DNA of 64,000 nucleotides from contig NZ_DAMDGT010000002.1 of assembly GCF_032102605.1 (NCBI RefSeq), forward strand, positions 55,113 to 119,112, given 5' to 3'. Positions 1-64,000 of the stretch are shown piece after piece; within the stretch, counting starts at the first letter, position 1; the number at the start of each line of letters is the position of its first letter. Origin of the DNA: Achromobacter sp. (GTDB lineage: Bacteria > Pseudomonadota > Gammaproteobacteria > Burkholderiales > Burkholderiaceae_B). The notes below the pieces were generated by a model. That model had not been told where the DNA came from. It worked only from the letters and a program-made list of their open reading frames with translations, and ran no database searches. Position numbers and translations under genes: made by a program.

Positions 1-500
1 ACCTCACCCTGACGGCGCAACATCAGCGCGAGCAAGGAAAATTCTTTCGCGGTCAAATCAAGTCTGACTCCCGCACGGTGAGCCTTGCGACGGGCTAGAT
101 CCAACTCTAAGTCGTCCAGTCGCAAAAGCGTGGATTCTTGCCCTCGGCCGCGGCGCAGCAATGCTTGTATCCGAGCAAGGAGCTCCGAAAACGCGAATGG
201 CTTTACAAGGTAGTCGTCCGCTCCACCCTCCAAACCTCGAACGCGGTCTTCCACCTTATCGCGCGCCGTCAACATGAGCACAGGCGTGTCCTTAACCCGG
301 CGCAGGTCGCTCAAGATACCGAACCCGTCGATACCGGGAAGCATGACATCCAGCACTATCAGGTCGTAGCTGTTCTCCAGTGCAGCATGCCTGCCGTCTG
401 TCCCGTCCAGTGAAACGTCGACGACGTAGTTGTGTTCCCTCAATCCCTTCTGAAGATAGTGCGCGAGCTTGCGCTCATCTTCGATGACCAGAATACGCAT
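1..500 (-). CDS. OmpR-family heavy-metal response regulator (CusR/CopR/CzcR-like); C-terminus runs off the window
   Basis: Own translation from ATG at 500-498: MRILVIEDERKLAHYLQKGLREHNYVVDV...DLIVLDVMLPGIDGF...LMLTARDKVEDRVRGLEGGADDYLVKPFAFSELLARI...LTAKEFSLLALMLRRQGEV. This gives a receiver domain plus the start of a winged helix. It is absent from the ORF track because no stop lies inside the window. Confidence 0.85.
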   Translation of the reverse strand, partial: MRILVIEDERKLAHYLQKGLREHNYVVDVSLDGTDGRHAALENSYDLIVLDVMLPGIDGFGILSDLRRVKDTPVLMLTARDKVEDRVRGLEGGADDYLVKPFAFSELLARIQALLRRGRGQESTLLRLDDLELDLARRKAHRAGVRLDLTAKEFSLLALMLRRQGE

Positions 501-515
501 AGTCCACCCCAATTC

Positions 516-531
516 ATTGCATAAATGTAAT
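516..531. promoter_or_regulatory. Inverted-repeat operator candidate ATTGCA-TAAA-TGTAAT
   Basis: Imperfect palindrome in the divergent promoter region between the regulator (1..500, -) and the DUF4148-like gene (621, +). Same pattern as the boxes at 13159, 15575 and 19693. Confidence 0.45.
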
Positions 532-620
532 CAGGCAGTCCGGGTCATGTCAGGACAGCCCGCGTAGAGTCCAGCTTGTAAGACGACCACGCCGTTGAAC
601 TCAGAACCCAAGGACTATTT

Positions 621-974
621 ATGCGCACTCGTAAATCAATCACTTCACTTATTGTGACCGCGGCAGCGCTCGGGCCGGCCATCGCCGGCGCATCCACTAC
701 CTTCGAAGTTACCAACGACGAAATCGGCGTTGCGACACATTATGCGCCCTCTGCTGTCACACGAGAGCAGGTCGCTCAAGACCTGGCAGCTTGGAAGAAG
801 CGCCCCTTTGCGGCCGATGGATGGACATTGACCGACGGCGAGGAGGGGTGGACCGCCGCCTTCGGAAGAGGCAAGGCACCGGGTGACCGACACAGCATTC
901 TGTCGCGGACGTCCCATCCACACTGGCAAGCTGTGGACGGTGAAGCCGGTTGGGTCAATGCCCTCGGAACTTGA
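621..974 (+). CDS. Small secreted protein, DUF4148-like
   Basis: Signal peptide (LIVTAAALGPAIAGAST) followed by a TREQVAQDLAAWKK motif. N-terminal region TFEVTNDEIGV resembles the paralog at 19266..19601 (TFHNANTEIGY). Confidence 0.55.
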   Translation: MRTRKSITSLIVTAAALGPAIAGASTTFEVTNDEIGVATHYAPSAVTREQVAQDLAAWKKRPFAADGWTLTDGEEGWTAAFGRGKAPGDRHSILSRTSHPHWQAVDGEAGWVNALGT

Positions 975-1162
975 GGCACGACGCTTCCTCCATCGCACTC
1001 AGAATTGTGATCGCACCGCGGTCCATCTCTGCGGAGTTCTCCAGCGGCATCCTCGAAGCGAAGCCAAAGGAAGAGCCTGGATCAACCGTAGACCGTTCAC
1101 TGGAGGTCCGGCGCTGTGCGATGGAAAGCTCGTTTTCGCCGGCCAGCGGACGTCTATTCACT

Positions 1163-1564
1163 ATGAGAAATCTTATGAATCGCTTCACTCTTTCCCTTCT
1201 CGTCTCTGTGCTTTCGGTCGGCATGGCGTCCACTGCATACGCACAGTCGAAGACCCGAGAGCAGGTCCTGCAAGAATTGCAACAGGCTCGGGCGGCCGGG
1301 CTGATTACGTATGGCGAGCAGGCTTATCCGCCCGCCTTTTCGCAACTGAGTACGAAGACGCGCGCCCGGGTCGGTGAGGAATTGCGCGAGGCGAAAGCTG
1401 CTGGGCTTGTGAACAACGCGGAACAAGCCTATCCGCCGGCGCTTCTCGAGACGTCGTCCCAGTCCAAACCTCGCGGGGAAATTCGCGCGGAACTGGATGC
1501 CGCCAAGGCCGCCGGCCAGATCTCTTTCGGTGAACTGGACTATCCTCCGGACACTAACGGGTAA
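1163..1564 (+). CDS. Secreted protein with three tandem DUF4148-type repeats
   Basis: In-frame ATG at 1163 gives MRNLMNRFTLSLLVSVLSVGMASTAYA (signal peptide). Three repeats follow: TREQVLQELQQARAAGLITYGEQAYPPAF / TRARVGEELREAKAAGLVNNAEQAYPPAL / PRGEIRAELDAAKAAGQISFGELDYPPD. The 950-start extension in the ORF track has no protein-like character. Confidence 0.7.
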   Translation: MRNLMNRFTLSLLVSVLSVGMASTAYAQSKTREQVLQELQQARAAGLITYGEQAYPPAFSQLSTKTRARVGEELREAKAAGLVNNAEQAYPPALLETSSQSKPRGEIRAELDAAKAAGQISFGELDYPPDTNG

Positions 1565-2151
1565 CTACTTGGCTCTTGGCTCGCACAGCGTGCGGAGCAC
1601 GGCGAGGGTGCGTTTGTTGGGTTTAACTGGTTCGGTGCACACAGGGGCTGAACTCATGGCAAGCCTCCGCGACTTGCTAGTGGAATGGAGCGTGGACGAA
1701 CTCCCGACTTGCACCCATCGCTCTGTGGCAGCATCATCAACTTCGGCTCATTTCGTATCCACGCGCATCTCTTTGGCCAAAAGCGGGAGAAGGTCGAAGT
1801 TGCTTCGGCTTTGTGCTCTTCAACAATCACCTAATTCGTACTCGGCCGCCGGGCAAAGCCCCGCGCAGCCGTCGCCAGATCGTGAGCGACCATTTGGGTG
1901 GGACGAGCACAGCCTCGTTCCTAGTGCCTAGCCGATGAGAAAAGCGCACCCGCAGCGGCGCGATTGGGCCAACCATCAAAGGATGTGGCGAGAGACTCGT
2001 TCGCTTCACTGCCCACCTCGATAGGGCTACGGAGCCGCGCTAGGTGGCAAAGGTGGTCGTCGGCCCCCGATTCGCGCGGTGGTGGTATGAGATTTGCTGC
2101 GCAAGGTCCGCTGCCCACGATATGGACAGCACCAACTTTCTTGGAAAAATC

Positions 2152-2580
2152 ATGGACCATTTTAAAATTTCACTCTATGCGCGCACCGGAGTGGTCTGCC
2201 GCTTGGTCGCCCTACTACTGGGAGCTAGCATAGCCACCATTCCTTTCGCCGCCCCAGCTCAAACGGCAGCTAGCCCAGAGAATCGACCGACAATGGGGTC
2301 AAACCCCTCAAAGGCCGATACTCCCGCCGATATGCGGGATTCAATGATGAATATGCAAAAGCGCATGAACGCATTTGAAGCCTCGGGCGATCCAGATCGA
2401 GACTTTGCAGCCATGATGCGCATGCATCATATGGGAGCCGTGGACATGGCCGAATTCGAACTCAAGCATGGAAAAGATCCAGAGATGAGACAAATGGCAA
2501 AGGAGATCATCACGGCGCAGAAAAGCGAAATCGCAAAATTTGACGCCTGGTTGGCAGCACACAAGGGGCGCGCGAAGTAG
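2152..2580 (+). CDS. DUF305-family periplasmic protein (metal-resistance associated)
   Basis: Signal peptide (LVALLLGASIATIPFAAPA) followed by DRDFAAMMRMHHMGAVDMAEFELKHGKDPEMRQMAKEIITAQKSEIAKFDAWL, typical of DUF305. Start chosen at MDHFK and is uncertain (2122 is also possible). Confidence 0.7.
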   Translation: MDHFKISLYARTGVVCRLVALLLGASIATIPFAAPAQTAASPENRPTMGSNPSKADTPADMRDSMMNMQKRMNAFEASGDPDRDFAAMMRMHHMGAVDMAEFELKHGKDPEMRQMAKEIITAQKSEIAKFDAWLAAHKGRAK

Positions 2581-3301
2581 ATTTCGTGCGCAGGTTCGAT
2601 GTAACGTCGATAATTTTCAACTTTGTCTCGAAAGCCGCCCCAGCTCAGCTGTCACCGGGGCGAGTGCGCTTGCAGAGGTTGAAGCGTCTTCTACGGGCCT
2701 CGGCCATCGCCGGGCGGCGCCGGGCGCGAGGCCAGCGAGGCGACCAATTTAGACGCACCTCGAATCAGTCGCCGTTGCCCCCTGCAGCCATCGCGCAGAA
2801 TTCGCCGCCCGCGGTTCGCCCGGCGCCGGCGCAAGTCACGATCGGGCGTTCTCAAGAGTTGTGCGAAGGGTTCATAGTCAGTTCGATAAACCGAATATCA
2901 AACCCGATGAACTTGGACAGCCCTTCTGCCCGTTATGACGTGACGCAGGCCGTGCGCGGCGCAGGCTGTGCGTTGGTGAATACCAGCATGAATAATGAAA
3001 GCGGGGTCGGAGCCGGCGTCCGCTCGTTGATGCGCCGTGGGGACACGATCGGTTCCCGCATGCACGCCCTTCAGTCGCAGCAATGCTGAAACGCGCCATT
3101 GAGAGGCGAACGGCAGCAATGGGTCGGAAGCGGACCGCCACGAGGGGCTGCAACCGGCCAGAAACGGTCGATAGAGACTTGCCATTTCGTGCGAATGCGT
3201 CCTTCGCCACGACGCCCATAAGCATCACTAGCGCATCCAACTTGCCACTCTCCAGGACTAGAGTCAGTGCGGAGCTATTCGAGAAGCCCCAAAATTCAAC
3301 T

Positions 3302-4504
3302 TTACAGTCCAACACCAGCTTGATCCGGCTCCAGATTAAGCCACTCAAGATAGGCACTCTCCATAGCTTTAGCCATTGCCGCCACACTGAACCTTTCCCT
3401 GAGCACAAAGTTCGCTCGGCCAGCTTCGCCAAACTGGTTGCGCAGTCTGCTGTCTACAATCAGCTTACCGATCACCGAACGGAGTATCAACCGATCGAAA
3501 GGGAGCACCACATATCCCGAAACACCGTTCTCGACGACCTCCGGTATACAACCAACTGCCGTGGCAACAACTGGTACACCGCAAGCCAATGCTTCGACAA
3601 ACGTGGATCCCAATACCTCATACTCCGGTACCATTGCGTAAATATCAACCGTGCATAACAGATCACGAACGCATACGCGGAAATCTGGAAAGTGGATTCT
3701 TCCTATCAACCCAATTTCGAGCGCACGTCTCCTTAGTTGGTCGAGTCGGGGCTCGTGCAGGCCACCAAGCACTAGGTGAACTTCTGGGTGGACCTCCATC
3801 AATGGATACATCGCCTCGACCAGGATTCGAAGGCCGTGCGCATCCCGATCGTCGGCAACGTTTCCAATGACAATTGCATCTTCAGGAATCCCGAGTTCTT
3901 GGCGCGTCGAACTCGCCACTGGCCTCAGACACTGGACATCCAGGCCTGTAGGAATAGTCCGTACACGCTGCTCGAGATACCCTCGGTCGAGGTATCGCTG
4001 GCGCTGGTAAGTACTTACGGTAATCACATGATCGCTTACCAAGTTGCGGAGTCGCGGCACGTGCTTCCGACTTTCCCTATGATGTGTTCTCACGACCAGA
4101 CGTGTTCGCGCTAAACGCGCGAACAGCGCGGCGCGCAGATCATCTGCCACTGAATGAGTGTTGACGACGTCATAGTCTCCTCCACACACTATTCCGCCGA
4201 TGCGAAACGGACTCACGGCAGAAGCGATCTGCCCATCCACCTCAATGTAGTGCGTTGTAAAGCCGTGATTTTGCGATCGCCGCCCTAGCTCAGACCTTGC
4301 TGCGCAAACAACCTCGAGCATATGGCCGCGTTCACGCATGGCGAGCATCTCATTGAGGATACGCAACTCTTTGCCACCGAAGCCGCTGGACAGGCTCACG
4401 TGCAGAACCCTCAGGCGAGACCGCGAACGGGGCCCGGCGGGCGCGCGACCAAGAAACGCGAAGGTACGTTGATACTTCATTAGCGCTGACAAAACCTTAG
4501 CCAT
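3302..4504 (-). CDS. Glycosyltransferase family 1 (GT4-type, GT-B fold)
   Basis: 400 aa with SSGFGGKE N-terminal motif and C-terminal E-x7-E-like region (PEYEVLGSTFVEALACGVPVVATAVGCIPEVVENGVSG). Its start overlaps the stop of the upstream GT39 gene. Confidence 0.8.
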   Translation of the reverse strand: MAKVLSALMKYQRTFAFLGRAPAGPRSRSRLRVLHVSLSSGFGGKELRILNEMLAMRERGHMLEVVCAARSELGRRSQNHGFTTHYIEVDGQIASAVSPFRIGGIVCGGDYDVVNTHSVADDLRAALFARLARTRLVVRTHHRESRKHVPRLRNLVSDHVITVSTYQRQRYLDRGYLEQRVRTIPTGLDVQCLRPVASSTRQELGIPEDAIVIGNVADDRDAHGLRILVEAMYPLMEVHPEVHLVLGGLHEPRLDQLRRRALEIGLIGRIHFPDFRVCVRDLLCTVDIYAMVPEYEVLGSTFVEALACGVPVVATAVGCIPEVVENGVSGYVVLPFDRLILRSVIGKLIVDSRLRNQFGEAGRANFVLRERFSVAAMAKAMESAYLEWLNLEPDQAGVGL

Positions 4505-5942
4505 TTATTTTGTAAAGCGTATAGCGACGACTTTTAGAGATCGGCACCAACCGCTCTCTCACGCTTTCGTCGATTAAGAACTCCTTTCCGTTTGGAAGTG
4601 CTACAAATGCAGCTTCACCCTTCTCCAAAGACAGCTTTTCCAACTCGCTCGGAACAATTAGCTCAGCCGTGCCGCCCGAATAGAATCGCGCCGAGAAAGG
4701 CCGGCTATACACAAAGTAAAGCTTCTGACCTTCACTCATCTGAGATTTGGCGACGGCCACTAATTGCTTCTCTGTTTTGAGCTTTGTGGGCGCCGTAAGC
4801 GAGACCAGCCCGAGACTAATTGCCGCTGTTGGCACTAGTGCTCCCGTGATTACCAAGATCCGGGCTAGACGCGGCACCGCTTCTGCAGGCGATAGTTCTT
4901 TGGCGAGCATTGCAAGAAGCAGCGCAAAAGCTGGCAGACTGGGCAACACGTACGTCCAGAGTATGTTTCCAGAGAAGGTGAAGAAGGTCGGAGCGGCAAC
5001 GGCCCACAGCGCCAAGTAACCGACGACTGGCGACCGACACGCCTGACGAGCCCGTGCCCTGCGAGAGGCATTAGCCACTACCCAAACCCCTAGCAGAATC
5101 CCGGCCCATCCCCATGGGAACGAAGCCAGTAGCCACTCAATCCAAATGCTGCCAAAGGGTCGCTCGTGCGCAGTACCATACAGATCTCCCTGCCAACCCG
5201 CGTCTACGAACCGCAGGAAGTGCTCACCCACTAAAAAGTACTGGACGAATCCGGGGGTCTTTAGCTCAGCGCAGATGTACCAGGGAACGGTCAGAGCGAG
5301 CATCACCAACGTGCCTGTTAACCAAGGAAGATTGGTCAGGTGCACCATACGATCTCGGCGAAGCGCAAGCCAAGGAACGAGGACTATCGCCACGAGGACG
5401 AATGCGAGGGGCCCTTTCGACAACAGGCCAATTGCCATGCCCACAAAGAGCCCATAACGCCAGAATGGTGTCGGCGCTGTCGGCGCGATAAGGAACGCCA
5501 ACATTGAATAGGTGATCCCTAGCGCAAAAAAGGAATCCGTGAGCACAGCGCCGGCCGCGGCGAGCGGTAGCAGCATGGAAGACAGTATGATCGTGGTCCA
5601 TCGAGCAGCCTGTCGATCAACCAAGATAGCGGTCGCTCGGTAGAGGACTGCTGCGAGCGCAACCATCGCCAGGAATGAGGGGAATCTGACCGCGAATTCG
5701 GATCCGCCAAGGATCCTTATCCCCATCGCTTGGCTCCAGAATGAGAGCGGAGGCTTTCCCCAAAAAGGAACTCCAGGTTCGAACCAAGGAGTGATCCAAT
5801 CTCCGGTTTCCACCATCAGTCTCGCTATCTCAGCATATCTCGGCTCCGAGGTATCGATCAGTGGCATCGCAGCCATTGAAAAAAGCCGAGCAATAGCGAT
5901 GCCTGCCAGCCCCCAAAAGAACCACTTAGCCTTCAACTGCAT
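4497..5942 (-). CDS. ArnT/PMT-like glycosyltransferase family 39 (polytopic membrane protein)
   Basis: N-terminal DTSEPRYAEIARLMVETGDWITPWF...PFWGKPPL motif of ArnT/PMT_2 enzymes and about 11 predicted TM segments. Start moved to MQLKAKWFFW (5942) to reduce overlap with the GT2 gene. Confidence 0.8.
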   Translation of the reverse strand: MQLKAKWFFWGLAGIAIARLFSMAAMPLIDTSEPRYAEIARLMVETGDWITPWFEPGVPFWGKPPLSFWSQAMGIRILGGSEFAVRFPSFLAMVALAAVLYRATAILVDRQAARWTTIILSSMLLPLAAAGAVLTDSFFALGITYSMLAFLIAPTAPTPFWRYGLFVGMAIGLLSKGPLAFVLVAIVLVPWLALRRDRMVHLTNLPWLTGTLVMLALTVPWYICAELKTPGFVQYFLVGEHFLRFVDAGWQGDLYGTAHERPFGSIWIEWLLASFPWGWAGILLGVWVVANASRRARARQACRSPVVGYLALWAVAAPTFFTFSGNILWTYVLPSLPAFALLLAMLAKELSPAEAVPRLARILVITGALVPTAAISLGLVSLTAPTKLKTEKQLVAVAKSQMSEGQKLYFVYSRPFSARFYSGGTAELIVPSELEKLSLEKGEAAFVALPNGKEFLIDESVRERLVPISKSRRYTLYKING

Positions 5943-6960
5943 TTTTCGTTTGAATCCCGGCGTGATGTGAGGCCATCTGCGTGGCTTTTTCGAGCACATC
6001 GCGCACTATGAAGATCGGACGCTGCTTCGTCTCCATGTATCCTTTTCCAACGTATTCGCCCAACAGCCCAATCGTCAGAAGCTGTATTCCACTTAGGAGG
6101 GTGATCATGGCTGTTAGTGATGGATAGCCAGGCACGTCGTGACCGAATACGATAGTTTTTAAAATTATCCAGAGGCCAAACGTGCCACCTGTCAACGCGA
6201 CAACCGCTCCTACGCCAGTGGCCCAGCGCAGCGGAGCAGTTGAGAATGAGGTAATGCCCTCAAGGGCGAGACCGAACAGCGCAAAGTAGTTCCATTTGGT
6301 CTTGCCAGCGGCCCTGGGCGCGCGGTCATAATCGATCACTTTGGTCGGGAACCCGATCCAAGCATAGAGACCTTTCATGTAGCGGCACCGCTCCGGCATC
6401 TGGAGCAAGGCCTCTACGGCCCTACGACTCATAAGTCTGAAATCGCCGGTGTCTGCGGGAATCCTCGACCGGCTCAAGCGACTCATGATTCGGTAGAACG
6501 CATAAGCAGACAAGCGCTTCGCGAAACCTTCACCCTCACGCTTGCGCCTGCGCATCGATACGACATCGAATCCCTCCTGCCATGCCTTGACCATTTCGGG
6601 AATCAGTTCCGGAGGGTCCTGCAGGTCGGCATCCAACATGATCACTGCCTCACCCCGCGCATGCGCCAGACCAGCACTCATCGCTGCCTCTTTCCCGAAA
6701 TTTCTACTCAGGCGAACCACTCTAACTCCAGGATCTAGCTGAATCAGCGCAGTCAAGAGCAACACGCTTTTATCCGTGCTTCCGTCGTCCACGAAGACAA
6801 TCTCGTAGGGTAGAGCTAGCTTGCCGAGAATCTCTTTCAGCTTCGCGTGACAGATTGGCAAGACATCTTGCTCATTCAAGAACGGAATCACAATCGAGAT
6901 CTGAATCGCGTTCTCCGCTCTTATATCGGCTTCAGCGGGGCCTGGTGGCAATGTAAACAT
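5926..6960 (-). CDS. GT2 polyprenyl-phosphate glycosyltransferase (ArnC/GtrB-like)
   Basis: ISIVIPFLNEQDV...VFVDDGSTDKS...DADLQDPPE motifs plus two C-terminal TM helices, as in ArnC/GtrB/DPM1-type enzymes. ATG at 6960; the track start at 6993 is a TTG. Confidence 0.8.
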   Translation of the reverse strand: MFTLPPGPAEADIRAENAIQISIVIPFLNEQDVLPICHAKLKEILGKLALPYEIVFVDDGSTDKSVLLLTALIQLDPGVRVVRLSRNFGKEAAMSAGLAHARGEAVIMLDADLQDPPELIPEMVKAWQEGFDVVSMRRRKREGEGFAKRLSAYAFYRIMSRLSRSRIPADTGDFRLMSRRAVEALLQMPERCRYMKGLYAWIGFPTKVIDYDRAPRAAGKTKWNYFALFGLALEGITSFSTAPLRWATGVGAVVALTGGTFGLWIILKTIVFGHDVPGYPSLTAMITLLSGIQLLTIGLLGEYVGKGYMETKQRPIFIVRDVLEKATQMASHHAGIQTKNAVEG

Positions 6961-7092
6961 GGGATCTAACCACTGGGTATCGAAGGCTGCCAATTTACGT
7001 AAGTCCGCTCGACAATTATCGAACCTTGTAATTACATTTCCGCAAGCTTGGAGGACATCAGGTCCCGCCAGGCTTGCGAAAGTTCAGGCTTA

Positions 7093-10254
<3,162 letters not shown>

Positions 10255-11733
10255 TCAATGCGCGTGGTCTGCCGTTGCCTTGCCCAACTCGGACTTCAGC
10301 ACGAAAGCATTGGAGCTGACGTAGCGTGTTCCGGCACTGAGGCCTGACACAATCTCCGCACTCTTATCTGTCGTCGCGCCTAACTTGACGGGCTGGGGGA
10401 GGAATCCCCCGGGAACTTCGATGAACACCGTAGGTTGTCCGTTTACATCCTGGATGGCGTCGCTCTCCACGGCTACTCCAACATCATTTCGCTCCACCAC
10501 GACATTGACGGAGACGAACAGCCCAGGCCGCCACGCCATGTTGGGATTCTTCAGCGTCACCCTCGCAGTTGCCGTGCGGGTTTGCTGTCCAAGCAATGCA
10601 CCTATATAGGACACTGTGCCGACCGCCTCCTCCGAAAAGGCGGTCGAGGTGACCTTTGCATCTTCACCAACCCGGACATCCCGCAGATCTTTGGGCGCGA
10701 TTACGAATTCTGCCCATACCGTGCTCAGATCCGAGATTGTGAAGATGCTTGACGTGTCGGACAGCGCCTCGCCCAAAGCAATGTGCTTCTCGACAATGAC
10801 ACCATCAAAGGGCGCACGAATCTCAAGAAGATTCAAGTCTTTTGCGGACGGTTCCGCGCCAATTGCCCTGAGCTTCTGAGCCGCATTTTGCACGGCGATA
10901 TCCGCCTCTTGAAGCGCAGTCTGCGCCTGTTGATAGTCCTGTTGGGCCGACACTTGCTCGCGCCACAACTTCAGCTCTCGAGCGTGCGTGGCGGCAGCCA
11001 ATGCCCGGCGCTTCGTCGCAGCAAGCCACTCGCTTCTGAGCTCGGAGAGCGATGCACTTGATATGACCGCCAAGAGCTGTCCTTTTTTCACCTCTTGTCC
11101 CAGATCGGCCGAGACCTGTTGAACGGTTCCTGCGGCCTTCGGCACGACATGCGCAGTGCGATCTGCATTAAATCGGATCTCCCCGGGGAATCTCGTGCTC
11201 GACTCAAGGCTCTGAGCCTTGGCTTCACTTGTGCCAATTCCTGCCGCGGAGATTTGTTCAGGCGTGAGCGCCAGCAACCCCTCCTCTTTGTGCAACTCAG
11301 CGCGGATAGGGTCTGGCCTTCCTGGCAAGGAGACGCTAATTTCCACTTCGAAGAAGTGCGGCTCGGCAATAAGCTGATCGCTGACAAATCCTTCAGCGGC
11401 GGGGGTGAGCTTAAGCACCTTCTCCTCCCCATTCGGCCTTTTCAGAGTCGCGGTTGCCGTCAGGTCTCGTGCACTCATTGGCTTGCCTGCCTCCGCTATC
11501 CAGACCTTTAGCCGCGCCGCCTCGCCTTCCTCAACCAGACCCACCTCAATCGTGTTGTTTCCGTTAGTGGTTACTTCACCCTTATTCGGGCCCACTGCCG
11601 CTTCGGAATGACTTTCCCCTGCGTCGTCAGATGGCCCGGCGAGACTCGGAGCTGGGATTAAAAATTGGAGGGAAAGCGCGACGGCAATGACGGTGCGACG
11701 CCGAACTAGCGTGAAATACGGGCTCATGTTCAT
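10255..11733 (-). CDS. czcB: RND periplasmic adaptor (CzcB family membrane fusion protein)
   Basis: 492 aa with a signal/anchor, a coiled-coil hairpin (LKLWREQVSAQQDYQQAQTALQEADIAVQNAAQKL) and beta-barrel regions. Lies between the OMF and RND genes. Confidence 0.85.
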   Translation of the reverse strand: MNMSPYFTLVRRRTVIAVALSLQFLIPAPSLAGPSDDAGESHSEAAVGPNKGEVTTNGNNTIEVGLVEEGEAARLKVWIAEAGKPMSARDLTATATLKRPNGEEKVLKLTPAAEGFVSDQLIAEPHFFEVEISVSLPGRPDPIRAELHKEEGLLALTPEQISAAGIGTSEAKAQSLESSTRFPGEIRFNADRTAHVVPKAAGTVQQVSADLGQEVKKGQLLAVISSASLSELRSEWLAATKRRALAAATHARELKLWREQVSAQQDYQQAQTALQEADIAVQNAAQKLRAIGAEPSAKDLNLLEIRAPFDGVIVEKHIALGEALSDTSSIFTISDLSTVWAEFVIAPKDLRDVRVGEDAKVTSTAFSEEAVGTVSYIGALLGQQTRTATARVTLKNPNMAWRPGLFVSVNVVVERNDVGVAVESDAIQDVNGQPTVFIEVPGGFLPQPVKLGATTDKSAEIVSGLSAGTRYVSSNAFVLKSELGKATADHAH

Positions 11734-11739
11734 CTCTAT

Positions 11740-12999
11740 TTATTGACCAAGGATGCGATCGATTTCGGCGCGGGCCGAAGCCGCGCGCGACAACGTCGTC
11801 AGGTAGGAAATGTTCCCCTGCGACAAAGTCCGCTGCGCGTCTAGGACTTCCAGATAGCCGACCTTGCCTGCCTCAAAGCCCTTACGCGCGGCGTCGTATG
11901 CTTTCTGCGACGTAGGGATAACGGACTGGCGATAGTCGCTCGCGGAAGACAATGCAAGATCGTACGTAGAGGCGGCGGTCACCAAGTCAGCACTCAGTCG
12001 TGCCTCGAGCTCTCGGTAAGTGTCTTGCGCCTTGTACGTTTGCATGGTGGCGGCATAGACATTCCCCTGATTTCTGTCAAAAATCGGCAATGGCAAGGAG
12101 ACCCCAAGTTGAGCCTTGTTGCGCCCCATTTCATTGTCGCGAGCCAGCCCACCACTTACGGTGATATCGGGATACCGCTTACTCTTCTCGACATTCAATT
12201 CGGCTTTGCTCACTTCCAACGCGAGACGTCCGGCAGCCAATCTCGGAGAGGCCAACAGAGCGCCTCGCAGCTCATCCAGCGTTTGACGTGGCGGAAGATC
12301 CTCAATCTCCGCACGCACTGTCGCGAATTTCGGAGCTGGCTCGTTCCACAGTAATGACAGTTCCCTGCGGGCAACGGTGAGTTCGTTTTCTGCTTGACGC
12401 ACTTCAATCTGCGCCTTGGTAAGCTCGATGTCTGCTTTGTTTCTTTCCAAAGGCGCGGCCTTTCCTGAGTCCACTCGCTTTTGGGCCACGCGCAATGCCC
12501 CAGCCGCTACCTCGGCCATGTCGCGATTGACGCGTACCGTTTCCTGAGCGATTGCGACTGCAAAAAATCGAGACATGACGGACGTCTTTATCTCCGCTCT
12601 CGCAATCTCATAGTCACGGCCGGCCAAATTACTGTTCAGTTGAGCGGCTTCTGTGCGTGCTCGCCGCTTTCCGCCCAACTCAATGGGCATGCTGAGCATT
12701 GCTGTGGTCGTCCGCGTCGAACGCTGTTGGTCGTCGATGCTGACGTCGAGGGAAGGATTGGGCAGCAGGCTTGCCTGCTCCACCAGTCCCTTGGACGCCC
12801 CGAAATTATTCTTGGCTGCCGACAATTGGGGATTCAACGAGTACGCGGCCTTCAGGGCCTCGGACAGCGTGAGGACGTTTGCCGACGCAATCGATGCGTC
12901 TTCCCGGGTGTACTTTTCTGGCGTAGCCTGTGCCCGAGCCTGCGGGCCGCACAGCGCGGCGACCATCAGGAACAATGGAAGCGACTTGAGGCGCATCAT
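11740..12999 (-). CDS. czcC: Outer-membrane efflux factor (CzcC/TolC family)
   Basis: 419 aa with a signal peptide and duplicated OEP repeats. First gene of the C-B-A operon. Confidence 0.85.
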   Translation of the reverse strand: MMRLKSLPLFLMVAALCGPQARAQATPEKYTREDASIASANVLTLSEALKAAYSLNPQLSAAKNNFGASKGLVEQASLLPNPSLDVSIDDQQRSTRTTTAMLSMPIELGGKRRARTEAAQLNSNLAGRDYEIARAEIKTSVMSRFFAVAIAQETVRVNRDMAEVAAGALRVAQKRVDSGKAAPLERNKADIELTKAQIEVRQAENELTVARRELSLLWNEPAPKFATVRAEIEDLPPRQTLDELRGALLASPRLAAGRLALEVSKAELNVEKSKRYPDITVSGGLARDNEMGRNKAQLGVSLPLPIFDRNQGNVYAATMQTYKAQDTYRELEARLSADLVTAASTYDLALSSASDYRQSVIPTSQKAYDAARKGFEAGKVGYLEVLDAQRTLSQGNISYLTTLSRAASARAEIDRILGQ

Positions 13000-13132
13000 T
13001 CAACCTTGCTAGTGTCTGAGGAGATGTTGTTTCCTGAGCCGGGCTATCGCACGTGAGACACAATAGGAACGGCCAAGAGGGATGACCGCCCGTACTGTAT
13101 CCAAGCGCCTTCGTCAGAATCCGGACCCCCAG

Positions 13133-13174
13133 ATGACAATTTTGTAAGGTTGCCGTGCATTACAGATTCGTAAT
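13133..13174. promoter_or_regulatory. Two adjacent operator candidates (ATGACA-ATTT-TGTAAG and ATTACA-GATT-CGTAAT)
   Basis: Two inverted repeats 10 bp apart in the divergent czcC / regulator intergenic region. The first resembles the CusR-type box half sites TGACAA..TTGT (from memory). Confidence 0.5.
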
Positions 13175-13359
13175 CTCGGTGAAGGTAGACTGACGGCTAG
13201 CCTGCCCTAGAATGCGTGCTTCCATTCAAGTGCAAGACGTGCGCGTTTCTGAACACGCAACGTTAGTGGCCATGCGAGCACAAGCTCGCCCACCAAATCC
13301 CGTTTGGCGCCGGCTTCAACACTCAAGGGTGCCAATTACGATTCGAACGGTTGCGGAAC

Positions 13360-14049
13360 ATGAAGATTCTGGTCGTTGAAGACGAGCGCAAGCTCGCCGA
13401 ATATCTAAAGCGTGCACTTTCAGAACACAACTATGTGGTCGATGTTGCATCGGACGGCGTCAGCGGGCTGCACCTTGCCCGAGAGACTCAGTACGACCTC
13501 ATTCTTCTGGACGTGATGCTTCCGGGGATGGATGGCTTTGCCGTGCTGCACGAACTGCGCAAGTCCGATCGCGTGCCCGTCCTTATGCTCACGGCGCGGG
13601 ACAAGGTCGAGGATCGAGTTCGGGGGCTGCAGGACGGCGCCGACGACTACTTGGTCAAGCCGTTCGCGCTATCTGAATTGCTAGCGCGCGTCCTCGCATT
13701 GGGCCGCCGGAGGGGGCATGTTGTCGCCGAGACCAGTAGACAGAATGTCTTGAAAGTTGGAGATCTCGAACTTGATCTCCTTCGGCGCAAGGCTAGTCGG
13801 GCCGGCACGCGCCTCGATTTGACAGCCAAAGAATTTACGCTTCTCGCCCTTCTGATGCGAAAGCAGGGGGAAGTTCTGTCTCGCCTGGATCTTGCCGAAC
13901 AAGTATGGGACATCAACTTCAACAGCAATACCAATGTGGTGGAGGTTGCTGTACGGCGCCTTCGGGGAAAAGTGGATGATCCATTTGAAACCAAGATCCT
14001 TCATACCGTGCGCGGGATGGGTTACGTGCTCGAGCTGAGGGAGGAGTAA
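13360..14049 (+). CDS. OmpR-family heavy-metal response regulator (CzcR/CusR-like)
   Basis: MKILVVEDERKLAEYL...DLILLDVMLPGMDGF...ADDYLVKPFALSELLARV...VRGMGYVLE. The ATG at 13360 is preferred over the TTG at 13351. Its stop overlaps the start of the kinase gene. Confidence 0.9.
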   Translation: MKILVVEDERKLAEYLKRALSEHNYVVDVASDGVSGLHLARETQYDLILLDVMLPGMDGFAVLHELRKSDRVPVLMLTARDKVEDRVRGLQDGADDYLVKPFALSELLARVLALGRRRGHVVAETSRQNVLKVGDLELDLLRRKASRAGTRLDLTAKEFTLLALLMRKQGEVLSRLDLAEQVWDINFNSNTNVVEVAVRRLRGKVDDPFETKILHTVRGMGYVLELREE

Positions 14050-15395
14050 TGGGATTTCGCGAGATCAGTTCTCTGCGCCAATGGCTGTCTCGCTGGCTCG
14101 CGCTCCAGACATTTGTCGCACTGGGAGTTGTCTGTCTTGTCGTGTACTGGGCGACAAATATGAATCTATCCTACCGCCAGCAGGCCCTACTAGAACAGAA
14201 GCGCGAAGTCATCGAGCATCTCGCTGATGAATTCGCCTCTAAAGGCGACTTATCCGCACTCGAACATAAGCTGAATGACTTCTTTTATGGAAAGTCTGAG
14301 TTTTCCTTGCGACTTGTCATCAATCAGAAAATCAGCGTTTATGGTGAGCCTGCCGTAGCGGCGACGGACGCAAATCGAATACAGACGACCTTTTCTCTGC
14401 CTGCGCCCAGCCGGCCAGACAGAAGGATGACTGCTGAGCTGTTTCTGGACACCACACCGGATGTGCGGCTTCGAGTGATGCTGGCATGGACGCTGTTTGC
14501 TTGTGCAGTGATCGGTGCGATAGTTGTTTCCGTTATAGCCAACGTCCTGGTCCGACGCGCACTGCTTCCTCTCCACGAAGTGGCTCGCCAGGCCGCGTTG
14601 ATATCGCCTGATCGCATCGGAGAACGACTGAAGGAAACGGGGTTGGCGCAAGAGATCAAACCTTTGGTCCTGCAGTTCAATGCGCTGCTACAACGGCTAG
14701 AGCGCGCCTATGTCCAAATGGAAGGCTTCAACGCAGACGTCGCACATGAACTACGTACGCCTCTCGCGACGCTCATAGGAGAAACAGAATTCGCCCTCGC
14801 AGCACATCGATCACCAGTTGATTTGCGAGACGTGCTCGGGTCAAATCTGGAAGAGCTCCAGCGTATGACCGCCATTGTCAACGACATGCTCTTTCTCTCA
14901 CAGGCTGACCGCGGGGCAAGGGCGCGGGCCGAGCATGTTGAGAGCCTACGCGCGATTACCACGGAAGTTCTTGAATACCACGAGGCGGAAGCACTCGACG
15001 CGATGGTTAACTTAACCGTCTTGGGTGATCAGGCTGGGGATGTGGACCGCTCGCTCTATCAACGTGCGATATCTAATTTGGTTTCGAATGCCATTCGCTA
15101 CAGCAAGCCAAACTCAAGTGTGACGGTTAGTCTGTCCAGGGCCAACGACGGGAAGATACACGTCACGGTACACAATCTCGGTGAGCAAATCGAACCGCAA
15201 CACCTACCGCGCCTCTTTTACCGGTTCTACCGGTCCGACTCTGCTCGTGCGAGCGACGCGAACCATCACGGCCTCGGCCTGGCCATCGTTGCCGCAATTG
15301 CACGGATGCACGGCGGCACTCCCTTAGTAAGATCGGACTCGTCAGGCACGACCATCGGCTTCAGCATAGCTGCAGACTTCGATCCATCCAACTAG
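14049..15395 (+). CDS. Heavy-metal sensor histidine kinase (CzcS/CusS-like)
   Basis: Two TM segments flank a periplasmic domain, followed by HAMP. H-box FNADVAHELRTPLA, N-box LVSNAIRYS and G-box HHGLGLAIV are present. Confidence 0.9.
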   Translation: MGFREISSLRQWLSRWLALQTFVALGVVCLVVYWATNMNLSYRQQALLEQKREVIEHLADEFASKGDLSALEHKLNDFFYGKSEFSLRLVINQKISVYGEPAVAATDANRIQTTFSLPAPSRPDRRMTAELFLDTTPDVRLRVMLAWTLFACAVIGAIVVSVIANVLVRRALLPLHEVARQAALISPDRIGERLKETGLAQEIKPLVLQFNALLQRLERAYVQMEGFNADVAHELRTPLATLIGETEFALAAHRSPVDLRDVLGSNLEELQRMTAIVNDMLFLSQADRGARARAEHVESLRAITTEVLEYHEAEALDAMVNLTVLGDQAGDVDRSLYQRAISNLVSNAIRYSKPNSSVTVSLSRANDGKIHVTVHNLGEQIEPQHLPRLFYRFYRSDSARASDANHHGLGLAIVAAIARMHGGTPLVRSDSSGTTIGFSIAADFDPSN

Positions 15396-15552
15396 AACCA
15401 GGCTAGAGATTTTGGCGCTCCTGCATGATTATGCAGTGGGCGCCAAAGTCGTTTGTGGAGCAGTACGGTGTCGCGGACCATTTGACATCTAGCGAATCAC
15501 CTTGGGCAGCGATGCTTCTAAAGAGGTGCTCGCCGGAAAGAGCGACAGGGAA

Positions 15553-15590
15553 ATTACAGATTTCCGCCTTTTTGTTTGCAGATTCGTAAT
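15553..15590. promoter_or_regulatory. Operator candidate TTTGCA-GATT-CGTAAT plus upstream half site ATTACAGATT
   Basis: Upstream of the third regulator gene. The right half GATTCGTAAT is identical to the box at 13165..13174. Confidence 0.45.
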
Positions 15591-15767
15591 TGACGAGTTT
15601 GGGTTCTGACGAAGCCTGGCCGCTACAGTAGCTTTACATGTAAAGCGATGCCAGGAGCCGGAAGGCGAGCAATGTAGTGTTACGTTGACCAGGCTGCAAC
15701 GGCGGAGCGATCACCGATCCCACTCGCTCTTTTCAACGTCATTTTCAATGACGTATTCAAACCACAA

Positions 15768-16460
15768 ATGAAAATTTTAGTTATTGAAGACGAGCAAAAA
15801 CTGGCCGAAATGTTGCGCCGCAGCCTTACGGATAACAGCTATATCGTTGATATCGCAATGGACGGCGTCAGCGGTCTGCACCTTACCTATGAGACGCAAT
15901 ACGACCTGATCATTCTTGACATCGGTCTGCCCGGCTTAGATGGTTTTGAGGTTTTACAGCGCATTCGTAAAAACGACAATGTACCTGTCATGATGTTGAC
16001 CTCTCGATCAAGTCTTGAGGACAGAGTTCGCGGTTTAGAGCAGGGGGCCGATGATTATTTAGTCAAGCCGTTTGCGCTCTCCGAGCTTCAGGCAAGAGTG
16101 CTCGCGCTTAAACGGCGCCGGACGGCATCCGGCGACACCATATCCAGCGGAAATATTCTTCGCGTAGCTGACCTCGAACTGGACCTTCTTCGCCGACGAG
16201 TGGCGCGAGGCACTGCTCGCATAGACCTCACAGCCAAGGAATTTGGGCTGCTGACGTTCCTGATGCGGCGCCAAGGCGAAGTATTGTCGCGCCTGGTCCT
16301 TGCGGAACAAGTTTGGGACATAAACTTCAACAGTAATACGAACGTGGTGGAGGTCGCGATCCGCCGCCTTCGCGCCAAGGTCGACGATCCGTTCGAAACA
16401 AAATTGCTGCACACCGTCAGAGGAATGGGCTATACCATCGAGTATCGTGAGCCCGGGTAG
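15768..16460 (+). CDS. Orphan OmpR-family heavy-metal response regulator (third paralog)
   Basis: MKILVIEDEQKLAEML...; the C-terminal DNA-binding region AEQVWDINFNSNTNVVEVAIRRLRAKVDDPFETKLLHTVRGMGY is almost identical to the regulator at 13360. No kinase gene follows. Confidence 0.9.
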   Translation: MKILVIEDEQKLAEMLRRSLTDNSYIVDIAMDGVSGLHLTYETQYDLIILDIGLPGLDGFEVLQRIRKNDNVPVMMLTSRSSLEDRVRGLEQGADDYLVKPFALSELQARVLALKRRRTASGDTISSGNILRVADLELDLLRRRVARGTARIDLTAKEFGLLTFLMRRQGEVLSRLVLAEQVWDINFNSNTNVVEVAIRRLRAKVDDPFETKLLHTVRGMGYTIEYREPG

Positions 16461-16578
16461 GTTTGCCACTGCCGATCTGCCGATAGTGGCCCTACTGGCT
16501 ATCCACGCAAAAAATAGAGGACATAGCGGGTGATGGGTACCCCCCTATGTCCTCCACTCGTTAAATGCGCACTACGCG

Positions 16579-17736
16579 TCAGAATGCGTGGCGCAAGCCG
16601 ATCACTGCTTCCGTGGCTTTAGCATCATCTTGGAATGCAAAGTTATTCGTATACGTGGCAGCCGCGTACATTGTCGTGCGCTTCGACAGCGTATACGAGT
16701 AACCCAACGCAAACGTGTTGCTGGTCGAGTCACCACCCGTCAGATCGCTGTTGTTCGGGTCGACTCGTTGCCACGAACCAAACATGCTGCTTGCGCCACC
16801 CAGGGGGACCGATGCAGCAATCACGTAGGAATTCGAGCTAAAACCATCGACGAACGTGTTGGACGGCGTACCGCGGAAGGTTCCAATCGAGGCGCTCGAG
16901 GGGAGCCCCTTGCCAGCGAACCAGCCATCCGTGGCTCGTTCGTACGCTAGCGCCAGTTTGAAGACTTCAAAGTCGTACGAGCCACCCAGCGTGAATGAGC
17001 GAGGAGTCGCCGCAGTTTGGGCTGAGGATAGTTTGTTCGACGCATTCAATTGCTCATAGGCGAAGAATGCCATGAGCGGACCATTTGCGTAGCTAACGCC
17101 AGTCGTAATTGCTCGAGTGTTATCGGCCGTCCGGAAGCCCGTCTGGGCCGCGTTGCGGTCGTCAGCATTAAACGCATACCCAGCCGACACGCGGAAGCCG
17201 CCCATTGAAGGGCTTTCATATAGCGCCAGGTTGTCATAGCGCACGAAATACGAGCCGCTGAAGCCAAGGCCTCCGCCCGTATTGAGCTGTGTGAAGCCGC
17301 CGCCGAATCCGGAGCCATACATCGAAGCCATAAGACGCGACGCTACGTTGTACTGGCGCCCAAGACGAAATTCACCCCATTGGTCGCTGCCAAGCCCGAT
17401 GGTAGCTTCACGTCCGAACAAACGATTGTTTTGGAGAGACGAGCCGTCAGCGGAATCGTAGCCGGACTCGAGGCGGAAGGTCGCGTACAGGCCATCACCC
17501 AAATCCTCCTTTCCGCGCAAGCCCCACCGCGAGCCGGCAGTTTGGCCAGTGGTCATCGCCACGCGGCTTCCCTTGAAGTCGGACTTTACGCCCGTTTGAG
17601 GATCGATATAGGACCCATCGACCTTGGCGTAGCCAATCCCGGTATCAATAATTCCATACAGCGTGACCGACGTCTCGGCATACGCAGCCGTGGAAAGTGT
17701 TGCCGCAGAAATTGCCAGCAATAGAGATTTCTTCAC
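16579..17736 (-). CDS. Gram-negative general porin (Burkholderia/Neisseria porin_4 type)
   Basis: GTG at 17736 preceded by AAGGAG gives VKKSLLLAISAATLSTAAYAETSVTLYGIIDTGIGY and a C-terminal ...GLRHAF beta-barrel signature. The upstream 33 codons in the track ORF are not protein-like. Confidence 0.85.
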   Translation of the reverse strand: MKKSLLLAISAATLSTAAYAETSVTLYGIIDTGIGYAKVDGSYIDPQTGVKSDFKGSRVAMTTGQTAGSRWGLRGKEDLGDGLYATFRLESGYDSADGSSLQNNRLFGREATIGLGSDQWGEFRLGRQYNVASRLMASMYGSGFGGGFTQLNTGGGLGFSGSYFVRYDNLALYESPSMGGFRVSAGYAFNADDRNAAQTGFRTADNTRAITTGVSYANGPLMAFFAYEQLNASNKLSSAQTAATPRSFTLGGSYDFEVFKLALAYERATDGWFAGKGLPSSASIGTFRGTPSNTFVDGFSSNSYVIAASVPLGGASSMFGSWQRVDPNNSDLTGGDSTSNTFALGYSYTLSKRTTMYAAATYTNNFAFQDDAKATEAVIGLRHAF

Positions 17737-18231
17737 AAATTGCTCCTTATCACAGAGGCGGACTGGATGGCCTCGCCGATAGAAGAAATGCGAAGTCCGT
17801 TTCGCATTTCTCGTTTCGCAGTGTCTATCCGGCAAGTGCCAAGCAAGTGTGGAGAGTGTTCATCGACAAAAAACCAACGATTCGATTACATATATGTCTG
17901 CGTACGGTCATTAATTTCCCCGAATAGCTGCGTTTGGACGCAACTCCATGTTTCCTCTCGATTTTGCTGTAGCAAAGGAGAATTCAGACCGGTGAACGCA
18001 CGCCGCCAATCCTGATACGGACTCGAAGTATCGTTGCACGATCACAACATCCCTGCCGACATTGGAGTAGAAATCTCGCGGATCTCACATTTCCAAATCC
18101 GGACAAAAACGTAATTTTGTGGTCGCGGTTTGGATCGGATGGCTTCGATACAATTGCTATACGCGTTAAGTGATGATGATTTATTAAGACCGGCGTTAAT
18201 GCGTACCGCCGGTAATCAAATGGAGTTGGCG

Positions 18232-18543
18232 ATGAAAATTTCCCTCAAGATGCTTTCGGCCATCGTATTGGTCGCAACACCCATGGCGTACGCCGGGGCG
18301 CAGACTGCTGTATCGGCGAACACTGCAGCCTCGACGTACTCTAGCGGAGTTGAACGGGGACTCACTCGAGCGGAAGTACGAGCAGACCTGGCCATGTGGA
18401 AACGAGCAGGAGTGGATCGCTTCTGGAATCAGAGCGAAACGCCCGACATTTATAGCCGCGAATACAAAATGGCTTATGCGGAATATGTTCGCCTTCGCAG
18501 CGGCGCCGAGTATCAACAAGAGTTGGAACGCCTCAAACGCTAA
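18232..18543 (+). CDS. Small secreted protein, DUF4148-like
   Basis: GGAG RBS then MKISLKMLSAIVLVATPMAYAGA (signal peptide), followed by LTRAEVRADLAMWKRAGVD. Paralog of the gene at 18882..19163. Confidence 0.7.
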   Translation: MKISLKMLSAIVLVATPMAYAGAQTAVSANTAASTYSSGVERGLTRAEVRADLAMWKRAGVDRFWNQSETPDIYSREYKMAYAEYVRLRSGAEYQQELERLKR

Positions 18544-18566
18544 GGCGATCTCCACCGGCGGCGAGC

Positions 18567-18602
18567 GGCCTCCTCCACCGCGAAGGGAAGAGGCCTTTTT
18601 TG
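18567..18602 (+). terminator. Rho-independent terminator candidate
   Basis: GGCCTCCTCC-loop-GGAAGAGGCC stem followed by a T7 run, 24 nt after the stop at 18543. Confidence 0.6.
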
Positions 18603-18881
18603 GTGCACATTCTATTGAAATGTGCACCTTTTTTTATGACATTCTCAGATCAAGACCCCGCCTTTTCCTCATCGCCCGGTCGGCTCATAGCGGTTGGAGA
18701 GAATAGGCTGTTCAAACGGCGAGAGCGACGCTCGCATACCGCCAATATGGCCTCGAGCGTCGCATCCAAGGTGGGTTGCCAACGATTTTCTTCGGTATTT
18801 CTGGACGGTGCGAAAATTACAGGCGACAGTCCCGCCACCCTCACAGCCAGAGCCGCGTGCACAGTATGGGGGAACGCAGCA

Positions 18882-19163
18882 TTACTGCTCTTCGTTCGTG
18901 AGACGAGCAAGTTCCTCCTGATATTCCCCACCGTTTCGGAGCTCCAAATAGTTGGAATAGCTCTTACGATAGGACGCACTGTAGACATTGGGCGTGCGCC
19001 TACCTTTATAGAATTTGTCCATTCCCGCTAGCTTCCACATGGCCAAGTCAGCCCGCACTTCTGCGCGTGTCTTCCCACCTTCGGGCAATGGCACAGGGCT
19101 GCTGGTTATCGCGCAGCCAGAAAGCAACACCACCGACATCGCAATTGCGAGACGAATCCTCAT
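18882..19163 (-). CDS. DUF4148-like lipoprotein
   Basis: MRIRLAIAMSVVLLSGC (lipobox) followed by KTRAEVRADLAMWKLAGMDKFY...YLELRNGGEYQEELARL, closely parallel to 18232..18543. Confidence 0.7.
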   Translation of the reverse strand: MRIRLAIAMSVVLLSGCAITSSPVPLPEGGKTRAEVRADLAMWKLAGMDKFYKGRRTPNVYSASYRKSYSNYLELRNGGEYQEELARLTNEEQ

Positions 19164-19265
19164 ACATAACCTTCGAAGGTAGTTTCGCCAATGCATGGAG
19201 GAGCACCCAAACGCGTAAAACCTCCCGACGAATGAGCGCTACCTCCTGCCAAAAAGCGGCGGCAT

Positions 19266-19601
19266 TTATGCACCGGTGTTGTAGATTTCGTCTATGCGCG
19301 CACGCTCTTCGGGGGTGATTGAATCGCGTTCTTTTGCAACTTGCTCGCGGGTTTTTTCAGTAGGAACCATCCATCCGGGTTTCGCCGCATTGAGGTTCGT
19401 GAAGAACCATTCCCTTTTGTTGGATTTTGCGGCAACCAGCTCCTGCCTAACTTGCTCGGAGGTCTTTCCACTTTGGCTGTCGCCAACGTGCACTTCGTAG
19501 CCAATCTCAGTGTTGGCATTGTGAAATGTGTCGGCTTGAGCAGACGAACCCAGAACAGTCAGGGCGATGGCGACGGCGGCGCTAGAAATAGTTGCTTTCA
19601 T
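19266..19601 (-). CDS. Small secreted protein, DUF4148-like (two TxEQV motifs)
   Basis: ATG at 19601 gives MKATISSAAVAIALTVLGSSAQA (signal peptide), followed by KTSEQVRQELVAAK and KTREQVAKERD. Confidence 0.6.
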   Translation of the reverse strand: MKATISSAAVAIALTVLGSSAQADTFHNANTEIGYEVHVGDSQSGKTSEQVRQELVAAKSNKREWFFTNLNAAKPGWMVPTEKTREQVAKERDSITPEERARIDEIYNTGA

Positions 19602-19692
19602 ATCAGTGATCCTCACATTGGTTAGGTCGTCGCGCAGATGCGACTGAATTAATAATGTAAGGATCCCGTTCCGACAGATTGCCGTCATTGCG

Positions 19693-19708
19693 ATTACAAA
19701 TCTGTAAT
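19693..19708. promoter_or_regulatory. Perfect inverted repeat ATTACA-AATC-TGTAAT (operator candidate)
   Basis: Lies in the divergent region between the DUF4148-like gene (19601, -) and the P-type ATPase (19924, +). Confidence 0.55.
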
Positions 19709-19923
19709 CCTGCGACACTTCGACTGTTCTGCTTTAGACTTTCGATTATGCCGGGTCGCGAGACATTGCCGCGCATCATAGACATCTTAACGCGTACCGG
19801 ATAGCACCTGCACGACCCGCCTCCCATAAAACACCAGATGGGCCTATGTCTTGCCTTCTGACTGGGAAGAATTAAGCGTGACTGTTCGCATGAATTGCAT
19901 TCCTATCCAAAGCAAGGAAAAAA

Positions 19924-21876
19924 ATGAATAGTTTCACCACGGCGACTAAAGCGCTCTCAGCGGAGATTTATTTTGCTTTAGCATGCGGCGCGCTGCTGGG
20001 CACCGGGGCCGCGATTCAACGCTGGTGGCCGTCTATCCCGGCATGGATCCCTCTCGCCATGTACGTTTTTGCGTACGCGTTTGGAGGAATCTTCACCGTG
20101 CGAGACGCCGTCAATAGCTGGAAGGAGCGGCGTCTGGAAATCGACAGTTTGATGCTCATTGCCGCCGCTGGTGCTGCAGCGCTCGGCGCATGGGCCGAAG
20201 GCGCTCTCCTCCTCTTCTTGTTCAGCCTCGGGCACGCGCTGGAGCATTTCGCGATGGGCCGGGCGAAGCGGGCAATCGAAGCCCTGGGAGAGCTTGCGCC
20301 AAAGACGGCTACGGTTCGCCGCAACGGTGAACTTTTCGAAATTGCGATCGAAGAAATTGAGGTGGGCGACGAGGTACTCGTCAAGCCGAACACGCGTCTT
20401 CCCGCTGACGGCTTTGTCATCAAGGGAACATCGAGTGTCGATCAATCACCCATAACGGGCGAGAGCATCCCCGTGGACAAGGCCCCAGTGCTAGACGCTG
20501 CCATTGCGCGCAGCCGTCCGGCTGGCATCGAGCCCAGATCTCAAGTGTTCGCCGGCACGATTAACGGGTCAGGTTTGATGGAGGTCGAGGTCACTCGTAA
20601 GTCGCGCGACTCCGCCCTTGCCCGCGTCGTAGCTCTGGTCGAGCAGGCTGACATCAGAAGGTCACCAACTCAGCGCTTCACAGACAGATTCGAGCGAATC
20701 TTTGTGCCGACCGTCCTAAGCATCGCGATCCTATTACTTTTCGCTTGGGTCATTGTTGATGAGCCATTTCGCGATAGCTTCTACCGGGCTATGGCGGTGC
20801 TTGTCGCAGCCAGCCCCTGTGCGCTTGCCATCGCGACGCCGAGCGCAGTTCTTTCAGGTATCGCTCGCGCGGCACGGGGCGGCGTACTCATCAAGGGCGG
20901 CGCGCCGCTGGAGGAATTGGGAAGCCTGAAAGCACTAGCTTTTGACAAAACCGGTACCTTAACCGAAGGCCGCCCTCGAATCACCGACATCTCGCCGGCA
21001 CCTGGAGTCTCCGAACAGGAGCTAGTCGCGGTTGCGGTGGCGGTAGAGTTACTAAGTGATCATCCCCTAGCCGCTGCCATTGTGCGAGATGGTCGAAAAA
21101 TTCTCGGAACGTATCCGATCCCAGAGGCTTACCAGGTGGAGAATCTCGTCGGCCAGGGACTCTCAGCCAAAGTGAACTCTCAAAGCGTATGGATCGGAAA
21201 GGTCGAGATGTTCGGCGCGTCTGGCATCCCCCAGCTCGAAAGCTCGACGACGGCCGTCGCCAACAAGTTGCGAGAAGATGGCCGAACAACGACGGTCGTG
21301 CGACTGGGAGACCGTGATCTCGGTGCCATTGGGCTAATGGACACCCCACGGCAGGGAGCTGCCGATACGATAGATGATCTGCGACAGCTCGGGATTTCTC
21401 ACATGGTGATGATCTCTGGCGACCATGAGAACGTCGCCCGCGCCATCGCAAGCGAAGTGGGCATTGAGGACGCGCGGGGCAATCTAATGCCGGAGGACAA
21501 GGTTCAAGTGATCCGCGATCTTAGGGCTGAGGCTCAAATCGCGATGATTGGAGACGGTGTGAACGATGCTCCCGCCATGGCAAATGCGACTGTGGGTATT
21601 GCGATGGGTGCCGCCGGATCAGACGTGGCGCTCGAGACGGCCGATGTCGCCTTAATGGCGGATGACCTGAGTCACCTGCCTTTTGCGGTCGGGCTGAGTC
21701 GCCAGACTCGACGCATCATTCGTCAGAATTTGTACGTTAGTCTCGGTATCGTCGCTGTCTTAGTGCCTGCGACGATCATGGGGCTGAGCATGGGTGCCGC
21801 GGTGGCCGTCCATGAAGGATCGACGCTGCTCGTAGTGTTTAACGCTCTGAGATTGCTGGCCTACCGAAAGGACTAG
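19924..21876 (+). CDS. Heavy-metal P-type ATPase, P1B-4-like (SPC motif, no N-terminal metal-binding domain)
   Basis: 650 aa with TM motif VAASPCALAIATP (SPC rather than CPC), DKTGTLTEG, GDGVNDAP and HEGSTLLVVFNALRLL in the last TM. There are no CxxC heavy-metal-associated domains. Confidence 0.85.
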   Translation: MNSFTTATKALSAEIYFALACGALLGTGAAIQRWWPSIPAWIPLAMYVFAYAFGGIFTVRDAVNSWKERRLEIDSLMLIAAAGAAALGAWAEGALLLFLFSLGHALEHFAMGRAKRAIEALGELAPKTATVRRNGELFEIAIEEIEVGDEVLVKPNTRLPADGFVIKGTSSVDQSPITGESIPVDKAPVLDAAIARSRPAGIEPRSQVFAGTINGSGLMEVEVTRKSRDSALARVVALVEQADIRRSPTQRFTDRFERIFVPTVLSIAILLLFAWVIVDEPFRDSFYRAMAVLVAASPCALAIATPSAVLSGIARAARGGVLIKGGAPLEELGSLKALAFDKTGTLTEGRPRITDISPAPGVSEQELVAVAVAVELLSDHPLAAAIVRDGRKILGTYPIPEAYQVENLVGQGLSAKVNSQSVWIGKVEMFGASGIPQLESSTTAVANKLREDGRTTTVVRLGDRDLGAIGLMDTPRQGAADTIDDLRQLGISHMVMISGDHENVARAIASEVGIEDARGNLMPEDKVQVIRDLRAEAQIAMIGDGVNDAPAMANATVGIAMGAAGSDVALETADVALMADDLSHLPFAVGLSRQTRRIIRQNLYVSLGIVAVLVPATIMGLSMGAAVAVHEGSTLLVVFNALRLLAYRKD

Positions 21877-22165
21877 CTGGTTCCGAAACGAGCTTTGCGA
21901 ATGGCGCCCGCCGGGCAGTTCGAGACGCGCCAATAGTGACAGGGAGCGAACCCGTACGGAATACTCAGAAGCATCATTCTATAGACATTCGTCATGTCTC
22001 ATTGAACCGCCTCGGGTATCGCGGAGGCTAATTGGTTAAATTAAAACGGCTTCGTCGGCGGCTCTGCGAGTTAAGTGTAATCTGCCTCAGCCTCGGCGCG
22101 CGGAATAGAGCCGATCCACGAGTGCATGGCGTTTAGGGTTGAACTAGGCGCCCCTCCAAGGTGGC

Positions 22166-23400
<1,235 letters not shown>

Positions 23401-23524
23401 GCTTGCGCCATATCCACGGCGCTGCGGACGCAGAAGCGCCGGCACGATAAGCAGGAATGACGACGACCTTGCAAAATAAGGTGGCATATATAAGGTTTAT
23501 TTGCACCCACCCTAAAATGAGTTC

Positions 23525-24289
23525 GTGCTAGGGTTTCGTCTTCATAGACATCATGCGAGGACGACAACCGTGACCCAGCTCCTTCCCCATACCAAAAGGA
23601 AGCCATATCACCCCGTGGTGATCAATATCCTGAAGAAGCGGTCGGCGCGGGTCGTGCTTGACGCACCGTGCGGCCACGGCTGGCTGGGCAACGAACTACC
23701 TCGTGTTGAACCGGCCGCGCTTATCGACGGTCTTGGCCTTTGGGAGTATCCGGACGCTGTGCCCGCCTACAGGTGCGTCCAAGAGCACGACCTGGATGAG
23801 CCGCTGCCGGCTGCGCTCCAGGGGTATGACGCCGTAGTCTGCGGCGAAGCAATACACCTGCTGAAGAGCCCCGGTACGGCCCTGGCCGGCTTTAGGGCAG
23901 CGTTGCGGCCCGGCGGTACCCTTGTCATCACCACGCCCAACACTTGGCACGCCCGATCGCGAGGCCAATTTTTTCTGCGGGGGTTCCATTCAGGCTTTAG
24001 CCCCATGTACGGAAAAAGGCGCGGCGAATACATCACCTATTTCCCCTTCTCGTTCCCACAGCTGCACTTGATCCTGACTCAAAGCGGCTTCCGAAATGTA
24101 CAACTGCATGACGTGGACGAGCCAAAGCCGAAACGACCGCTCGAACGGCTGCTAGGATGGCCAGGCGAAGTGTATTGCCGACGAAAGGCGGCGGCAGCCG
24201 ATACCGCGGAGGAGCGCGATTTCTGGACTCAGGCTGGCAGCAAGCAATCGCTCTATGGACGCTGGCTGGTTGTCACCGCGCAACGATGA
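23525..24289 (+). CDS. Class I SAM-dependent methyltransferase
   Basis: Motif I VVLDAPCGHGWLG and post-I/II region YDAVVCGEAIHLL...LRPGGTLVITTPN. Start uncertain; the substrate cannot be inferred. Confidence 0.65.
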   Translation: MLGFRLHRHHARTTTVTQLLPHTKRKPYHPVVINILKKRSARVVLDAPCGHGWLGNELPRVEPAALIDGLGLWEYPDAVPAYRCVQEHDLDEPLPAALQGYDAVVCGEAIHLLKSPGTALAGFRAALRPGGTLVITTPNTWHARSRGQFFLRGFHSGFSPMYGKRRGEYITYFPFSFPQLHLILTQSGFRNVQLHDVDEPKPKRPLERLLGWPGEVYCRRKAAAADTAEERDFWTQAGSKQSLYGRWLVVTAQR

Positions 24290-24325
24290 CAACCGTGGCT
24301 GGACAGCAGCGGGCCCAGCCCGCCT

Positions 24326-25519
24326 CTACGAAGCCGAGCGCTCCGGAACCTCGACTGTTCCCGGCTCCAAGCCGCGAGCCATATCGAAGAAGTCGAGCTC
24401 CGTGTAAATCATTGTGGACCTGATATCACGCTGGCGGAGCAGCTTCTGCACAAATCTCACGTCTCGACCCGCCAGCAGTTGCGTCTTCCCGAATGTATGG
24501 CGTAGCCAATGAGTGGACGCCCGCCGCAACAACTCGGCGTCGGCAGTATTTCCTAATCCATCAAGATACTCTGCACACTCGGCGAACTCCTTCTTCACGA
24601 TGTCCCAGAGCGTCGCTCGACGCCGTACCTCGCCCCACTGAAGCGCACCTCGACGCCCTCGGACCGATGGTCGAACGCCATTGTCCGACCGGCGCGTTCG
24701 CCCAGACAACACGAGCGCTGTCGCCTCGCCAGGTTGCGGTGCGGGCGGCAGTCCGAAGGCTTGCCTATACGCTCCAAGCTGCTCGATGAGAGCATAGGGC
24801 ACCGGCACGCGGTCGACGTATCCTCCTTTGCCATGACGCACAAGAAGCGACCAGTACGTTTTCATGGATCGAGGATCGGACATGAGCTCGAAGTCACCCA
24901 TATTCGCCAGCACGACCTCCGAGGCACGCAAGCCGACCCCTTCGATAAGCTGGATCAAAAATCGGTTTCTGGCATACGTTAGTCGTGCCACGAGGGTTAC
25001 ATAATCCCGCTTATCCATGAGCCCGATGACTGTGTCTATTAGGTCAGGCGGAACCGCGTGGCGTGTCGGGGCTGCACGCTGTGCACCGCCGCCCAGTCCA
25101 GCCATCGGATTCTGCTTCACATGACCGGTCTGGAACCAGAACACGAAGAGCGCATGCAACACCTTCTGCGCATGCGACACCGACGTCGGCCCTAAAGGCT
25201 TTCGAAAGGGCGTCCATGCACTGTCGTGCTGAGGCAAACGGCGACGGGAGATGTGCTGGGATGCACGAGTCCGGAGGAAATCGAGGTATGCCAGCACATC
25301 CTGAAGCGTCCAGTGGCTGGGCTGAACCACCCTGAACTTCTCGCAGTACCATTTCAGCCGATCCATCTCGGAACGATAGGAGCTCAACGTACGGGGACTC
25401 ACTGGCGGGTTGCGCGCTTTCAGAGTCGCGATCCAGACCTCAGCTGCCGCCCAGTCGTCGGTCACCAGACCCAGGACAGAGCGACCATCCGAGCCCCCAA
25501 CAACAATATCTGCGCTCAT
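24326..25519 (-). CDS. Tyrosine site-specific recombinase (integrase or resolvase)
   Basis: 397 aa. C-terminal catalytic region GLRASEV...HWLRHTFG...LLRQRDIRSTMIYTELD supplies the R..HxxR..Y residues. An N-terminal SAM-like core-binding domain is present. Confidence 0.85.
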   Translation of the reverse strand: MSADIVVGGSDGRSVLGLVTDDWAAAEVWIATLKARNPPVSPRTLSSYRSEMDRLKWYCEKFRVVQPSHWTLQDVLAYLDFLRTRASQHISRRRLPQHDSAWTPFRKPLGPTSVSHAQKVLHALFVFWFQTGHVKQNPMAGLGGGAQRAAPTRHAVPPDLIDTVIGLMDKRDYVTLVARLTYARNRFLIQLIEGVGLRASEVVLANMGDFELMSDPRSMKTYWSLLVRHGKGGYVDRVPVPYALIEQLGAYRQAFGLPPAPQPGEATALVLSGRTRRSDNGVRPSVRGRRGALQWGEVRRRATLWDIVKKEFAECAEYLDGLGNTADAELLRRASTHWLRHTFGKTQLLAGRDVRFVQKLLRQRDIRSTMIYTELDFFDMARGLEPGTVEVPERSAS

Positions 25520-26262
25520 TCGGCAGCCCTCCCACTGGTGGCCGAACGACGATAGGCTTCAAGCATTTCGCGCTCCTTCACTCTTTTGGCGTGCACTGAC
25601 TCCAGTGTTTCCTTCAGCAGGCGAGCCTCTCCTCTGGACTGCTCAATTGCGTAGAGCGCGAACAACCTGTTCCCTTCTGAGAATCGCGCATTCTGAGCCA
25701 ATGCCGCCCCAAGCTCGCCGTTCCTCATGAGCAGCTGATCGGCAATTTCCCTGACCGCGAGCAGCGCTGCCTCGGCTGCGCGTCGCTCCTGGACTGCGAT
25801 CGCCAACTCTGACCTCATCCGTGCGCAGTCCGCCTCCAAGTGCTGTATACGCGCTCGTTGGTGAGACAGTTGCACCGCGAGCGCGGATATAGCCGGATCT
25901 CGTGCTTCGCCCGTATCGTGACGTACAACATGAGCGGCAGAGGGCCGCGCATCGGCTTGGCCCTCAGTGGCAACAAGGCCTGAGTATCCACTTGCGATCT
26001 CGCTTTCCACCTTCAGCTTGGCTGCGTGTACCGTCGACTGCGAGGGAGAAAACGGGGCACCGAATGCCTTTAGCATTGATCGGTAAGTGCCAGCGCCATG
26101 CAGGCGGCCAGTGGCGCTGTAGGCCAATCTTATGAATGCGACCAGGTAGGCCTCGTTTCCCTGCACCTGCGCATCAGGCAGTAGCCCGAGGCCCGAGGTA
26201 ATGGCGCGAACCTGTTCATCTGAAAGCAGCGACTCTCTCCGACCGGACATTTTTCTAGCCAA
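25516..26262 (-). CDS. Coiled-coil protein (possibly KfrA-like), function unknown
   Basis: 248 aa with a long heptad-like C-terminal half (HQRARIQHLEADCARMRSELAIAVQERRAAEAALLAV...). Overlaps the recombinase start by 4 nt and the upstream gene by 8 nt. Confidence 0.5.
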   Translation of the reverse strand: MARKMSGRRESLLSDEQVRAITSGLGLLPDAQVQGNEAYLVAFIRLAYSATGRLHGAGTYRSMLKAFGAPFSPSQSTVHAAKLKVESEIASGYSGLVATEGQADARPSAAHVVRHDTGEARDPAISALAVQLSHQRARIQHLEADCARMRSELAIAVQERRAAEAALLAVREIADQLLMRNGELGAALAQNARFSEGNRLFALYAIEQSRGEARLLKETLESVHAKRVKEREMLEAYRRSATSGRAAE

Positions 26263-26857
26263 ACATGTTGCCCATTTGCGCTAGCGCCGCACGCTCGGCG
26301 TCGGACAGCACGTCGCCTTCGTTCGGGTCTATGCGCTCGGACTCGCCAGCGCCTCCTTGTTCCGAGCCCACCGAGTCCTTCGCAGGCACCGCCGCCTCCG
26401 GTGCGACGGATACTGGGGGGGCAGCGATGGAGCGAGACTCCGGCACCGCTGGCGTCGGCCTAGCGGGCGGTTGCGTCTCGCCAGCGGAGAAAGAACCTGT
26501 CGCCGCCCCCTTCTCCGCCGGCGGAAAAGCGGCACCGACTTCCGTGCCCGACCGAAGCGCCTCGATGTCAAACGCCGGCGTTCCCAGCGCCTGCGGCGGT
26601 CGGGGTGCCGGCCGTCGCGTCTCAGCTTGCAGACCGCCAGGCCCGCTTAGGGCAGCCTGCACGGCGGCATCCAGCGTACCTTGTTCGAGATGGTGCAGGA
26701 ACCATTGATACAACACCCCTCGAATGAGCGGCGTCTCCTGCCGGTAGGGCAACGCCGCCAGAAACCGCAGCATGCCCGGGCATTGCGTTTCCCTCACGAT
26801 AAGCGGCATGCGCCGCTCAGTCTCGTCCGGATCGTAGATCTTCTGGTGACGCGGCAT
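26255..26857 (-). CDS. ParR-like or adaptor candidate (small N-terminal domain plus Pro/Ala-rich tail)
   Basis: ATG at 26857 lies 2 nt after the parM stop and gives MPRHQKIYDPDETERRMPLIVRETQCPGMLRFLAALPYRQETPLIRGVLYQWFL..., then a low-complexity tail. Assignment rests on position only. Confidence 0.4.
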   Translation of the reverse strand: MPRHQKIYDPDETERRMPLIVRETQCPGMLRFLAALPYRQETPLIRGVLYQWFLHHLEQGTLDAAVQAALSGPGGLQAETRRPAPRPPQALGTPAFDIEALRSGTEVGAAFPPAEKGAATGSFSAGETQPPARPTPAVPESRSIAAPPVSVAPEAAVPAKDSVGSEQGGAGESERIDPNEGDVLSDAERAALAQMGNMFG

Positions 26858-26859
26858 AG

Positions 26860-27876
26860 TCAAGCCGCCTTGACAGACGTCCGAGCCGCGCTTTGCTGCT
26901 TCAGCTGACCGACAGCAAATCGGCAGAAGCCGTTGGCAACAGCCATGCGAGGCTCCTCCAACAGGATCGTGTGCGGCCATTTCTCGCTCAGCGTTTCCGC
27001 CAGGAATACGGCGCCGCCCCCCGCCAGCAACACCCCGTCCAGCGTGGATACCTCGCGCGACAGGAGCGTATCCGCTTCTGCAAGGATAAGCTGCGCAACA
27101 GGACGGACCGCCTCAGCCACATCCTTCGTGACGTCGACCTTCTGTCCGAAGTGTTTCACGGAGCCGGCGATCAACGCAGCATGGCATTCCCGATCACCAA
27201 CGCGAATTCCCCGGTCGGCCAGTATTGCCGCCAGCCGCTTGACCGACGATCCCATGCCATCGCAGCTGCCGAAAGCTCCCGCGATATGGCGGCCATTTCG
27301 AACGAGCAAAAAGTCCGTCGTGAAATGTCCGATCTCGATGACGGCCCAGGACAGCGGCTGACCGTCGTCACCCGAGAAGCGTTCCTTCACAGGGACGCCG
27401 CTCTGATTGAGGACATGTTGGAAATAGGCGCCGGCGGGCTGGGGGATTACTTTGACGTCGGTGCCAGCGACCGATTTAGTGATCTCGGCCAGCTTGTCCT
27501 TCTGATGGTCAAACACGTTGGAGGGGGATCCGATCACGATGTACGCGTCCTCAAGACCCTTCACGCCTCTGGCCTTCAGCCGGGCCAGGGCGGAGGCTAC
27601 AAGTGCCTTGTAGCCAGGCTTCTCGATCCAATCGTCGTCCATTCCGATGTTCGTTCCGCGGCCGCCTTGAAGACGAGCAGTCTCGCCAGTGAAGTAGCTC
27701 CGCCCTTCGACAGCGACCGTCTCATTCGCGGCTTCGGCAGCCGTAGCCTCGTCGGCGATGTGGAATGCTTCGCACACATCAGACGGGAAGAGGAACCGAT
27801 CAAACAGGCCGGAGGCGTGAGAAACAACTTTGACCGCGCTGCGGCCGATGTCCAATCCAATGCAAGTACGGTTCAT
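26860..27876 (-). CDS. parM: ParM/StbA-family actin-like segregation ATPase
   Basis: MNRTCIGLDIGRSAVKVV (phosphate-1 motif), VIGSPSNVF, AVIEIGHFTTDF (phosphate-2) and LLAGGGAVFL (adenosine motif). ATG at 27876 with a GAGGGA RBS. Confidence 0.7.
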   Translation of the reverse strand: MNRTCIGLDIGRSAVKVVSHASGLFDRFLFPSDVCEAFHIADEATAAEAANETVAVEGRSYFTGETARLQGGRGTNIGMDDDWIEKPGYKALVASALARLKARGVKGLEDAYIVIGSPSNVFDHQKDKLAEITKSVAGTDVKVIPQPAGAYFQHVLNQSGVPVKERFSGDDGQPLSWAVIEIGHFTTDFLLVRNGRHIAGAFGSCDGMGSSVKRLAAILADRGIRVGDRECHAALIAGSVKHFGQKVDVTKDVAEAVRPVAQLILAEADTLLSREVSTLDGVLLAGGGAVFLAETLSEKWPHTILLEEPRMAVANGFCRFAVGQLKQQSAARTSVKAA

Positions 27877-28162
27877 GCGCAAAAATCCCTCAGGTGGCAT
27901 TGATCAATGGGCAGTACACACTGCACCAATGAGCGAATCCTAGGCATCGATGCAAGCGGCTACAAGAGCGCGCGCCAAAAAAGCGATTTGAGCATCGGAA
28001 TGGATTGCACAATCCAAAACGATTGCCGCCTCGCGATGGCAAGCAGCGACTCGCGTCGGCACCGATGAAATTGCGAATTGAGTCCTCCACCGCCTCATGA
28101 TTACCACCCTTTCTCCACTTGGAAGCCGTCGCATTGCGACAAAACCTACTTTGGAGAGAGTT

Positions 28163-28948
28163 ATGGACTTGGTGAAAAGCGTCAGCATTGGCAATCTATT
28201 GAACCAGCGAGAGGCAGTTCTGCAACGTCTGCGCTCAGCTCGCGATCTGATCGAAGAGGCACGCAAGATCGCGAGCGCTGCGCATCTAGGCTGCGTCGAG
28301 GACATGTTCTCGCCAGGCCGCTATGGTTTCGCGGGCAATTTCCTAACGGGTGACTTCGGGAATGTTGAACGATGGATCGATAAGGCAGGGTGGGAGTACC
28401 TGATGGCGGAAAGCGGAATCCGCACTTTTATGGACTCCGCAACCCGCCAGCGGTGGGCCGAGGCGATGAACAAAGAGGAGATCCCTCCTCTCACCGTGGA
28501 TGTCATCGCCTCCACCTTCGGGCAGCTGTACGACAATCGGCAACAGATGTTCGAGAATGGCGTGGTCGAGATATTCCGGCGGCTGAGCTGGAACTACAAG
28601 ACCAACGAGCCATTCAAGTTTGGGCGACGAATCGTCTTAAGCTACATCCTTCAGTCTGATCGTTGGGGTGGCGCATATCCTCGGAACTGCGATCAGCTCG
28701 ATGACCTGGAACGTGCGCTCTATGTTTTGGACGGCAAGCCAGAGCCCGACCACCGGCAGTCGATCGGCACTATCGTTCGAAGCAAGATCTACGGAAAGGA
28801 ATGGAGTGCGGAAACCGACTACTTCGCACTTCGCTGGTACAAGAAAGGATCGGCTCATGTCACTTTCAAGCGACCAGACTTGATTGGCAAGCTGAATTCA
28901 ATTCTTGCGGCGCGCTATCCGAACGCCTTGGCGTCCGACACGCGCTGA
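28163..28948 (+). CDS. Hypothetical protein, possibly DUF4942 family
   Basis: GGAGAG RBS then MDLVKSVSIGNLLNQREAVLQRL...; the segment FRRLSWNYKTNEPFKFGRRIVLSY...HVTFKRPDL is reminiscent of DUF4942 proteins of genomic islands (from memory, unverified). Confidence 0.4.
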   Translation: MDLVKSVSIGNLLNQREAVLQRLRSARDLIEEARKIASAAHLGCVEDMFSPGRYGFAGNFLTGDFGNVERWIDKAGWEYLMAESGIRTFMDSATRQRWAEAMNKEEIPPLTVDVIASTFGQLYDNRQQMFENGVVEIFRRLSWNYKTNEPFKFGRRIVLSYILQSDRWGGAYPRNCDQLDDLERALYVLDGKPEPDHRQSIGTIVRSKIYGKEWSAETDYFALRWYKKGSAHVTFKRPDLIGKLNSILAARYPNALASDTR

Positions 28949-28956
28949 CACACCAA

Positions 28957-28983
28957 CCCACGGCCTCGCCGTGGGTTTTTTTT
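28957..28983 (+). terminator. Rho-independent terminator
   Basis: CCCACGG-CCTCG-CCGTGGG stem followed by T8, directly after the stop at 28948. Confidence 0.8.
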
Positions 28984-28987
28984 CGGC

Positions 28988-29021
28988 AAAAAAAACCCGA
29001 ACCGAATGGTTCGGGCGTTTT
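28988..29021 (-). terminator. Rho-independent terminator for the minus-strand tra block
   Basis: CCCGAACC-GAAT-GGTTCGGG stem with an A8 run on the plus strand (T8 on minus), just downstream of the stop at 29036. Confidence 0.8.
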
Positions 29022-29035
29022 AGGCTTGCCTCCGG

Positions 29036-29620
29036 CTATCCCGCGCCGTTAGCCGCGGCCGAGCGCTTTCGTTCCTTCAGCGTGCTGCACGATGGCCGCA
29101 GATCACTACCACGATGCAAGTCGGGGTCGGCGTTATACACCTGGTACGGCGCCTGGCCAAACACTCCCGCCGGCATTTTTGCCACTACAACCTGGTCGCC
29201 GACATCGATGCAGTTAATGCGCAGCATCATTTCCAAATACTCTCCCGGGACCGGTACCTCAGCAACCGTCTTGCCAGCATCGGCCACCACAATCACGGGC
29301 GGCGCTCCACGTGTGCTTGCGGTGATCAGATCGGCGATGATGCCTACTGCCCCCAGGGCCAGCGAGCCCTGGCCCACCGACATTCCAGCATAGGCGGTCG
29401 CAGCTGCTCCAATACCGGCGTCACCGACCATATCACCAGCAGCTCTCGCAAGGCTGGTCACAGTGCCATCCTTCTCGGTCACGCGAATGTCGACCATGGT
29501 TCCCTTAGCAACCACAGGCGCCCCGGCGACATACTCCTTGCCGTCCTTCACCTGCACACTGGTGTTGGCGCATCCGACGAGTGTCAACCCCAGGAAAAAC
29601 GAGAAAATAAACCGCTTCAT
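29036..29620 (-). CDS. Lipoprotein with glycine-zipper-like segment, function unknown
   Basis: MKRFIFSFFLGLTLVGC lipobox and GDAGIGAAATAYAGMSVGQGSLALGAVGII. Last gene of the traW-traN transcription unit. Confidence 0.55.
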   Translation of the reverse strand: MKRFIFSFFLGLTLVGCANTSVQVKDGKEYVAGAPVVAKGTMVDIRVTEKDGTVTSLARAAGDMVGDAGIGAAATAYAGMSVGQGSLALGAVGIIADLITASTRGAPPVIVVADAGKTVAEVPVPGEYLEMMLRINCIDVGDQVVVAKMPAGVFGQAPYQVYNADPDLHRGSDLRPSCSTLKERKRSAAANGAG

Positions 29621-29705
29621 AGCTCCTCCGAAAGTATGTCAAATCGTATCAAACTTTTCAGTACAGCAACCGATTGACATACGGTCGTTTACATTTGATG
29701 GTGGC

Positions 29706-31448
29706 TTAGGGAGCAACACCCAGGGCCTTCTTGCAGTCGCCGTCTGGCATACGGGTCCAATCTCCGCCGACCGCCTCCAGCGCTTTACGGCAACCGGCGG
29801 CGACCGCATCTTCCGTCCAGGTCCCGGACTTCGCCTTGTTCAGGTCGAACTGGGCGTATTGCGTTTCCACAGCGGCCATGACGTCTACCAAGAACTCGGA
29901 CAGGTCGATCTGAGAAAAGTCGATTTTCTCCAGCTCGGCCGGCGTGAACCCATCGCAGGTCGGATCCTTTTCGTCGCCCCAGCCTTTCCCAAGCTGCGCC
30001 CGCCCCTGTTCATTGATGATCCGAGCAAGTTTGGAGTTGTAGCAGCAGTAAGACTGCTTGCGCGTCGCGCAGGCGCCCAGCACCTTTTTGGAGCACCAAG
30101 AACCAATTCGGTCAGTACAAAGCCCCGCGTCGCGTTTCAACGCCAGTTCCATTTCCTTCTGATCGCAGCTCATGACTTCCATGACGAACTGCATGGCGAT
30201 GGCGAATGCAAGCGCATAGGGGTTGAAATACAACGCCGGGAAACCCGTGCCGGCGCCGCCGGCGAGCAGATAGCCCTGAGTGCCCAAGAACGCTCCTGTA
30301 CCTCCGATGGAGACCCCGTACATCCCAAAGCTGGGGCCACTGCCTAGCCAGTTGGCAATGCCCTCAGATGCGGCCTGGCTCGTATTGGTGACCATCGAGC
30401 CCATACCGCTTGAGAGCCAGCCTACCGCGTCCGATGAGCCATACAGCATGTCGAAAACATACTTCGAGCCCGATCGAAGCGCAGCGCCACCGGCGGCGGA
30501 GAACAGTTCAGTGGCGAAAGCGTTGTTCGACTTTGCGCCGCCCTTCTTCGTACAACAGTTCTTGAGACCGAACCCTCGCGCTGAGCGACACGACTCGCCC
30601 ACGCCGCCGAAGATATCAAGGCCGTCGGGGTTATAGACACCAATTTGGCGCGCGATTTCCATGTCAGCTACGACTTGTGCGAAATCGCCGTCCGGCTCCC
30701 ACCCCGACTCGAAGCAGATGCCGCCAATGCAGATCGTGTTATCGCCGCAGTATTCGTACTCGCGCTGCTGACCCCGCTTGACCAAGCACCGATACTCCAT
30801 CTCGTATTCCACGCATCCGATGCCTGGCAAGTCCGTGATGCACTGACGCGTGTATGCTGTGCACTCAGACCTGTCGCGCAATGGTTGGCACGTATCGGCA
30901 ATGTTGTCGGTGATGCACGTGTAGTCCCGCTGCCATTTCCAGCATCCACCGACCTCGGCTAAAGTCACCTCATAGCTGTTGATCACCTTGGAGGGCGAAG
31001 TGTCCACGCACACTCGACGGTTGAGCTCGCAGCTCTTCACGCCTGTCTGGCCCGCTTCTTTGCTTGGATCGACACAAGCGTCGATCCAACCGTCGGGGCT
31101 GCATACCGATACGCCGTCCTTGGTCATGTAGCTGACGCACTGCCGCTCTGGGATGGTGTTACCGGGGCAAGAAGAAATGGGAGGACTGGCGGCCGCCGAC
31201 GCAGCCATGGCAGTCGCCTTCGCCCGCATGGCCATCGGATAACATGCCTCCACCATTCCATCGGCGGTACAAACCGTCTGGCCCTGCTCGTTGGTCGTCG
31301 TTGCTTGACACCGCGACTCCCAGACTTCACCGACCTCGCATCTCAACGGGACCGTCGGGTGATCGAAGGGATGTTTGGCGGCCGTCGCGGCCGCCGGCAA
31401 CAGCACCATGCATGCCACGGCAATCCATACGGTCGAAATCAGACGCAT
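29706..31448 (-). CDS. traN: F-type mating-pair stabilisation protein TraN
   Basis: 580 aa, signal peptide, very Cys-rich. C-terminal GSWCSKKVLGACATRKQSYCCYNSKLARIINEQGRAQLGKGWG...CDGFTPAELEKIDFSQIDLSEF matches the conserved TraN C-terminus. Confidence 0.85.
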   Translation of the reverse strand: MRLISTVWIAVACMVLLPAAATAAKHPFDHPTVPLRCEVGEVWESRCQATTTNEQGQTVCTADGMVEACYPMAMRAKATAMAASAAASPPISSCPGNTIPERQCVSYMTKDGVSVCSPDGWIDACVDPSKEAGQTGVKSCELNRRVCVDTSPSKVINSYEVTLAEVGGCWKWQRDYTCITDNIADTCQPLRDRSECTAYTRQCITDLPGIGCVEYEMEYRCLVKRGQQREYEYCGDNTICIGGICFESGWEPDGDFAQVVADMEIARQIGVYNPDGLDIFGGVGESCRSARGFGLKNCCTKKGGAKSNNAFATELFSAAGGAALRSGSKYVFDMLYGSSDAVGWLSSGMGSMVTNTSQAASEGIANWLGSGPSFGMYGVSIGGTGAFLGTQGYLLAGGAGTGFPALYFNPYALAFAIAMQFVMEVMSCDQKEMELALKRDAGLCTDRIGSWCSKKVLGACATRKQSYCCYNSKLARIINEQGRAQLGKGWGDEKDPTCDGFTPAELEKIDFSQIDLSEFLVDVMAAVETQYAQFDLNKAKSGTWTEDAVAAGCRKALEAVGGDWTRMPDGDCKKALGVAP

Positions 31449-31455
31449 AGAAGCC

Positions 31456-32592
31456 TCACTTCACTGCTGCGGCAAGGGCCGAGCAGTTGTTGTTCCACTG
31501 GACGGAAACTCGGCGCTCCGGCACGCAGAAGTTGTACTGAGAGTAATCATGGATGTCGGGATACCCCGCGCCGCCCCTGATGTGATAGTTGTTGAAGCGG
31601 AATGTGCACTGGTCAATGACCTGTGAATAAACGACAAACCACTCGCCGCAATTGCCGTTTGCACCGCACCGATACCCCTGCGTCATCGCCGTCTGAGCGC
31701 CGTAAATCGAGATGCGCTCGGTCTTCGTCCCGAAGTCGGTGACTTCGCACGGATAGTCCATGCCGGCATCTCCGCCGCTGTTGCACGTCTCCCAGTGCGT
31801 CCCGATCGGAACGTGGTAGCCCGTCACATCAGCCCAACCCTGCTTCGGATTGACGGTTATCGTCCAATCGGGGGCCTTCGAATTTGCCACCACTCGGACA
31901 TACTCCGCATCCGGCAGGACCTGGTCATAGTAGATCTGGACCGTGGGTTCCTCGGTGCATGACTTCTCCGCGATCAAGTTGGCTTCTGTGCAATTCTCTG
32001 TCGCGTATTCGTCGGGCTCCGTCACCACGCGCGTTTCGCAACCCTTTCCAGTCGAGTCGTCCGAGATGGGAGGCGGCCCGAAGTTGCACACCGGATCTAA
32101 TGGATCATTGCAAGGCTCGACAGTTACGCGTCCGCGATACTCGCCGGCGAGAAAGTTGATTCCCTCGCACTCTTGGTCAAACACTTTCACTTGATCGGAT
32201 ACAGCTTTCTGTCGTTGCTCAGCACTCATTCGATCCCATTGGCCCGGAGCAAGATATGCCTTGGCACTCTCCACTGGATCGAACCCTTCTCGGTCACATG
32301 TCCCCCCCGAATACGTCTTGCTCTGGGTGATGCGCCCGACGCCAATGTTCATCATGTCGCCATAGCCTCCCTGGTAGTCGCTCTGCTGCTTGACGTCCTT
32401 CTTCGTGAATGGCAGCTGCGAAGCGGTTTCCTCGCTGATCGACGACGTTCCCTCCTGTTGCCGTTGCGCTTTTCCGAACGCAACACCTGCGTCATGAGCG
32501 GCTTGTCCGATCTGAGCATGCGCACCGCAGCTGGCCGCGACCAAGCACGCACCCAGCAAAACCTTTCGCATAACGGCCTTTGCTTCCATCAC
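31456..32592 (-). CDS. Cys-rich secreted protein, unknown (sits between trbC and traN)
   Basis: Signal peptide (LLGACLVAASCGAHA) and about 20 cysteines in paired patterns (CNDPLDPVC, CTEANLIAEKSC, CGANGNC). No family recognised. Confidence 0.55.
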   Translation of the reverse strand: MMEAKAVMRKVLLGACLVAASCGAHAQIGQAAHDAGVAFGKAQRQQEGTSSISEETASQLPFTKKDVKQQSDYQGGYGDMMNIGVGRITQSKTYSGGTCDREGFDPVESAKAYLAPGQWDRMSAEQRQKAVSDQVKVFDQECEGINFLAGEYRGRVTVEPCNDPLDPVCNFGPPPISDDSTGKGCETRVVTEPDEYATENCTEANLIAEKSCTEEPTVQIYYDQVLPDAEYVRVVANSKAPDWTITVNPKQGWADVTGYHVPIGTHWETCNSGGDAGMDYPCEVTDFGTKTERISIYGAQTAMTQGYRCGANGNCGEWFVVYSQVIDQCTFRFNNYHIRGGAGYPDIHDYSQYNFCVPERRVSVQWNNNCSALAAAVK

Positions 32593-33011
32593 TTCCCCCC
32601 GATCGACGAGCTCATGAACGGGCCGCTCTCCATACCCCTGGGCCCATTGAGGGGAGGCTCGCCGTCAGCGCATATGTTCAGTTGAATACTCGGTAATTGC
32701 ACATCGACGAGAGTCCCGGCCAAGGTCGGGACGCCACCTTGCCGAATGTCTACCTGGAGCCGTGCACACCCCTCCTGCGCCAACGGACGGACTACCCGGA
32801 CTTGCACATTGACCGGCTGCGTTGAACGTGTCGCCGCCTTGATGGCAGCAGCGTGCGGGCCGCCCAGTTCGCCAAGCACCTCACCGCTTGGCGCCTTCAA
32901 AGCGGAAATCAATAGTTCGGTATCGAGGCCCGGCAATACCTGCTGACTCAACACGGGCGCGTGTACAGCGACGAACGCGGACAACACGAAGGCTCGCGCA
33001 CAAGTCTTCAT
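32589..33011 (-). CDS. Small secreted protein, unknown
   Basis: ATG at 33011 overlaps the trbC stop and gives MKTCARAFVLSAFVAVHAPVLSQ (signal peptide). Confidence 0.5.
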   Translation of the reverse strand: MKTCARAFVLSAFVAVHAPVLSQQVLPGLDTELLISALKAPSGEVLGELGGPHAAAIKAATRSTQPVNVQVRVVRPLAQEGCARLQVDIRQGGVPTLAGTLVDVQLPSIQLNICADGEPPLNGPRGMESGPFMSSSIGGK

Positions 33012-33859
33012 CGCTGACCTCCCGGCGGTGCCGCGGCTTCCCTCTGCTTCAAGATCGCCGAGCGCCACGTCCTGGCCGCGTCCGCCACTGCCGGCGATGA
33101 GCTACGCCGTTGCATGACGTCGAGCGCTGCGACGATGGACAGATCGCCTTCCACCTTACCGTACAGGCTGCGAGGTGAGCAGGAGGACGAAGCGCCTTCA
33201 GGGCAGCCCTCCTCCAGTGCGGAGGCTGCCCCAGTGAGCACGACAGTCGGCACGGCAGTCACATTAAACATAGAAAACAGATTGGGATTGATCTCCCATG
33301 TGGCGCCCGCGGGATTCACGCTGGCCGCCGCTGTCTGCGTCGCGGAGAGTCGGCTTTCCTTCATGCCCCGCAGCACGAGTGTCGCTCCCGCTTCCTTTGC
33401 CTGGGCAGCGAGATTCTCCAAAACGCTTTCGGGCATCGAGAACGACACAAAGACAATGAGGGCATTCTCGGGCACAGCACCATGGCCGCCTTCACCTTGT
33501 GCCATTCCCATCGCCCTGCCTTGGGCCCGTTCGAAATCTGCGATAGCTTTGTCGAGGCCCTGCACTCGCGCCCGCGCCTCCTCCACATCGGATCGGTAAC
33601 GCTGACGTTCAGCTGCCGACGCAGGAGCATCGAAATTCTTCAAAGATGGTGCGAGCTTGGTCCCTTCCTGTCGAAGTGCTTCTTGCGTAGCGCGACGGAA
33701 GCTCTCTGTTGTGGCATTCATATCTGCCGCACCCGGCATTTCAAGTTGAATCGCCGGCATATCCTCTGGAACCGAGCCCAGAACCTGCGCTCCTGCACCT
33801 ACGTGCAGCGATAGGGCTATAGCCAGGCCGGCACGCGGCGCGAATTTGTGTCCAATCAC
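33008..33859 (-). CDS. trbC: F-type pilus assembly protein TrbC
   Basis: Signal peptide, a coiled segment, then LIVFVSFSMPESVLENLAAQAKEAGATLVLRGM and INPNLFSMFNVTAVPTVVL, typical of type-F TrbC. Confidence 0.75.
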   Translation of the reverse strand: MIGHKFAPRAGLAIALSLHVGAGAQVLGSVPEDMPAIQLEMPGAADMNATTESFRRATQEALRQEGTKLAPSLKNFDAPASAAERQRYRSDVEEARARVQGLDKAIADFERAQGRAMGMAQGEGGHGAVPENALIVFVSFSMPESVLENLAAQAKEAGATLVLRGMKESRLSATQTAAASVNPAGATWEINPNLFSMFNVTAVPTVVLTGAASALEEGCPEGASSSCSPRSLYGKVEGDLSIVAALDVMQRRSSSPAVADAARTWRSAILKQREAAAPPGGQR

Positions 33860-33912
33860 TTTTTGACTCGCTCAAGAAAAATCGAATAGGTATGGCGGAT
33901 CAGCCCTGCGCA

Positions 33913-34965
33913 TCACGGCCAGGCACCCGAGCAGCAGTCCCGTTTTCGAAAAATTCCATAACCGAAATCTCGGTACTTCCCGCTGGGCACTTCAACCCCC
34001 TCCTCGGCGAGGAGCGTGGATCGCCCGATGGGGCCGCAGCAAGTGCCATCGATCTTTTTCGTTTGCGGCACAGGCCATAGTCTCTGGAACTTGTATTGGC
34101 GCTTATCCATGATTGGCTGCCAGTACCCGGTCTGCGAGCAGGAAGCGTCCTCGCCATAGTGCGCGGCCATGGATTTGAACTCGTGCTGCCATGCCAGCAT
34201 TCGGGTGCTCAACAGCCGCGACGTCGCGTCGTTGCTGACGTGCGGATAGACCCAGCCGGTATAGGGATATATGCTGCCCCATGCGCCAGCAGTCCAGAAA
34301 AGCTCCGGTCTCGGAAAGTCCACCAGTGCGGCGACCGCATCAACTGTGCCAGCGGCTATACCCGCCATATTCGCTACAGCGAAGGAGATCGGATTCATCG
34401 TGGTCGAAAGCTCCCAGTCGTCATAGGCTGGGTCCACTTCTGCCGGCCACGCCGGGCTGATGCTTCCTTTGGTGAGGCACCCCGCGTCAAGTAGGACATC
34501 GAGCACGTACATTAGCGGGTTGGTGTAGCCATGCACCCAACGGAACGTCGAGCGCGACAAGGGGCCGATTCCCGCGGTCTCCTTGTGGCTGGTCATACCA
34601 ACTTTGTTGTCGTTGATGCCCGCGTTCAGTCTTACCCCTCCGAGCAGAGGAAAACACCAAGGAACGGTGGTGACGTCGGTCATGTAGACCATCTCCCAGA
34701 ACGACGTGGGAACTCCCACCTGAGGCGGACTCTTGCAGAAGCAGAATGCGTTGTTGAAGCCCGTGTCGAAATCCTCACCGCCGCGCTTGAGAAGGTCCTG
34801 CCCAAAGAGCCGAATCGGGTACACGCACGACCAGCAGTAGGCGGTGATCGGATTTGGAAACTCCCCTTCGCAGGTCAGAGAGTCCGCGTTGGCGGACAAG
34901 GCGCTACAAGCGAGGGCTACCGCGAAAACGGCTCGCCTGAACGCCCTTCGGAATTGGCTACTCAT
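33913..34965 (-). CDS. traU: F-type conjugal transfer protein TraU
   Basis: CEGEFPNPITAYCWSCVYPIRL parallels F-plasmid TraU CEGRFVNPITDICWSCIFPL. The C-terminal FGYGIFRKRDCC parallels FGYLMWRKRNC. Confidence 0.9.
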   Translation of the reverse strand: MSSQFRRAFRRAVFAVALACSALSANADSLTCEGEFPNPITAYCWSCVYPIRLFGQDLLKRGGEDFDTGFNNAFCFCKSPPQVGVPTSFWEMVYMTDVTTVPWCFPLLGGVRLNAGINDNKVGMTSHKETAGIGPLSRSTFRWVHGYTNPLMYVLDVLLDAGCLTKGSISPAWPAEVDPAYDDWELSTTMNPISFAVANMAGIAAGTVDAVAALVDFPRPELFWTAGAWGSIYPYTGWVYPHVSNDATSRLLSTRMLAWQHEFKSMAAHYGEDASCSQTGYWQPIMDKRQYKFQRLWPVPQTKKIDGTCCGPIGRSTLLAEEGVEVPSGKYRDFGYGIFRKRDCCSGAWP

Positions 34966-35702
34966 TTGCCCACCTCATCGGCCTCGTCGGGTGGCATCCC
35001 GATTTCGCGAATCTCCAGCACCTTTCCTTGCTGCGACACCAATGCGGGAACGCGGTCGATTCCAAACCGCGTCGTGACAGCGCCGCCCAAATCGAAGTAG
35101 ACGCGCGTACCCCATTTGCGCATCAGCTCCATGTACGAGCCCCCCACAAGAATCACCTTGTCAGCGGGCGCGGCATCGCGGTGAATACGCGCGAGCTCCA
35201 CTTGCCGATCGTCCCGTGCGTCTATGAAAAGAAGCCGCTTGGACCACGTCGCGAAATCCAGCGGATTCACCGAGACGCCTGCCGGCACCATGATGGCCCC
35301 GTTCTCGTCGTAGACGGTTTCGGTGAATGTCTTCGTCGGATCGAATGTGCGCACTCGATCTTCGGCCGCCGTGGAGATGCCCGGGATTGGAGCCGGGTTC
35401 TCGATGCTATCGATGTACTCGTCTCGATACTGCTCTTGGCGCCGCTTCAACTCGCCAGTCCTTTCCATTTCGCGGAGCTTGTCTTTCATCTGCTCGACCC
35501 CGTCCTGCTCCTCGATTTCCCATGATCTGCCGTAGTTTCCGAGGTCGTCGGCAAATGCACTGCAAGCCATCGATAGCGTGAGAAGAGCCGCAATTGCATT
35601 TAGCGCTGGTGAACGCCGTCCCGGCGTCCCGATTCCGCTTAGTGCTGCGCTTTTGTGATCCATAACGGTCAGCTGCCTGTTAAAGGTGTTGTCGCGCTTC
35701 AT
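34962..35702 (-). CDS. traW: F-type conjugal transfer protein TraW
   Basis: DDLGNYGRSWEIEEQD...LLFIDARDDRQV...VILVGGSYMELMRKWGTRVYFDLGGAVTTRFGIDRVPALV parallels F TraW (DLGTWGDLWPVKEPD...YFDQNGVLCQRLGIDQVPA). Start uncertain. Confidence 0.85.
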   Translation of the reverse strand: MKRDNTFNRQLTVMDHKSAALSGIGTPGRRSPALNAIAALLTLSMACSAFADDLGNYGRSWEIEEQDGVEQMKDKLREMERTGELKRRQEQYRDEYIDSIENPAPIPGISTAAEDRVRTFDPTKTFTETVYDENGAIMVPAGVSVNPLDFATWSKRLLFIDARDDRQVELARIHRDAAPADKVILVGGSYMELMRKWGTRVYFDLGGAVTTRFGIDRVPALVSQQGKVLEIREIGMPPDEADEVGK

Positions 35703-35876
35703 CTTGAAGGCGGTCCACAGCTCTGCGTTATACCATTCTGTGCGTTTTTATTGCACCGATCCATGTTGATTTTTGGTCGCGCTGCGTTTTGAAGAGTGAC
35801 ACCGCTGAATGAATGCCACCTGTCACTACTGGGTCGTATAGGGCGTACCTCGCCCACCCAGTACGGGAGAGTCGGC

Positions 35877-36398
35877 ATGTCACAATCGAAATTGGTTCAC
35901 AACGCGGTAAAAGGTCTGTTCACGCAGGCGCTGCCCGGCTTGGTTCAACAGGCCAGCAGCGACCCGCATTTGATGGACGACGCGATCGAGCTCGCTTTAA
36001 TGCAGCTCGGTTATGTGGACATGGTGTCTGTGTTCACTTACGCGACGGCATACGTCATGACGGAGGTCGAACCGTCCGACGTGTATCACCGCATTGCTGC
36101 GGAGTACCGGGATGAAGACGCTATGCGCGTCCTCGATCTCCACGTCAACCTGCTCCGGTTCGGAGATGCTCTTTCTTTCCAGGGTCGCCTGGTACACGCG
36201 CAGGGGGACTGGGAGGCGGTTGAAGGAATTCCGCTTCAACCGCACCTGGGGGTTTGGCTAAACAGGGCGAAGAACCTGCTTCTTTCTTACTCTGAAGGAC
36301 GCCTCCAGCTTTTGCTTGCTCCACTGTCGCCCTATCTCGACCTGGTGGTGGACACGTACAAGAGCCATCTTGTGGCCAAAGCAGAGACCTTGCAATGA
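35877..36398 (+). CDS. Hypothetical protein
   Basis: GGGAGAG RBS then MSQSKLVHNAVKGLF...; stop overlaps the next start (ATGA). Confidence 0.45.
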   Translation: MSQSKLVHNAVKGLFTQALPGLVQQASSDPHLMDDAIELALMQLGYVDMVSVFTYATAYVMTEVEPSDVYHRIAAEYRDEDAMRVLDLHVNLLRFGDALSFQGRLVHAQGDWEAVEGIPLQPHLGVWLNRAKNLLLSYSEGRLQLLLAPLSPYLDLVVDTYKSHLVAKAETLQ

Positions 36399-36667
36399 GA
36401 GCGATAGATCTATTCCATCGCCCCACCAATCGTCCTCGCGAGGTGATCATCGACGATCGCGGCTTTGTTCTTCCGATCAGCCGCACTCGGCGTCTTGTCG
36501 CCCGAGAGCGTCCAGATTGGGTACACGTTATGCACTCCGAGGACGACGCGAATTACATCGACAGCCTCGCACGGCTCATTCGCGAGAGTGCTTCAATCGC
36601 ACGAAACTCTGCATCTTCGGGCACCGCCCAGTGCCCCGCGACGCAGTACGAGTTGGATCTCCATTGA
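36395..36667 (+). CDS. Hypothetical protein
   Basis: 90-aa ORF translationally coupled to 35877..36398 and followed by a strong terminator. Confidence 0.45.
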   Translation: MRAIDLFHRPTNRPREVIIDDRGFVLPISRTRRLVARERPDWVHVMHSEDDANYIDSLARLIRESASIARNSASSGTAQCPATQYELDLH

Positions 36668-36678
36668 TCCCGCTAGTT

Positions 36679-36714
36679 GAGGCCTCTTCATTACGAAGAG
36701 GCCTCTTTTTTTTT
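36679..36714 (+). terminator. Rho-independent terminator
   Basis: Perfect 11-bp stem GAGGCCTCTTC / GAAGAGGCCTC with a 5-nt loop, followed by T9. Confidence 0.85.
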
Positions 36715-36749
36715 GCCGGCAGGCTGACGACTGTAGAGCCCGACAATCA

Positions 36750-37325
36750 TTAACTCGATTGAGACTCCAGTGCGGCGTCTCGATCATCGGCCGCCGCACC
36801 CTCGAAATCCGCAATGTATCGGACCACGAACTCGGCAGCGGAGGAAACCGTGGACAGCTTTGTCGCCACGACACGTTGCTCCACATCCCGCGGCACTTCT
36901 CCCTCCAAGTACCGGCGATCCACAGATACAACGATGTAGGCATTGCCTAGCCATCGAATCTCCAGCCTCGACCGCCATTCTAGGACGCCGAGCGAACCGT
37001 CCAAGCGAAGCGTGTTCGCCTGCCATCTTGATCCGAACTCACGAGAAGTGAGGACCAGACCTCCTAGCTTTATGCGTGCTAGTCGAAAAGCGGCCAGGAC
37101 CCATGCGCCGTTTTCGGTCGCGCACGGGCCGGTAATAGCCAGCCCGAGGCTACCACTGTCCCTTACCCTATGCGCATAGAAACCAAATCCTTGCCCTGGA
37201 GTCGATATCGGATTTACCGCAACTCTGCACGTGCGCCGCCACTCCGCTATTGCCTGCGTTTGTGCGATCGTCAATTTTGCGAGCGGCGGGTCCCCGCTTA
37301 GTAGCAGTTCACATTCTTCTGTCAT
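36750..37325 (-). CDS. Hypothetical protein (last gene of the small-gene operon)
   Basis: 191-aa ORF with plausible composition and no recognised motif. Confidence 0.45.
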   Translation of the reverse strand: MTEECELLLSGDPPLAKLTIAQTQAIAEWRRTCRVAVNPISTPGQGFGFYAHRVRDSGSLGLAITGPCATENGAWVLAAFRLARIKLGGLVLTSREFGSRWQANTLRLDGSLGVLEWRSRLEIRWLGNAYIVVSVDRRYLEGEVPRDVEQRVVATKLSTVSSAAEFVVRYIADFEGAAADDRDAALESQSS

Positions 37326-37363
37326 CTTGAATTCGGATCGATTCCGTTCGGACCTGTTTTGAA

Positions 37364-37669
37364 TCAGTTAGCGCGTCTCGTCGGCACCACTTCGTCTGGC
37401 AGAGACCCATCAGGCCATCCCAGCGTGTCTAACGTAGGCCAAGCCAACTGGACACACACGCGCAGGTCGGCAATCCGCATCGCCTCGTTCCGCGTCACTG
37501 GTCGACACAGCTCACCCATGATCTGTGCGTACGCCAGGATCAGCCGCATTGCTTTCTCCGAGTGAACCCTTCGGAGCCGGGCGATAATGTCCTCAGAATG
37601 ACGCGTGCTCTTGATCAGCCACGCCGAGTACAGGAAAACAGCACGGTCTTCAGACAGTGGGTAGGCCAT
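37364..37669 (-). CDS. Hypothetical protein
   Basis: 101-aa ORF whose start overlaps the end of the upstream gene. Confidence 0.4.
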   Translation of the reverse strand: MAYPLSEDRAVFLYSAWLIKSTRHSEDIIARLRRVHSEKAMRLILAYAQIMGELCRPVTRNEAMRIADLRVCVQLAWPTLDTLGWPDGSLPDEVVPTRRAN

Positions 37670-38117
37670 GCAGCAACTTCTGTCCCAGGGTCACCATCTC
37701 ACGTCTTCCGACAGACGTAATCATGGTCTGAAAAACCATTTTCCGTTCGGACTGCAAGTAACGCTCCACGCGCCAGAACCATCCCCGGTGAAAGCCCTCC
37801 TCGGTAGGCCTGTTGTGACGGTATGGATCGGCGGATTCCATGAGAAGGCCGTGCGCTCTTAGCGTTGCAAACAACTCAAGTTGCTTCATCTGAAGCTCCG
37901 CCGCCACTTCCGCCACGGTAAAGCAATCCCGCTGCTCTTTTGGTGTGCGATCTCGCCGTCGCTTCCATTCTGCGACGGCTGATTCGGTCCAGTAGCGCGT
38001 TCCCTTTGCTTGATGCGTCGGCGCCGGAAAAGTTTCGTCCCGAAGTGCGTCTCCAAGCTCTTTGGCTTGGAGACCTGTCGCCTCGCAGACTTCTTGTTTT
38101 GAAAGTAGACGCTCCAT
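37650..38117 (-). CDS. AlpA/MerR-type HTH protein (excisionase-like DNA-binding domain)
   Basis: Start at MERLLSKQEVCEATGLQAKELGDALRDETFPAPTHQAKGTRYWTESAVAEWKRR (AlpA-like pattern). A second similar segment, FTVAEVAAELQMKQLELFATLRAHG, follows. Confidence 0.55.
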   Translation of the reverse strand: MERLLSKQEVCEATGLQAKELGDALRDETFPAPTHQAKGTRYWTESAVAEWKRRRDRTPKEQRDCFTVAEVAAELQMKQLELFATLRAHGLLMESADPYRHNRPTEEGFHRGWFWRVERYLQSERKMVFQTMITSVGRREMVTLGQKLLHGLPTV

Positions 38118-38128
38118 CTGAATCACCC

Positions 38129-38662
38129 TCAGGAGAACTGCCACCATGCGCAACCGCCAACCGCGCGCATAAGTTGGCGCGAGGAGCCCTGTACCACGAT
38201 CACACCACTTCGCGTGATGAATGTGCGTCCTTTCGCGTAAGGCAACCAGAGAACCGGACGCGCATGACATGCGTCCGCGACCCCGACAACCTGCGCGATA
38301 GGATTTCGCTCAAAAAACCTGCCCGACGCGCGACGCACCTCAGGCCTACCGAAAATGCGTAGCAACCATGACGTGCGCCGAATGCTCTCGTATGACTTCA
38401 CTTCCACGACCCACCGTTGGCCATGCGCATCGGTAAGAAGAATATCTGCATCGCCGTGGCCCGGGACGGGGACGTTCTTTGTCAGCGTCCAGCCAAGTGG
38501 CAACCTGATGGTGAGCCTGCGCGCGGCTGCCCGTTCGATTCTGCGGCCTCGCCAGCTGTAGTACCTACGTCGCACCGCGCGTACGATGACGACATAGCAG
38601 CAGACCAGAGCGGCAAAAGCCGCGAGAGCAGCCCAGGGGCCCGCCGGCAGGAGCTCAGTCAT
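38129..38662 (-). CDS. Membrane-anchored NERD-domain (PD-(D/E)xK-like) nuclease
   Basis: N-terminal TM (WAALAAFAALVCCYVVIV) followed by VPVPGHGDADILLTDAHGQRWVVEVKSYE, which fits the NERD D...ExK core. Confidence 0.55.
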   Translation of the reverse strand: MTELLPAGPWAALAAFAALVCCYVVIVRAVRRRYYSWRGRRIERAAARRLTIRLPLGWTLTKNVPVPGHGDADILLTDAHGQRWVVEVKSYESIRRTSWLLRIFGRPEVRRASGRFFERNPIAQVVGVADACHARPVLWLPYAKGRTFITRSGVIVVQGSSRQLMRAVGGCAWWQFS

Positions 38663-38942
38663 CGTGTTCCGCCATATTCCGCAGACCTCCAGCCGCTATC
38701 GGGCCCCGCATTGCTGATCGGACCGAAGCGCTCAACCTGGTGGGGTCGATCACGGTCGCTCTATTGAATATGGCTGCCCCGTAGATGTCAGCCAAAGCCC
38801 GAACTTCAGCCGAAAGCGTAACGCCGTCCGATTCGCCGGCTTCCCGCCACGCATTGATCACCGCTTCCAGTTCACTGATTCCAATCGAGCGCATCATCGC
38901 CTCTGCTAGTGGAGCTTGGACCCACTTGTAATTCGTTCCCAT
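38655..38942 (-). CDS. Hypothetical protein
   Basis: 95-aa ORF overlapping both neighbours in the operon. Confidence 0.4.
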   Translation of the reverse strand: MGTNYKWVQAPLAEAMMRSIGISELEAVINAWREAGESDGVTLSAEVRALADIYGAAIFNRATVIDPTRLSASVRSAMRGPIAAGGLRNMAEHDD

Positions 38943-39337
38943 GAAGGGGAAAAGATCGTCTTAACTTCCACCTCCTGAAGCTGGTACTTTTCCGCAATGG
39001 CGTCTATCGCAGCTTGGTGGCCTGCAAATACTCTTGCACGCAGCCGAAACAACGCTTCGCGCGAAAGCAGCCCGGCCTTTTCTAGCGCGTCGGTGTAACC
39101 CTCCAACTGATATGTCGAGCAAATCACCCCATGCACGTTCTCCTCCTTTCCCTGCTCCGCCTGAGCTTCGTAGGCGTTCAGCCACGACAAGGCAAGTGAG
39201 ATCGCAGCTTTGCAGGTCGCCCCCAAGGGTTCCTGCGCGATTGGATAGAAAGCATCTTTGACGCGTCGAAGCGCGGTAGCGAGGTCGGCCTCGGGTGGTC
39301 CCATCACCGCTTTCGCACATATGCCAGTCTTGCTCAT
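38906..39337 (-). CDS. Hypothetical protein
   Basis: Start taken at MSKTGICAK (39337), where ATGA overlaps the stop of the 58-codon ORF upstream. Confidence 0.4.
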   Translation of the reverse strand: MSKTGICAKAVMGPPEADLATALRRVKDAFYPIAQEPLGATCKAAISLALSWLNAYEAQAEQGKEENVHGVICSTYQLEGYTDALEKAGLLSREALFRLRARVFAGHQAAIDAIAEKYQLQEVEVKTIFSPSWERITSGSKLH

Positions 39338-39510
39338 TTTTCGGCTTTCCCAGCCCGAATACGACATGCAAGAGAGGGATGAAGAAGCACTTCACGCGCT
39401 CGCTCTGCCGCATACCTCACCTGCGCGGTAAGTTGCAAAGGCCGCGTCGACGGCTCGATGAGCCGCCCAGGAGTCACGACAAGCTGAGCTCCCTCTTTTT
39501 GATCAGGCAT
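39334..39510 (-). CDS. Small hypothetical protein (58 aa, below the ORF-track cutoff)
   Basis: Own translation: GGAGAATAGG then ATG at 39510 gives MPDQKEGAQLVVTPGRLIEPSTRPLQLTAQVRYAAERAREVLLHPSLACRIRAGKAEK. Its stop overlaps the next start. Confidence 0.35.
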   Translation of the reverse strand: MPDQKEGAQLVVTPGRLIEPSTRPLQLTAQVRYAAERAREVLLHPSLACRIRAGKAEK

Positions 39511-39529
39511 CCTATTCTCCTTCTGTCCG

Positions 39530-39871
39530 TCAGCACGACTCGCCAGTTACCGTGAACTTCCACCAGCCAAGGCTTTTCTCTGCGCCGCCCAACCAATCCA
39601 CGACTAGCCCCTCCCGACCGAGCGCCCCCCGGTCCAACCGGCTCGCGGCAGTCTGCAACGGGTAAAGGCCAAGCTGTCGGGATGCAGTGGCACTAAGATC
39701 CTGATCGTCCACGTGCCAACAGAAGCCCTCCGCATTTGCGAGCACGATGGCCTGCGCTGCATCATCACTCGTGATGGGTAGCAGCTGTTCACTGCATGCA
39801 GGCCAGAGCCTGCGAAGAAGGTCACGGGAGACGATTGGGAGCAGCGAGCCGCTTCGAGCCATGAGTCTCAT
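39530..39871 (-). CDS. Hypothetical protein
   Basis: 113-aa ORF with a 4-nt ATGA overlap with the upstream gene. Confidence 0.4.
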   Translation of the reverse strand: MRLMARSGSLLPIVSRDLLRRLWPACSEQLLPITSDDAAQAIVLANAEGFCWHVDDQDLSATASRQLGLYPLQTAASRLDRGALGREGLVVDWLGGAEKSLGWWKFTVTGESC

Positions 39872-40197
39872 TGTCCGGAGCCTCCAGTCAGTGCCCGCAA
39901 GCGACGAAGCTCCGAGCTCAGCACCGCAAGAGCCGCGTACTTATCTGGCACCGACTGGGGAACCAAGAAAGTGGTTGCCACCAGTTCATCGGCGGCAAAC
40001 TCGGCCATCGCGACTTCTCTCGACGCGAAAGTACCTTTCTGGATGTTCGCAGCCACCGGGGAGTTTTCGAGCGCCCGAACCTCCCGGGCTAGTATCGAAA
40101 GGGCGCGGTACTTTTCACCTCCGCCGCCGAGTGCGTCAGTCCCGCCACCGACGGGAGGAAGTTGCTCGGCAAGCTCAAGTGCACGCTCAACCGACAT
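39868..40197 (-). CDS. Hypothetical protein with an internal duplicated helix (KYRALSILAREVRAL / KYAALAVLSSELRRLRAL)
   Basis: Start taken at MSVERALELAEQ. The longer 200-aa track ORF overlaps a better ORF in another frame. Confidence 0.35.
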   Translation of the reverse strand: MSVERALELAEQLPPVGGGTDALGGGGEKYRALSILAREVRALENSPVAANIQKGTFASREVAMAEFAADELVATTFLVPQSVPDKYAALAVLSSELRRLRALTGGSGQ

Positions 40198-40264
40198 TCC
40201 AAGCAAGTGACAAACGAGGTTGGTCTCTGCTTTCGAAGCCCTCGGGGTAAGCGCTCGGCGAGGG

Positions 40265-40558
40265 CTAAGCACTTCCGAGCTCCCCAATCGGAACGCAGAA
40301 CCCAGCCGCTTCGGCTTGAGCAGCGTGAGCACGCAAAATGGCCACTTCAACCGTCCCCCCCTTCCCGTACGCGGGATATTGGTTGTTGTCTCCAGCCAGA
40401 TTGACCGGCCGAACCTCCCACTCTCCGCTCTCCATAGGCGCCAGAGTGACCCCACCCTGGAACCCGGCAAGAAAGGCGAGTGCCGCCAACACCTCGCAAT
40501 CGGAGGTCTGCTGCCCTCCCGCCCGCCCGCATGTTGTGCGTTGGCTTTCCATGGTCAT
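40265..40558 (-). CDS. Hypothetical protein
   Basis: 97-aa ORF MTMESQRTTCGRAGGQQTSDCEVLAALAFLAGFQGG... fills the gap between 40576 and 40197. Confidence 0.35.
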   Translation of the reverse strand: MTMESQRTTCGRAGGQQTSDCEVLAALAFLAGFQGGVTLAPMESGEWEVRPVNLAGDNNQYPAYGKGGTVEVAILRAHAAQAEAAGFCVPIGELGSA

Positions 40559-40575
40559 ATGAGCGTCCTTTACCG

Positions 40576-40824
40576 CTATTGGCCCGAGCAGGTCACTACC
40601 GCGGCGCTGAGGATATGCGCGTCGGCGAAACGCTTGGTGAACGTCAGGCGCTCATGCTTGCCTTCGCGGCCCGTTTCCCCGTGGAACACTGCGACGGCCT
40701 CCCGGCGGAGATGGCAATTGTCCGGTTGGGTGGCCTGAGTTCCGTAACCCACGAACACGGCACGGCGTCCCGAAGGCAATGTGATGGGCAATTCAGCGTT
40801 CATAGCTCTCTCCAGTGCTGACAA
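40576..40824 (-). CDS. Hypothetical protein (first gene of the small-gene operon)
   Basis: 82-aa ORF directly downstream of dsbC on the same strand. Confidence 0.4.
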   Translation of the reverse strand: MSALERAMNAELPITLPSGRRAVFVGYGTQATQPDNCHLRREAVAVFHGETGREGKHERLTFTKRFADAHILSAAVVTCSGQ

Positions 40825-40878
40825 AAAAACTGCTTTTCCGGTGCCGCAGCCGCGGGCGACGGCACGAAAAAAGCAGCT

Positions 40879-41628
40879 TTACTGTGCGGCCTTCACCCGG
40901 TTGCTCGCGTTTAGCCACGCGTCGAGGTCGGCCGGAGCCAAGGCGCCTGGCTTCGTGGATCCGTCCATTCCGATGAGATACGGGGTGCCCTGGATGTTCA
41001 GCTTGCGCCCCAGTTCCACGTTGCGCGCCACGGGGTTGTCGCACTGACCGGCGTTGTCAGGCTGAGCGCCACGAGCCATGTAGGCGTCATAGGCCGCCCC
41101 GCGCTCGGACTCTCCAGCACACCAGATCTTCCGGGCCACGAGGTTCGCATTGGGGTGAAGGGAGTCCAGGGGAAACAGGAAGGTGTAGATGGTGACGTTT
41201 CCAACCTGGGCGAACGCCTGTTCCAGGCGCTGGCAGTACGGGCAATCCGGATCGGTGAACAGTGCGACCTTTCTCTCGCCCTTCCCGATCACGCGAGCGA
41301 ACGCATCCTGCATCGGCAGCGTATCCATCGCCACCTTCGTCAGCTCAGCCCGACGGGGCGACGTGAGATCTGCACGGCCCACCATGTCGTAGAGATTCCC
41401 GAAAAGGAAGTAGCGGCCGGTCTGCTCCACGTACACGAGATTCTTGCCCCACACGACCTCGAATATTCCGGGCACGGGTGATTCCGTCACAGTGCCGAGC
41501 GGGGAACCCGGGTACTTGGCTTCCAGCGTCGCGCGCACCTGGTCAGCGGCGGGCGACGCAGCTGCGGCGCCCCCGAGTAGAGAAGCAACGAGCGTGATGC
41601 TCGCGCGAAGTCCAAATCGTTTTCCCAC
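40879..41628 (-). CDS. dsbC: DsbC-family thiol:disulfide interchange protein
   Basis: Signal peptide, N-terminal dimerisation domain (PGIFEVVWGKNLVYV), thioredoxin fold with FTDPDCPYCQRLE, and second Cys pair CAGES...QC. Confidence 0.85.
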   Translation of the reverse strand: MGKRFGLRASITLVASLLGGAAAASPAADQVRATLEAKYPGSPLGTVTESPVPGIFEVVWGKNLVYVEQTGRYFLFGNLYDMVGRADLTSPRRAELTKVAMDTLPMQDAFARVIGKGERKVALFTDPDCPYCQRLEQAFAQVGNVTIYTFLFPLDSLHPNANLVARKIWCAGESERGAAYDAYMARGAQPDNAGQCDNPVARNVELGRKLNIQGTPYLIGMDGSTKPGALAPADLDAWLNASNRVKAAQ

Positions 41629-41789
41629 GTCCTGTTCCTATGGAGTAATAGACATTTAGCAATATTATTGCGATGAGCGCATTTTATCCATACCCCACGA
41701 TGTTAATTTTTGCATGCCACCGGACGATGTGCGTCACCTCGCCGCAATAGGTCATTACTCGCCACGGCGAGCACATAGGAGTGGGAATC

Positions 41790-42923
41790 ATGAGTGAAAC
41801 AGTCGATTTCGACGGACTTAAGCAAAAGCTCCCTGTTGCCGCGTTCTTTGAACAGGTAATGGGACTGAAGGCGAAAGCGATGCACTCGGACTCCATTAGG
41901 TTCTCCGGGTGCCCTGCTTGCGGTCTGGGACCTCCAGAGTCGGTGAGGACGAGTGTCAAAACAACCGGTGGAAAAACCCGTTGGCATTGCTTTCGCTGTG
42001 AAGAGGGCGGCGACGTCATCGACGCCGCGGCCTTCTATTGGCAGCTTGAGGTGCCCGAAGCGGCGCGGCGACTCGCGGGTGGACTACCTTCGATGGGTAG
42101 CACCATTCGAAAGTGGCACATCCGCGCAACCGAGGCCAAATCCAAGGAGACTCCACGCGATGAAGCCGCCTTGCGCGAGGTATTCGCGCATATTCGGGGG
42201 AGCAAGTTGCCTCCGGACGGTCGAGTGATGGAGTACCTTGCCGGCCGCGGCATCACCGCTGATGTAGCAAAGGAAGCGATCAAGCGAGGTGTGCTGGCCA
42301 CGTTGCCGGGTAATCCGGCACGTGCAAAGGAATGGCTGTTCGACGTTGTCGGGCACGAACTCCTGGTCAAGAGCGGAATGTTGAGACCTGATTCCAAGGT
42401 CCCAGCAATCTGCTATCGGCCGCTGGCCTGCTTCACCCATAACGCGCGTTCCGCTGAGTTCCGATTGATTCGGAAGCCCCAGAGCGCAGAGGAGGTGAAG
42501 CTGCTTTTCTACGGCCCCATGTTTCCCTACTTTTGGGCGAACGAAGGCTCGAACGACTACACCATCGTTGAGGGTCCAATCGACTTGCTGTCGTCGATTG
42601 TTTTGGGCACGAAGAAGAACGTAATCGGCGTTCCTGGCGCGGGTCGTTGGCGTCCTGAGTGGTTCAAGAACCTTTCGGGGAAGTCAGTCCTTCTGGCTGT
42701 CGACGGTGATGAAGCTGGCCAGCGTGCTGTGCATAAGGCCAACGGCCTTCTGAAGGTCATGACCGACGTCGGGGCCAACGTGAGCGTGCTCACTTATCCC
42801 GAACCGTTCACGTCGGTCACACCGGAAGAAGACTGGGATGTAAATGGCTTTCTCCAATGGAAGTTGTCTCAGCTGCAACAGCAGCAAAGGAACTCATCAT
42901 GCGGCGAACCCAGTACCCGATAG
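41790..42923 (+). CDS. DNA primase-like protein (CHC2-type zinc finger plus Toprim)
   Basis: AGGAG RBS then ATG at 41790. Zinc finger GCPACG...RWHCFRCEEGGDVIDAAAFY, then Toprim IVEGPIDLLS ... LAVDGDEAGQRA. Confidence 0.75.
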   Translation: MSETVDFDGLKQKLPVAAFFEQVMGLKAKAMHSDSIRFSGCPACGLGPPESVRTSVKTTGGKTRWHCFRCEEGGDVIDAAAFYWQLEVPEAARRLAGGLPSMGSTIRKWHIRATEAKSKETPRDEAALREVFAHIRGSKLPPDGRVMEYLAGRGITADVAKEAIKRGVLATLPGNPARAKEWLFDVVGHELLVKSGMLRPDSKVPAICYRPLACFTHNARSAEFRLIRKPQSAEEVKLLFYGPMFPYFWANEGSNDYTIVEGPIDLLSSIVLGTKKNVIGVPGAGRWRPEWFKNLSGKSVLLAVDGDEAGQRAVHKANGLLKVMTDVGANVSVLTYPEPFTSVTPEEDWDVNGFLQWKLSQLQQQQRNSSCGEPSTR

Positions 42924-43465
42924 TGAGCAACATGCCAGCCGACTATGCCAAATTCCGATTTGACGTTAGGGTTGGCTATGCGGTCTACGTGCGGAAAGAC
43001 CATCAGGCCGCAATCGCCTTCTCAGGGCGAAAGAGAAAGCCTGAATTTCACCGCGCGTACCAAAGCGCCGAAGCAATGCGTCTTGACGTCGACGCCTATG
43101 TCGAGGAAATGGAACGCAAGGCAAAGGTTGCCGCCGCAAAGCTGGAGCATGCGACTTCGAACCAAGTCGGAGACATCTACCAGGCTGTTTGGGGAAGATC
43201 GACGACAGACGTGGATTACTACCAGGTAGTGTCCATATCGGGAAAGTCGCTTTTGTGGCTTCGACCGCTGATCAAACGCCCAGGCAAACGAGGCACACAT
43301 CCTTGGGTGCCTGTTCCTGGCATGTACACTGCGCCCCCAGTACGGAGGCGTGTAAGTACTGACGGGAGGGTAAAGATCGACGACGTGACCATCGCGCACA
43401 AGCTTTGGCCGGCAGATAAGCCCCGATCCTCCGTAGTTCCGAGACCGGTGCTGTATCGCGTATAA
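42899..43465 (+). CDS. Hypothetical protein coupled to the primase gene
   Basis: ATG at 42899 overlaps the primase 3' end. 188 aa, basic, no motif recognised. Confidence 0.4.
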   Translation: MRRTQYPIVSNMPADYAKFRFDVRVGYAVYVRKDHQAAIAFSGRKRKPEFHRAYQSAEAMRLDVDAYVEEMERKAKVAAAKLEHATSNQVGDIYQAVWGRSTTDVDYYQVVSISGKSLLWLRPLIKRPGKRGTHPWVPVPGMYTAPPVRRRVSTDGRVKIDDVTIAHKLWPADKPRSSVVPRPVLYRV

Positions 43466-43472
43466 GCCAGCA

Positions 43473-43504
43473 AACCCTATTCCTTTTGGAATAGGGTTTT
43501 TTTT
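43473..43504 (+). terminator. Rho-independent terminator
   Basis: AACCCTATTCC-TTTT-GGAATAGGGTT stem followed by a T run. Confidence 0.85.
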
Positions 43505-43520
43505 ACCCGGGCCTACCCAC

Positions 43521-44009
43521 TCACCGCGCGGGAAGATCAGAAGAGGCGATACCTCGTCCTTTTAGCGGTGCCAACGCATCCGCCAGCTTCCGATCGAACC
43601 GTTCGGCGCCAAGGCGGAGCTCGCAGAGGACCTCTTCCAGTAGCAGGCCAAACTCGTCGACCTCCGGATGCGGTTCCTGCCAAGGCTCTTCATGGTCGTC
43701 GTGGTCGATATCACCACATCCCAACGGGCAGCAGTTCGGATCAATTCCGTGTGTGCAATAGCCACACTCAGCCAGTTCAATTTGAACCTGTGCCAACTCC
43801 CCCGCCGCGAGGTAGCCGAAAGGCACGGCAACAGAAATCGCGAGCGACTTCATCTCGCCAGGAAGCCCAACAATGTGCTCTTCGACGGCGGCACTGAATC
43901 GTTGCTGGTACAGGTCATAGCTCAGTCCGCATCCGGCATGGGCCATCGCCTGGAGTGATTCACAACGCGCCTCCCATGTCGCGACGTCGAAGTTGACCAT
44001 GTCCGTCAT
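43521..44009 (-). CDS. Hypothetical acidic protein with a Cys cluster (CGYCTHGIDPNCCPLGC)
   Basis: 162 aa; start overlaps the helicase stop by 4 nt. Possible zinc-binding cluster. Confidence 0.45.
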   Translation of the reverse strand: MTDMVNFDVATWEARCESLQAMAHAGCGLSYDLYQQRFSAAVEEHIVGLPGEMKSLAISVAVPFGYLAAGELAQVQIELAECGYCTHGIDPNCCPLGCGDIDHDDHEEPWQEPHPEVDEFGLLLEEVLCELRLGAERFDRKLADALAPLKGRGIASSDLPAR

Positions 44010-45976
44010 TGCGCCCCCTGACCGGCAATTCGACTTTCCGCCTCGAAAGCAAGGGCCCGCAGAGCGGCATGCTCCAGGTCTGAGTACGTGAGCTCTATCC
44101 CCATAAAGAGCGATCGAGTCGCGCCGCTCTGCGCCCCCAGGTCATGAAATACATCCCCAGGCCCGCGCATCGCAGCATCGCGAACCGCTAGACTAAACCC
44201 GTCGGCGCACTCTTCAAGCAGGCGGAGCCGGTCAAGGCTCGCCTGTTTAATCTCGCCGTCCAGAAGCATGAAAAAATAGCCCTTTCCGCCCGTGCGAGCG
44301 AGACGCCCCCGCAACTGGTGCAGCTGTGTGACGCCGAATCGTTCGGGATGAACCACGACCATACAAACCAGCGACGGCAGCGTCACCCCGACTTCAATTA
44401 GCGTTGTACTGACGAGCAGATCGATCTCTTTCTCTCTCATCCGTTTGAGAACCTCATCTTTCTCCTCGTCCTTCATTCTCCCGTGCACGAATCCAACGCG
44501 GTCGCTGAAATGTGCGGGAAACCGACGAAACGCCGAGGTGCCGCTTGCCTGGTCGTCGTCTCCGTCCACCAATGGGTAGATCAACGCAGCCTGGCCGCCT
44601 TTCGCAATCAAGTCCTTCACAAACGCTGATAGCTGTTGGGCCTTTTCCCTATCCACCAATCGCGTCCGGACAAGCTTGGTGACTGGAACCTCTCGCAACT
44701 CCGACACGTCCATCCCGGCCAACCCTACCAGCGCCACGGTGCGAGGAATCGCCGTCGCAGTGACTTCCAGTAGATTCGTGGACGGACCGACCAAGGCTGC
44801 ACGCTGAGCCGTCGAGAACTTCTGCTGTTCGTCAACAATCACGAGGTCGAACGCTCTGCCGCCCTTTTTTGCCCACGAGATGATCGCGGTCGTCCCAATC
44901 ACCAACGCGTCATCTACGTCCTTGGGCTTGGCGCCAGCGATCATGCACACCGCCTTAATGTGCGGAAAGAATGCAACGCACTCGGAGTGGACCTGGGCGG
45001 CCAAAGGGCGACTCGGACACACTATTGCCACGCGGGCGCCAACCTCGCTGGCAGCTGCGGCGATAACCAGATACACCGCAGTCTTGCCTGTCCCAACATC
45101 ACCCGACAGCAGCCGTGCCATGGCCAGGTTCGAACTCAAATCGTCCATGATGTGCTTTACCGCCCGCCGCTGGTCCTTCGTCATAGGATAGGGCACCATC
45201 TTTATCAACTCGGCCAGTCTTTCCACAGTCAAGACAATTCGAGATTTCGGCTGATTGGTGCGTTCACGGTTCGCGCCAACCTTCCAGGCAATCGCGGCGA
45301 GCGATAAGGCACGGGCTGCGGCCAACGATTGGGTGGCGTCGGCGAGGGAATCGGGCCAGTGTAGTTGCCTGATCAGACTCTCCGCAGGCATGTCAATCGT
45401 CGCCCGTATGGCGTCGGCATCCATGCCTGTTCGCTGCGACAGAAGGGCGACCGCCCCCGGGATCCCGTCTGGGCCAACGCTATGCACCGCTAACCGGATC
45501 TTGTCACCTCCTAACACCCCCTGCTTTCCTCGATAGAACGGCCGTACGCCCCCTCTTGCGTCCGCAGCGATAAAAGACGGATTGACCATGGAAGCGCGCC
45601 CGTGCGACGACCTCAGTACACCTGCAACGAAGATATCGTCGCCCGGCATCACTGTCCGCCAATTCGCCATATCACCGTAGCAGTGGAAATCTGCCTCGCT
45701 ACCGGCCGAGTCCGAAGCCCTTACGAACACTCGCCCAGCTTCCATGCTTTCCCGGTCGACCGGCCGCCCGCTCTGGGTCATGAAGACAATGGAAATGCAG
45801 GCCACCAAGACATATGACTCGCTGCCTTGGTTTGCCACGGGCAAGATGGTGGATGGCTGCCTGTAGTCGTGATATCCCGCCGGCGCGATGAGCAATGCTG
45901 CTTCTCGGGAATCGACCCCGGCTTTGGCCAAAGACTTCCAGAGAGCGTCAATGTGATTAACCGCAGTCGCGTTCAT
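44006..45976 (-). CDS. RecG-like SF2 DNA helicase
   Basis: N-terminal OB/wedge-like region, then motif I GDVGTGKT, II VDEQQKF, III VTATAIPRT, followed by HGRMKDEEK, LVSTTLIEVGVTLPS and GVTQLHQLRGRLARTG. These parallel RecG motifs. Confidence 0.8.
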   Translation of the reverse strand: MNATAVNHIDALWKSLAKAGVDSREAALLIAPAGYHDYRQPSTILPVANQGSESYVLVACISIVFMTQSGRPVDRESMEAGRVFVRASDSAGSEADFHCYGDMANWRTVMPGDDIFVAGVLRSSHGRASMVNPSFIAADARGGVRPFYRGKQGVLGGDKIRLAVHSVGPDGIPGAVALLSQRTGMDADAIRATIDMPAESLIRQLHWPDSLADATQSLAAARALSLAAIAWKVGANRERTNQPKSRIVLTVERLAELIKMVPYPMTKDQRRAVKHIMDDLSSNLAMARLLSGDVGTGKTAVYLVIAAAASEVGARVAIVCPSRPLAAQVHSECVAFFPHIKAVCMIAGAKPKDVDDALVIGTTAIISWAKKGGRAFDLVIVDEQQKFSTAQRAALVGPSTNLLEVTATAIPRTVALVGLAGMDVSELREVPVTKLVRTRLVDREKAQQLSAFVKDLIAKGGQAALIYPLVDGDDDQASGTSAFRRFPAHFSDRVGFVHGRMKDEEKDEVLKRMREKEIDLLVSTTLIEVGVTLPSLVCMVVVHPERFGVTQLHQLRGRLARTGGKGYFFMLLDGEIKQASLDRLRLLEECADGFSLAVRDAAMRGPGDVFHDLGAQSGATRSLFMGIELTYSDLEHAALRALAFEAESRIAGQGAQ

Positions 45977-47886
45977 TCGGCCTCCTGTGTGGTTGAGCGT
46001 TTGCCCGCTTCGACGGCCGCCTTTTTGCGATGCTGCTGGGCTTCCAGGGCCTGCATCACGACTCGGCTCATCTCCGCCGACGCTGTCGGATCAAGCGCGG
46101 CCAGGCCAAGCGGGCGACGCCCAGGCTTAGATGCGCCACCTTTCTTGGGCTTCCCTGACGCCTCTTCTTCGGCGACAAACTGGAGCAACGCCTCTTCCTC
46201 CGCCTCCTCTTCGAGGTCGGCCATGGCATCGGCGAGCGCTCGCTGCGCGTCGCGATCACTTGGCCGCGCGTTCCCGGATTCGGACTCCTGCGGCGGTGTC
46301 AATTGGTCAGGTGCGCCATCCTCTGCCGGGCAGTCAGCGCTCAGGCCAGTCGGAGCCCCGAACGCAGCGGCGTTCTTCTCCTGGATCCAGGATTCCGATG
46401 GCGGCACAGGCAGGTGGTAGAACGACGCGGCCTTTATCACAGCTGTGGCGACGTGGTCGGCTAAGTAGGTCAATCGTCCCAGCTCGGCCATCGTCGGTGG
46501 CGGCGAATGCATGACAATGGCCGGCGCGAAATCTGTAATGTGCTTTGTTGTCTTCCCGTGGTAGAGCCCAACGCTATACATTGGGAGGTGCGGCGAGAAG
46601 GACGCGCTCCGATGCTCGGCATACAAAAGGCCACGGTCATAGAGGGCGGCTAGGATCGCGCACGTGATTTTGTACCGATCAGGCCCGCTAGAGATGGTCT
46701 CACCAAGCTTTTTGAGAACCAGATTCCGCAAGTCATGTTCGCGGATGAAGATCTTTCCCTCGTGTTTCTGGCCAATCCGTACGGATGCATCCTTCTCCGG
46801 GTCTCCCGTGCCGTTGATTCGACCTGGCTCGCAAAGAACCGAGACTAGCGCCTCCCATACTTGGTCCGCGTCATAATCGTCGACCTCCTGATCTTGGCTT
46901 GCGCTGACGCCGGTCTCTTCGACGCCCACGGCCCGATCGGCAGCTACCAGAATTCCCATTAGCGCGGCAGCACGGTCATCGACCGGAAGGCCGTACTTGT
47001 CGATAGGAAAGTCACTCGGATGATGGTAGTGAGCCAGCGCAACGCTCAGCGCTTCGCGATCGTGGTCCGGCAGTTCCCAGTACTCCGGCATCCTGGATAG
47101 TAAGCGCGGTGCAAGCACGTCATGCACCACGCCTTTGTCATCATCATGGCTGGTGTTTCCAGCTTCCTCCGCGTTGGCCACGATATCGCCTTTCGCAGAG
47201 ACTCGATACACGAGAAGCTTGCCGATGTCATGCGCCATTCCTATAACAGCAATGAGCGGGTCTTGCGGCAAGAGCTTGTAGCCGGGGTCTTTCTTATCCA
47301 AGACTTTGAACGTCTTACGACGACGCGCTTTTACGTACACGCCGGAATACTCGAAGCCTGGCGCGAGTTCCAACGCCTTGACGGCTACTGCCGCGCAATG
47401 CTCGTGCAGCAGCCGGGATGCATGTCCGCCACGTCGATGCGATGCTGGGTAATGCTTGTGAGCGCAGTATGTGTCCCATACCGCCAAAAGGAGGTTATGG
47501 TGTGCCGGCCAGGTGGCTTTCGCCTGCGCCATCCACATATCCAGCGCCGGTGGCAGCGCTAGCCGTTCTTTTTGCGGGTCTCGGATTCTCGGTAGGGCAT
47601 TGAAAGAGGTTGGGACTTCACCGATCGAGCACTCAATTCCCAATAGTGCCGTGGGCTGGATACGAGACCGGGCCAGCTCCCGCCGGACGAGAATTACGGC
47701 CGCGACAGTCGCCGACGACGCGAGAATGACGAGCAGCGAAGTGCGCCATTCAAAATCCTCTGTGGCGAGGTAGGAAAGCACTCCCAGGGGGTTGTCTCCG
47801 AACTCGACGATGGTGAGCAGGACCCACCAGAACAGCGTTACGCGCGCAATGCGTAAAGGGAGTTTGTTATTTGCGCCAAGGGCCAT
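45973..47886 (-). CDS. traI: HD-domain protein, probable MOBH-family (PFGI-1/GGI class) TraI relaxase
   Basis: Hydrophobic N-terminus, then HKHYPASHRRGGHASRLLHEHCAAVAVKALEL and IGMAHDIGKLLVY (HD domain pattern as in ICE TraI proteins, from memory), with an acidic/Ala-rich tail. Confidence 0.55.
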   Translation of the reverse strand: MALGANNKLPLRIARVTLFWWVLLTIVEFGDNPLGVLSYLATEDFEWRTSLLVILASSATVAAVILVRRELARSRIQPTALLGIECSIGEVPTSFNALPRIRDPQKERLALPPALDMWMAQAKATWPAHHNLLLAVWDTYCAHKHYPASHRRGGHASRLLHEHCAAVAVKALELAPGFEYSGVYVKARRRKTFKVLDKKDPGYKLLPQDPLIAVIGMAHDIGKLLVYRVSAKGDIVANAEEAGNTSHDDDKGVVHDVLAPRLLSRMPEYWELPDHDREALSVALAHYHHPSDFPIDKYGLPVDDRAAALMGILVAADRAVGVEETGVSASQDQEVDDYDADQVWEALVSVLCEPGRINGTGDPEKDASVRIGQKHEGKIFIREHDLRNLVLKKLGETISSGPDRYKITCAILAALYDRGLLYAEHRSASFSPHLPMYSVGLYHGKTTKHITDFAPAIVMHSPPPTMAELGRLTYLADHVATAVIKAASFYHLPVPPSESWIQEKNAAAFGAPTGLSADCPAEDGAPDQLTPPQESESGNARPSDRDAQRALADAMADLEEEAEEEALLQFVAEEEASGKPKKGGASKPGRRPLGLAALDPTASAEMSRVVMQALEAQQHRKKAAVEAGKRSTTQEAE

Positions 47887-47890
47887 AGCC

Positions 47891-48814
47891 TCAACTCCCC
47901 TTTTTGCTCAGGTCCCCGGGTTCCAATGTGCGGGAGAAGTCAAACGGCGTGTACTTCGCCCTGCCCAGTAGCCATCTGCGCGCGAATCTGACCGCCTTGA
48001 AATGCTCATGATCTGGCAGCCCAAATTGCTTCGCCAACTCGCTGGCCTGGTCCTCATTGGCGATCCCTTTACCGACTTGTCCAATGATCCAGTACCCGGC
48101 CGCCATAGCGTTATCAGGCTTCGTGCCAACGCCTCTCTGGTACAGGTACACAAGCGCATCAATCGCATCCGGATAGTTCATCGAGGCAGCCTTCCGCATC
48201 GCAATGAAGCCCTGTTTCTCACGGCCAGTGTCCAGAAGCAGACGAGCATGCAGGTATGTCCCGTACGGGCTCTTCCATTTCGCCGCGCGCTCCGACCATT
48301 CCAGTGCCTCGGCCGTGCGCCCTTGCGAGAACAACAGACTCGCAGCCATCGCGGCCGCGGGGCCGATCCCATCAGCTTGTTGATAGGCCGTCAGCGCTTC
48401 GCGCGGATCCGCCGGCACGCCGCGCCCTTCCTTGAGCAGGACACCGAGGTTGTAGGCCGCAAGCGGCACCTTCTTCTTGGCTTCCGAGAAATAGGAGGCC
48501 GCACGTGCGCTGTCACGCGGCACGCCAATACCGTTGTCGAAGGCGTATCCTAGGATTGCCTTGGCCTCCGGATTGCCACGCCGAGCCATAAGGCCAAGGC
48601 GGTCCAACGCCTCCCGATCGCCCGACATGTGTGCCGACCAAAGCTTGGCCGCATCTCCCCTCGCCCCAAGTCCGTCATTGCCTATGCGAAACGCGCTTTT
48701 CACTCCGTCCGTCAGCGCCTCCATCACCCCACTGGAGGCATGAACTGACGCAGGTGCCGACAAGCAGACCGTCACCAGGGCCATTGCAGCGAATTTCTCT
48801 TTTCGGCACGACAT
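47891..48814 (-). CDS. Secreted Sel1-repeat (SLR/TPR-like) protein
   Basis: Signal peptide and about 6 repeats of the type A..W...AA.QG...A...LG..Y..G.GV..D...A. First gene of the traI operon. Confidence 0.7.
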   Translation of the reverse strand: MSCRKEKFAAMALVTVCLSAPASVHASSGVMEALTDGVKSAFRIGNDGLGARGDAAKLWSAHMSGDREALDRLGLMARRGNPEAKAILGYAFDNGIGVPRDSARAASYFSEAKKKVPLAAYNLGVLLKEGRGVPADPREALTAYQQADGIGPAAAMAASLLFSQGRTAEALEWSERAAKWKSPYGTYLHARLLLDTGREKQGFIAMRKAASMNYPDAIDALVYLYQRGVGTKPDNAMAAGYWIIGQVGKGIANEDQASELAKQFGLPDHEHFKAVRFARRWLLGRAKYTPFDFSRTLEPGDLSKKGS

Positions 48815-48836
48815 TCAGGCTCTCACGCAGACGATT

Positions 48837-49940
48837 TTGACCCTGGCGATGTTAACATTTAGAGGTGTCAACCATCTGATTTATATAAATCTTATGATAA
48901 AAAATCGATCAGATCTCAGCCCGATTGGTCGCGGGGAAGACCTCCGGATGCTCTGCCGCCTGTACGTCCAACATCGGGGAACCGAGCAAGAAAAGCAGCT
49001 TTCTGACCAAATCGCGCGGCTCGTTCTGACCAACCCAGACATCCGGGCGATCGCCTGGAGCGCCCTCCGGCGCTACGGGCATCTGGGAAGCGATCGACTG
49101 GAAGAGCTGTTGAGCGAACTCGCGGCGGTCGTCGTCATCCGGCTTCTACCGCGAATGCGGGATCCCGATGCCATATGGGGCGCGCTCAAGGGCTGCGCAC
49201 GCAACCTCGTCCTTGACTACACGCGCAATCCGTACGATTCCGAGCTGCCCTTCACGGCGGACCTGGACGACCCCAAGGTCGGGGCCGCGCTTGTACCTGT
49301 AGAATCGGATACTCTCCGCCTCGATACGACCATGATGGCCAAGAAAGCCCACGCACAACTCGCCGCAGCCCTGGCCGCGCCCCCAGCGCGCGAAGATTGG
49401 ATCCCGGTGCCGATTCCCCCGTTGGACGGCCAACTACCCGGGGCGCCCATCCCCCTGGCCGAGCTATCCTCGCTGCCGGCGAAGCCGACACGCGCCCCCC
49501 GGACAGCGAAAATCGCATCCGCAGGGCAGCTTGAGCTGCGCGAGATCAAGTCCAAGCTCCAGATGACAATTCCCGAACTGGCCTCGGCGCTGGGGAGCAA
49601 TCCGAACACGCTCAGCGCCTACATGAAGGGCATCGCCCCCCTACCGGATGAAGTGCTGGAACGGGCGCGCTTGGTGTTCCGCGCAAAGTTCGACCAAGTC
49701 AAGCGGCAAAACGACCGGTGGAAGCAAATCGCGGGCAAGAGCGGCAGCATGGCGAAGATGATCGCCGAATGGAAGGAGCGCGCAGGCGTCCGGACGAACC
49801 GTGAGCTCGCCCAGATACTCGACGTGTCTGAAACCACCATCACGCGCTGGAGCCAAGACCTCAACATTCCCCCGCCCCACCGTATGCGCAAGTACGACGG
49901 GCTTGTCGACGCCGCCGGCGGCAGCGCCTCGAAGACCTAG
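48837..49940 (+). CDS. Putative transcription regulator (sigma-70 region-2-like N-terminus, two C-terminal HTH segments)
   Basis: AVVVIRLLPRMRDPDAIWGALKGCARNLVLDYTRN, then MTIPELASALGSNPNTLSAYMKG and RTNRELAQILDVSETTITRWSQ. Start uncertain (MIKNRS at 48897 is possible). Confidence 0.5.
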   Translation: MTLAMLTFRGVNHLIYINLMIKNRSDLSPIGRGEDLRMLCRLYVQHRGTEQEKQLSDQIARLVLTNPDIRAIAWSALRRYGHLGSDRLEELLSELAAVVVIRLLPRMRDPDAIWGALKGCARNLVLDYTRNPYDSELPFTADLDDPKVGAALVPVESDTLRLDTTMMAKKAHAQLAAALAAPPAREDWIPVPIPPLDGQLPGAPIPLAELSSLPAKPTRAPRTAKIASAGQLELREIKSKLQMTIPELASALGSNPNTLSAYMKGIAPLPDEVLERARLVFRAKFDQVKRQNDRWKQIAGKSGSMAKMIAEWKERAGVRTNRELAQILDVSETTITRWSQDLNIPPPHRMRKYDGLVDAAGGSASKT

Positions 49941-50689
49941 GGGTGCGGCCCGCCCCCAGACAGGCCGCTGCGCTCCAACACCCCCTCCATCTCGACCAGC
50001 CGTCCCAACTCTTGAAGCTTGGATGTCGGGGCGAACACAACGCTTGACCCCCCCCCGATTGCCCCTCCGGTTGCAGAGATCGAGAGGAGACCGGTGCGGA
50101 GCAAAGCCCCTCTGACCGCTTCAAAGTCGCCCCATCGAGCGGTGTCGGGCCCATAAATGCCTTGATACACCGCCGATGCCAACTCCACCAGTCGGGCCGT
50201 GCGCAAGTCGGCAGGCGCATGGCGCAGATATCCGGCCAAAACGACAATCTCGTCTGAAGTCAATCCGGCCAGGATATCTGCCCAACGGTAGAACTCGTCG
50301 GCATATACCGCGTCGTGTGCAAGTTGGCCAGCGAGAATGGCCGCCAGCATGCGCAGATTGATTCGTCCGACCCCCTCACGCACTGCCCGCGCGTAGCGCA
50401 CCGTGATTGCCGCGAACTCTTCCAGCTCAACATTTTCCGGCGTCGCCCGCCCCGCCCTTAGCTCCCCAAGCATGATTTCCCGGGCTTCCTGCGCCTTGCG
50501 GGCGTAGTGAGTCTGAAGCGCGGCCTTTGCCGTGGCGCTAAGGACCGCCGCCCCCGGAATACATAGCGCCGCGAGCGTATCCGATATCGCTGCGCCAAGG
50601 TAGTCAGCGACATTGCTCTCGACAGCCGGTCGTACGGGTGCGGCAGCGCGGGTAGCCGCGCCGCCGTGGGACGTTTTAGGTATTGCCAC
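49937..50689 (-). CDS. Hypothetical protein, partner of the KAP NTPase
   Basis: 250-aa ORF 36 nt downstream of the KAP gene on the same strand. Helical, Ala-rich, no recognised motif. Confidence 0.5.
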   Translation of the reverse strand: MAIPKTSHGGAATRAAAPVRPAVESNVADYLGAAISDTLAALCIPGAAVLSATAKAALQTHYARKAQEAREIMLGELRAGRATPENVELEEFAAITVRYARAVREGVGRINLRMLAAILAGQLAHDAVYADEFYRWADILAGLTSDEIVVLAGYLRHAPADLRTARLVELASAVYQGIYGPDTARWGDFEAVRGALLRTGLLSISATGGAIGGGSSVVFAPTSKLQELGRLVEMEGVLERSGLSGGGPHP

Positions 50690-50725
50690 AACTCGCTCCT
50701 TCGGACTTGAGATCGTTGCGCCGCT

Positions 50726-52975
50726 CTACGCGTCTGCCCCTGGAGCAGACTTGGCTGCTTGCTCAAGTACAGCTTTGTGAATGGATGCAAATTGGTGCGC
50801 GACCTTTCTCGCCGAACTACCGTCAGAGTGATACTCCGGCGTGTCTAGCTCTGCACCGTAACGCTCCCGCAGGTTCTCCATGACGAAGTCGGGTGAGATA
50901 CAGGATGCGATGGAATCATAGTTACCTCGTTGCAAAAATGACCGGACTGGCATTCCACTTGCCATCTCCCACCCTTCCCCGACATAGGTGTCGAGGAACA
51001 CATCTATGCTAACTGGGTCGTGCTCGAAGATCCCTCGTAGGTACGCCTCGACCTCATCTTTACCGCGCCCCTTCTGCCAATCCCAATAGAGCCCTGGGGC
51101 GTCCATTGGCGTCGTTAGGAAAAGCGGACCTTCAGCGCTTGCGTCTCGAACTCTGCCGGCGAATAACTCGTAGATGGCATCGTTTGCGTCGTCTGGCAAG
51201 ACGCGATGCGCCTCCGGCTTGTCCGGATAGTGAGTGAGCCATCTAACGCACTCGCTGCCCAAAGCCAACGGCTGCGCAGCTTCGACGACCGCCTTCACCG
51301 CATCGAGCCGGTGCGCCATCGCGATCTGCCTCATTAGTTGAGATACGAGGATAGCCGCTTGCAGGAAGGTGCCCCCCATGACATAGGGCCCACGCTCTCG
51401 CGGAAGCATCTCGCCGTTCCGAACTATCGCGAGCGCCAAAGGAAGTGCTGCGATTTCGTCGACGTCCTCGGCCCGGTCCCGAAGCCTCTCAATCAATCGC
51501 GGCATCGCCCGATCGGAGTATTTGCTCAAGATCGCACGTTGCGCCTCTGGATCACCCGCCGCTAACGAAGCGATTAGATCGGCAATTCCGCTATCGGCAA
51601 TGTCGCCTTCCGGTACCCCGTAAACAAAGTAGCGTTTGAAATAGCGGCTCGAACACAAGCGTTGCTCTGCCGTCCACTGCTTATCCCATTCCGGGCCGTA
51701 CGTCATTGTGTCGACACGCGGGAAAAGCGGTACCAACAGCCGTCGCCTAACAATGTCGCGCTCCTTTGCCGTAGAGAGTGGCATAGCAGCTGCCAGGACC
51801 TCGTCTAAGGGCGACGGCTGGGCTTGCAGTGGGTTACGCACACCGTCGCGGGGCTCGCCTTGTAGGAACATATCTGGCTCGTCCCGTATTGCAATGTATA
51901 GCCGGGGATACAGTAGGCGTAGTCCTTCAATCAACATGAACTCGGCAATGTTCACCTCGCCCTTTACAAGGGGCAGCGAAAACATGAGAGCGTTGATGTA
52001 CTGTTTTGCAAGCCGCGGCGTTTCTAGTTTCGGCTCCAGACCGTCCACAAACGGGCGCATGAACTTGTCAACTTGCGCCTGGTCGATTGATATGTCGGCT
52101 TGCTGTAAAGCGCGGTCCACCCCTTCGAGGGTTATCTTTCGAAGACTTAGGCGGTCGGCCGGCGGCAAGTGCAGAGGTACTTGAATGATCTTCTCAAGGA
52201 ATGCACGACCTGCCTCGGCGCCCCCCGCTCCATACCGTTCACCGAGCGCAGCGGAAACCACCTCGTCATCAAACGCCAGCACGTAACATGTGTACTTAAA
52301 GCTAGCCGACAACTTGACCAGCTTGAAGATCGCGTGTGTCTCGTTCCTGTCCAGGCGATCGATGTCATCAATGAGAATGACGAGCCTTTTGCCGCTTTGG
52401 AGTAGCAACTCATCGATCTCGTCCTTTACCTCATCAAGGCCATCCTTCGATAAGGCCTCTCCGAGATTCTTAGCAGCTTCTCCAGGGTTGATCTCCACGC
52501 CCGGCACCGCTACCGATACCACCGACAGAAGTCCGCCGTACTTTCCCAATAGCGCAGCCGCCCGCTTTCTGAATGCGGGCTCCTTGCCCAGCCCTTTGGC
52601 CAGGGTCGCGAAGAAACCACGCAGGAGCGCATCCTCGGACGGAAAGTGCCATGGGTTGAATCGTACTGCTATGGAGTTCTCATGAAGACCAAGCGACTCC
52701 TCCATCATTTTGAGGACCGATGTTTTACCGTCTCCCCATGGCCCGTAGAGACCTATAACTACGCTTGAGGGATCTTCCCGTTTCGCTATGGTGTCTGCGA
52801 TTCTGGCAGCGAATGTCGCGCGCCCAAACCGATCCTGCGTCTTCGTCGCTATGGGATCGTCGGACACATATAGACTTCCGGTTTGCTCCTCAACCGTTCG
52901 CTGCGTCGAAGTAGCGTCGTTCCGACTGGGCGGGGACGCTGCTTTTCGTCTAAAACAGTTTTTAAACCAACCCAT
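50726..52975 (-). CDS. KAP-family P-loop NTPase
   Basis: Walker A IGLYGPWGDGKTSVL and Walker B/KAP signature LVILIDDIDRLD, with a long helical C-terminal region. 749 aa; no obvious TM insert. Confidence 0.8.
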   Translation of the reverse strand: MGWFKNCFRRKAASPPSRNDATSTQRTVEEQTGSLYVSDDPIATKTQDRFGRATFAARIADTIAKREDPSSVVIGLYGPWGDGKTSVLKMMEESLGLHENSIAVRFNPWHFPSEDALLRGFFATLAKGLGKEPAFRKRAAALLGKYGGLLSVVSVAVPGVEINPGEAAKNLGEALSKDGLDEVKDEIDELLLQSGKRLVILIDDIDRLDRNETHAIFKLVKLSASFKYTCYVLAFDDEVVSAALGERYGAGGAEAGRAFLEKIIQVPLHLPPADRLSLRKITLEGVDRALQQADISIDQAQVDKFMRPFVDGLEPKLETPRLAKQYINALMFSLPLVKGEVNIAEFMLIEGLRLLYPRLYIAIRDEPDMFLQGEPRDGVRNPLQAQPSPLDEVLAAAMPLSTAKERDIVRRRLLVPLFPRVDTMTYGPEWDKQWTAEQRLCSSRYFKRYFVYGVPEGDIADSGIADLIASLAAGDPEAQRAILSKYSDRAMPRLIERLRDRAEDVDEIAALPLALAIVRNGEMLPRERGPYVMGGTFLQAAILVSQLMRQIAMAHRLDAVKAVVEAAQPLALGSECVRWLTHYPDKPEAHRVLPDDANDAIYELFAGRVRDASAEGPLFLTTPMDAPGLYWDWQKGRGKDEVEAYLRGIFEHDPVSIDVFLDTYVGEGWEMASGMPVRSFLQRGNYDSIASCISPDFVMENLRERYGAELDTPEYHSDGSSARKVAHQFASIHKAVLEQAAKSAPGADA

Positions 52976-53045
52976 AGCGAGCTCCAGTTGCCCGACGCTC
53001 TCCGGCCGCGGGCATGTTTAGTCGACGTCGACGTTCGGCACCGCG

Positions 53046-53639
53046 CTAAGCTGCGCAAGCATGCGGATCGAGCCTCGTGCCACTTATCGCGGGCAAAGAT
53101 TCACCCAGGGCCGAAGCAACATCCACATACAGCTGAACGATGGCATGGTGAAAGGCTGTACCGCGCTCCACCTTGCCCTCCATCACTTCCACATCGAGCT
53201 CTGCAAACGGGGTGTCTTTGTTACTCACAACGAACGCGCGGATCCTCTTCTCCATGTCTCCCGCGTCGACCTTCCCCCGGCTTCCAACGACCTCCAGCAG
53301 ACGAGATAGCTGACGGGGCGCCTCCACACCATAGGTATGCGCGATCTGGTTGCGGCAATCGTTCAGGGTGCGCAGCGCCGACCAAGGATATGCATTCCGT
53401 CGGAAACAGAATTGTTTGACTAGCATGTCAAGCTTGTCGCTAAAACCCTTGCGATAGAGCTTCCTTTGGTGCACCTTCCTCAACAGCGCGTGCGCCATCA
53501 GACTTTCAATGAAAAGGTGCGCCAGTAGAATTGGGCCGACCGAAGACGGCCGCTCCATTAGGAACAAGTCTCTCGCCCGCCGAACATTAAGGGCGGAGAG
53601 TTCCCTCGGGCTGCGTTGTACGGATTCTGGTTTTTGCAT
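53046..53639 (-). CDS. HEPN-like protein (Rx4H motif RNQIAH)
   Basis: 197 aa, all-helical appearance. N-terminal helix LFIESLMAHAL, and LNDCRNQIAH encoded at 53337..53354. Confidence 0.55.
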   Translation of the reverse strand: MQKPESVQRSPRELSALNVRRARDLFLMERPSSVGPILLAHLFIESLMAHALLRKVHQRKLYRKGFSDKLDMLVKQFCFRRNAYPWSALRTLNDCRNQIAHTYGVEAPRQLSRLLEVVGSRGKVDAGDMEKRIRAFVVSNKDTPFAELDVEVMEGKVERGTAFHHAIVQLYVDVASALGESLPAISGTRLDPHACAA

Positions 53640-53844
53640 GTCGAACTCTGATATATCGGGATACTAGAATACAAAAAATATCAAGTTGATACAATTCATC
53701 ACTGCCCGCTTGGGCATTGGTCTTGTCTTCCGTAGGGACTACGAACTCTCCGCCTTGCAAGTCAATCACTCTTAACAAGACCGTAACAATGCTGGGGCTC
53801 TTCGTTTAAACGCCCGGTTCAGCAGCTACCCATAACCGCTCCGT

Positions 53845-54384
53845 TTAGTCCGGGTCCGGGAACTCCAGGTGCATCCCAGTGACAAGGCATTTCACATAGT
53901 CAACCTCATCTTGCAGGGCCTTCGGGAAGTTTGCGGCGAACCTCATGAGTTCTGCGGAAACAGCATCTGCCTCGTCTGCAAATTTCTGAACATCCTTCAG
54001 CTCGTATGCCGTATCTTTCTGCTGGTGAAGAATCGTCGAGCTAACGTAGGCATCCGGTCCGTGTCCAAATGCTTGTATAAAAAGGGGATTGTGCGCAATT
54101 GCGTTTCGATTGCTCATAACGGGCCAGTACTTTCGCTTCTGCTCTTTCAGGCCCTTAGAAAGAGTGTCAGATAGGTGGTTTTTTGATATCTCAGATATTC
54201 GCCCAACGCGTAGAGAAAACTCCTCCTTGCGCCAAATCTCGATGTCTTCGGGTGCCAAAACTGCCAAAAGCTCGTTAACAGACCTCTCGATGCTTGCGGC
54301 TGCCAGGATCAGGCGCCCCACGGGATTTATCCACTGGTCTTGTTCGGACTTCGCCAAGGCCATGAACTCTTCGGACGACATCAT
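53845..54384 (-). CDS. HEPN-like protein (Rx4H motif RNAIAH), visibly lower-GC gene
   Basis: 179 aa. N-terminal helix AAASIERSVNELL, and MSNRNAIAH encoded at 54091..54108. AAGGA RBS before the ATG. Confidence 0.55.
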   Translation of the reverse strand: MMSSEEFMALAKSEQDQWINPVGRLILAAASIERSVNELLAVLAPEDIEIWRKEEFSLRVGRISEISKNHLSDTLSKGLKEQKRKYWPVMSNRNAIAHNPLFIQAFGHGPDAYVSSTILHQQKDTAYELKDVQKFADEADAVSAELMRFAANFPKALQDEVDYVKCLVTGMHLEFPDPD

Positions 54385-54646
54385 GTTTTCTATCCTTTTT
54401 ATGGGTAATTGCGCTCGAGATGGACGACATCAGCGCGCCGTCATGGGACACGAGATGATCGGGGATGATAACCGGATGCCCACCCGCAAAAGTGAAGTCC
54501 ACGTGAGGGAAAATTCCACACTTATGCGCGCCGTAAATTGTTGCCACCTGGAGGATCTTGGCTGGCCCGGTTTCTGTGTCAAACCAGACTCCTTATAGAA
54601 TCCACCCCGTGTCACAAGACATTTAGAGAGAGGTAGGGGAATTTTC

Positions 54647-55129
54647 ATGCGCAAGATCGACATCAACAGTCGAGAGTATCAATGCTGGCACGAGTTAGGG
54701 CACGCCGTGGTCTGCATACACCTGGGAGGAACCGTTGATCTGGTCGAATTTCTGAACGACCAGCCCCACGCCCAGGGCATGGCACGCGCCAGGTGCAATA
54801 CGAACGAAGAAATTCGTTCTCACGTCCTCTGTGGCGGTTTCGCCGCGGAATTATTCTTGCTTCGAAATCAATTTTTGCCGTCGATTTCGGAGAAGGAAAT
54901 CGCTCAGATCATATTTAAGAACGCGACCAAAGACCGCGAAATGTACTGGCGCCGGGAACTTCAGCCTGATGAACAATTCACCCGCGAGGAAGATGAAATA
55001 TTTATGAATCACGCCACAGCAGTGATGCGGATAGTGGGGACGTACAAGAGCGCGATTCAAACTCTCGTGCCGGGATTGTTGGAAGCAGGAAGACTCGATG
55101 GAAAGTGCATCCAAGATGCGATGGGCTGA
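54647..55129 (+). CDS. Stand-alone FtsH/M41-like zinc metallopeptidase domain protein
   Basis: CWHELGHAVVCIHLGG (HExxH encoded at 54689..54703) followed by LCGGFAAELFLL, paralleling the M41 HEAGHA...GGRAAEE pattern. 160 aa, no ATPase domain. Confidence 0.5.
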   Translation: MRKIDINSREYQCWHELGHAVVCIHLGGTVDLVEFLNDQPHAQGMARARCNTNEEIRSHVLCGGFAAELFLLRNQFLPSISEKEIAQIIFKNATKDREMYWRRELQPDEQFTREEDEIFMNHATAVMRIVGTYKSAIQTLVPGLLEAGRLDGKCIQDAMG

Positions 55130-55170
55130 ATGCCCAAGTCATTTCGCGACGAGCCGGCCCTCCACGTAGG

Positions 55171-55209
55171 GAAGAAAAAAAGCCCGCCCTTCCAAAAGAA
55201 AGGCGGGCT
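55171..55209 (-). terminator. Rho-independent terminator after ssb
   Basis: AGCCCGCC / GGCGGGCT stem with an A-rich run on the plus strand (T run on minus). Confidence 0.7.
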
Positions 55210-55239
55210 TTAACCAACAAAAAGTTGGCTTAGTAGGTT

Positions 55240-55707
55240 TTAGAACGGAATGTCATCATCCATATCTGCGAGCGAGGAGCCGGCGGCCTGTTGCTGCGTG
55301 GCGGGGCGCGCATTGCGTTGTTGCGCCGGTGCGGGGCTGGGTTGCTCGTCGCCCCCGCTTTCGCCACCCCCACGTCCGCCCAGCATCTGCATCTGGTCTC
55401 CGACGACCTCAGTGCTGTACCTGTCCGCCCCCGTGTCCTTGTCCTGCCATTTCCGCGTCTTGAGTCGGCCCTCAATGTAGACCTGACGGCCCTTCTTGAG
55501 ATACTCGCCTGCGACCTCAGCGAGGCGGTTGTACAGAACGACTCGATGCCACTCCGTCTCCTCGCGGCGTTCCCCGGAGGACTTGTCTTTCCACTGCGAC
55601 GTCGTGGCGATAGACAGATTGCAGATTGCGGCGCCGTCCGGCGAGTAGCGCACCTCGGGATCTCGTCCCAAGTTCCCAACCAAAATCACTTTGTTGACCG
55701 ATGCCAT
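55240..55707 (-). CDS. ssb: Single-stranded DNA-binding protein
   Basis: [21 protein letters not shown]...[32 protein letters not shown], a Gly/Gln-rich linker, and the C-terminal DDDIPF tip. Confidence 0.95.
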
Positions 55708-55819
55708 TTTGATTTCTCCTTCGGGAAATGACAGATTTCGCTAGATCGGCAGGGCGGAAGAGCCTTGTCTTATCCGATCAACGGTAGGTAGACGACATCC
55801 ACCGGTGGCAGGTAGCGGA

Positions 55820-57100
55820 CTAAGTGGCAAGGTGGCGGATATGCGAATGCCGCCCCAGCACCGCTGGAATGATGGTCAACAGGCGGGCCGACTTCGGCTC
55901 AATGATGGCAACGTTGTTGTCGTTGCCGCTGACCGCCAGCAACGCGCCTCCCCCAAGGAATGCGCATCCCCGGGGATCCGGCACGCCGAAACGAAGGGAT
56001 GACCGAATCTCCGGCCTGTCCCAGCCATCCCACTTCATCCACAAGGTCTGCGATGCGGCGAATGTCGCGACCGATAGGCCGAGCGAATCGCTCCTCGCAA
56101 AGCTTTGGCCACGTCGCTGCGTCGTTGCCGAGGTTTCGAACTTGGTCCCTACCCCCTTCAAGCGATCGACGCGGTGCACGGGCAGCGGTAACTCGAAGAG
56201 TCCGCTTTCGATCTCTACCGGCAGGAGCGAGGCACTCTCACGGACCTGCGCCAGCGCGGGCGTTACTTGGTCAGCCTGAAAGCACGAGAGCCGCTGAGCT
56301 TGCATCTGCATGACCAGCACCGCTCCCTCTCCATCGGGGCAAAGGTGCGTGGCTACGCCGTCCGTAGGAAGCGCCCAGTTGCTTTCGACCGCCAACGTGT
56401 GTTTGTTGAGGAACGCCACGCTAGGCGCCGCCACATCGAACAGGAGATTGCACGCGCTGCTCGCGAGATCGGCATTCGTCACACGCGGTCGGTCACCATA
56501 GTGGGCAACGGCGATCCAGTCACCGCAATCGACCACGTCATGCGGGCGTATACCGCCCGAGGCAACGCGCGTAATTTCCTTCCCTCTGGCGTCCACATAC
56601 AACAGCCACCCCCCTTCGAGCGGGGCCGTCGTGGATTCAGCTGCGATAAGCGCCCCCGCGCCGTAGGCCAATCCATGGCCGCGGAACGTCACACCAGCAT
56701 ATCGTCGCGACTCCCGGCTCGTGAAGTCGTTCGAGAAGATCTCGACCAACTCCCGGGACTCATGACCGATCGCCAGAATGGTCCCCTCGGGATTGCTCGC
56801 CGGCACAACCAGGTCATGGAGGTTCGGAGAGTCGGACGGAACATACACGGGGGCTTCCCCGTTCACACCGAGCACCGCGATCGCGCCACTCGCGCCGCCG
56901 ACGGCGAGGGGCGGAAGCGGCGCGGTGCTGTAGGAAAGGACACAGATGCGCCCATGCGGCAATCCATCCGCGACGTGGGGCGCAATCTGCGCCGTATTGG
57001 CTCTGCTGAACGCAGGAAGCCCCGCGACTAGTGAAGCGCCGAGCATCTTGCCCATAGCGCGTCGACGACTGAAGTCGGCGGGTCCCTTGCGGCCGCTCAT
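55820..57100 (-). CDS. Tat-signal secreted protein, beta-propeller-like, family not recognised (DUF1513-like?)
   Basis: FSRRRAMGKMLGASLVAGLPAFSRA twin-arginine signal. The rest is beta-rich. 4-nt overlap with the upstream gene. Confidence 0.5.
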   Translation of the reverse strand: MSGRKGPADFSRRRAMGKMLGASLVAGLPAFSRANTAQIAPHVADGLPHGRICVLSYSTAPLPPLAVGGASGAIAVLGVNGEAPVYVPSDSPNLHDLVVPASNPEGTILAIGHESRELVEIFSNDFTSRESRRYAGVTFRGHGLAYGAGALIAAESTTAPLEGGWLLYVDARGKEITRVASGGIRPHDVVDCGDWIAVAHYGDRPRVTNADLASSACNLLFDVAAPSVAFLNKHTLAVESNWALPTDGVATHLCPDGEGAVLVMQMQAQRLSCFQADQVTPALAQVRESASLLPVEIESGLFELPLPVHRVDRLKGVGTKFETSATTQRRGQSFARSDSLGLSVATFAASQTLWMKWDGWDRPEIRSSLRFGVPDPRGCAFLGGGALLAVSGNDNNVAIIEPKSARLLTIIPAVLGRHSHIRHLAT

Positions 57101-57984
57101 GCTTGTTGCTCGGGCGCTTCAGGCATCGTCGACACGAGTTCTCTCGGCAGGTACTCCGTGAGCCAGGGATATAGTCCGGGCTCACCGATCAGGCCAGAGT
57201 CGAAGTCAAGGCGCTCGATGTCTCCGATCGCCTTGATGATAGGCACACGGCGCACGTCCGGTTCTGCGTCTGCGTCCGGCGACGGTGTCGTCTTCACCTT
57301 CACGTACAGTTCACCCATGGCATGAATGGCCAGGGGTCCGTTGCGCTTGGCCTTACGAATGGCCGTGTAAAACGGCCCCGCTTGGCGGCCATAGATGCGT
57401 ATCGGGATGCACTTGTCGGCATTTTCGAATTGCCGCAGCAGCAGCACGAGCTTGTCGCCGGTAGGCTCCTGGGTTTCCGGGTGGGGCTCGCCGCGTTCGA
57501 ACTCCATCGCGTGCACGAAGCCCGCCAGCCGGATGACGTTCGATCGCTTACGCTGGGCGCGATCGATTTTGTACGTGAATGCGTCCTGTCGGCCGGGTTC
57601 GGCACCGGCCGCGTTCAGGATGGCGCCGTTCATCCGCTTCGCATAGTCGCGCAGGTCATCCCCACGCAAGTCGCGGACGCTCGGCGCCTGGAAGTGCAGA
57701 GCCTTCAAGGTGAGGTTGTAATCGCCATCAATGAGGTCGGAGCGTACCAACGCTGTGACGGCGATCACGTCGCCGGGCTTGAAGTACTTCGGCAGACCCA
57801 CGCCCTTGCTCACGTCGAATTCGAACGAGACGCGGTAGTGCGGGCTCTTGTTGGAGATAAGGATCTCGCATCGGCCCGCCTCACGGTCGGCGGAGAAAAG
57901 CTCTCCGACCAACCAGACTGCGTTCATCATCCCGTTCGTGTACGCGAACGAGCGCGGAGATACTGCGGCTTCGGCAGAAAGCAT
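57097..57984 (-). CDS. Hypothetical protein with two OB-fold/SSB-like halves
   Basis: NAVWLVGELFS... and NVIRLAGFVHAMEFE... each resemble the SSB N-terminal strand pattern (N.V.L.G). 295 aa, in an operon with ssb. Confidence 0.4.
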   Translation of the reverse strand: MLSAEAAVSPRSFAYTNGMMNAVWLVGELFSADREAGRCEILISNKSPHYRVSFEFDVSKGVGLPKYFKPGDVIAVTALVRSDLIDGDYNLTLKALHFQAPSVRDLRGDDLRDYAKRMNGAILNAAGAEPGRQDAFTYKIDRAQRKRSNVIRLAGFVHAMEFERGEPHPETQEPTGDKLVLLLRQFENADKCIPIRIYGRQAGPFYTAIRKAKRNGPLAIHAMGELYVKVKTTPSPDADAEPDVRRVPIIKAIGDIERLDFDSGLIGEPGLYPWLTEYLPRELVSTMPEAPEQQA

Positions 57985-58177
57985 GTGGGCTCCTTTCTTT
58001 GCTCGGTTCCAAGGTAGACATTGCGCGGTGCCACAATACGCGCTGTTTTTATTTCATACAATGAGGAACGAACAAAAACGACTTTTAGGGCCCAAAAATT
58101 TGGTTTAGACGCTTGACTGATGCACAATGCGTGTCAATTAGCCTGATGATATTTATTTCATCGATCGGAGACTGCGC

Positions 58178-58819
58178 ATGGCACGCAAGGACCAAAATGC
58201 CCAATTCGAACTACCCGCCTCTTCTGGCACTAAAAGGCCGCAGCGTGGCCGCCCCCGGCGCTCTTCCGCCGACGATCCTCCGCGGTCCACGGGACCGGAC
58301 AATTGGCCAGGGGTACCTCTCGTACAGCGGATCCGCGAAAAGCTCGCAGATCCACGTTGCGAACTCAATCTCACCACCCTCGCTACTCGACTGGGCCTCA
58401 CACAAGGCGCTCTGACTGCGATTCTTACCGGCCAGCGCGCGACCCTTTCTCTCGTCCGCGATAAGGAACGGGGCGCCTGGCTGGCAGCGTGGCTTGGCAT
58501 CCCTCAGTTCTGGCTGCGTGTGCTCGCAGGCGACATCGACCATTCAGAATTGCGGTGTCAGATCGGGTTGGATGAGCAGCTGTGGCTCACCGCCCAGAAA
58601 CTACAGGCCGACCCGAAATGGGTGGGATACGCGCCCCCGTCTAAACAGTACTGGGATTCGCTCCCGCTCGCTCAACGTCTCTTGGTGGTGGAGCTGTACG
58701 AGTGGGGATGCACGATGGAGCGCAAACTCCTGATGGCAGACGCAGGTGTAGCGACCGCCCACCCGGCAAAGACAAGGCAAGGCAAGTCCGACCGCGAGCC
58801 CGTTGTCCAGGAACTGTGA
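58178..58819 (+). CDS. HTH (XRE-like) DNA-binding protein
   Basis: Basic N-terminus, then LNLTTLATRLGLTQGALTAILTGQRA helix-turn-helix. Confidence 0.5.
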   Translation: MARKDQNAQFELPASSGTKRPQRGRPRRSSADDPPRSTGPDNWPGVPLVQRIREKLADPRCELNLTTLATRLGLTQGALTAILTGQRATLSLVRDKERGAWLAAWLGIPQFWLRVLAGDIDHSELRCQIGLDEQLWLTAQKLQADPKWVGYAPPSKQYWDSLPLAQRLLVVELYEWGCTMERKLLMADAGVATAHPAKTRQGKSDREPVVQEL

Positions 58820-58895
58820 GCCCCGCGCGAAAGGCTGTAGGAGGAGACGTCGGGACCGCCCCGCCCTCCTCCTGCGGCGAACGCTGACGTCAAGC

Positions 58896-59918
58896 TCATG
58901 CTAGCGATTGTTGCTCCCCTTGAGCGCCAACGTCGCCGGCGTTTTCCGCCCCCGCAGTCGGCTGTTTGCGCGAACGCTTCTCCATGGCTTCCGTGACTTG
59001 CAAGTGCGTCTCGCGGAATGCTTCAAGCGCCGATTTGCTGATTTTCACCGTGACCAGGTCGGCTTCATCTTCCAGACCCGGAATTTCGGCGGTCTCGCCC
59101 TGCAGGAACCCTTGAAGATACGGCGCGACCTTCGTCATTGCGTCGTAGAGGTTCGGCACGTATCGCGGAGGGACCTTGGGCCCGGTCGAAAGAACCTTGC
59201 GGGTCACCCTCGCTTGACCCATGGAATCCGCGATCTTGAGCCCCTCCAGGAGGCGCTCCTCCGCTTTGTCGCCATGTGACTTGAGGAATTGGACCGCCAC
59301 GGCGGCCGACACCTTGTCCTCGATCACCATCTGTCGGATTCGGCTCGGGGCGCCCATCAGCGAGAGCAAATCGTTGACGTACTGCTCGCTGTAGCCAAAA
59401 CGACGGGCAATTTCGGATACCGACACCTGATATCCGATCATCCGCTTCATCAAAATGCCCAGCTCGTAGGGTGCGAGCGGTGTGCCCTCTTGGGCATTAG
59501 CTTGAGCCACGGTGAGGTCAACCATGGTCGTGCCCTTGGGCAGCACGATCATGGGAATACGCTCGATCTTCGCTCCGTGCTCCCGCGCCCATCCAGTCGC
59601 ATGATATCGGGTATGCCCCTCGGTCAGGTAGAGCACGTCCAGGCCGCCTTCGCGCGCAACATAGCCCTGGACGGGCTTGTCCGGCGCATAGCCGTTGGCG
59701 AGGATCAGGCCACCGATGTACGCGACCCGCTTCCGCCATTTTTCGTTGTTGATGCGGGGCTGCCATCCAGGAATCAGGCGGATCTGCTCATACGGCACAT
59801 TCCAGAGGTCCGAGCTCTTCGCGCCCGCGGCGTCCATGCTCGCTTTCACATTGCCTCGCACGAGTTCGCGATCGACGGTCGTCGGCGGAAGTTGGTCATC
59901 GAGCACTTGGTCATTCAT
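58896..59918 (-). CDS. ParB/Spo0J-like N-terminal domain protein
   Basis: AAGGAGA RBS then ATG at 59918 (MNDQVLDDQ). ParB-N-like core VLYLTEGHTRYHA, followed by the HTH-like segment VSEIARRFGYSEQYVNDLLSL. Confidence 0.65.
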   Translation of the reverse strand: MNDQVLDDQLPPTTVDRELVRGNVKASMDAAGAKSSDLWNVPYEQIRLIPGWQPRINNEKWRKRVAYIGGLILANGYAPDKPVQGYVAREGGLDVLYLTEGHTRYHATGWAREHGAKIERIPMIVLPKGTTMVDLTVAQANAQEGTPLAPYELGILMKRMIGYQVSVSEIARRFGYSEQYVNDLLSLMGAPSRIRQMVIEDKVSAAVAVQFLKSHGDKAEERLLEGLKIADSMGQARVTRKVLSTGPKVPPRYVPNLYDAMTKVAPYLQGFLQGETAEIPGLEDEADLVTVKISKSALEAFRETHLQVTEAMEKRSRKQPTAGAENAGDVGAQGEQQSLA

Positions 59919-60289
59919 GGCGTTCTCCTTGGCCTTTGTAAGGCGCTGACGCAGACGGCCTCGATAACTGAATGGGCTCGCTGCGGATGGTTGGGCGATG
60001 CGCCCATAAGGGCCGAGCAAAGCTACTTTTGAAGAATTATAAATTGGCGCTTTATTCAACGTAAAGCATCAATTAATATTAGCCTGACCAAAAGATGTAT
60101 CCATGCCTCGTTGAATTTGGTTCTGCCAATGAAAAACGCCCCAAACCGTGGAACGGCCGGGGCGCTAGTCTCGTCGGATGAAGCGACTTGGAGAGAGTCG
60201 TTGACGATGCACAACGAGCGATGCATCGAGTGGAATTAAAGCATAGCTAAATTTGCTCCGTAAGGGGCAAGCACGCCAAATTTTGCGAC

Positions 60290-61111
60290 ATGACCATGCC
60301 AACCGAATTTATCGAACCGTCCGCGAATGGCCCAACTGCTGAGGCGTACGGCGAACTGTACGTGGCGTTCGAGCATTTCAACCGGACCATGTTCGACGCG
60401 CAGCTCCCACCGTGCCTCATAACGCTGCAACGGCGCAAAGGCACCTATGGCTACTTCTCGAAGGGCCGCTTCGTACGACGAGGCACGGGCGACATGGTCG
60501 ACGAAATTGCTTTGAACCCGGCCTACTTCGCAAGTCAGACGATCAAGAACACGCTCTCCACCCTGGTTCACGAACAAGTCCACCAATGGCAGCGCCATTT
60601 CGGGAGCTTCAGCCGGCGCGGGTACCACAACAAGGAATGGGCGGACAAAATGGAATCCATCGGACTAATCCCGTCCCACACGGGCAAGCCAGGCGGGCGC
60701 AAGACGGGTCAGCAGATGGATCATTACATCGAGGCCGGCGGCGCCTTCGACTTGGCTTGCGACTCGCTGCTCACCCGCGAATTCACGCTTTCCTGGCTCG
60801 ATCGTTTTCCTGCCGAGCGGCTTCCTGTCGGTCCTACGCCGGTTGCCACGACCATTCCGCCGGCCACGTCAGACGCGCTGACGACGACACCCGGAATCAC
60901 ATCGACGGCATACCTAGGGCTAGGTCGGGCCGAATCCGTACTTGCGCTTCCCTCGGGCGATCCGGTCAATCGGTCCAACCGCGTCAAATACCGATGCGCG
61001 ACTTGCCTCACTCAGGTTTGGGGAAAGCCCAATCTGAAGCTTAGGTGCGGTATCCCGATGTGCCGCAACGCCCCCTTCGAGGAGTGCGGAGCAATTACGC
61101 AATGCCCATAG
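60290..61111 (+). CDS. SprT-like zinc metalloprotease domain protein with C-terminal zinc ribbon
   Basis: KGTYGYFSKGRF...EIALNPAYF...LSTLVHEQVHQWQ (HExxH) and C-terminal YRCATCLTQVWGKPNLKLRCGIPMC. Confidence 0.7.
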   Translation: MTMPTEFIEPSANGPTAEAYGELYVAFEHFNRTMFDAQLPPCLITLQRRKGTYGYFSKGRFVRRGTGDMVDEIALNPAYFASQTIKNTLSTLVHEQVHQWQRHFGSFSRRGYHNKEWADKMESIGLIPSHTGKPGGRKTGQQMDHYIEAGGAFDLACDSLLTREFTLSWLDRFPAERLPVGPTPVATTIPPATSDALTTTPGITSTAYLGLGRAESVLALPSGDPVNRSNRVKYRCATCLTQVWGKPNLKLRCGIPMCRNAPFEECGAITQCP

Positions 61112-61183
61112 CACATAACGCCATTCCCATCACTCAAAGCGCCTTACTGACACCCAACGGGAAACCTCCCAGACGACTCCATC

Positions 61184-61810
61184 ATGAGCACCGAACCCGC
61201 TACCCAGAAGCGCCTAACCGTGCGCGAGCTGCAAACCATCCTCACCGATTGCGATCCAGACGCGATCGTGGATTTGACTCTGCCGGGCTTCATCGACGTG
61301 AGCGATAAACAAATTGTTGACGATCCTGATCTAGTGAGCGATGCGTACGGCTTCGTGCCGCATGTCGAGGCCTTCTACAGGACCGGGAAAGACATGCCCT
61401 ATGAGCACTTTTTCGGCGACGACGGCGCCCCCCGTCCGGGCGTAAAGCCTAATGCAGTGTCCATCGCCATTCCCCGGGACGACGTCGAAAAGCTGTACCG
61501 AGACCGCAAGCGTGCCATCGAGCTCGACGATCCCGCGTTGGAGCCGGAGCCAGCGACCGCCGACGCCAACACCGTTATCGTGGACGTGCGACTCTCGCGA
61601 GAGCTTCACACCACCATCCGACAGTTGTTGCGCCAGCTCAACGGCTCGCACCAGGTCAAGATAGAGCAAGGCTGCACACATGGCCTGCTAACCGTTGCGG
61701 GTGCGCTGGAAATGCTTGCGGAAGACCTCGGCATGGTCGGGAGCCGGCCCGGTTCCTGGGAAGGCTCAAACATGGCCCAGGTGCTCGCTTCACACGGCTA
61801 CGACAATTGA
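61184..61810 (+). CDS. Hypothetical protein
   Basis: 208-aa acidic ORF followed by a bidirectional terminator. Confidence 0.45.
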   Translation: MSTEPATQKRLTVRELQTILTDCDPDAIVDLTLPGFIDVSDKQIVDDPDLVSDAYGFVPHVEAFYRTGKDMPYEHFFGDDGAPRPGVKPNAVSIAIPRDDVEKLYRDRKRAIELDDPALEPEPATADANTVIVDVRLSRELHTTIRQLLRQLNGSHQVKIEQGCTHGLLTVAGALEMLAEDLGMVGSRPGSWEGSNMAQVLASHGYDN

Positions 61811-61904
61811 GCGGCATCCTCGCCGGGCTCGCCCACGCTGGCACATGCACGCCTGCCCCGGCAGGAGTGCCTTCGTGGAGAACTGACCGCCCCCTGTCGA
61901 GGGC

Positions 61905-61936
61905 AAAAAAAAACCCTCGAACGAATCGAGGGTTTT
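61905..61936. terminator. Bidirectional rho-independent terminator
   Basis: A9-CCCTCGA-ACGAA-TCGAGGG-T4 between convergent genes. Confidence 0.75.
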
Positions 61937-61948
61937 CCGGGCGACGTG

Positions 61949-62077
61949 TCACGCTGGATGGTGACCCGACTCGCGCTGTTTCTCACGGTCAGTCTTCACG
62001 ACGTTGTTGGCGACGAACAGGCCGAAACCAACGACGGCCGCAAGGACGCCAAGCATTACAGCGGTTCCGAGATCCAT
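61949..62077 (-). CDS. Small single-TM protein (42 aa)
   Basis: AAGGAG RBS then MDLGTAVMLGVLAAVVGFGLFVANNVVKTDREKQRESGHHPA. The ATG lies 1 nt after the upstream stop. Confidence 0.4.
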   Translation of the reverse strand: MDLGTAVMLGVLAAVVGFGLFVANNVVKTDREKQRESGHHPA

Positions 62078-62078
62078 A

Positions 62079-62459
62079 TCAGTCTCCTTGCTTCGTGCCG
62101 TAGAACAAACTGGCCAGAGCCAATGATAGCACCATCCCAAGGGACAGCCCAACCAACTTTACGTACAACACCCACGTTGCCGCACCCCAGTTTGTTTCAA
62201 ACGCCACAGTAGCGGCCCCGACACAACTGGCGATCGCAACACCCACAAAGAACTGGCCGAAGGCCTCTCTTTGCTTGCCTACGGGGTAGGTCAACGAGCG
62301 CCAAAGAGGCCCAAACAGGTTCCTTTTCAGGTTGCCGAACATCTCCCGCGTGGGCGGGTGGTAGAACTCCGCCACTAGCCACATTAGGGCCAGGGGGCTG
62401 AGAATCAAGAACGCAATAAGCATCACCCCTCCTAGATACAGATAGTAACATCCGCGCAC
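62079..62459 (-). CDS. Small polytopic membrane protein
   Basis: 126-aa ORF with 3-4 hydrophobic segments. Start uncertain. Confidence 0.4.
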   Translation of the reverse strand: MRGCYYLYLGGVMLIAFLILSPLALMWLVAEFYHPPTREMFGNLKRNLFGPLWRSLTYPVGKQREAFGQFFVGVAIASCVGAATVAFETNWGAATWVLYVKLVGLSLGMVLSLALASLFYGTKQGD

Positions 62460-62510
62460 GCACGAGGCCCGTGCGGTGCCGGAATCTCTCTCAGTAGCCC
62501 TAGGTCGTCT

Positions 62511-63011
62511 TCATGCCCCGGTGGCTGGCTCCCGCCAATAAAAAACCCGGTTCCAGAATGGAACCGGGTTGGGGTCAGTCAATGGCCTGGAGGATCTCGC
62601 GCGCCTCAGCATGGCCGCACGCGAAATCTCGCAGAGCCATGTACAGGTCGAGATGGTTTTCTGTTGGCTTTGGCACGCAAGCGCGTAGAAGCCAAAAAGG
62701 CACGCAATGATGCCCGCCGCCTCCACCGATACCTCGCCGCTATAGCCGTTCATCGCCTGCACGACGCGAACGCGCTCCTTCTGCATGGAGGGCACCATGA
62801 AGAAGCCCCCATTCGACAGCTCGAAAAACTCCCAATAGCCGCCGCGGTATTCGCTGCACAGCATTTCCATGTGGTTGTACACCTGCGCCTCGCCGATCAT
62901 GAGGTACCGGAGGCCAGGCCCAAAGTACTTGGGAAGGATCGACAGTCGTCGATCCCCAGACACCTTAGTCGCCTGAATGACGTCCGTACCCTCTTCAACT
63001 GCTGCATTCAT
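62511..63011 (-). CDS. Antirestriction protein (KlcA/ArdB / YfjX-type, Pfam Antirestrict-like)
   Basis: GGAGAG RBS then ATG at 63011. EAQVYNHMEMLCSEYRGGYWEFFELSNGGFFMVP parallels the conserved GGYW.FY.LSNGGFYM core of this family (from memory). Confidence 0.65.
   Translation of the reverse strand: MNAAVEEGTDVIQATKVSGDRRLSILPKYFGPGLRYLMIGEAQVYNHMEMLCSEYRGGYWEFFELSNGGFFMVPSMQKERVRVVQAMNGYSGEVSVEAAGIIACLFGFYALACQSQQKTISTCTWLCEISRAAMLRRARSSRPLTDPNPVPFWNRVFYWREPATGA
62537..62568 (-). terminator. Terminator-like hairpin inside the last ~19 codons of the antirestriction ORF
   Basis: CCCGGTTCC-AGAA-GGAACCGGG stem with an A run on the plus strand (T run on minus). Confidence 0.5.
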
Positions 63012-63062
63012 ACTCTCTCTCCAAAAGGTCCGGCGGAATGCCGGGTTGCCGATTGAAGGTAT

Positions 63063-63533
63063 GTGGTCTGCATTCCTCGGTGGATGCCTTGGCACGCCCT
63101 ACCCCCGAAAAAAAGCGCCTGGAATGGACGGAATGGCAGACTACTGTATATTTATACAGTAACGGAGACTCTGGTATGCCCCACGACAAACATCCGCCCC
63201 CCCTTGACGTTCGCCCAGATCAGGGCACTTTTCGACGCTGATCCAACGGATGCCGCCCGCGCATACTGTTGGGAGATTGCGCGGCTTCACGCCCATCTCC
63301 TTGCGGCCTTTCGGGTCTATGAGTACTGCCAGGAAATGTGGCAAGAGGCCGTGCGCAACGGCGAACAGATGAAGGTGATGCCCGGCTCCCTGCTACTGAT
63401 GGAACACAAATCAGCGCTGCTACGGGAACCCTGCGTGCAGGCCCGTCTTGATGAGCAATGGAAGGACCGGGACAAGCCGTTCACGAGGTACTACCCGGTC
63501 AGAGATCTGGATCAGCGCCCAGACCGTGTCTGA
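63063..63533 (+). CDS. Hypothetical protein
   Basis: ORF-track entry with a GTG start. The conserved-looking part begins around LTFAQIRALFDADPTDAARAYCWEIARL. Start uncertain. Confidence 0.35.
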   Translation: MVCIPRWMPWHALPPKKSAWNGRNGRLLYIYTVTETLVCPTTNIRPPLTFAQIRALFDADPTDAARAYCWEIARLHAHLLAAFRVYEYCQEMWQEAVRNGEQMKVMPGSLLLMEHKSALLREPCVQARLDEQWKDRDKPFTRYYPVRDLDQRPDRV

Positions 63534-63818
63534 CGCCTACTGCTGGTGCTGGCCATCGTTGACCTCCATTCCGCTCGGAGCTGACCGGCATGCTTGAGCT
63601 GACCAGCGGCAGCATGCGACCCATAGCAGCCGGTCAGGATGGGCTCCTAACGGCCGAGTGCAGCCGACGGCGAAACCAGACTCCCTGCGGTGCGCCTTGT
63701 GATCACCCTACCAGCATTACCATCAAGTGGGGGTACGATTCCGACCATACCAAAGCGGCTGTAGTGACTGTATCTTCAGCTCGTCAAAGGCCGCCCGTCA
63801 CTCAAGACTAGGTTTCAC

Positions 63819-64000
63819 ATGCCAGAAGTCGCGCTCGTTCCAAAGTTCTTGAAATCATTCGCCGCAGAGCACGGGCTCAAAGTTCACGACTGTCTCTACG
63901 GCGCTATTGAAATTGGAGGCGAGTTTCCGATTCAGCAATCCGCTGCCGCCGTGTACGGGATCTGGGCTCACATGCCCGCAGCCCCCATGACCGGGCTAGC
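63819..64000 (+). CDS. Hypothetical protein, 5' part only (runs off the window)
   Basis: ATG at 63819 gives MPEVALVPKFLKSFAAEHGLKVHDCLYGAIEIGGEF..., open to the window end. Confidence 0.35.
   Translation, partial: MPEVALVPKFLKSFAAEHGLKVHDCLYGAIEIGGEFPIQQSAAAVYGIWAHMPAAPMTGL

Follow-up and report, generated by a model that had tools for sequence, protein, structure and literature searches.

PifA, first found on the F plasmid, excludes phages as a single protein by abortive infection, and the Pif system as defined in DefenseFinder also requires PifC. Small regulators containing a winged helix-turn-helix (wHTH), BrxR/CapW, lie beside many different defence systems. PifA has no transmembrane (TM) helices (PMC13001434); on sensing T7 gp1.2/gp10 it depolarises the membrane (PMC8594841; PMC13001434). 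Antiphage activity has been validated by experiment for single-gene KAP NTPases whose C-terminal regions are diverse, and the validated Enterococcus representative (EF_KAP) was reported to act not by abortive infection (PMC13552941). Hotspots of ICEs and genomic islands, such as the PAPI-1/PAGI-1 GI-Hotspots, are discrete slots with conserved backbone edges that take up alternative defence systems; the part of that report considered here names DUF3275/DUF2859, TraG/helicase, TraU/TraC and traD/RAQPRD as boundary pairs and mentions PifA calls inside such hotspots (PMC12629846).

The window considered here, i.e. the whole 64,000-nucleotide stretch of Achromobacter sp. DNA that was analysed, carries a conjugative element with TraN, TraU, a Toprim protein, a helicase, SSB, a ParB-like protein and an integrase. 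A first-pass annotation had noticed in it a 749-aa KAP P-loop NTPase followed, 36 nt later and co-directionally, by a 250-aa protein (hereafter the partner), had placed both genes between a regulator gene of what it took for a relaxase region and ssb, in a presumed cargo position, and could not assign the two-gene architecture to any named system. Both open reading frames lie exactly as it described them (Table 1). On balance, we favour a reading in which the KAP protein is a distant, PifA-type, TM-less single-gene defence carried as swappable cargo in an ICE hotspot, and in which the 250-aa gene does not encode a KAP-specific subunit.

Table 1. Features of the cargo slot and of its edges, by position in the window
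Feature	Position	Strand	Remarks
HTH (Xre-type) regulator, 367 aa	48837-49940	+	Element backbone; Pfam HTH_31 and HTH_3
Variable cargo slot	49941-55239		From ssb stop to stop of convergent HTH regulator
250-aa partner gene	49937-50689	-	GTG start; member of a large unnamed family
Partner C-terminal half	49970-50263		Winged-helix-like
Partner invariant LLRTG	50090-50104		Within C-terminal half
Partner motif ADEFxRWA	50261-50302		N-terminal half
Partner signature RYxRAxxEGxxRxNLRxLA	50339-50398		N-terminal, helical half
Ribosome-binding site AGGAG	50696-50700	-	6 nt before partner GTG
PifA-like KAP P-loop NTPase, 749 aa	50726-52975	-	ATG start
KAP Walker B LVILIDDIDRLD	52349-52384		Residues 198-209
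KAP borderline hydrophobic segment	52505-52561		Residues 139-157; hydropathy scan
KAP Walker A GPWGDGKTS	52718-52744		Residues 78-86
197-aa protein	53046-53639	-	70 nt upstream of KAP
RNQIAH motif of 197-aa protein	53337-53354		Rx4H, HEPN-like
179-aa protein	53845-54384	-	No family match
RNAIAH motif of 179-aa protein	54091-54108
160-aa protein	54647-55129	+	First slot gene after ssb
HELGH motif of 160-aa protein	54689-54703		HExxH
Terminator-like hairpin	55179-55211		Strong; after ssb
ssb	55240-55707	-	Backbone gene at other slot edge; PF00436

Both Walker motifs reported for the 749-aa protein are present, its residues 52-332 match Pfam KAP_NTPase (PF07693; E 2.8e-48), and the PADLOC PifA model PDLC02361 aligns with it in one unbroken stretch (E 9.6e-74), protein residues 38-658 corresponding to profile positions 7-660 of 720. 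Since this match is nearly full-length, the protein falls into a named single-gene abortive-infection family, contrary to the first-pass view of an architecture outside all named systems. The PifA model outscores by far QatA of QatABCD (PADLOC E ~1e-21 to 3e-21; NCBIfam E 2e-23) and PDC-S20 (PADLOC E 4e-11), which have the KAP NTPase domain in common with the window protein but whose matches to it cover only parts of that domain. An identity as QatA was rejected, as the NCBIfam score of 82.9 bits stays well short of the cut-off (600) and no QatB, QatC or QatD occurs among the neighbours.

F PifA and the window KAP are alike in their length (~740-750 aa), N-terminal KAP P-loop NTPase domain, long non-annotated C-terminal region, carriage by a conjugative element and apparent freedom from TM helices. 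As to the latter, a Kyte-Doolittle scan of the whole 749-aa protein gave a single borderline window (KD19 1.64), which coincides with the canonical KAP insertion site, and no second hydrophobic segment, the maximum of F PifA in the same scan being 1.27; the earlier statement that the TM insertion is lacking is essentially right, and the protein seems to be PifA-like in having no convincing TM helix. The kinship is nevertheless distant: the PADLOC PifA model gives 247 bits for the window KAP vs 963 for F PifA, and BLASTP finds 23% identity in the NTPase half only (residues 47-360, E 8e-24), while the apparent likeness of the C-terminal region to PifA comes solely from the PADLOC profile; trigger and effector may therefore be other than in F PifA. 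The surroundings differ too, in that pifC lies directly upstream in F, whereas the window has the gene of the 197-aa RNxIAH protein there and no pifC; the other small flanking genes are different as well, and the host is a betaproteobacterium. The 367-aa HTH regulator was considered as a PifC homolog and dismissed, having no similarity to F PifC. EF_KAP and the metagenomic KAPs resemble the window protein, by description rather than by sequence, in having a KAP NTPase domain followed by an uncharacterised C-terminal region and in being stand-alone defence genes of mobile islands, but EF_KAP has been modelled with TM helices (PMC13552941). Because the Enterococcus protein is reported to act otherwise, an abortive-infection mode is not a given for the window KAP.

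That the pair occupies a variable cargo position, as the first-pass annotation had supposed, is borne out by six slot variants sharing an identical 656-aa helicase. Their cargos are KAP plus partner, an HNH-nuclease-ATPase plus partner, Drt1a (1417 bits) or type I CBASS (4TM effector, 1e-104; cyclase, 5e-181), while the 367-aa regulator, whose stop overlaps that of the convergent partner gene by 4 nt, is 96% identical across slot variants. The interval between ssb and the HTH gene is a genuine defence hotspot, and it offers a clean natural case of defence-cargo swapping in an otherwise near-identical backbone of Achromobacter/Bordetella type. It shares with the GI-Hotspots the discrete slot, the conserved backbone edges and the alternation of defence systems; compared by name, its ssb and Xre-type HTH edges are not among the pairs given in the part of the report considered here (PMC12629846). 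The partner varies with the cargo: two unrelated NTPase genes are each followed by an intact copy, Drt1a is accompanied by remnants only, and the gene is absent with CBASS; ICE variants that lack it are of the L162 type. Where present, it is only 64-77% identical among ICE variants vs 96-100% for backbone proteins, and a DNA comparison with the HNH-ATPase variant places the homology breakpoint inside the partner gene, at ~50425; recombination breakpoints thus lie within this gene.

The remaining genes of the slot are small. The 197-aa protein is present in every KAP-bearing ICE variant, its homologs upstream of KAP in L006, L161 and L069 (94%, 84% and 58% identity, respectively) all keep RNxIAH, and it matches PADLOC RTasHEPN faintly (E 0.0099). 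The 179-aa protein, which matches no family in Pfam, PADLOC or NCBIfam, is encoded in a ~944-bp stretch (53698-54641) missing from the sister element L006, and the 160-aa protein, 88% identical to its L006 homolog, shows a weak similarity to Peptidase_M50B (E 0.0024) that stays under the curated cut-off. The label of a relaxase region is tentative: the neighbouring 637-aa protein has no Pfam match, and homologs of it on plasmids bear hypothetical-protein annotations.

Do KAP and the partner form a system, as the first-pass annotation had proposed? In the window element the partner is very probably co-transcribed with KAP, judging from the short spacer, in which no terminator-like site was found. 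KAP is, moreover, constantly flanked in this ICE lineage by two small genes, that of the 197-aa protein on its upstream side and the partner on the other, and the constancy of these neighbours, together with the tight spacing, the Shine-Dalgarno sequence (SD) and the missing terminator, makes a lineage-specific three-gene module conceivable. The partner family was surveyed at 131 genomic and metagenomic loci, 104 of which could be judged for the upstream gene; this gene is a KAP in only four of them, with identical spacing in all four, and at least one (L043) was confirmed to have the arrangement of the window ICE. Homologs of the partner are thus far from always adjoining KAP NTPases. Conversely, no partner-family gene was found within ~5 kb of KAP in any of six non-ICE contexts, those of F PifA and of five homologs (67, 64, 62, 49 and 45% identity), all of which sit in integrase- or defence-rich islands. 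Divergence points the same way. The KAPs of L006 and L069 are 79% identical and their partners 97%, whereas between the window and L006 the KAPs are 91% and the partners 77% identical, and dS is 0.73 for the partner vs 0.28 for KAP; the identity matrices of the two proteins are discordant and show no co-divergence. The missing synteny outside the ICE lineage and the discordant divergence speak against a conserved two-gene KAP system. A match to a named defence system and a lack of synteny were, moreover, outcomes that the first-pass annotation itself had listed as refuting its proposal. The partner has been exchanged by recombination independently of KAP, and it is not a KAP-specific subunit, its family standing alone or beside many unrelated genes.

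What, then, is the 250-aa protein? A dN/dS of ~0.20 against the L006 homolog and hundreds of homologs mark the open reading frame as a real gene, and the substitution pattern indicates that the family is under purifying selection; profile searches recovered at least 765 representative clusters (50% identity) with the limit set to E ≤ 1e-3, and 601 when it was tightened to E ≤ 1e-10. The first-pass annotation had recognised no motif in it, and the protein indeed matches nothing in Pfam, PADLOC or NCBIfam, no credible Pfam or PADLOC match turned up for any of 102 diverse members of the family, and a PDB profile search with the family gave nothing below E 0.27. An assignment to Abi-alpha/DUF4393 or to another known small family of Abi or wHTH type was considered and set aside, as no Pfam or PADLOC model reached significance. 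The AlphaFold2 model is confident (mean pLDDT 89.7) and helical, with a C-terminal half that is winged-helix-like (helices 145-157, 167-179 and 183-199, then a hairpin 202-207/216-221), and Foldseek returned only local, weak wHTH-type matches of ~100 residues, to PadR, MarR, RTP and the ORC WH domain (E 0.06-1, TMt ~0.5). Proteins of the family, ~220 aa long, are acidic, and their winged-helix-like half carries a net negative charge. Resolvases recur near genes of the family.

It is conceivable, although we think it unlikely, that the family represents a new and widely used accessory module of immune loci, i.e. a constant, co-transcribed helical/winged-helix part serving as adaptor, sensor or antitoxin-like regulator for whichever interchangeable toxic effector is adjacent. 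If this were true, the effectors would span HEPN RNases, HNH, PLD, HD and GIY-YIG nucleases, the HNH-ATPase and PifA-like (KAP) or PtuA-like NTPases, and in KAP plus partner we would be seeing one form of a two-gene defence arrangement that is polymorphic and listed in no catalogue. The tight co-directional neighbours of the family, often overlapping it at start and stop, do include many small nucleases and RNases: Abi_C (adjoining with a 4-nt overlap at L064, and in swapped order at L021, where the homolog lies 5 nt downstream), Hypoth_Ymh (L035, L133), HEPN_AbiU2 and HSDR_N_2 (L061), Cas3_HD (L060), HNH (L063), DUF123 (L047), T5orf172 (L029), PLD (L016) and the HNH-ATPase (L011-14, L116, L160). 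The retention of the partner behind two unrelated P-loop proteins of the ICE, a pairing with the HNH-ATPase that persists through 58% divergence of the latter, and the KAP-partner spacer with its SD and no terminator are all consistent with such a role. By description, the family has a parallel in BrxR/CapW, likewise small wHTH-type proteins found by varied defence systems. The 250-aa family, by contrast with BrxR/CapW, contains neither WYL nor any other Pfam domain, lies mostly downstream of its neighbour, is acidic and is often solitary. Against the module stand the 19 of 72 loci with two-sided flanks that have no tight co-directional neighbour, and the nature of the tight neighbours, which are mostly singletons and in some cases housekeeping genes (MetH, a TPP enzyme, acetyl-CoA synthetase). 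Direct control of so many unrelated effector folds by one fold is, moreover, unlikely, the nuclease enrichment (a plain neighbour tally) may merely mirror location in defence islands, and the phylogenies of KAP and partner are discordant. KAP homologs do without a partner, as do F PifA and the validated KAP defences (PMC13552941).

We give still less credence to the idea that the 250-aa protein acts on its own in defence or exclusion, as a single-gene determinant that lies at the hotspot edge by chance and is functionally unrelated to KAP. The size of the family and its purifying selection would fit, as would the often solitary genes, the paralog pairs (tandem or convergent, at L001, L097 and L124) and frameshifted copies, which resemble the turnover of defence genes, and the ICE alleles of the partner, which diverge much more deeply than the backbone. 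A small serine recombinase, of a kind reported to mark defence islands (PMC13552941), lies ≤3.5 kb away in 16 of the 131 loci. Such evidence from location is circumstantial, however; a catalytic motif, a TM segment and similarity to defence models are all absent from the family, and a helical protein of 220 aa with a winged-helix-like domain has no obvious effector. Very improbable, finally, is a regulatory or maintenance factor of the ICE, belonging to the backbone rather than the cargo and acting, e.g. as a winged-helix DNA-binder, with the convergent HTH regulator: the partner's winged-helix-like half and its fixed end, with the 4-nt overlap in four of the six slot variants, would suit this, but the gene is decayed (Drt1a variant) or deleted (CBASS variant) in an otherwise identical element, its product is far less conserved than backbone proteins, the majority of the family is encoded outside ICEs, and the acidic family with its net-negative half is unlike a DNA-binding repressor.

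How might the KAP protein, taken as a distant PifA-type single-gene defence, work? By analogy with F PifA and the single-gene KAP defences, we infer both a trigger and an effector activity: the C-terminal region (~residues 360-749) or the NTPase module would recognise a product of the phage, the protein would then be switched into an active state as it binds or hydrolyses NTP, and infection would be stopped, in the PifA mode through depolarisation of the membrane and leakage of nucleotides. What the 250-aa protein might do is likewise conjectural. What appeared to be a new two-gene KAP system thus resolves to a distant PifA-type defence in an ICE hotspot, both of which are established concepts. 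The 250-aa protein, for its part, defines a sizeable, well-folded and nameless family, a modest side lead; because its neighbourhoods are enriched in nucleases, HEPN proteins and small serine recombinases, the family is a reasonable candidate for defence or defence-accessory screening.

Judged by its sequence, the 749-aa KAP P-loop NTPase carried by the conjugative element (ICE) in the window is a distant relative of PifA, the phage-exclusion protein of the F plasmid (reference NC_002483). It matches Pfam KAP_NTPase (E 2.8e-48) and, in one stretch running over residues 38-658 and profile positions 7-660 of 720, the PADLOC PifA model PDLC02361 (E 9.6e-74); its other PADLOC matches, to QatA (3e-21) and PDC-S20, are far weaker, and NCBIfam QatA gives 83 bits, far under its cut-off of 600. 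The kinship is termed distant because F PifA itself reaches 963 bits on the same model; by BLASTP the two proteins share 23% identity over residues 47-360 (E 8e-24). In the PDB, neither sequence nor profile searches found a match for the KAP protein or for the 250-aa product of the gene downstream (the partner). What the first-pass annotation had read from the locus holds in its particulars: both ORFs and the gap between them lie exactly where it put them, the Walker A motif GPWGDGKTS and the Walker B motif LVILIDDIDRLD occupy residues 78-86 and 198-209, respectively, and the absence of a TM insertion is borne out by a hydropathy scan, in which a single borderline window (residues 139-157, KD19 1.64) coincides with the usual TM-insertion site of KAP proteins and the rest of the protein has none. 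F PifA likewise has no TM window, a likeness that adds to the profile match; the two systems differ in that pifA (741 aa) forms an operon with pifC in F, with no co-directional gene after it, whereas the HTH regulator adjoining the window locus has no similarity to F PifC and was rejected as its counterpart. Nothing was found in the literature on PifC together with PifA in defence. PifA is the founding bacterial KAP protein, lacks TM helices and senses T7 gp1.2/gp10, whereupon the membrane depolarises and nucleotides leak out (PMC13001434, PMC8594841), and antiphage protection has recently been shown for KAP NTPases that are encoded by one gene and vary in their C-terminal regions (PMC13552941). 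By analogy with F PifA and the validated KAP defences, from which its trigger, effector activity and abortive mode would follow, the window protein, one of the cargoes of the hotspot, is fairly likely to be a phage-exclusion factor of the PifA type that works as a single protein and depends on NTP.

Positions of features in the window and, where a locus number (L) is given, in loci retrieved from other genomes and metagenomes
Feature	Position	Strand	Remarks
1049-aa ORF	7093-10242	-	left third of the window (1-23000)
GC content falling to about 0.51	around 15-20 kb and around 54-55 kb		
656-aa helicase	44006-45976		100% conserved
637-aa protein	45973-47886	-	near the KAP locus
Partner, 250 aa	49937-50689	-	GTG start, 36 nt downstream of KAP
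End of DNA homology with HNH-ATPase variant	about 50425		inside the partner gene
KAP, 749 aa	50726-52975	-	ATG start
197-aa protein	53046-53639	-	upstream of KAP; RNQIAH (Rx4H, HEPN-like) at 53337-53354
Insertion, roughly 944 bp	53698-54641		missing from the sister element L006
179-aa protein	53845-54384	-	upstream of KAP; RNAIAH (Rx4H, HEPN-like) at 54091-54108
160-aa protein	54647-55129	+	HELGH (HExxH) motif; first gene of the slot
Strong hairpin	55179-55211		after ssb
HNH-type proteins, 477-545 aa	L011:5547-6980; L160:3846-5285; L003:3873-5510		
Paralog pair of the partner family, tandem	L001:6001-7436		
Paralog pairs of the partner family, convergent	L097:4230-6161; L124:2112-4043		

Do the KAP gene and its partner make up a two-gene system, as was proposed for a pair that could be placed in no named one? 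The proposal does not survive, as the KAP protein matches the named PifA model and synteny fails from both sides. On the KAP side, where the subfamily numbers 1130 homologs at E <= 1e-20, a partner-family profile HMM run on six-frame ORFs within about 5 kb found no family member in any of six contexts spanning 67-23% identity, namely a metagenome (67%), Pseudomonas protegens (64%, adjoining a 1004-aa reverse transcriptase), Morganella (62%, adjoining an integrase), Burkholderia pseudomallei (49%), a Xanthomonas plasmid (45%) and the F plasmid with PifA (23%). Such a gene was nearby only with an 80% identical KAP homolog that itself sits in the same ICE slot, i.e. the variable cargo interval between ssb and a convergent HTH regulator gene. 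On the partner side, a word-indexed search gave only 15 close clusters; at E <= 1e-3, an exhaustive profile search reached 765 representative clusters, most of them 205-240 aa long, and 601 of these stay within E <= 1e-10. The family signature R[YF]x[RK]xxxEGx[AG]RxNLR[LM][LM]A, written as a degenerate DNA pattern and run against three collections, yielded 51 loci from genomes, 3 from viral records and 73 from metagenomes, which together with the earlier L001, L003, L011 and L016 make 131, all confirmed as true family members. Of these loci, 104 extend far enough to be judged, and a KAP gene sits closely upstream in just 4 of them, with identical spacing each time; the one checked closely, L043 from Bordetella bronchiseptica, shows the arrangement of the ICE. 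The remaining neighbours are mostly singletons, and of the 72 loci that include sequence to the left and right of the partner gene, 19 lack any closely spaced co-directional neighbour. In Pseudomonas protegens and relatives (L074-L077), the 1004-aa RVT_1 gene stands 84 nt upstream of the 64% KAP homolog, and an AAA_13 ATPase and an integrase fragment are close by; these loci may represent a defence island with RT and KAP side by side.

Within the window, the two genes are probably co-transcribed, since an AGGAG stands 6 nt ahead of the partner GTG and no terminator-like hairpin was found in the spacer. The 250-aa ORF is genuine, its dN/dS being ~0.20 against the homolog in a sister element. 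Among sister elements, the backbone proteins are 96-100% identical, KAP 91% and the partner only 77% and 64%, and DNA homology with the HNH-ATPase variant of the slot stops at a recombination breakpoint inside the 250-aa gene. The identity matrices of the two proteins are discordant (window versus L006, KAP 91% and partner 77%; L006 versus L069, 79% and 97%), and dS is 0.73 for the partner versus 0.28 for KAP; the two genes are therefore being reshuffled by recombination, each independently of the other, and are not co-evolving. Positive selection on the partner was ruled out by a dN/dS of about 0.2 with high dS, a combination that points to allele exchange, and not to fast evolution, as the source of its divergence.

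The cargo position assigned to the pair was read correctly, as was the conjugative element around it, for the window holds TraN, TraU, Toprim, a DEAD-type helicase, SSB, ParB-like, SprT-like and integrase genes, and near-identical elements carry KAP, either of two HNH-ATPase alleles, Drt1a or CBASS in the slot. Six ssb-to-HTH variants were collected via the conserved 656-aa helicase, which is identical in the sister elements L159-L168. By profile HMM, an intact partner-family member is present in the first four: the window's arrangement (L166), a shorter KAP version (L161), a 477-aa protein in which an HNH-type nuclease is joined to a PtuA-like ATPase (L164 and others; partner of 253 aa) and a 479-aa allele of this HNH-ATPase, 58% identical (L160, L163; partner of 251 aa). 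The fifth (L162) bears a type I CBASS (4TM effector, 1e-104; cyclase, 5e-181) and nothing of the partner except its last ~33 nt, and the sixth (L159) bears Drt1a (1417 bits) with only decayed N- and C-terminal remnants of the partner. The slot amounts to a clean hotspot for defence genes; the partner is not part of the backbone, nor is it tied to KAP.

Several other genes of the element deserve mention. The Drt1a of the sister-element slot adjoins an IS. The 477-aa gene was considered as a truncated KAP and rejected for want of any similarity; the 477-545-aa proteins of L011, L160 and L003 have an N-terminal HNH-type (CBASS Cap5 / PDC-M68A-like) nuclease domain, to which the PtuA-like P-loop ATPase is fused in the ICE alleles, and adjoin partner-family genes, and the PADLOC models that were run called no complete named system for them. 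The 160-aa protein, whose motif is metalloprotease-like, gives a weak Peptidase_M50B match under the cut-off and has a truncated 80-aa relative in L161. For the two RNxIAH proteins upstream of KAP, the only pointer to HEPN membership is a faint PADLOC RTasHEPN match (E 0.0099). The 197-aa protein is present in every KAP-bearing ICE variant (58-94% identity) and was rejected as the true conserved KAP partner, its conservation being confined to the ICE lineage; the 179-aa gene lies on the insertion. The 637-aa protein, previously taken as part of a relaxase region, has no Pfam or NCBIfam match; its homologs, ~40% identical and annotated as hypothetical, come for the most part from Pseudomonas, Cupriavidus and Burkholderia conjugative plasmids, and on account of HD-like motifs it may be an unrecognised MobH-type relaxase.

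Where the partner has tight co-directional neighbours, they are often small nuclease or RNase-type proteins, such as Abi_C (4-nt overlap in L064, homolog on the opposite side in L021), Hypoth_Ymh, HEPN_AbiU2, HSDR_N_2, Cas3_HD, HNH, DUF123, T5orf172, PLD and HNH-ATPase, and small serine recombinases, a published defence-island marker (PMC13552941), lie <= 3.5 kb away in 16 of the 131 loci. This pattern fits either plain defence-island residence or a constant module with swappable effectors. The nuclease and RNase neighbours speak for the partner as an accessory module for adjacent effectors, an account that we consider unlikely against the housekeeping neighbours, the copies that stand alone and the absence of co-divergence with KAP; for the same reasons, plain residence is favoured at this locus over a constant effector module. 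That the partner acts as an independent defence-island gene is quite improbable. In Hyphomicrobiales/Micavibrio MAGs, co-directional clusters comprise a SNF2-type helicase, Abi_C, the partner, an N6/N4 DNA methylase and a ResIII/endonuclease (L064, with 4-nt overlaps at the Abi_C-partner and partner-methylase junctions), or a SNF2-type helicase, unannotated proteins of 163 and 317 aa and the partner, with a ResIII-like fragment further downstream (L056); in L083 and L129, a 1063-aa ResIII-like gene overlaps the partner start. The family also includes paralog pairs and frameshifted copies (L024, L050, L051, L113, L125, L147, L155).

The 250-aa protein, in which no motif had been recognised, indeed has no match in Pfam, NCBIfam or PADLOC, whether the window protein or 102 diverse members are queried, and the source names of family members are all ‘hypothetical protein’. 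A resemblance by eye to Abi-alpha/DUF4393 was discarded, there being no Pfam match even at E 0.1-10 with 14 close or 102 diverse members. A model from the 14 close homologs was poor (pLDDT 45), and the 102-sequence alignment was used instead, giving a confident AlphaFold2 model (pLDDT 89.7, pTM 0.79) of five N-terminal helices followed by three helices, a beta-hairpin and two short helices, the C-terminal topology of which is predicted to be winged-helix-like. In Foldseek, no entry of the PDB or viral libraries matched the model globally; local matches over about 100 residues (E 0.06-1) are to PadR, MarR, RTP and the ORC/Cdc6 winged-helix domain. Conservation is highest in the central helices (R98, E105, G106, N111-R113, F133, E147) and in LLRTG (R198, G200). 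Family members are mildly acidic and the WH-like half carries a net negative charge, so that a classical DNA-binding repressor is not indicated; that the partner is an ICE regulator is very unlikely. A tblastn search of 50,697 phage records gave no match to the family, and only 3 megaplasmid matches came up.

KAP defences, PifA-like proteins and ICE defence hotspots are already established (PMC13552941, PMC12629846); what remains of interest at the locus is the 250-aa family, which has no name, and a clean example of such a hotspot.

Follow-up and report, generated by a model that had tools for sequence, protein, structure and literature searches.

Two putative HEPN-like genes on an Achromobacter conjugative element are distant relatives brought together by a recent insertion

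Catalytic HEPN proteins are metal-independent RNases that work as homodimers, with the two Rx4H motifs forming the active site. In HEPN domains the motif is found at the end of helix 3, running into a loop, with a polar residue after the arginine and an acidic residue upstream (PMC3710099). Three solo families, Cthe_2314-like (PF18730), AbiU2 (PF18734) and RiboL-PSP (PF18735), consist of small, mostly helical proteins of 150–200 residues carried on mobile elements. Cthe_2314 has been recorded without operon partners, and the 'integron cassette HEPN' family has a structure, PDB 3jrt (PMC3710099). Esos, a single-gene integron cassette of V. cholerae with a HEPN-like domain only, protects against phage (10.1101/2024.07.02.601686). 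Recent work has established an antiphage function for KAP NTPases, which usually carry a fused effector region (PMC13552941). PifA of plasmid F and the KAP NTPases that have been tested are described as single proteins of this fused kind; none of the described Pif or KAP systems includes an upstream HEPN-like gene, and a literature search found no paper linking KAP NTPases to HEPN partners.

We analysed a window of 64,000 nucleotides from Achromobacter sp., which is part of a conjugative element (ICE) and carries conjugative-element genes for an F-type TraN, a DEAD helicase, a Toprim protein and an SprT-like protein. Over the 50.7–55.7 kb region the order of transcription on the minus strand is ssb (55240..55707), B (53845..54384), A (53046..53639), the gene for a KAP P-loop NTPase of 749 residues (50726..52975) and, beyond it, an ORF of 250 residues (49937..50689). 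The predicted products of A and B are both HEPN-like, that of A being basic (197 residues, pI 9.7) and that of B acidic (179 residues, pI 5.2). An ORF of 160 residues with an HExxH motif (HELGH; 54647..55129, plus strand) is divergent from B. Following ssb is a strong terminator-like hairpin (55179..55211, minus strand), a 15-bp stem and then a run of T, which separates the cargo genes from backbone transcription.

Each of the two proteins contains an RNxIAH motif, RNQIAH in A (R96 to H101; 53337..53354, minus strand) and RNAIAH in B (R93 to H98; 54091..54108, minus strand), so that both ORFs and both motifs lie where the original prediction had placed them. In a six-frame translation of the window (124,713 residues) these are the only two matches to RN.[ILV]AH, and the motif is no chance match in either protein. 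The ATG and the N-terminal 27 residues of the long form of A are conserved in three other loci, two referred to as L011 and L012 and one from Bordetella (L016), and the full-length start is real, even though P0002 and P0003 were shortened by gene callers.

By searching 1.8 billion representative proteins with a profile of B we found 67 matches, mostly of 150–190 residues. In the alignment of 64 of these, which have about 22% identity to B, only G23, E33, R93, N94 and H98 are invariant, while conservation exceeds 90% at W18, N99 and P100. The signature of the superfamily is W-x4-G...I-E...R-N-x-I-A-H-(N-P). Among the 23 close relatives of B, at 58–80% identity, RNxIAHNP is invariant. The family of A is much smaller, with 4 clusters in 5.8 billion proteins and, additional to these, a copy from Bordetella bronchiseptica at 58% identity. 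Two more distant relatives with the same layout were found by tblastn, a Burkholderia plasmid protein (YIEDL...LNDCRNEMAH) and a protein from an E. coli island (FVEEL...LNKLRNALAH). In all seven A-like proteins, which extend down to 26% identity, R96, N97, A100 and H101 are invariant.

The original prediction held that A and B share the same layout. BLASTP finds no similarity between them, and an hhalign comparison of the two shallow alignments gives a probability of only 0.5%; the relationship becomes visible only after the B profile has been broadened. When the A family is then aligned to the B superfamily the score is 31.3 (E 9e-5); both the G/E helix and RNxIAH fall in register, and VGPILLAHLFIES is placed on IGRxILAFGxIE. 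None of 200 column shuffles reached this score, and 4 of 200 did when the motif was fixed and the rest shuffled. With the motif masked the N-terminal helices of A and B still align in register (E 0.029). A profile of the seven A-like sequences matched the B superfamily with a probability of 92.6% (E 4.7e-7) when the close homologues of B were taken out of the superfamily profile, and the E. coli A-like protein alone matches the B-superfamily HMM with an E value of 0.002. The shared layout thus reflects real distant homology, and A and B belong, as remote kin, to a single unannotated superfamily of HEPN-like proteins.

The position of the motif can be seen in the AlphaFold model of B (pLDDT 92.6), which has helices at residues 4–43, 45–51, 56–70, 73–97 and 129–170. 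G23 and E33 are on the long N-terminal helix and RNAIAH closes helix 73–97, the same position, at the end of a helix and running into a loop, as in HEPN domains. Between the motif and the long C-terminal helix is an insert of three beta strands (101–127). The proteins resemble the Cthe_2314-like, AbiU2 and RiboL-PSP families in their small size, mostly helical make-up and mobile setting, and in having Rx4H with an asparagine after the arginine, a motif that in the model of B ends a helix, and an upstream glutamate. They differ from these three families in the W-x4-G...IE element and the H-N-P following the motif, which are specific to this group, and in the beta insert of the B model.

Much of what the original prediction said of the motif holds. 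Both A and B have the polar residue, an asparagine, right after the arginine of Rx4-6H, and the arginine and histidine are conserved throughout their divergent homologues. The predicted acidic residue of the N-terminal helix fared less evenly. In B it is E33 (SIERS; codon 54286..54288, minus strand), which is invariant across the superfamily, and the E45 of A (FIESL; codon 53505..53507, minus strand) aligns with it. However, of the seven A-like proteins only five have the glutamate, and it is replaced by glutamine in two Bordetella-type sequences, the Bordetella protein and P0027. The Ex3[KR] form of the acidic motif is absent.

Searches with curated models gave matches that are consistently weak. 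Neither A nor B matched any Pfam or NCBIfam family at E ≤ 1, and no curated HEPN model scored above its threshold for A, B or any relative, the relatives and the consensus sequence reaching 12–18 bits against cut-offs of 23–28; nor did any PHROG or PADLOC model reach threshold for the superfamily. Below threshold, the 64 members of the B superfamily matched the Pfam families Cthe2314 (nine members), Csm6_HEPN (five), RiboL-PSP (four) and Csx1_HEPN (two), with single matches to MAE_28990, Apea and HepT-like, the last with an E value of 0.05. The consensus sequence of the superfamily matched AbiU2 along 100 residues (0.0018) and also Cthe2314 (0.0078), while RiboL-PSP and Cthe2314 were the only Pfam matches of the A-like proteins, both again sub-threshold. 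Cthe_2314, AbiU2 and RiboL-PSP are the best profile matches here, yet they score about 14–18 bits against cut-offs of about 27. Weak PADLOC matches were mostly to Csx1, CARF_HEPN, Cas13-ApeA, Csm6 and RTasHEPN, the last matching A with an E value of 0.0099. The weak HEPN matches are driven in large part by the RNxIAH motif itself.

Structural comparison gave no match to a known HEPN protein. Foldseek of the B model against the PDB found no solved HEPN structure (best E 0.43, TM about 0.2), and five alignments searched as profiles against PDB sequences gave coiled-coil noise only. The integron cassette structure 3jrt was neither recovered by these profile searches nor among the 50 Foldseek matches listed for the B model. 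For A the model has a pLDDT of 47, and a Foldseek search of the PDB with this low-confidence model was uninformative. Since the profile matches are sub-threshold and partly motif-driven, and neither Foldseek nor the PDB profile searches gave a match, membership of the HEPN superfamily is probable but not demonstrated. The original assignment of A and B as HEPN RNases, and the searches of AbiU2, Apea, MAE_28990 and RiboL-PSP proposed with it, are therefore borne out as far as recurrent weak matches within the HEPN clan go, though every one of these falls below threshold.

That neither solved HEPN structures nor curated HEPN models are significantly matched is also what one would expect if the RNxIAH proteins were non-nuclease helical adaptors, sensors or regulators of another fold, using R, N, H and E to hold a ligand or partner. 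They might, for instance, control the KAP NTPase as a subunit that binds nucleotides or inhibits, and B could then be an anti-defence or immunity protein. The helices of the B model, at about 40 residues, are unusually long and its best PDB matches are coiled-coil-like, all of them insignificant; an acidic pI such as that of B is atypical for an RNA-binding toxin, solo cassettes without an antitoxin would fit a non-toxic protein, and E45 can be replaced by glutamine. What makes this reading unlikely, in our judgement, is that R, N and H, placed and surrounded as in catalytic HEPN sites, do not vary among 64 sequences of only about 22% identity, and that nearly all of the recurrent weak matches fall in one clan out of some 24,700 Pfam families.

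Aligned with otherwise collinear loci, the window has an additional 944 bp (53698..54641, minus strand) that carry B and are absent from L012 and L014, where the order is HExxH, A, KAP, and from L011, where A and KAP follow ssb. The GC content of this segment is 0.514 and that of the B ORF 0.509, against 0.564 for both A and the KAP gene, 0.622 for ssb and 0.640 for the 250-residue ORF. The right-hand junction, at 53697/53698, is identical in all the A loci compared, and rearrangement has recurred there. A search for terminal repeats or a target duplication flanking the segment found neither. The HExxH ORF, which is not present everywhere, directly adjoins A in loci without B.

Close homologues of B are found in seven other contexts (L001-6, L007/8, L009/10, L087, L088, L089-91 and L092), none of which has an A-like ORF or a KAP gene, and all of which have unrelated neighbours. 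The DNA homology between these loci ends at the borders of the ORF. Upstream are proteins of 461, 356, 343 and 333 residues, mutually dissimilar, and downstream are trypsin-like, PNP_UDP and 266-, 283-, 321- and 207-residue proteins that are just as dissimilar. A module of B with a peptidase was considered and dropped because the neighbours of B share no similarity across contexts. No recurrent neighbour family was seen in 60 metagenomic loci with distant members of the superfamily. In many of them small ORFs on the same strand form arrays, split by canonical attC sites (GCCTAAC...GTTAGGC hairpins), as in L052, with four attC sites of 88 nt. Taking as a cassette an ORF bounded by attC (an RYYYAAC ... 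GTTRRRY hairpin), at least 12 of the distant B-superfamily genes are single-gene integron cassettes. B is thus a self-contained solo mobile gene, and like Cthe_2314 it lacks a regular partner. In being solo HEPN-like integron cassettes the distant relatives resemble Esos in context; unlike the Esos cassette, B in this window has no flanking attC, no attC-like site being found on either strand of 53500..54800. Against plasmids neither B (tblastn) nor the region surrounding it (megablast) gave a match, and the superfamily consensus also gave none, probably owing to low-complexity masking.

The situation of A is quite different. A KAP NTPase gene directly downstream of A and on the same strand had been predicted, and this is what is found, a PifA-like gene whose start is 70 nt downstream of A. 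The 749-residue protein matches Pfam KAP_NTPase (PF07693) with an E value of 2.8e-48 (165 bits against a cut-off of 20) and PADLOC PifA at 9.6e-74 over profile positions 7–660 of 720, and it has a Walker A motif (GPWGDGKT) at residue 78 and a Walker B motif (VILIDD) at 199 with a hydrophobic segment (139–157) between them. It is like PifA of plasmid F in the near full-length match, in its Walker motifs and in being carried on a conjugative element, but unlike PifA and the tested KAP NTPases it has a separate HEPN-like gene upstream, in one lineage only.

A and the KAP gene occur together without B in six other loci, L011 to L016. The gene order is ssb, a remnant of the HExxH ORF, A and KAP in L011, HExxH, A and KAP in L012 to L015, and ssb, A and KAP in the Bordetella locus L016. 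In this ICE lineage A is always 70–100 nt upstream of the KAP gene and has the same GC content, and its own upstream region is conserved. This region (53640..53697, minus strand; GAATTGTATCAACTTGATATTTTTTGTATTCT...) is kept in the loci that lack B and probably holds the predicted expression signals of A and KAP. A promoter scan called no sigma-70 consensus promoter upstream of A or among these genes, and a terminator scan called no terminator between B, A and the KAP gene. The synteny of A with KAP is seen in one ICE lineage only, where the flanking backbone genes are conserved too. Around the genes of plasmid-borne PifA-like NTPases at 22–45% identity neither an A-like nor a B-like ORF is found, and the distant A-like genes adjoin other partners, DUF3800 or an unknown protein of 314 residues. 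The suggestion that both genes are effectors of one system with the KAP NTPase is not supported: A is consistently linked to KAP and may work with it, but B occurs without either.

As small Rx4H proteins that would be expected to dimerise, A and B resemble the HEPN-MNT (HepT/MntA) type II/VII toxin–antitoxin systems. Unlike those systems, and as had been anticipated, no MNT nucleotidyltransferase gene is beside A or B: scans of four flanking ORFs, those of the KAP NTPase and the HExxH protein and, past the KAP gene, those of 250 and 367 residues, gave no NTP_transf domain, ssb has none either, and the related loci, including those of the relatives of B, show no recurrent partner. A toxin–antitoxin-like couple could also be made by the two proteins themselves, as diverged paralogues in which the acidic B neutralises the basic A, or B could have been recruited to modulate A and KAP. 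The genes are adjacent, their products are of opposite charge, and a common fold would let a heterodimer disrupt the homodimeric active site. This is very improbable, however, given that every other locus with A maintains it stably in the absence of B, that B retains all of the catalytic-type residues, unlike a degenerate inhibitor, and that its relatives are solo genes.

The original proposal, a HEPN heterodimer of A and B with a composite active site, forming a single system of three genes together with the KAP NTPase, has in its favour that A and B are same-strand neighbours between which no terminator was called, that their homology would allow a common dimer interface and that their charges are complementary, but it is scarcely credible when the pairing of A and B is confined to this window and a 99%-identical copy in another genome, when A is kept with KAP in six loci without B and B is found in seven other contexts without A or KAP, when B lies on an insert of different GC, and when the 60 superfamily loci contain no convincing pair, the nearest being one weak partial match two genes upstream in L029. 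Homologues never found as pairs is also the outcome that the original proposal had named as refuting it. A and B are neighbours through recent insertion and not partners.

We therefore favour, with moderate confidence, the reading that A and B are independent HEPN-like genes encoding predicted RNases, with B a solo mobile gene and A a fixed companion of the PifA-like KAP NTPase. By analogy with established HEPN biochemistry, each protein would form a homodimer in which the paired Rx4H motifs make up the active site, and each would cut RNA without metal ions, aided by the glutamate of helix 1. B arrived on the 944-bp segment of low GC in a variable cargo spot between ssb and the A–KAP module, and most likely acts alone as a latent toxin or an abortive-infection effector. 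A, on the other hand, would most likely be the RNase effector, or a regulatory subunit, of an NTPase-based anti-phage module. Both probably act in defence or abortive infection. One argument against reading B as a solo RNase is that such an enzyme, if constitutively active, would be toxic, and B has no evident inhibitor.

A bolder form of this reading, tentative and on the doubtful side, would join A and the KAP gene in a Pif-like system of two genes, with A as its RNase effector or a subunit acting in trans; the KAP NTPase would sense phage and switch the HEPN-like RNase on. The same reading would make the B superfamily a widespread, unrecognised set of single-gene RNase defence cassettes exchanged by integrons and ICEs. 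If so, the A–KAP pair would be a split version of a KAP NTPase fused to its effector region. A predicted RNase beside a PifA-like NTPase is a testable lead which, although confined to one lineage, could help to open up the Pif/KAP mechanism. While the families of A and B are new, they fall within what is a very large and well-known HEPN superfamily and in settings typical of mobile elements. What is added here is the definition of an unannotated HEPN-like superfamily that is clearly marked by its signature and is mobile, often as integron cassettes, and that enlarges the set of candidate single-gene cassettes for defence or toxicity.

Some observations concern the wider distribution of these genes. 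In 42 of 5,426 genomes the E. coli A-like gene is on a tRNA-Leu island that also has DUF3800 and a small serine recombinase; it has been proposed that such recombinases mark defence loci (PMC13552941). A viral scan gave one contig, and a Foldseek search of BFVD with the B model gave one unnamed viral protein only. A search of genomes with the KAP protein found one locus. Near-identical copies of both A and B are present in Achromobacter marplatensis.

The interval between ssb and A, the HEPN-like gene directly upstream of the KAP NTPase gene, is found in three different arrangements, in the window, in the related locus L011 and in L012/L014, with one junction common to all of them, at 53697/53698 of the window. 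As the same junction has been reused in each arrangement, this suggests that it is a hotspot for the recombination of cargo. Neither repeats nor an att-like site were found when looked for at this position in the window. A 160-aa ORF with an HExxH motif (HELGH; 54647..55129, plus strand), for which the matches to metallopeptidases are weak only (M50B-like, 0.0024), directly adjoins A in L012-L015. In L011 this ORF is truncated, and the Bordetella locus, L016, lacks it.

The ORF that comes 36 nt after the KAP gene (49937..50689, minus strand; 250 aa) matches no family, and its GC content, at 0.64, resembles that of the ICE backbone rather than that of the KAP gene (0.564). It is convergent with the gene for a 367-aa double-HTH protein (48837..49940, plus strand), with an overlap of 4 nt, and both are kept in Bordetella L016. 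On the Bacillus cereus plasmid pBFI_2 (L080 1..5202), the gene for a distant KAP NTPase is closely preceded, in the same orientation, by two others, one annotated as encoding a HEPN domain-containing protein and one for a large HTH regulator. This gives an independent hint that HEPN and KAP genes may be linked.

Despite their homology, A and the solo HEPN-like protein B differ in charge, with A being strongly basic (pI 9.7) and B acidic (pI 5.2). Two homologues of B, P0009 and P0014 (L007 8001..8732), have an additional ~55-65 aa at the C-terminus (...DPMKAAFEAKYHRNWEDPSGDDMKAIWADAWAAAKA), which may have arisen by fusion with a small downstream ORF. In L089 (3131..8486), and also in L090 and L091, the B homologue has an 845-aa DEAD/ResIII helicase on one side and, on the other, a PNP_UDP_1 protein of 575 aa, and an HTH-Peptidase_M78 regulator lies upstream of the B homologue; the setting looks like a defence island. 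In L002 a 273-aa protein with a further Rx4H motif (RSRAVHG; 4926..5747) and no Pfam match is located ~1 kb downstream of the B homologue and a Trypsin_2-like gene.

On some metagenomic contigs, B-superfamily genes are single-gene cassettes within arrays in which near-identical attC sites alternate with small ORFs, as in L052 (551..2087) and in L020-22, L029, L037, L038, L042, L051, L053, L065 and L069. The attC sites (GCCTAAC...GTTAGGC, 57-129 nt) form strong hairpins.

In an E. coli island (L078 4908..6332; L085 7001..10066), possibly an uncharacterised defence module, the gene for an A-like 190-aa protein (RNALAH) is accompanied by those for a DUF3800 protein and a small serine recombinase and by a 137-aa ORF. 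The island lies directly after tRNA-Leu, and 42 of 5,426 complete E. coli genomes carry it.

Follow-up and report, generated by a model that had tools for sequence, protein, structure and literature searches.

The window, a stretch of 64,000 nucleotides of Achromobacter sp. DNA, contains a divergently transcribed pair of small genes, one coding for a 179-aa protein with a HEPN-type motif and the other for a 160-aa protein resembling the protease domain of FtsH (Table 1). Both open reading frames are present as the original prediction had described them. The 160-aa gene and ssb are convergent and a terminator-like hairpin with a 15-pair stem, including 8 GC pairs, lies between them; this hairpin is the right edge of a block of cargo genes of which the PifA-like gene is the left end. 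In the same region as ssb and the 160-aa gene, ArdB/KlcA-like, ParB-like and SprT-like genes are found. The host element is an F-type conjugative element, with a variable spot between ssb and the PifA-like defence gene.

Table 1. Features of the variable spot and its borders (positions in the window)
Feature	Position	Strand	Description
PifA-like KAP-family P-loop NTPase gene	50726..52975	-	749 aa; Pfam KAP_NTPase, PADLOC PifA
197-aa orphan gene	53046..53639	-	R96-N-Q-I-A-H101; distant paralog of the 179-aa family (hhalign)
Present/absent segment	53698..54635		938 bp; 179-aa gene only, with 147 bp downstream and 251 bp upstream
179-aa HEPN-motif gene	53845..54384	-	ORF, 179 aa
Divergent spacer	54385..54646		262 bp between the 179-aa and 160-aa genes; Shine-Dalgarno-like sequences for both
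160-aa M41/FtsH-type gene	54647..55129	+	ORF, 160 aa
Terminator-like hairpin	55179..55211		GC-rich, with T-runs; terminator scan and inverted repeat I7
ssb	55240..55707	-	Conjugative element backbone; Pfam SSB 4.7e-41; GC3 0.74

The GC content of the 1285-bp stretch 53845-55129 amounts to 0.512 compared to a window mean of 0.580 (z = -2.5, with a standard deviation of 0.027 among windows of 1285 bp); 0.6% of the windows of this size are this low in GC and the minimum, 0.504, is reached by the one starting at position 53401. Part of this drop is due to amino-acid composition, since the GC2 of the divergent pair is low (0.35-0.37 compared to 0.41-0.53 elsewhere). The GC3 of the pair is 0.59-0.61, compared to 0.73-0.77 in the adjacent backbone genes (ssb and the genes coding for 426 and 295 aa), and the low-GC3 block is broader than the pair, running from the PifA-like gene (GC3 of 0.62) up to the ssb terminator (50726-55239). 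The region 53845-55129 is compositionally foreign, and the AT-richness that had been noted by eye is borne out by windowed GC as well as by GC3. Its reading as a separately acquired module stands as far as the foreign composition of the region is concerned, but not as regards a single module, the two genes varying independently of each other (see below).

All of the divergent spacer except its last 11 bp is situated inside the 938-bp present/absent segment. In this spacer, a simple scan detected no sigma-70 consensus promoter, and there was no Rfam match, no unusual RNA folding and no credible small ORF. Both junctions of the 938-bp segment are spanned by contigs from at least four other public runs at 99% identity, so that the arrangement in the window is no assembly artefact. 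The junctions carry no direct repeats or other insertion signature, the short repeats present being at chance level.

In the 160-aa protein, the motifs WHELGHAVV and GGFAAELF are invariant across 27 homologs, which range in length from 156 to 191 aa. Alignment of these 27 sequences revealed H15, E16, H19, E68, E82 and D96 to be invariant, together with four cysteines (positions 13, 23, 50 and 62). The HExxH begins at residue 15 and is accompanied by neither an AAA+ module nor a membrane anchor. In the AF2 model (pLDDT 92.5) it falls in helix 9-25, and the top 50 Foldseek matches of this model in the PDB are all FtsH-type or FtsH-like chains (YME1, AFG3L2, FtsHi), with E = 1.1e-5 for the best match and TMq up to 0.62. 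The family profile matches T. maritima FtsH among PDB sequences (E = 5e-4) and GGFAAE aligns with GGRLAEE of FtsH. In M41 peptidases the third zinc ligand is acidic and follows the GGxxAEE helix by about 16 residues (Asp495 of E. coli FtsH). A candidate counterpart is E82, located 14 residues after E68, which pairs with Asp495 in a MAFFT L-INS-i alignment with FtsH; the invariant D96 may be an alternative. The 160-aa protein stays under the Pfam cut-off for M41 (PF01434; 13 compared to 29.9 bits) and has no match above threshold in Pfam, NCBIfam, PHROGs or PADLOC; none of the PADLOC-DB 2.0 models matches it, and hhalign of the family with E. coli FtsH aligned the HExxH helix only. No M78/ImmA signal was present in its sequence (Pfam) or its fold (Foldseek matches all FtsH). 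Judging from these motifs and from the predicted structure, the 160-aa protein is a compact, stand-alone FtsH/M41-type protease domain in which all catalytic-type residues are kept. An M41/FtsH-type domain devoid of ATPase and anchor had been proposed originally, and it is supported by the invariant motifs, the FtsH profile match and the recovered M41 fold. Three loci retrieved by DNA pattern as 'relatives' (L023-L025) encode M50-type membrane proteases instead, with only CWHELGHA in common with the 160-aa protein, and were dropped.

By definition, HEPN domains are all-alpha bundles in which an Rx4-6H motif, its arginine followed by N, D or H as a polar residue, closes core helix 3 just ahead of the loop to helix 4 (PMC3710099). 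R93-N94-A-I-A-H98 of the 179-aa protein conforms to this rule, and in the AF2 model (pLDDT 92.6) it likewise ends a helix (73-97), followed by a beta-hairpin (101-127) and a further helix (129-170). Across 63 divergent sequences (~20% identical to each other), E33, R93, N94 and H98 are invariant, although E33 belongs to the long first helix, with no K/R at +4, whereas typical HEPN domains have Ex3[KR] in helix 2. Family members gave 15 sub-threshold matches to 7 HEPN-clan Pfam families (best E = 0.0022). The 179-aa protein itself had nothing above threshold in Pfam, NCBIfam, PHROGs and PADLOC, and profiles of its family and superfamily returned coiled-coil noise only when compared with PDB sequences. 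Foldseek found no significant neighbour of the model in the PDB (best E = 0.43) and a single one in BFVD, an unnamed phage protein (E = 3.5e-3), while hhalign of the superfamily with an ApeA HEPN protein gave no signal. Drawing solely on the motif, the topology and the sub-threshold profile matches, we consider the 179-aa protein to be probably a metal-independent HEPN-type RNase. Of the HEPN-like assignment made originally, the motif in the right structural position is upheld, but a significant match to a known HEPN family or structure did not emerge. Prophage relatives of the protein adjoin a serine recombinase or SIR2, and its close homologs are followed by a Trypsin_2-like protease gene; remnants of this or another partner gene are absent from the window. 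No 179-aa homologs were present in the plasmid and phage collections (72,556 plasmids and 50,697 phages). By their substitution patterns, both the 179-aa and the 160-aa gene are real genes under purifying selection, with a dN/dS of 0.10 for the former and of 0.47 compared to the closest relative for the latter, which denotes moderate constraint only.

The 749-aa neighbour matches Pfam KAP_NTPase (2.8e-48) and PADLOC PifA (9.6e-74, covering profile positions 7-660 of 720), and as such represents a known type of anti-phage gene. The 197-aa gene lies 70 bp upstream of it on the same strand and is absent beside the nearest plasmid homolog of the PifA-like gene, from Xanthomonas citri. Comparison of the 179-aa superfamily profile with the 197-aa protein by hhalign gave P = 1e-3, with G..LA...IE and RNxIAH aligned. 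The 197-aa protein furthermore shows a weak PADLOC match to RTasHEPN (0.0099) and is found in only 3 clusters among 5.8 billion proteins.

Homologs of the 160-aa protein, at about 11 loci, have ApeA, AbiE, SIR2, DUF4238 and PDC-S06 as defence-gene neighbours. Their settings comprise an integrase or transposase with PDC-S06; a HATPase protein (weak PADLOC REase_II match) with DUF3800, SIR2 and Mrr; DUF4238-Pers; two ApeA-like genes; DUF5677 with AbiEi/AbiEii and TOTE; NERD; and SRA-HNH-like genes (sub-threshold Pfam matches) with NUDIX and a resolvase. In the window, the defence neighbour is the PifA-like gene. A HEPN-type gene is situated near a 160-aa homolog in two lineages, being the 197-aa gene here and in the related locus L029, and ApeA in L020. 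All-against-all BLAST yielded no partner family shared among the neighbours of either protein family, and no 160-aa homologs were present among 72,556 plasmids, 50,697 phages and IMG/VR. By guilt by association over these ~11 loci, the mini-protease family appears to recur in bacterial defence islands; our literature searches turned up no account of stand-alone M41 domains there, and the association with such islands is the sole lead worth following.

The 179-aa protein had been proposed to be a toxin that is activated, degraded or neutralised by the divergently encoded metallopeptidase, both being acquired together as a two-gene module with either a toxin or an immunity function. The locus has several properties that would fit such a module, namely two adjacent, divergent genes, both low in GC, a HEPN-type motif next to an intact HExxH, HEPN-type neighbours of 160-aa homologs elsewhere (197-aa gene, L029; ApeA, L020) and a protease gene, although of the different Trypsin_2-like kind, following the close 179-aa homologs. 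Against it stands the lack of linkage between the two genes in related loci. By tblastn, a 179-aa homolog was found in 0 of the 11 loci with a full-length or truncated 160-aa homolog and, conversely, a 160-aa homolog in 0 of the 13 loci with a 179-aa homolog, which represent about 4 distinct contexts. The absence of linkage in other genomes had been named in advance as a refutation, and no related locus combines the two families. In three loci with ~91-92% nucleotide identity to the window (L029, L030 and L031), position 53697 is joined directly to position 54636. Two of these (L029 and L030) retain the 160-aa gene and have the order PifA-197aa|160aa, without the 179-aa segment; between ~91% identical contigs, the 938-bp indel removes or adds the 179-aa gene alone, and its direction can be either insertion or deletion. 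In L031, ssb is followed by 121 nt left over from the 3' end of the 160-aa gene together with the 11-nt leader of that gene, and then by intact 197-aa and PifA genes, so here it is the peptidase gene that is deleted while a HEPN-motif gene stays intact. Moreover, HEPN motifs are not enriched near 160-aa homologs (12 of 75 neighbours compared to 84 of 363 in the background). The functional pair fails because of this lack of co-occurrence, the presence/absence of the 938-bp segment and the deletion of the 160-aa gene with its neighbours intact, and we regard it as highly improbable.

Three other readings concern the proteins one by one. The 160-aa peptidase could be an anti-defence (establishment) factor that cleaves a defence protein of the recipient, by analogy with ArdC, which contains a metalloprotease, and with the SprT-like proteins that plasmid leading regions encode. 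Such regions are enriched in anti-defence genes (PMC11541004), and the gene does adjoin ssb in a region with ArdB/KlcA-like, ParB-like and SprT-like genes; yet its direction of transcription runs counter to that of ssb and the remaining leading-type genes, and in leading regions the anti-defence genes follow the orientation of the T-strand. The lack of homologs in the plasmid, phage and IMG/VR collections, the chromosomal islands in which homologs do occur amid defence genes, and the deletion in L031 also speak against this role, which we judge to be quite unlikely. Similarly improbable is a regulator of the ImmA/IrrE/CapP kind, by which a stress or infection signal would lead to cleavage of a repressor and thereby switch on the adjacent defence gene. 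A constant small protease beside varying defence neighbours, often 36-170 bp away and on the same strand, is what such a regulator would look like, and in two Halomonas genomes the gene and an integrase or transposase gene point away from each other, as is typical of element regulators. Nevertheless, neither an HTH nor a repressor gene is conserved next to it, the only candidates being an HTH gene at 650 bp in L013 and a LysR gene in L014, all-against-all BLAST detected no shared partner family, and the structural matches are all to FtsH, with no M78/ImmA signal in sequence or fold. More weight, although still well short of an even chance, is due to the reading in which the 179-aa protein is no HEPN RNase, RNxIAHNP serving another role (for instance the binding of a ligand or protein by a helical adaptor) and the resemblance being convergent. 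It agrees with the lack of significant Pfam, PDB-sequence and Foldseek matches to any HEPN, with the unnamed phage protein as the sole structural neighbour, and with the unusual context of the conserved Glu, but leaves unaccounted for that exactly R, N and H are invariant in the Rx4H spacing across sequences of ~20% identity, that the motif sits at a helix end before a loop or hairpin, and that sub-threshold matches go repeatedly to seven HEPN families and rarely to others.

We favour, with a probability of roughly 60% for the combination, the explanation that two single-gene cargo cassettes, independent of each other, have come to lie side by side by chance in the variable spot of the conjugative element, each protein having a role of its own. 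The two genes would have been gained and lost independently, and neither protein would control the other. The 160-aa protein might be an active, ATP-independent zinc peptidase, as suggested by its conserved residues and modelled fold, which acts alone as a conflict gene of the defence-island type and, in analogy to Lit, probably cuts an accessible or unfolded target instead of being an unfoldase-coupled degrader. The 179-aa protein would be a HEPN-type RNase that cuts RNA by means of its R-N-x3-H site, as its motif and model suggest, and it is probably a stand-alone effector of the abortive-infection type, like the small single-gene HEPN proteins of prophages and islands. A bolder proposal, which we put forward as speculative and unlikely, is that the 160-aa family constitutes an undescribed single-gene conflict effector, namely an FtsH-type zinc peptidase without ATPase and with possibly an extra Cys4 metal or redox site, which is resident in defence islands as well as on mobile elements. 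Upon infection or DNA entry it would cleave a specific host or invader protein, which might amount to Lit-like abortive infection or exclusion, or to the sensing of phage factors that target host FtsH.

The main value of this analysis is corrective, in that natural presence/absence variants contradict an attractive protease-plus-toxin reading. The locus illustrates how single-gene cassettes accumulate beside a PifA-like gene in a conjugative element. If the mini-protease is active, this would show the protease domain of FtsH to be capable of functioning autonomously and without ATP, and would add a new protease class to the genes of defence islands. The 179-aa and 197-aa proteins would represent a new, small group of HEPN-like proteins whose motif is RNxIAHNP.

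Compared with known systems, the 160-aa protein most resembles the protease domain of FtsH, YME1 and AFG3L2 (MEROPS M41, PF01434), with which it shares HExGHA in the first helix followed by a beta-hairpin, the GGxAxE helix, an acidic residue starting the next helix and the C-terminal helices. Compared with the M41 domain it is shortened by about 40 residues, the loop and hairpin past the third ligand being absent, and it lacks the AAA+ ATPase, the transmembrane segment and the periplasmic domain of FtsH, which for its part has no counterpart of the four invariant cysteines. Moreover, FtsH is encoded by a housekeeping gene, whereas the 160-aa gene is cargo of islands and elements. The Lit protease of prophage e14 is a stand-alone HExxH abortive-infection peptidase of about twice the length of the 160-aa protein. 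Both are single-gene zinc metallopeptidases on a mobile element without an ATPase partner, a likeness that serves as a working analogy only; there is no relation in sequence or fold, since all matches of the 160-aa protein are to FtsH. ImmA, IrrE and CapP (M78, COG2856) are likewise small HExxH peptidases beside variable defence or element genes, but they belong to a different fold family and have an adjacent HTH repressor as substrate, which is absent beside the 160-aa gene.

The 179-aa protein resembles the small stand-alone HEPN proteins (Abi-type, ApeA, Csx1/Csm6; PMC3710099) in that an Rx4H, its Arg followed by Asn, closes a core helix and, as in Csx1, leads into a beta-hairpin, and in that its family occurs in mobile elements and at prophage ends; the invariant acidic residue upstream of the motif may be a further likeness. 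It differs from the described HEPN families by its extended RNxIAHNP motif and long first helix, which are peculiar to it, and it has no MNT or antitoxin partner. The 749-aa neighbour, finally, resembles PifA, the KAP NTPase for phage exclusion of the F plasmid, matching its PADLOC model over nearly the full length, with the difference that here an orphan HEPN-motif gene, the one for 197 aa, precedes it.

The gene for the stand-alone M41-type peptidase domain (160 aa) and its divergent 179-aa HEPN-motif neighbour are gained and lost independently of each other. Both ORFs have the positions and orientation originally predicted (see the table) and are separated by a 262-bp spacer. Their lower GC content was confirmed by computation, with 0.512 for the two-gene stretch compared to a window mean of 0.580 (z = -2.5; SD of 1285-bp windows 0.027); 0.6% of the 1285-bp windows are equally low, and the GC minimum of the window falls in this stretch. 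The drop is partly a matter of amino-acid composition; GC2 of the two genes is 0.35-0.37. Their GC3 is 0.59-0.61 compared to 0.73-0.77 in adjacent backbone genes (ssb and the genes for 426-aa and 295-aa proteins), and the low-GC3 block, which runs from the PifA-like gene to the terminator ahead of ssb (about 50726-55239), is wider than the gene pair. The arrangement is not an assembly artefact, since both junctions are spanned at about 99% identity by contigs of at least four other public sequencing runs.

Coordinates of the features discussed (window positions, unless a homolog locus is named)
Feature	Position	Strand	Remarks
749-aa KAP-family NTPase, PifA-like	50726-52975	-	left of the pair; PADLOC PifA 9.6e-74, almost full length
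197-aa orphan gene	53046-53639	-	left of the pair; carries RNQIAH
179-aa ORF	53845..54384	-	HEPN-motif protein
160-aa ORF	54647..55129	+	M41-type domain
ParB-HTH protein	58896-60059	-	
SprT-like metalloprotease-fold protein	60290-61111	+	
ArdB/KlcA-type antirestriction protein	62511-63095	-	
Trypsin_2-like gene, example	L005:6573-7358		
Trypsin_2-like gene, example	L026:2826-3647		

The window is a conjugative element that encodes F-type TraN and TraU together with a tyrosine recombinase, a DEAD-box helicase, a Toprim protein, DsbC and ssb, and that carries an RND transporter and a P-type ATPase as metal-efflux cargo. The gene set at 58896-63095 is of the kind usually seen in the leading regions of plasmids or ICEs. 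Contigs of two public runs (X3 and X9) track the window to 55248, just beyond the 160-aa/ssb terminator, and continue into unrelated sequence; this suggests that the cargo block is bounded on its right side, near 55248, by a further recombination junction.

Homolog loci of both proteins were fetched and every locus was searched with both; no 179-aa homolog was present in the 160-aa loci and no 160-aa homolog in the 179-aa loci, which contradicts the expected linkage in other genomes. Three metagenome contigs with about 91-92% identity to the window (L029, L030 and L031) are natural presence/absence variants. In L029 and L030, position 53697 is fused directly to 54636, so that the intervening 938 bp, in which the 179-aa gene is the only gene, are absent and the 160-aa gene is divergent from the 197-aa gene. 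L031 has the same junction and also lacks about 360 bp from within the 160-aa gene (roughly codons 1-121); at L031:1000-1420 the 11-nt leader and the 121-nt 3' end of this gene are retained, with ssb and the 197-aa and PifA-like genes all intact. Each gene is therefore individually dispensable, and the two were not acquired as the single module of the original prediction. The L031 deletion represents a natural knock-out of the mini-protease gene, and matching it to a host strain could allow phenotypes to be compared. Within the 938-bp segment, the sequences that flank the 179-aa gene are not shared with other homolog loci, only the coding region being conserved, and no repeat signature was found at the segment junctions; insertion into the window lineage would be the simpler reading of this indel.

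Only one RNA-seq run with any of the region was found (X23, low depth), in which a single contig covers 54369-54615, in the spacer, and nothing else. This contig region has no Rfam match, unusual folding or credible small ORF, and may represent either an extended 5' leader of the 179-aa gene or carried-over DNA. The spacer also holds a protein-like ORF fragment at 54385-54547 on the minus strand (IYGAHKCGIFPHVDFTFAGGHPVIIPDHLVSHDG…); it matched none of the fetched loci and could be what is left of a gene that arrived with the 938-bp segment.

Library models gave only sub-threshold matches to the 160-aa protein (M50B 0.0024, M41 0.096), and its M41-type assignment was upheld by profile and structure comparison. 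The family profile matches Thermotoga FtsH in the PDB (E = 5e-4) over the HExGH helix and the C-terminal helices, and a Foldseek comparison of the AlphaFold model (pLDDT 92.5, pTM 0.88) with the PDB gives FtsH-type proteases or FtsH-like chains for all of its best 50 matches (FtsH, YME1, AFG3L2, chloroplast FtsHi; best E = 1.1e-5, TMq 0.62). Among 5.8 billion proteins, homologs form 29 clusters, all of 117-191 aa, from Achromobacter, Halomonas and metagenomes, and a genome scan widened the family to Variovorax, Hylemonella, Steroidobacteraceae and other proteobacterial assemblies. Invariant in the alignment of 27 homologs are H15-E16-x-x-H19, G64-F-A-x-E68, E82 and D96-R97, and the gene is under purifying selection (dN/dS 0.47). 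An M41-type fold is thus supported; as to the third zinc ligand, a MAFFT alignment with the E. coli FtsH protease domain pairs GGFAAE with GGRLAEE and E82 with the zinc ligand Asp495, and gives a lead only. Zinc would be bound via H15, H19 and E82 (or D96), and the protein would cleave an accessible target independently of ATP.

Homologs of the 160-aa protein are recurrently placed among conflict genes. Their neighbours include a transposase and a PDC-S06 AAA_13 ATPase in Halomonas chromatireducens; an integrase, an HATPase_c_3 protein (weak PADLOC REase_II match), DUF3800, SIR2_2 and Mrr in another Halomonas; DUF4238-Pers in Variovorax; two ApeA-like HEPN genes in a Steroidobacteraceae genome; and elsewhere DUF5677 with AbiEi/AbiEii and a TOTE primase-helicase; a NERD nuclease; and a gene with sub-threshold SAD_SRA and HNH matches accompanied by NUDIX and a resolvase. 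These neighbours show no enrichment of HEPN motifs, nor was a common partner family found. The protease probably serves a conflict function of its own. A role as anti-defence factor of the conjugative element is weakened by the orientation of its gene, opposite to that of the leading-region genes, by the location of homologs in chromosomal defence islands and by the lack of any family member in 72,556 plasmids, 50,697 phage genomes and IMG/VR, and a regulator of the ImmA/CapP kind is weakened because no repressor partner was found. With no co-occurrence and with independent gain and loss, the protease-controlled toxin or immunity pair originally proposed is unsupported as a functional unit, and we consider it very improbable.

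The 179-aa protein matched no library model. It has 23 clusters of close homologs, from Achromobacter, Acidovorax, Paraburkholderia and metagenomes, and an exhaustive profile search added about 64 more distant ones, mostly of 150-190 aa. G23, E33, R93, N94 and H98 (motif RNxIAHNP) are invariant in 63 sequences that share only about 20% identity with the query, and the AlphaFold model (pLDDT 92.6) predicts that helix 73-97 has the motif at its C-terminal end and that a beta-hairpin and then a long final helix come next. Among relatives there are 15 sub-threshold Pfam matches over seven HEPN-clan families; PDB sequence searches were empty, Foldseek found no PDB neighbour (best E = 0.43), and the single BFVD match is an unnamed phage protein. 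We put the probability of a HEPN-type RNase at roughly 0.7; it would cut RNA via R93, N94 and H98 as a stand-alone effector. Purifying selection is evident (dN/dS 0.10). Genomic neighbours vary: in one lineage a Trypsin_2-like gene is immediately downstream, in Acidovorax and Paraburkholderia other genes of unknown type are found, and on prophage contigs a serine recombinase or SIR2 gene. In L005-L010 and L026, the Trypsin_2-like gene (261-273 aa) lies 3-39 bp downstream of homologs 77-80% identical to the 179-aa protein; the HEPN-like gene and protease arrangement thus recurs with a predicted serine-protease fold, not M41. A KAP-family NTPase is convergent to both genes in L026. Two Acidovorax homologs (P0035 and P0040, L003:6001-6732) are extended at the C-terminus by about 60 conserved residues (…AFEAKY.R.WEDPSGD.MKAIWADAWAAAKA), which look like the product of read-through into, or fusion to, a small gene downstream.

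The motif of the 197-aa protein and its hhalign match to the 179-aa superfamily profile (P = 1e-3, over the same helix-1 Glu and motif) point to a probable distant paralog, of a family with only three clusters. Its gene precedes the PifA-like KAP NTPase gene by 70 bp on the same strand, and together they may be a two-gene unit; no such partner accompanies the nearest PifA homolog on a plasmid (Xanthomonas citri).

PADLOC represents neither the 160-aa nor the 179-aa protein, and literature searches surfaced no description of stand-alone M41 domains in defence islands. HEPN proteins are defined by an Rx4-6H motif whose Arg is followed by a polar residue and which closes helix 3 ahead of the helix-4 loop, and by an upstream conserved acidic residue (PMC3710099); the motif of the 179-aa model fits in sequence and in structural place, the invariant upstream E33, in the long first helix and with no K or R at +4, is a candidate for the acidic residue, and the model shares with Csx1 the beta-hairpin after the motif (PMC3710099). 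The 179-aa and 197-aa proteins probably constitute a new small family of this known superfamily. The 160-aa protein is not FtsH proper, because it has neither the ATPase nor the membrane anchor of FtsH, and the four cysteines invariant in all 27 homologs (C13, C23, C50, C62), which suggest a second metal or redox site, have no counterpart there. It is best described as a variant of a known protease type, and the remaining interest lies in the recurrent defence-island association of an FtsH-type peptidase that lacks the ATPase.
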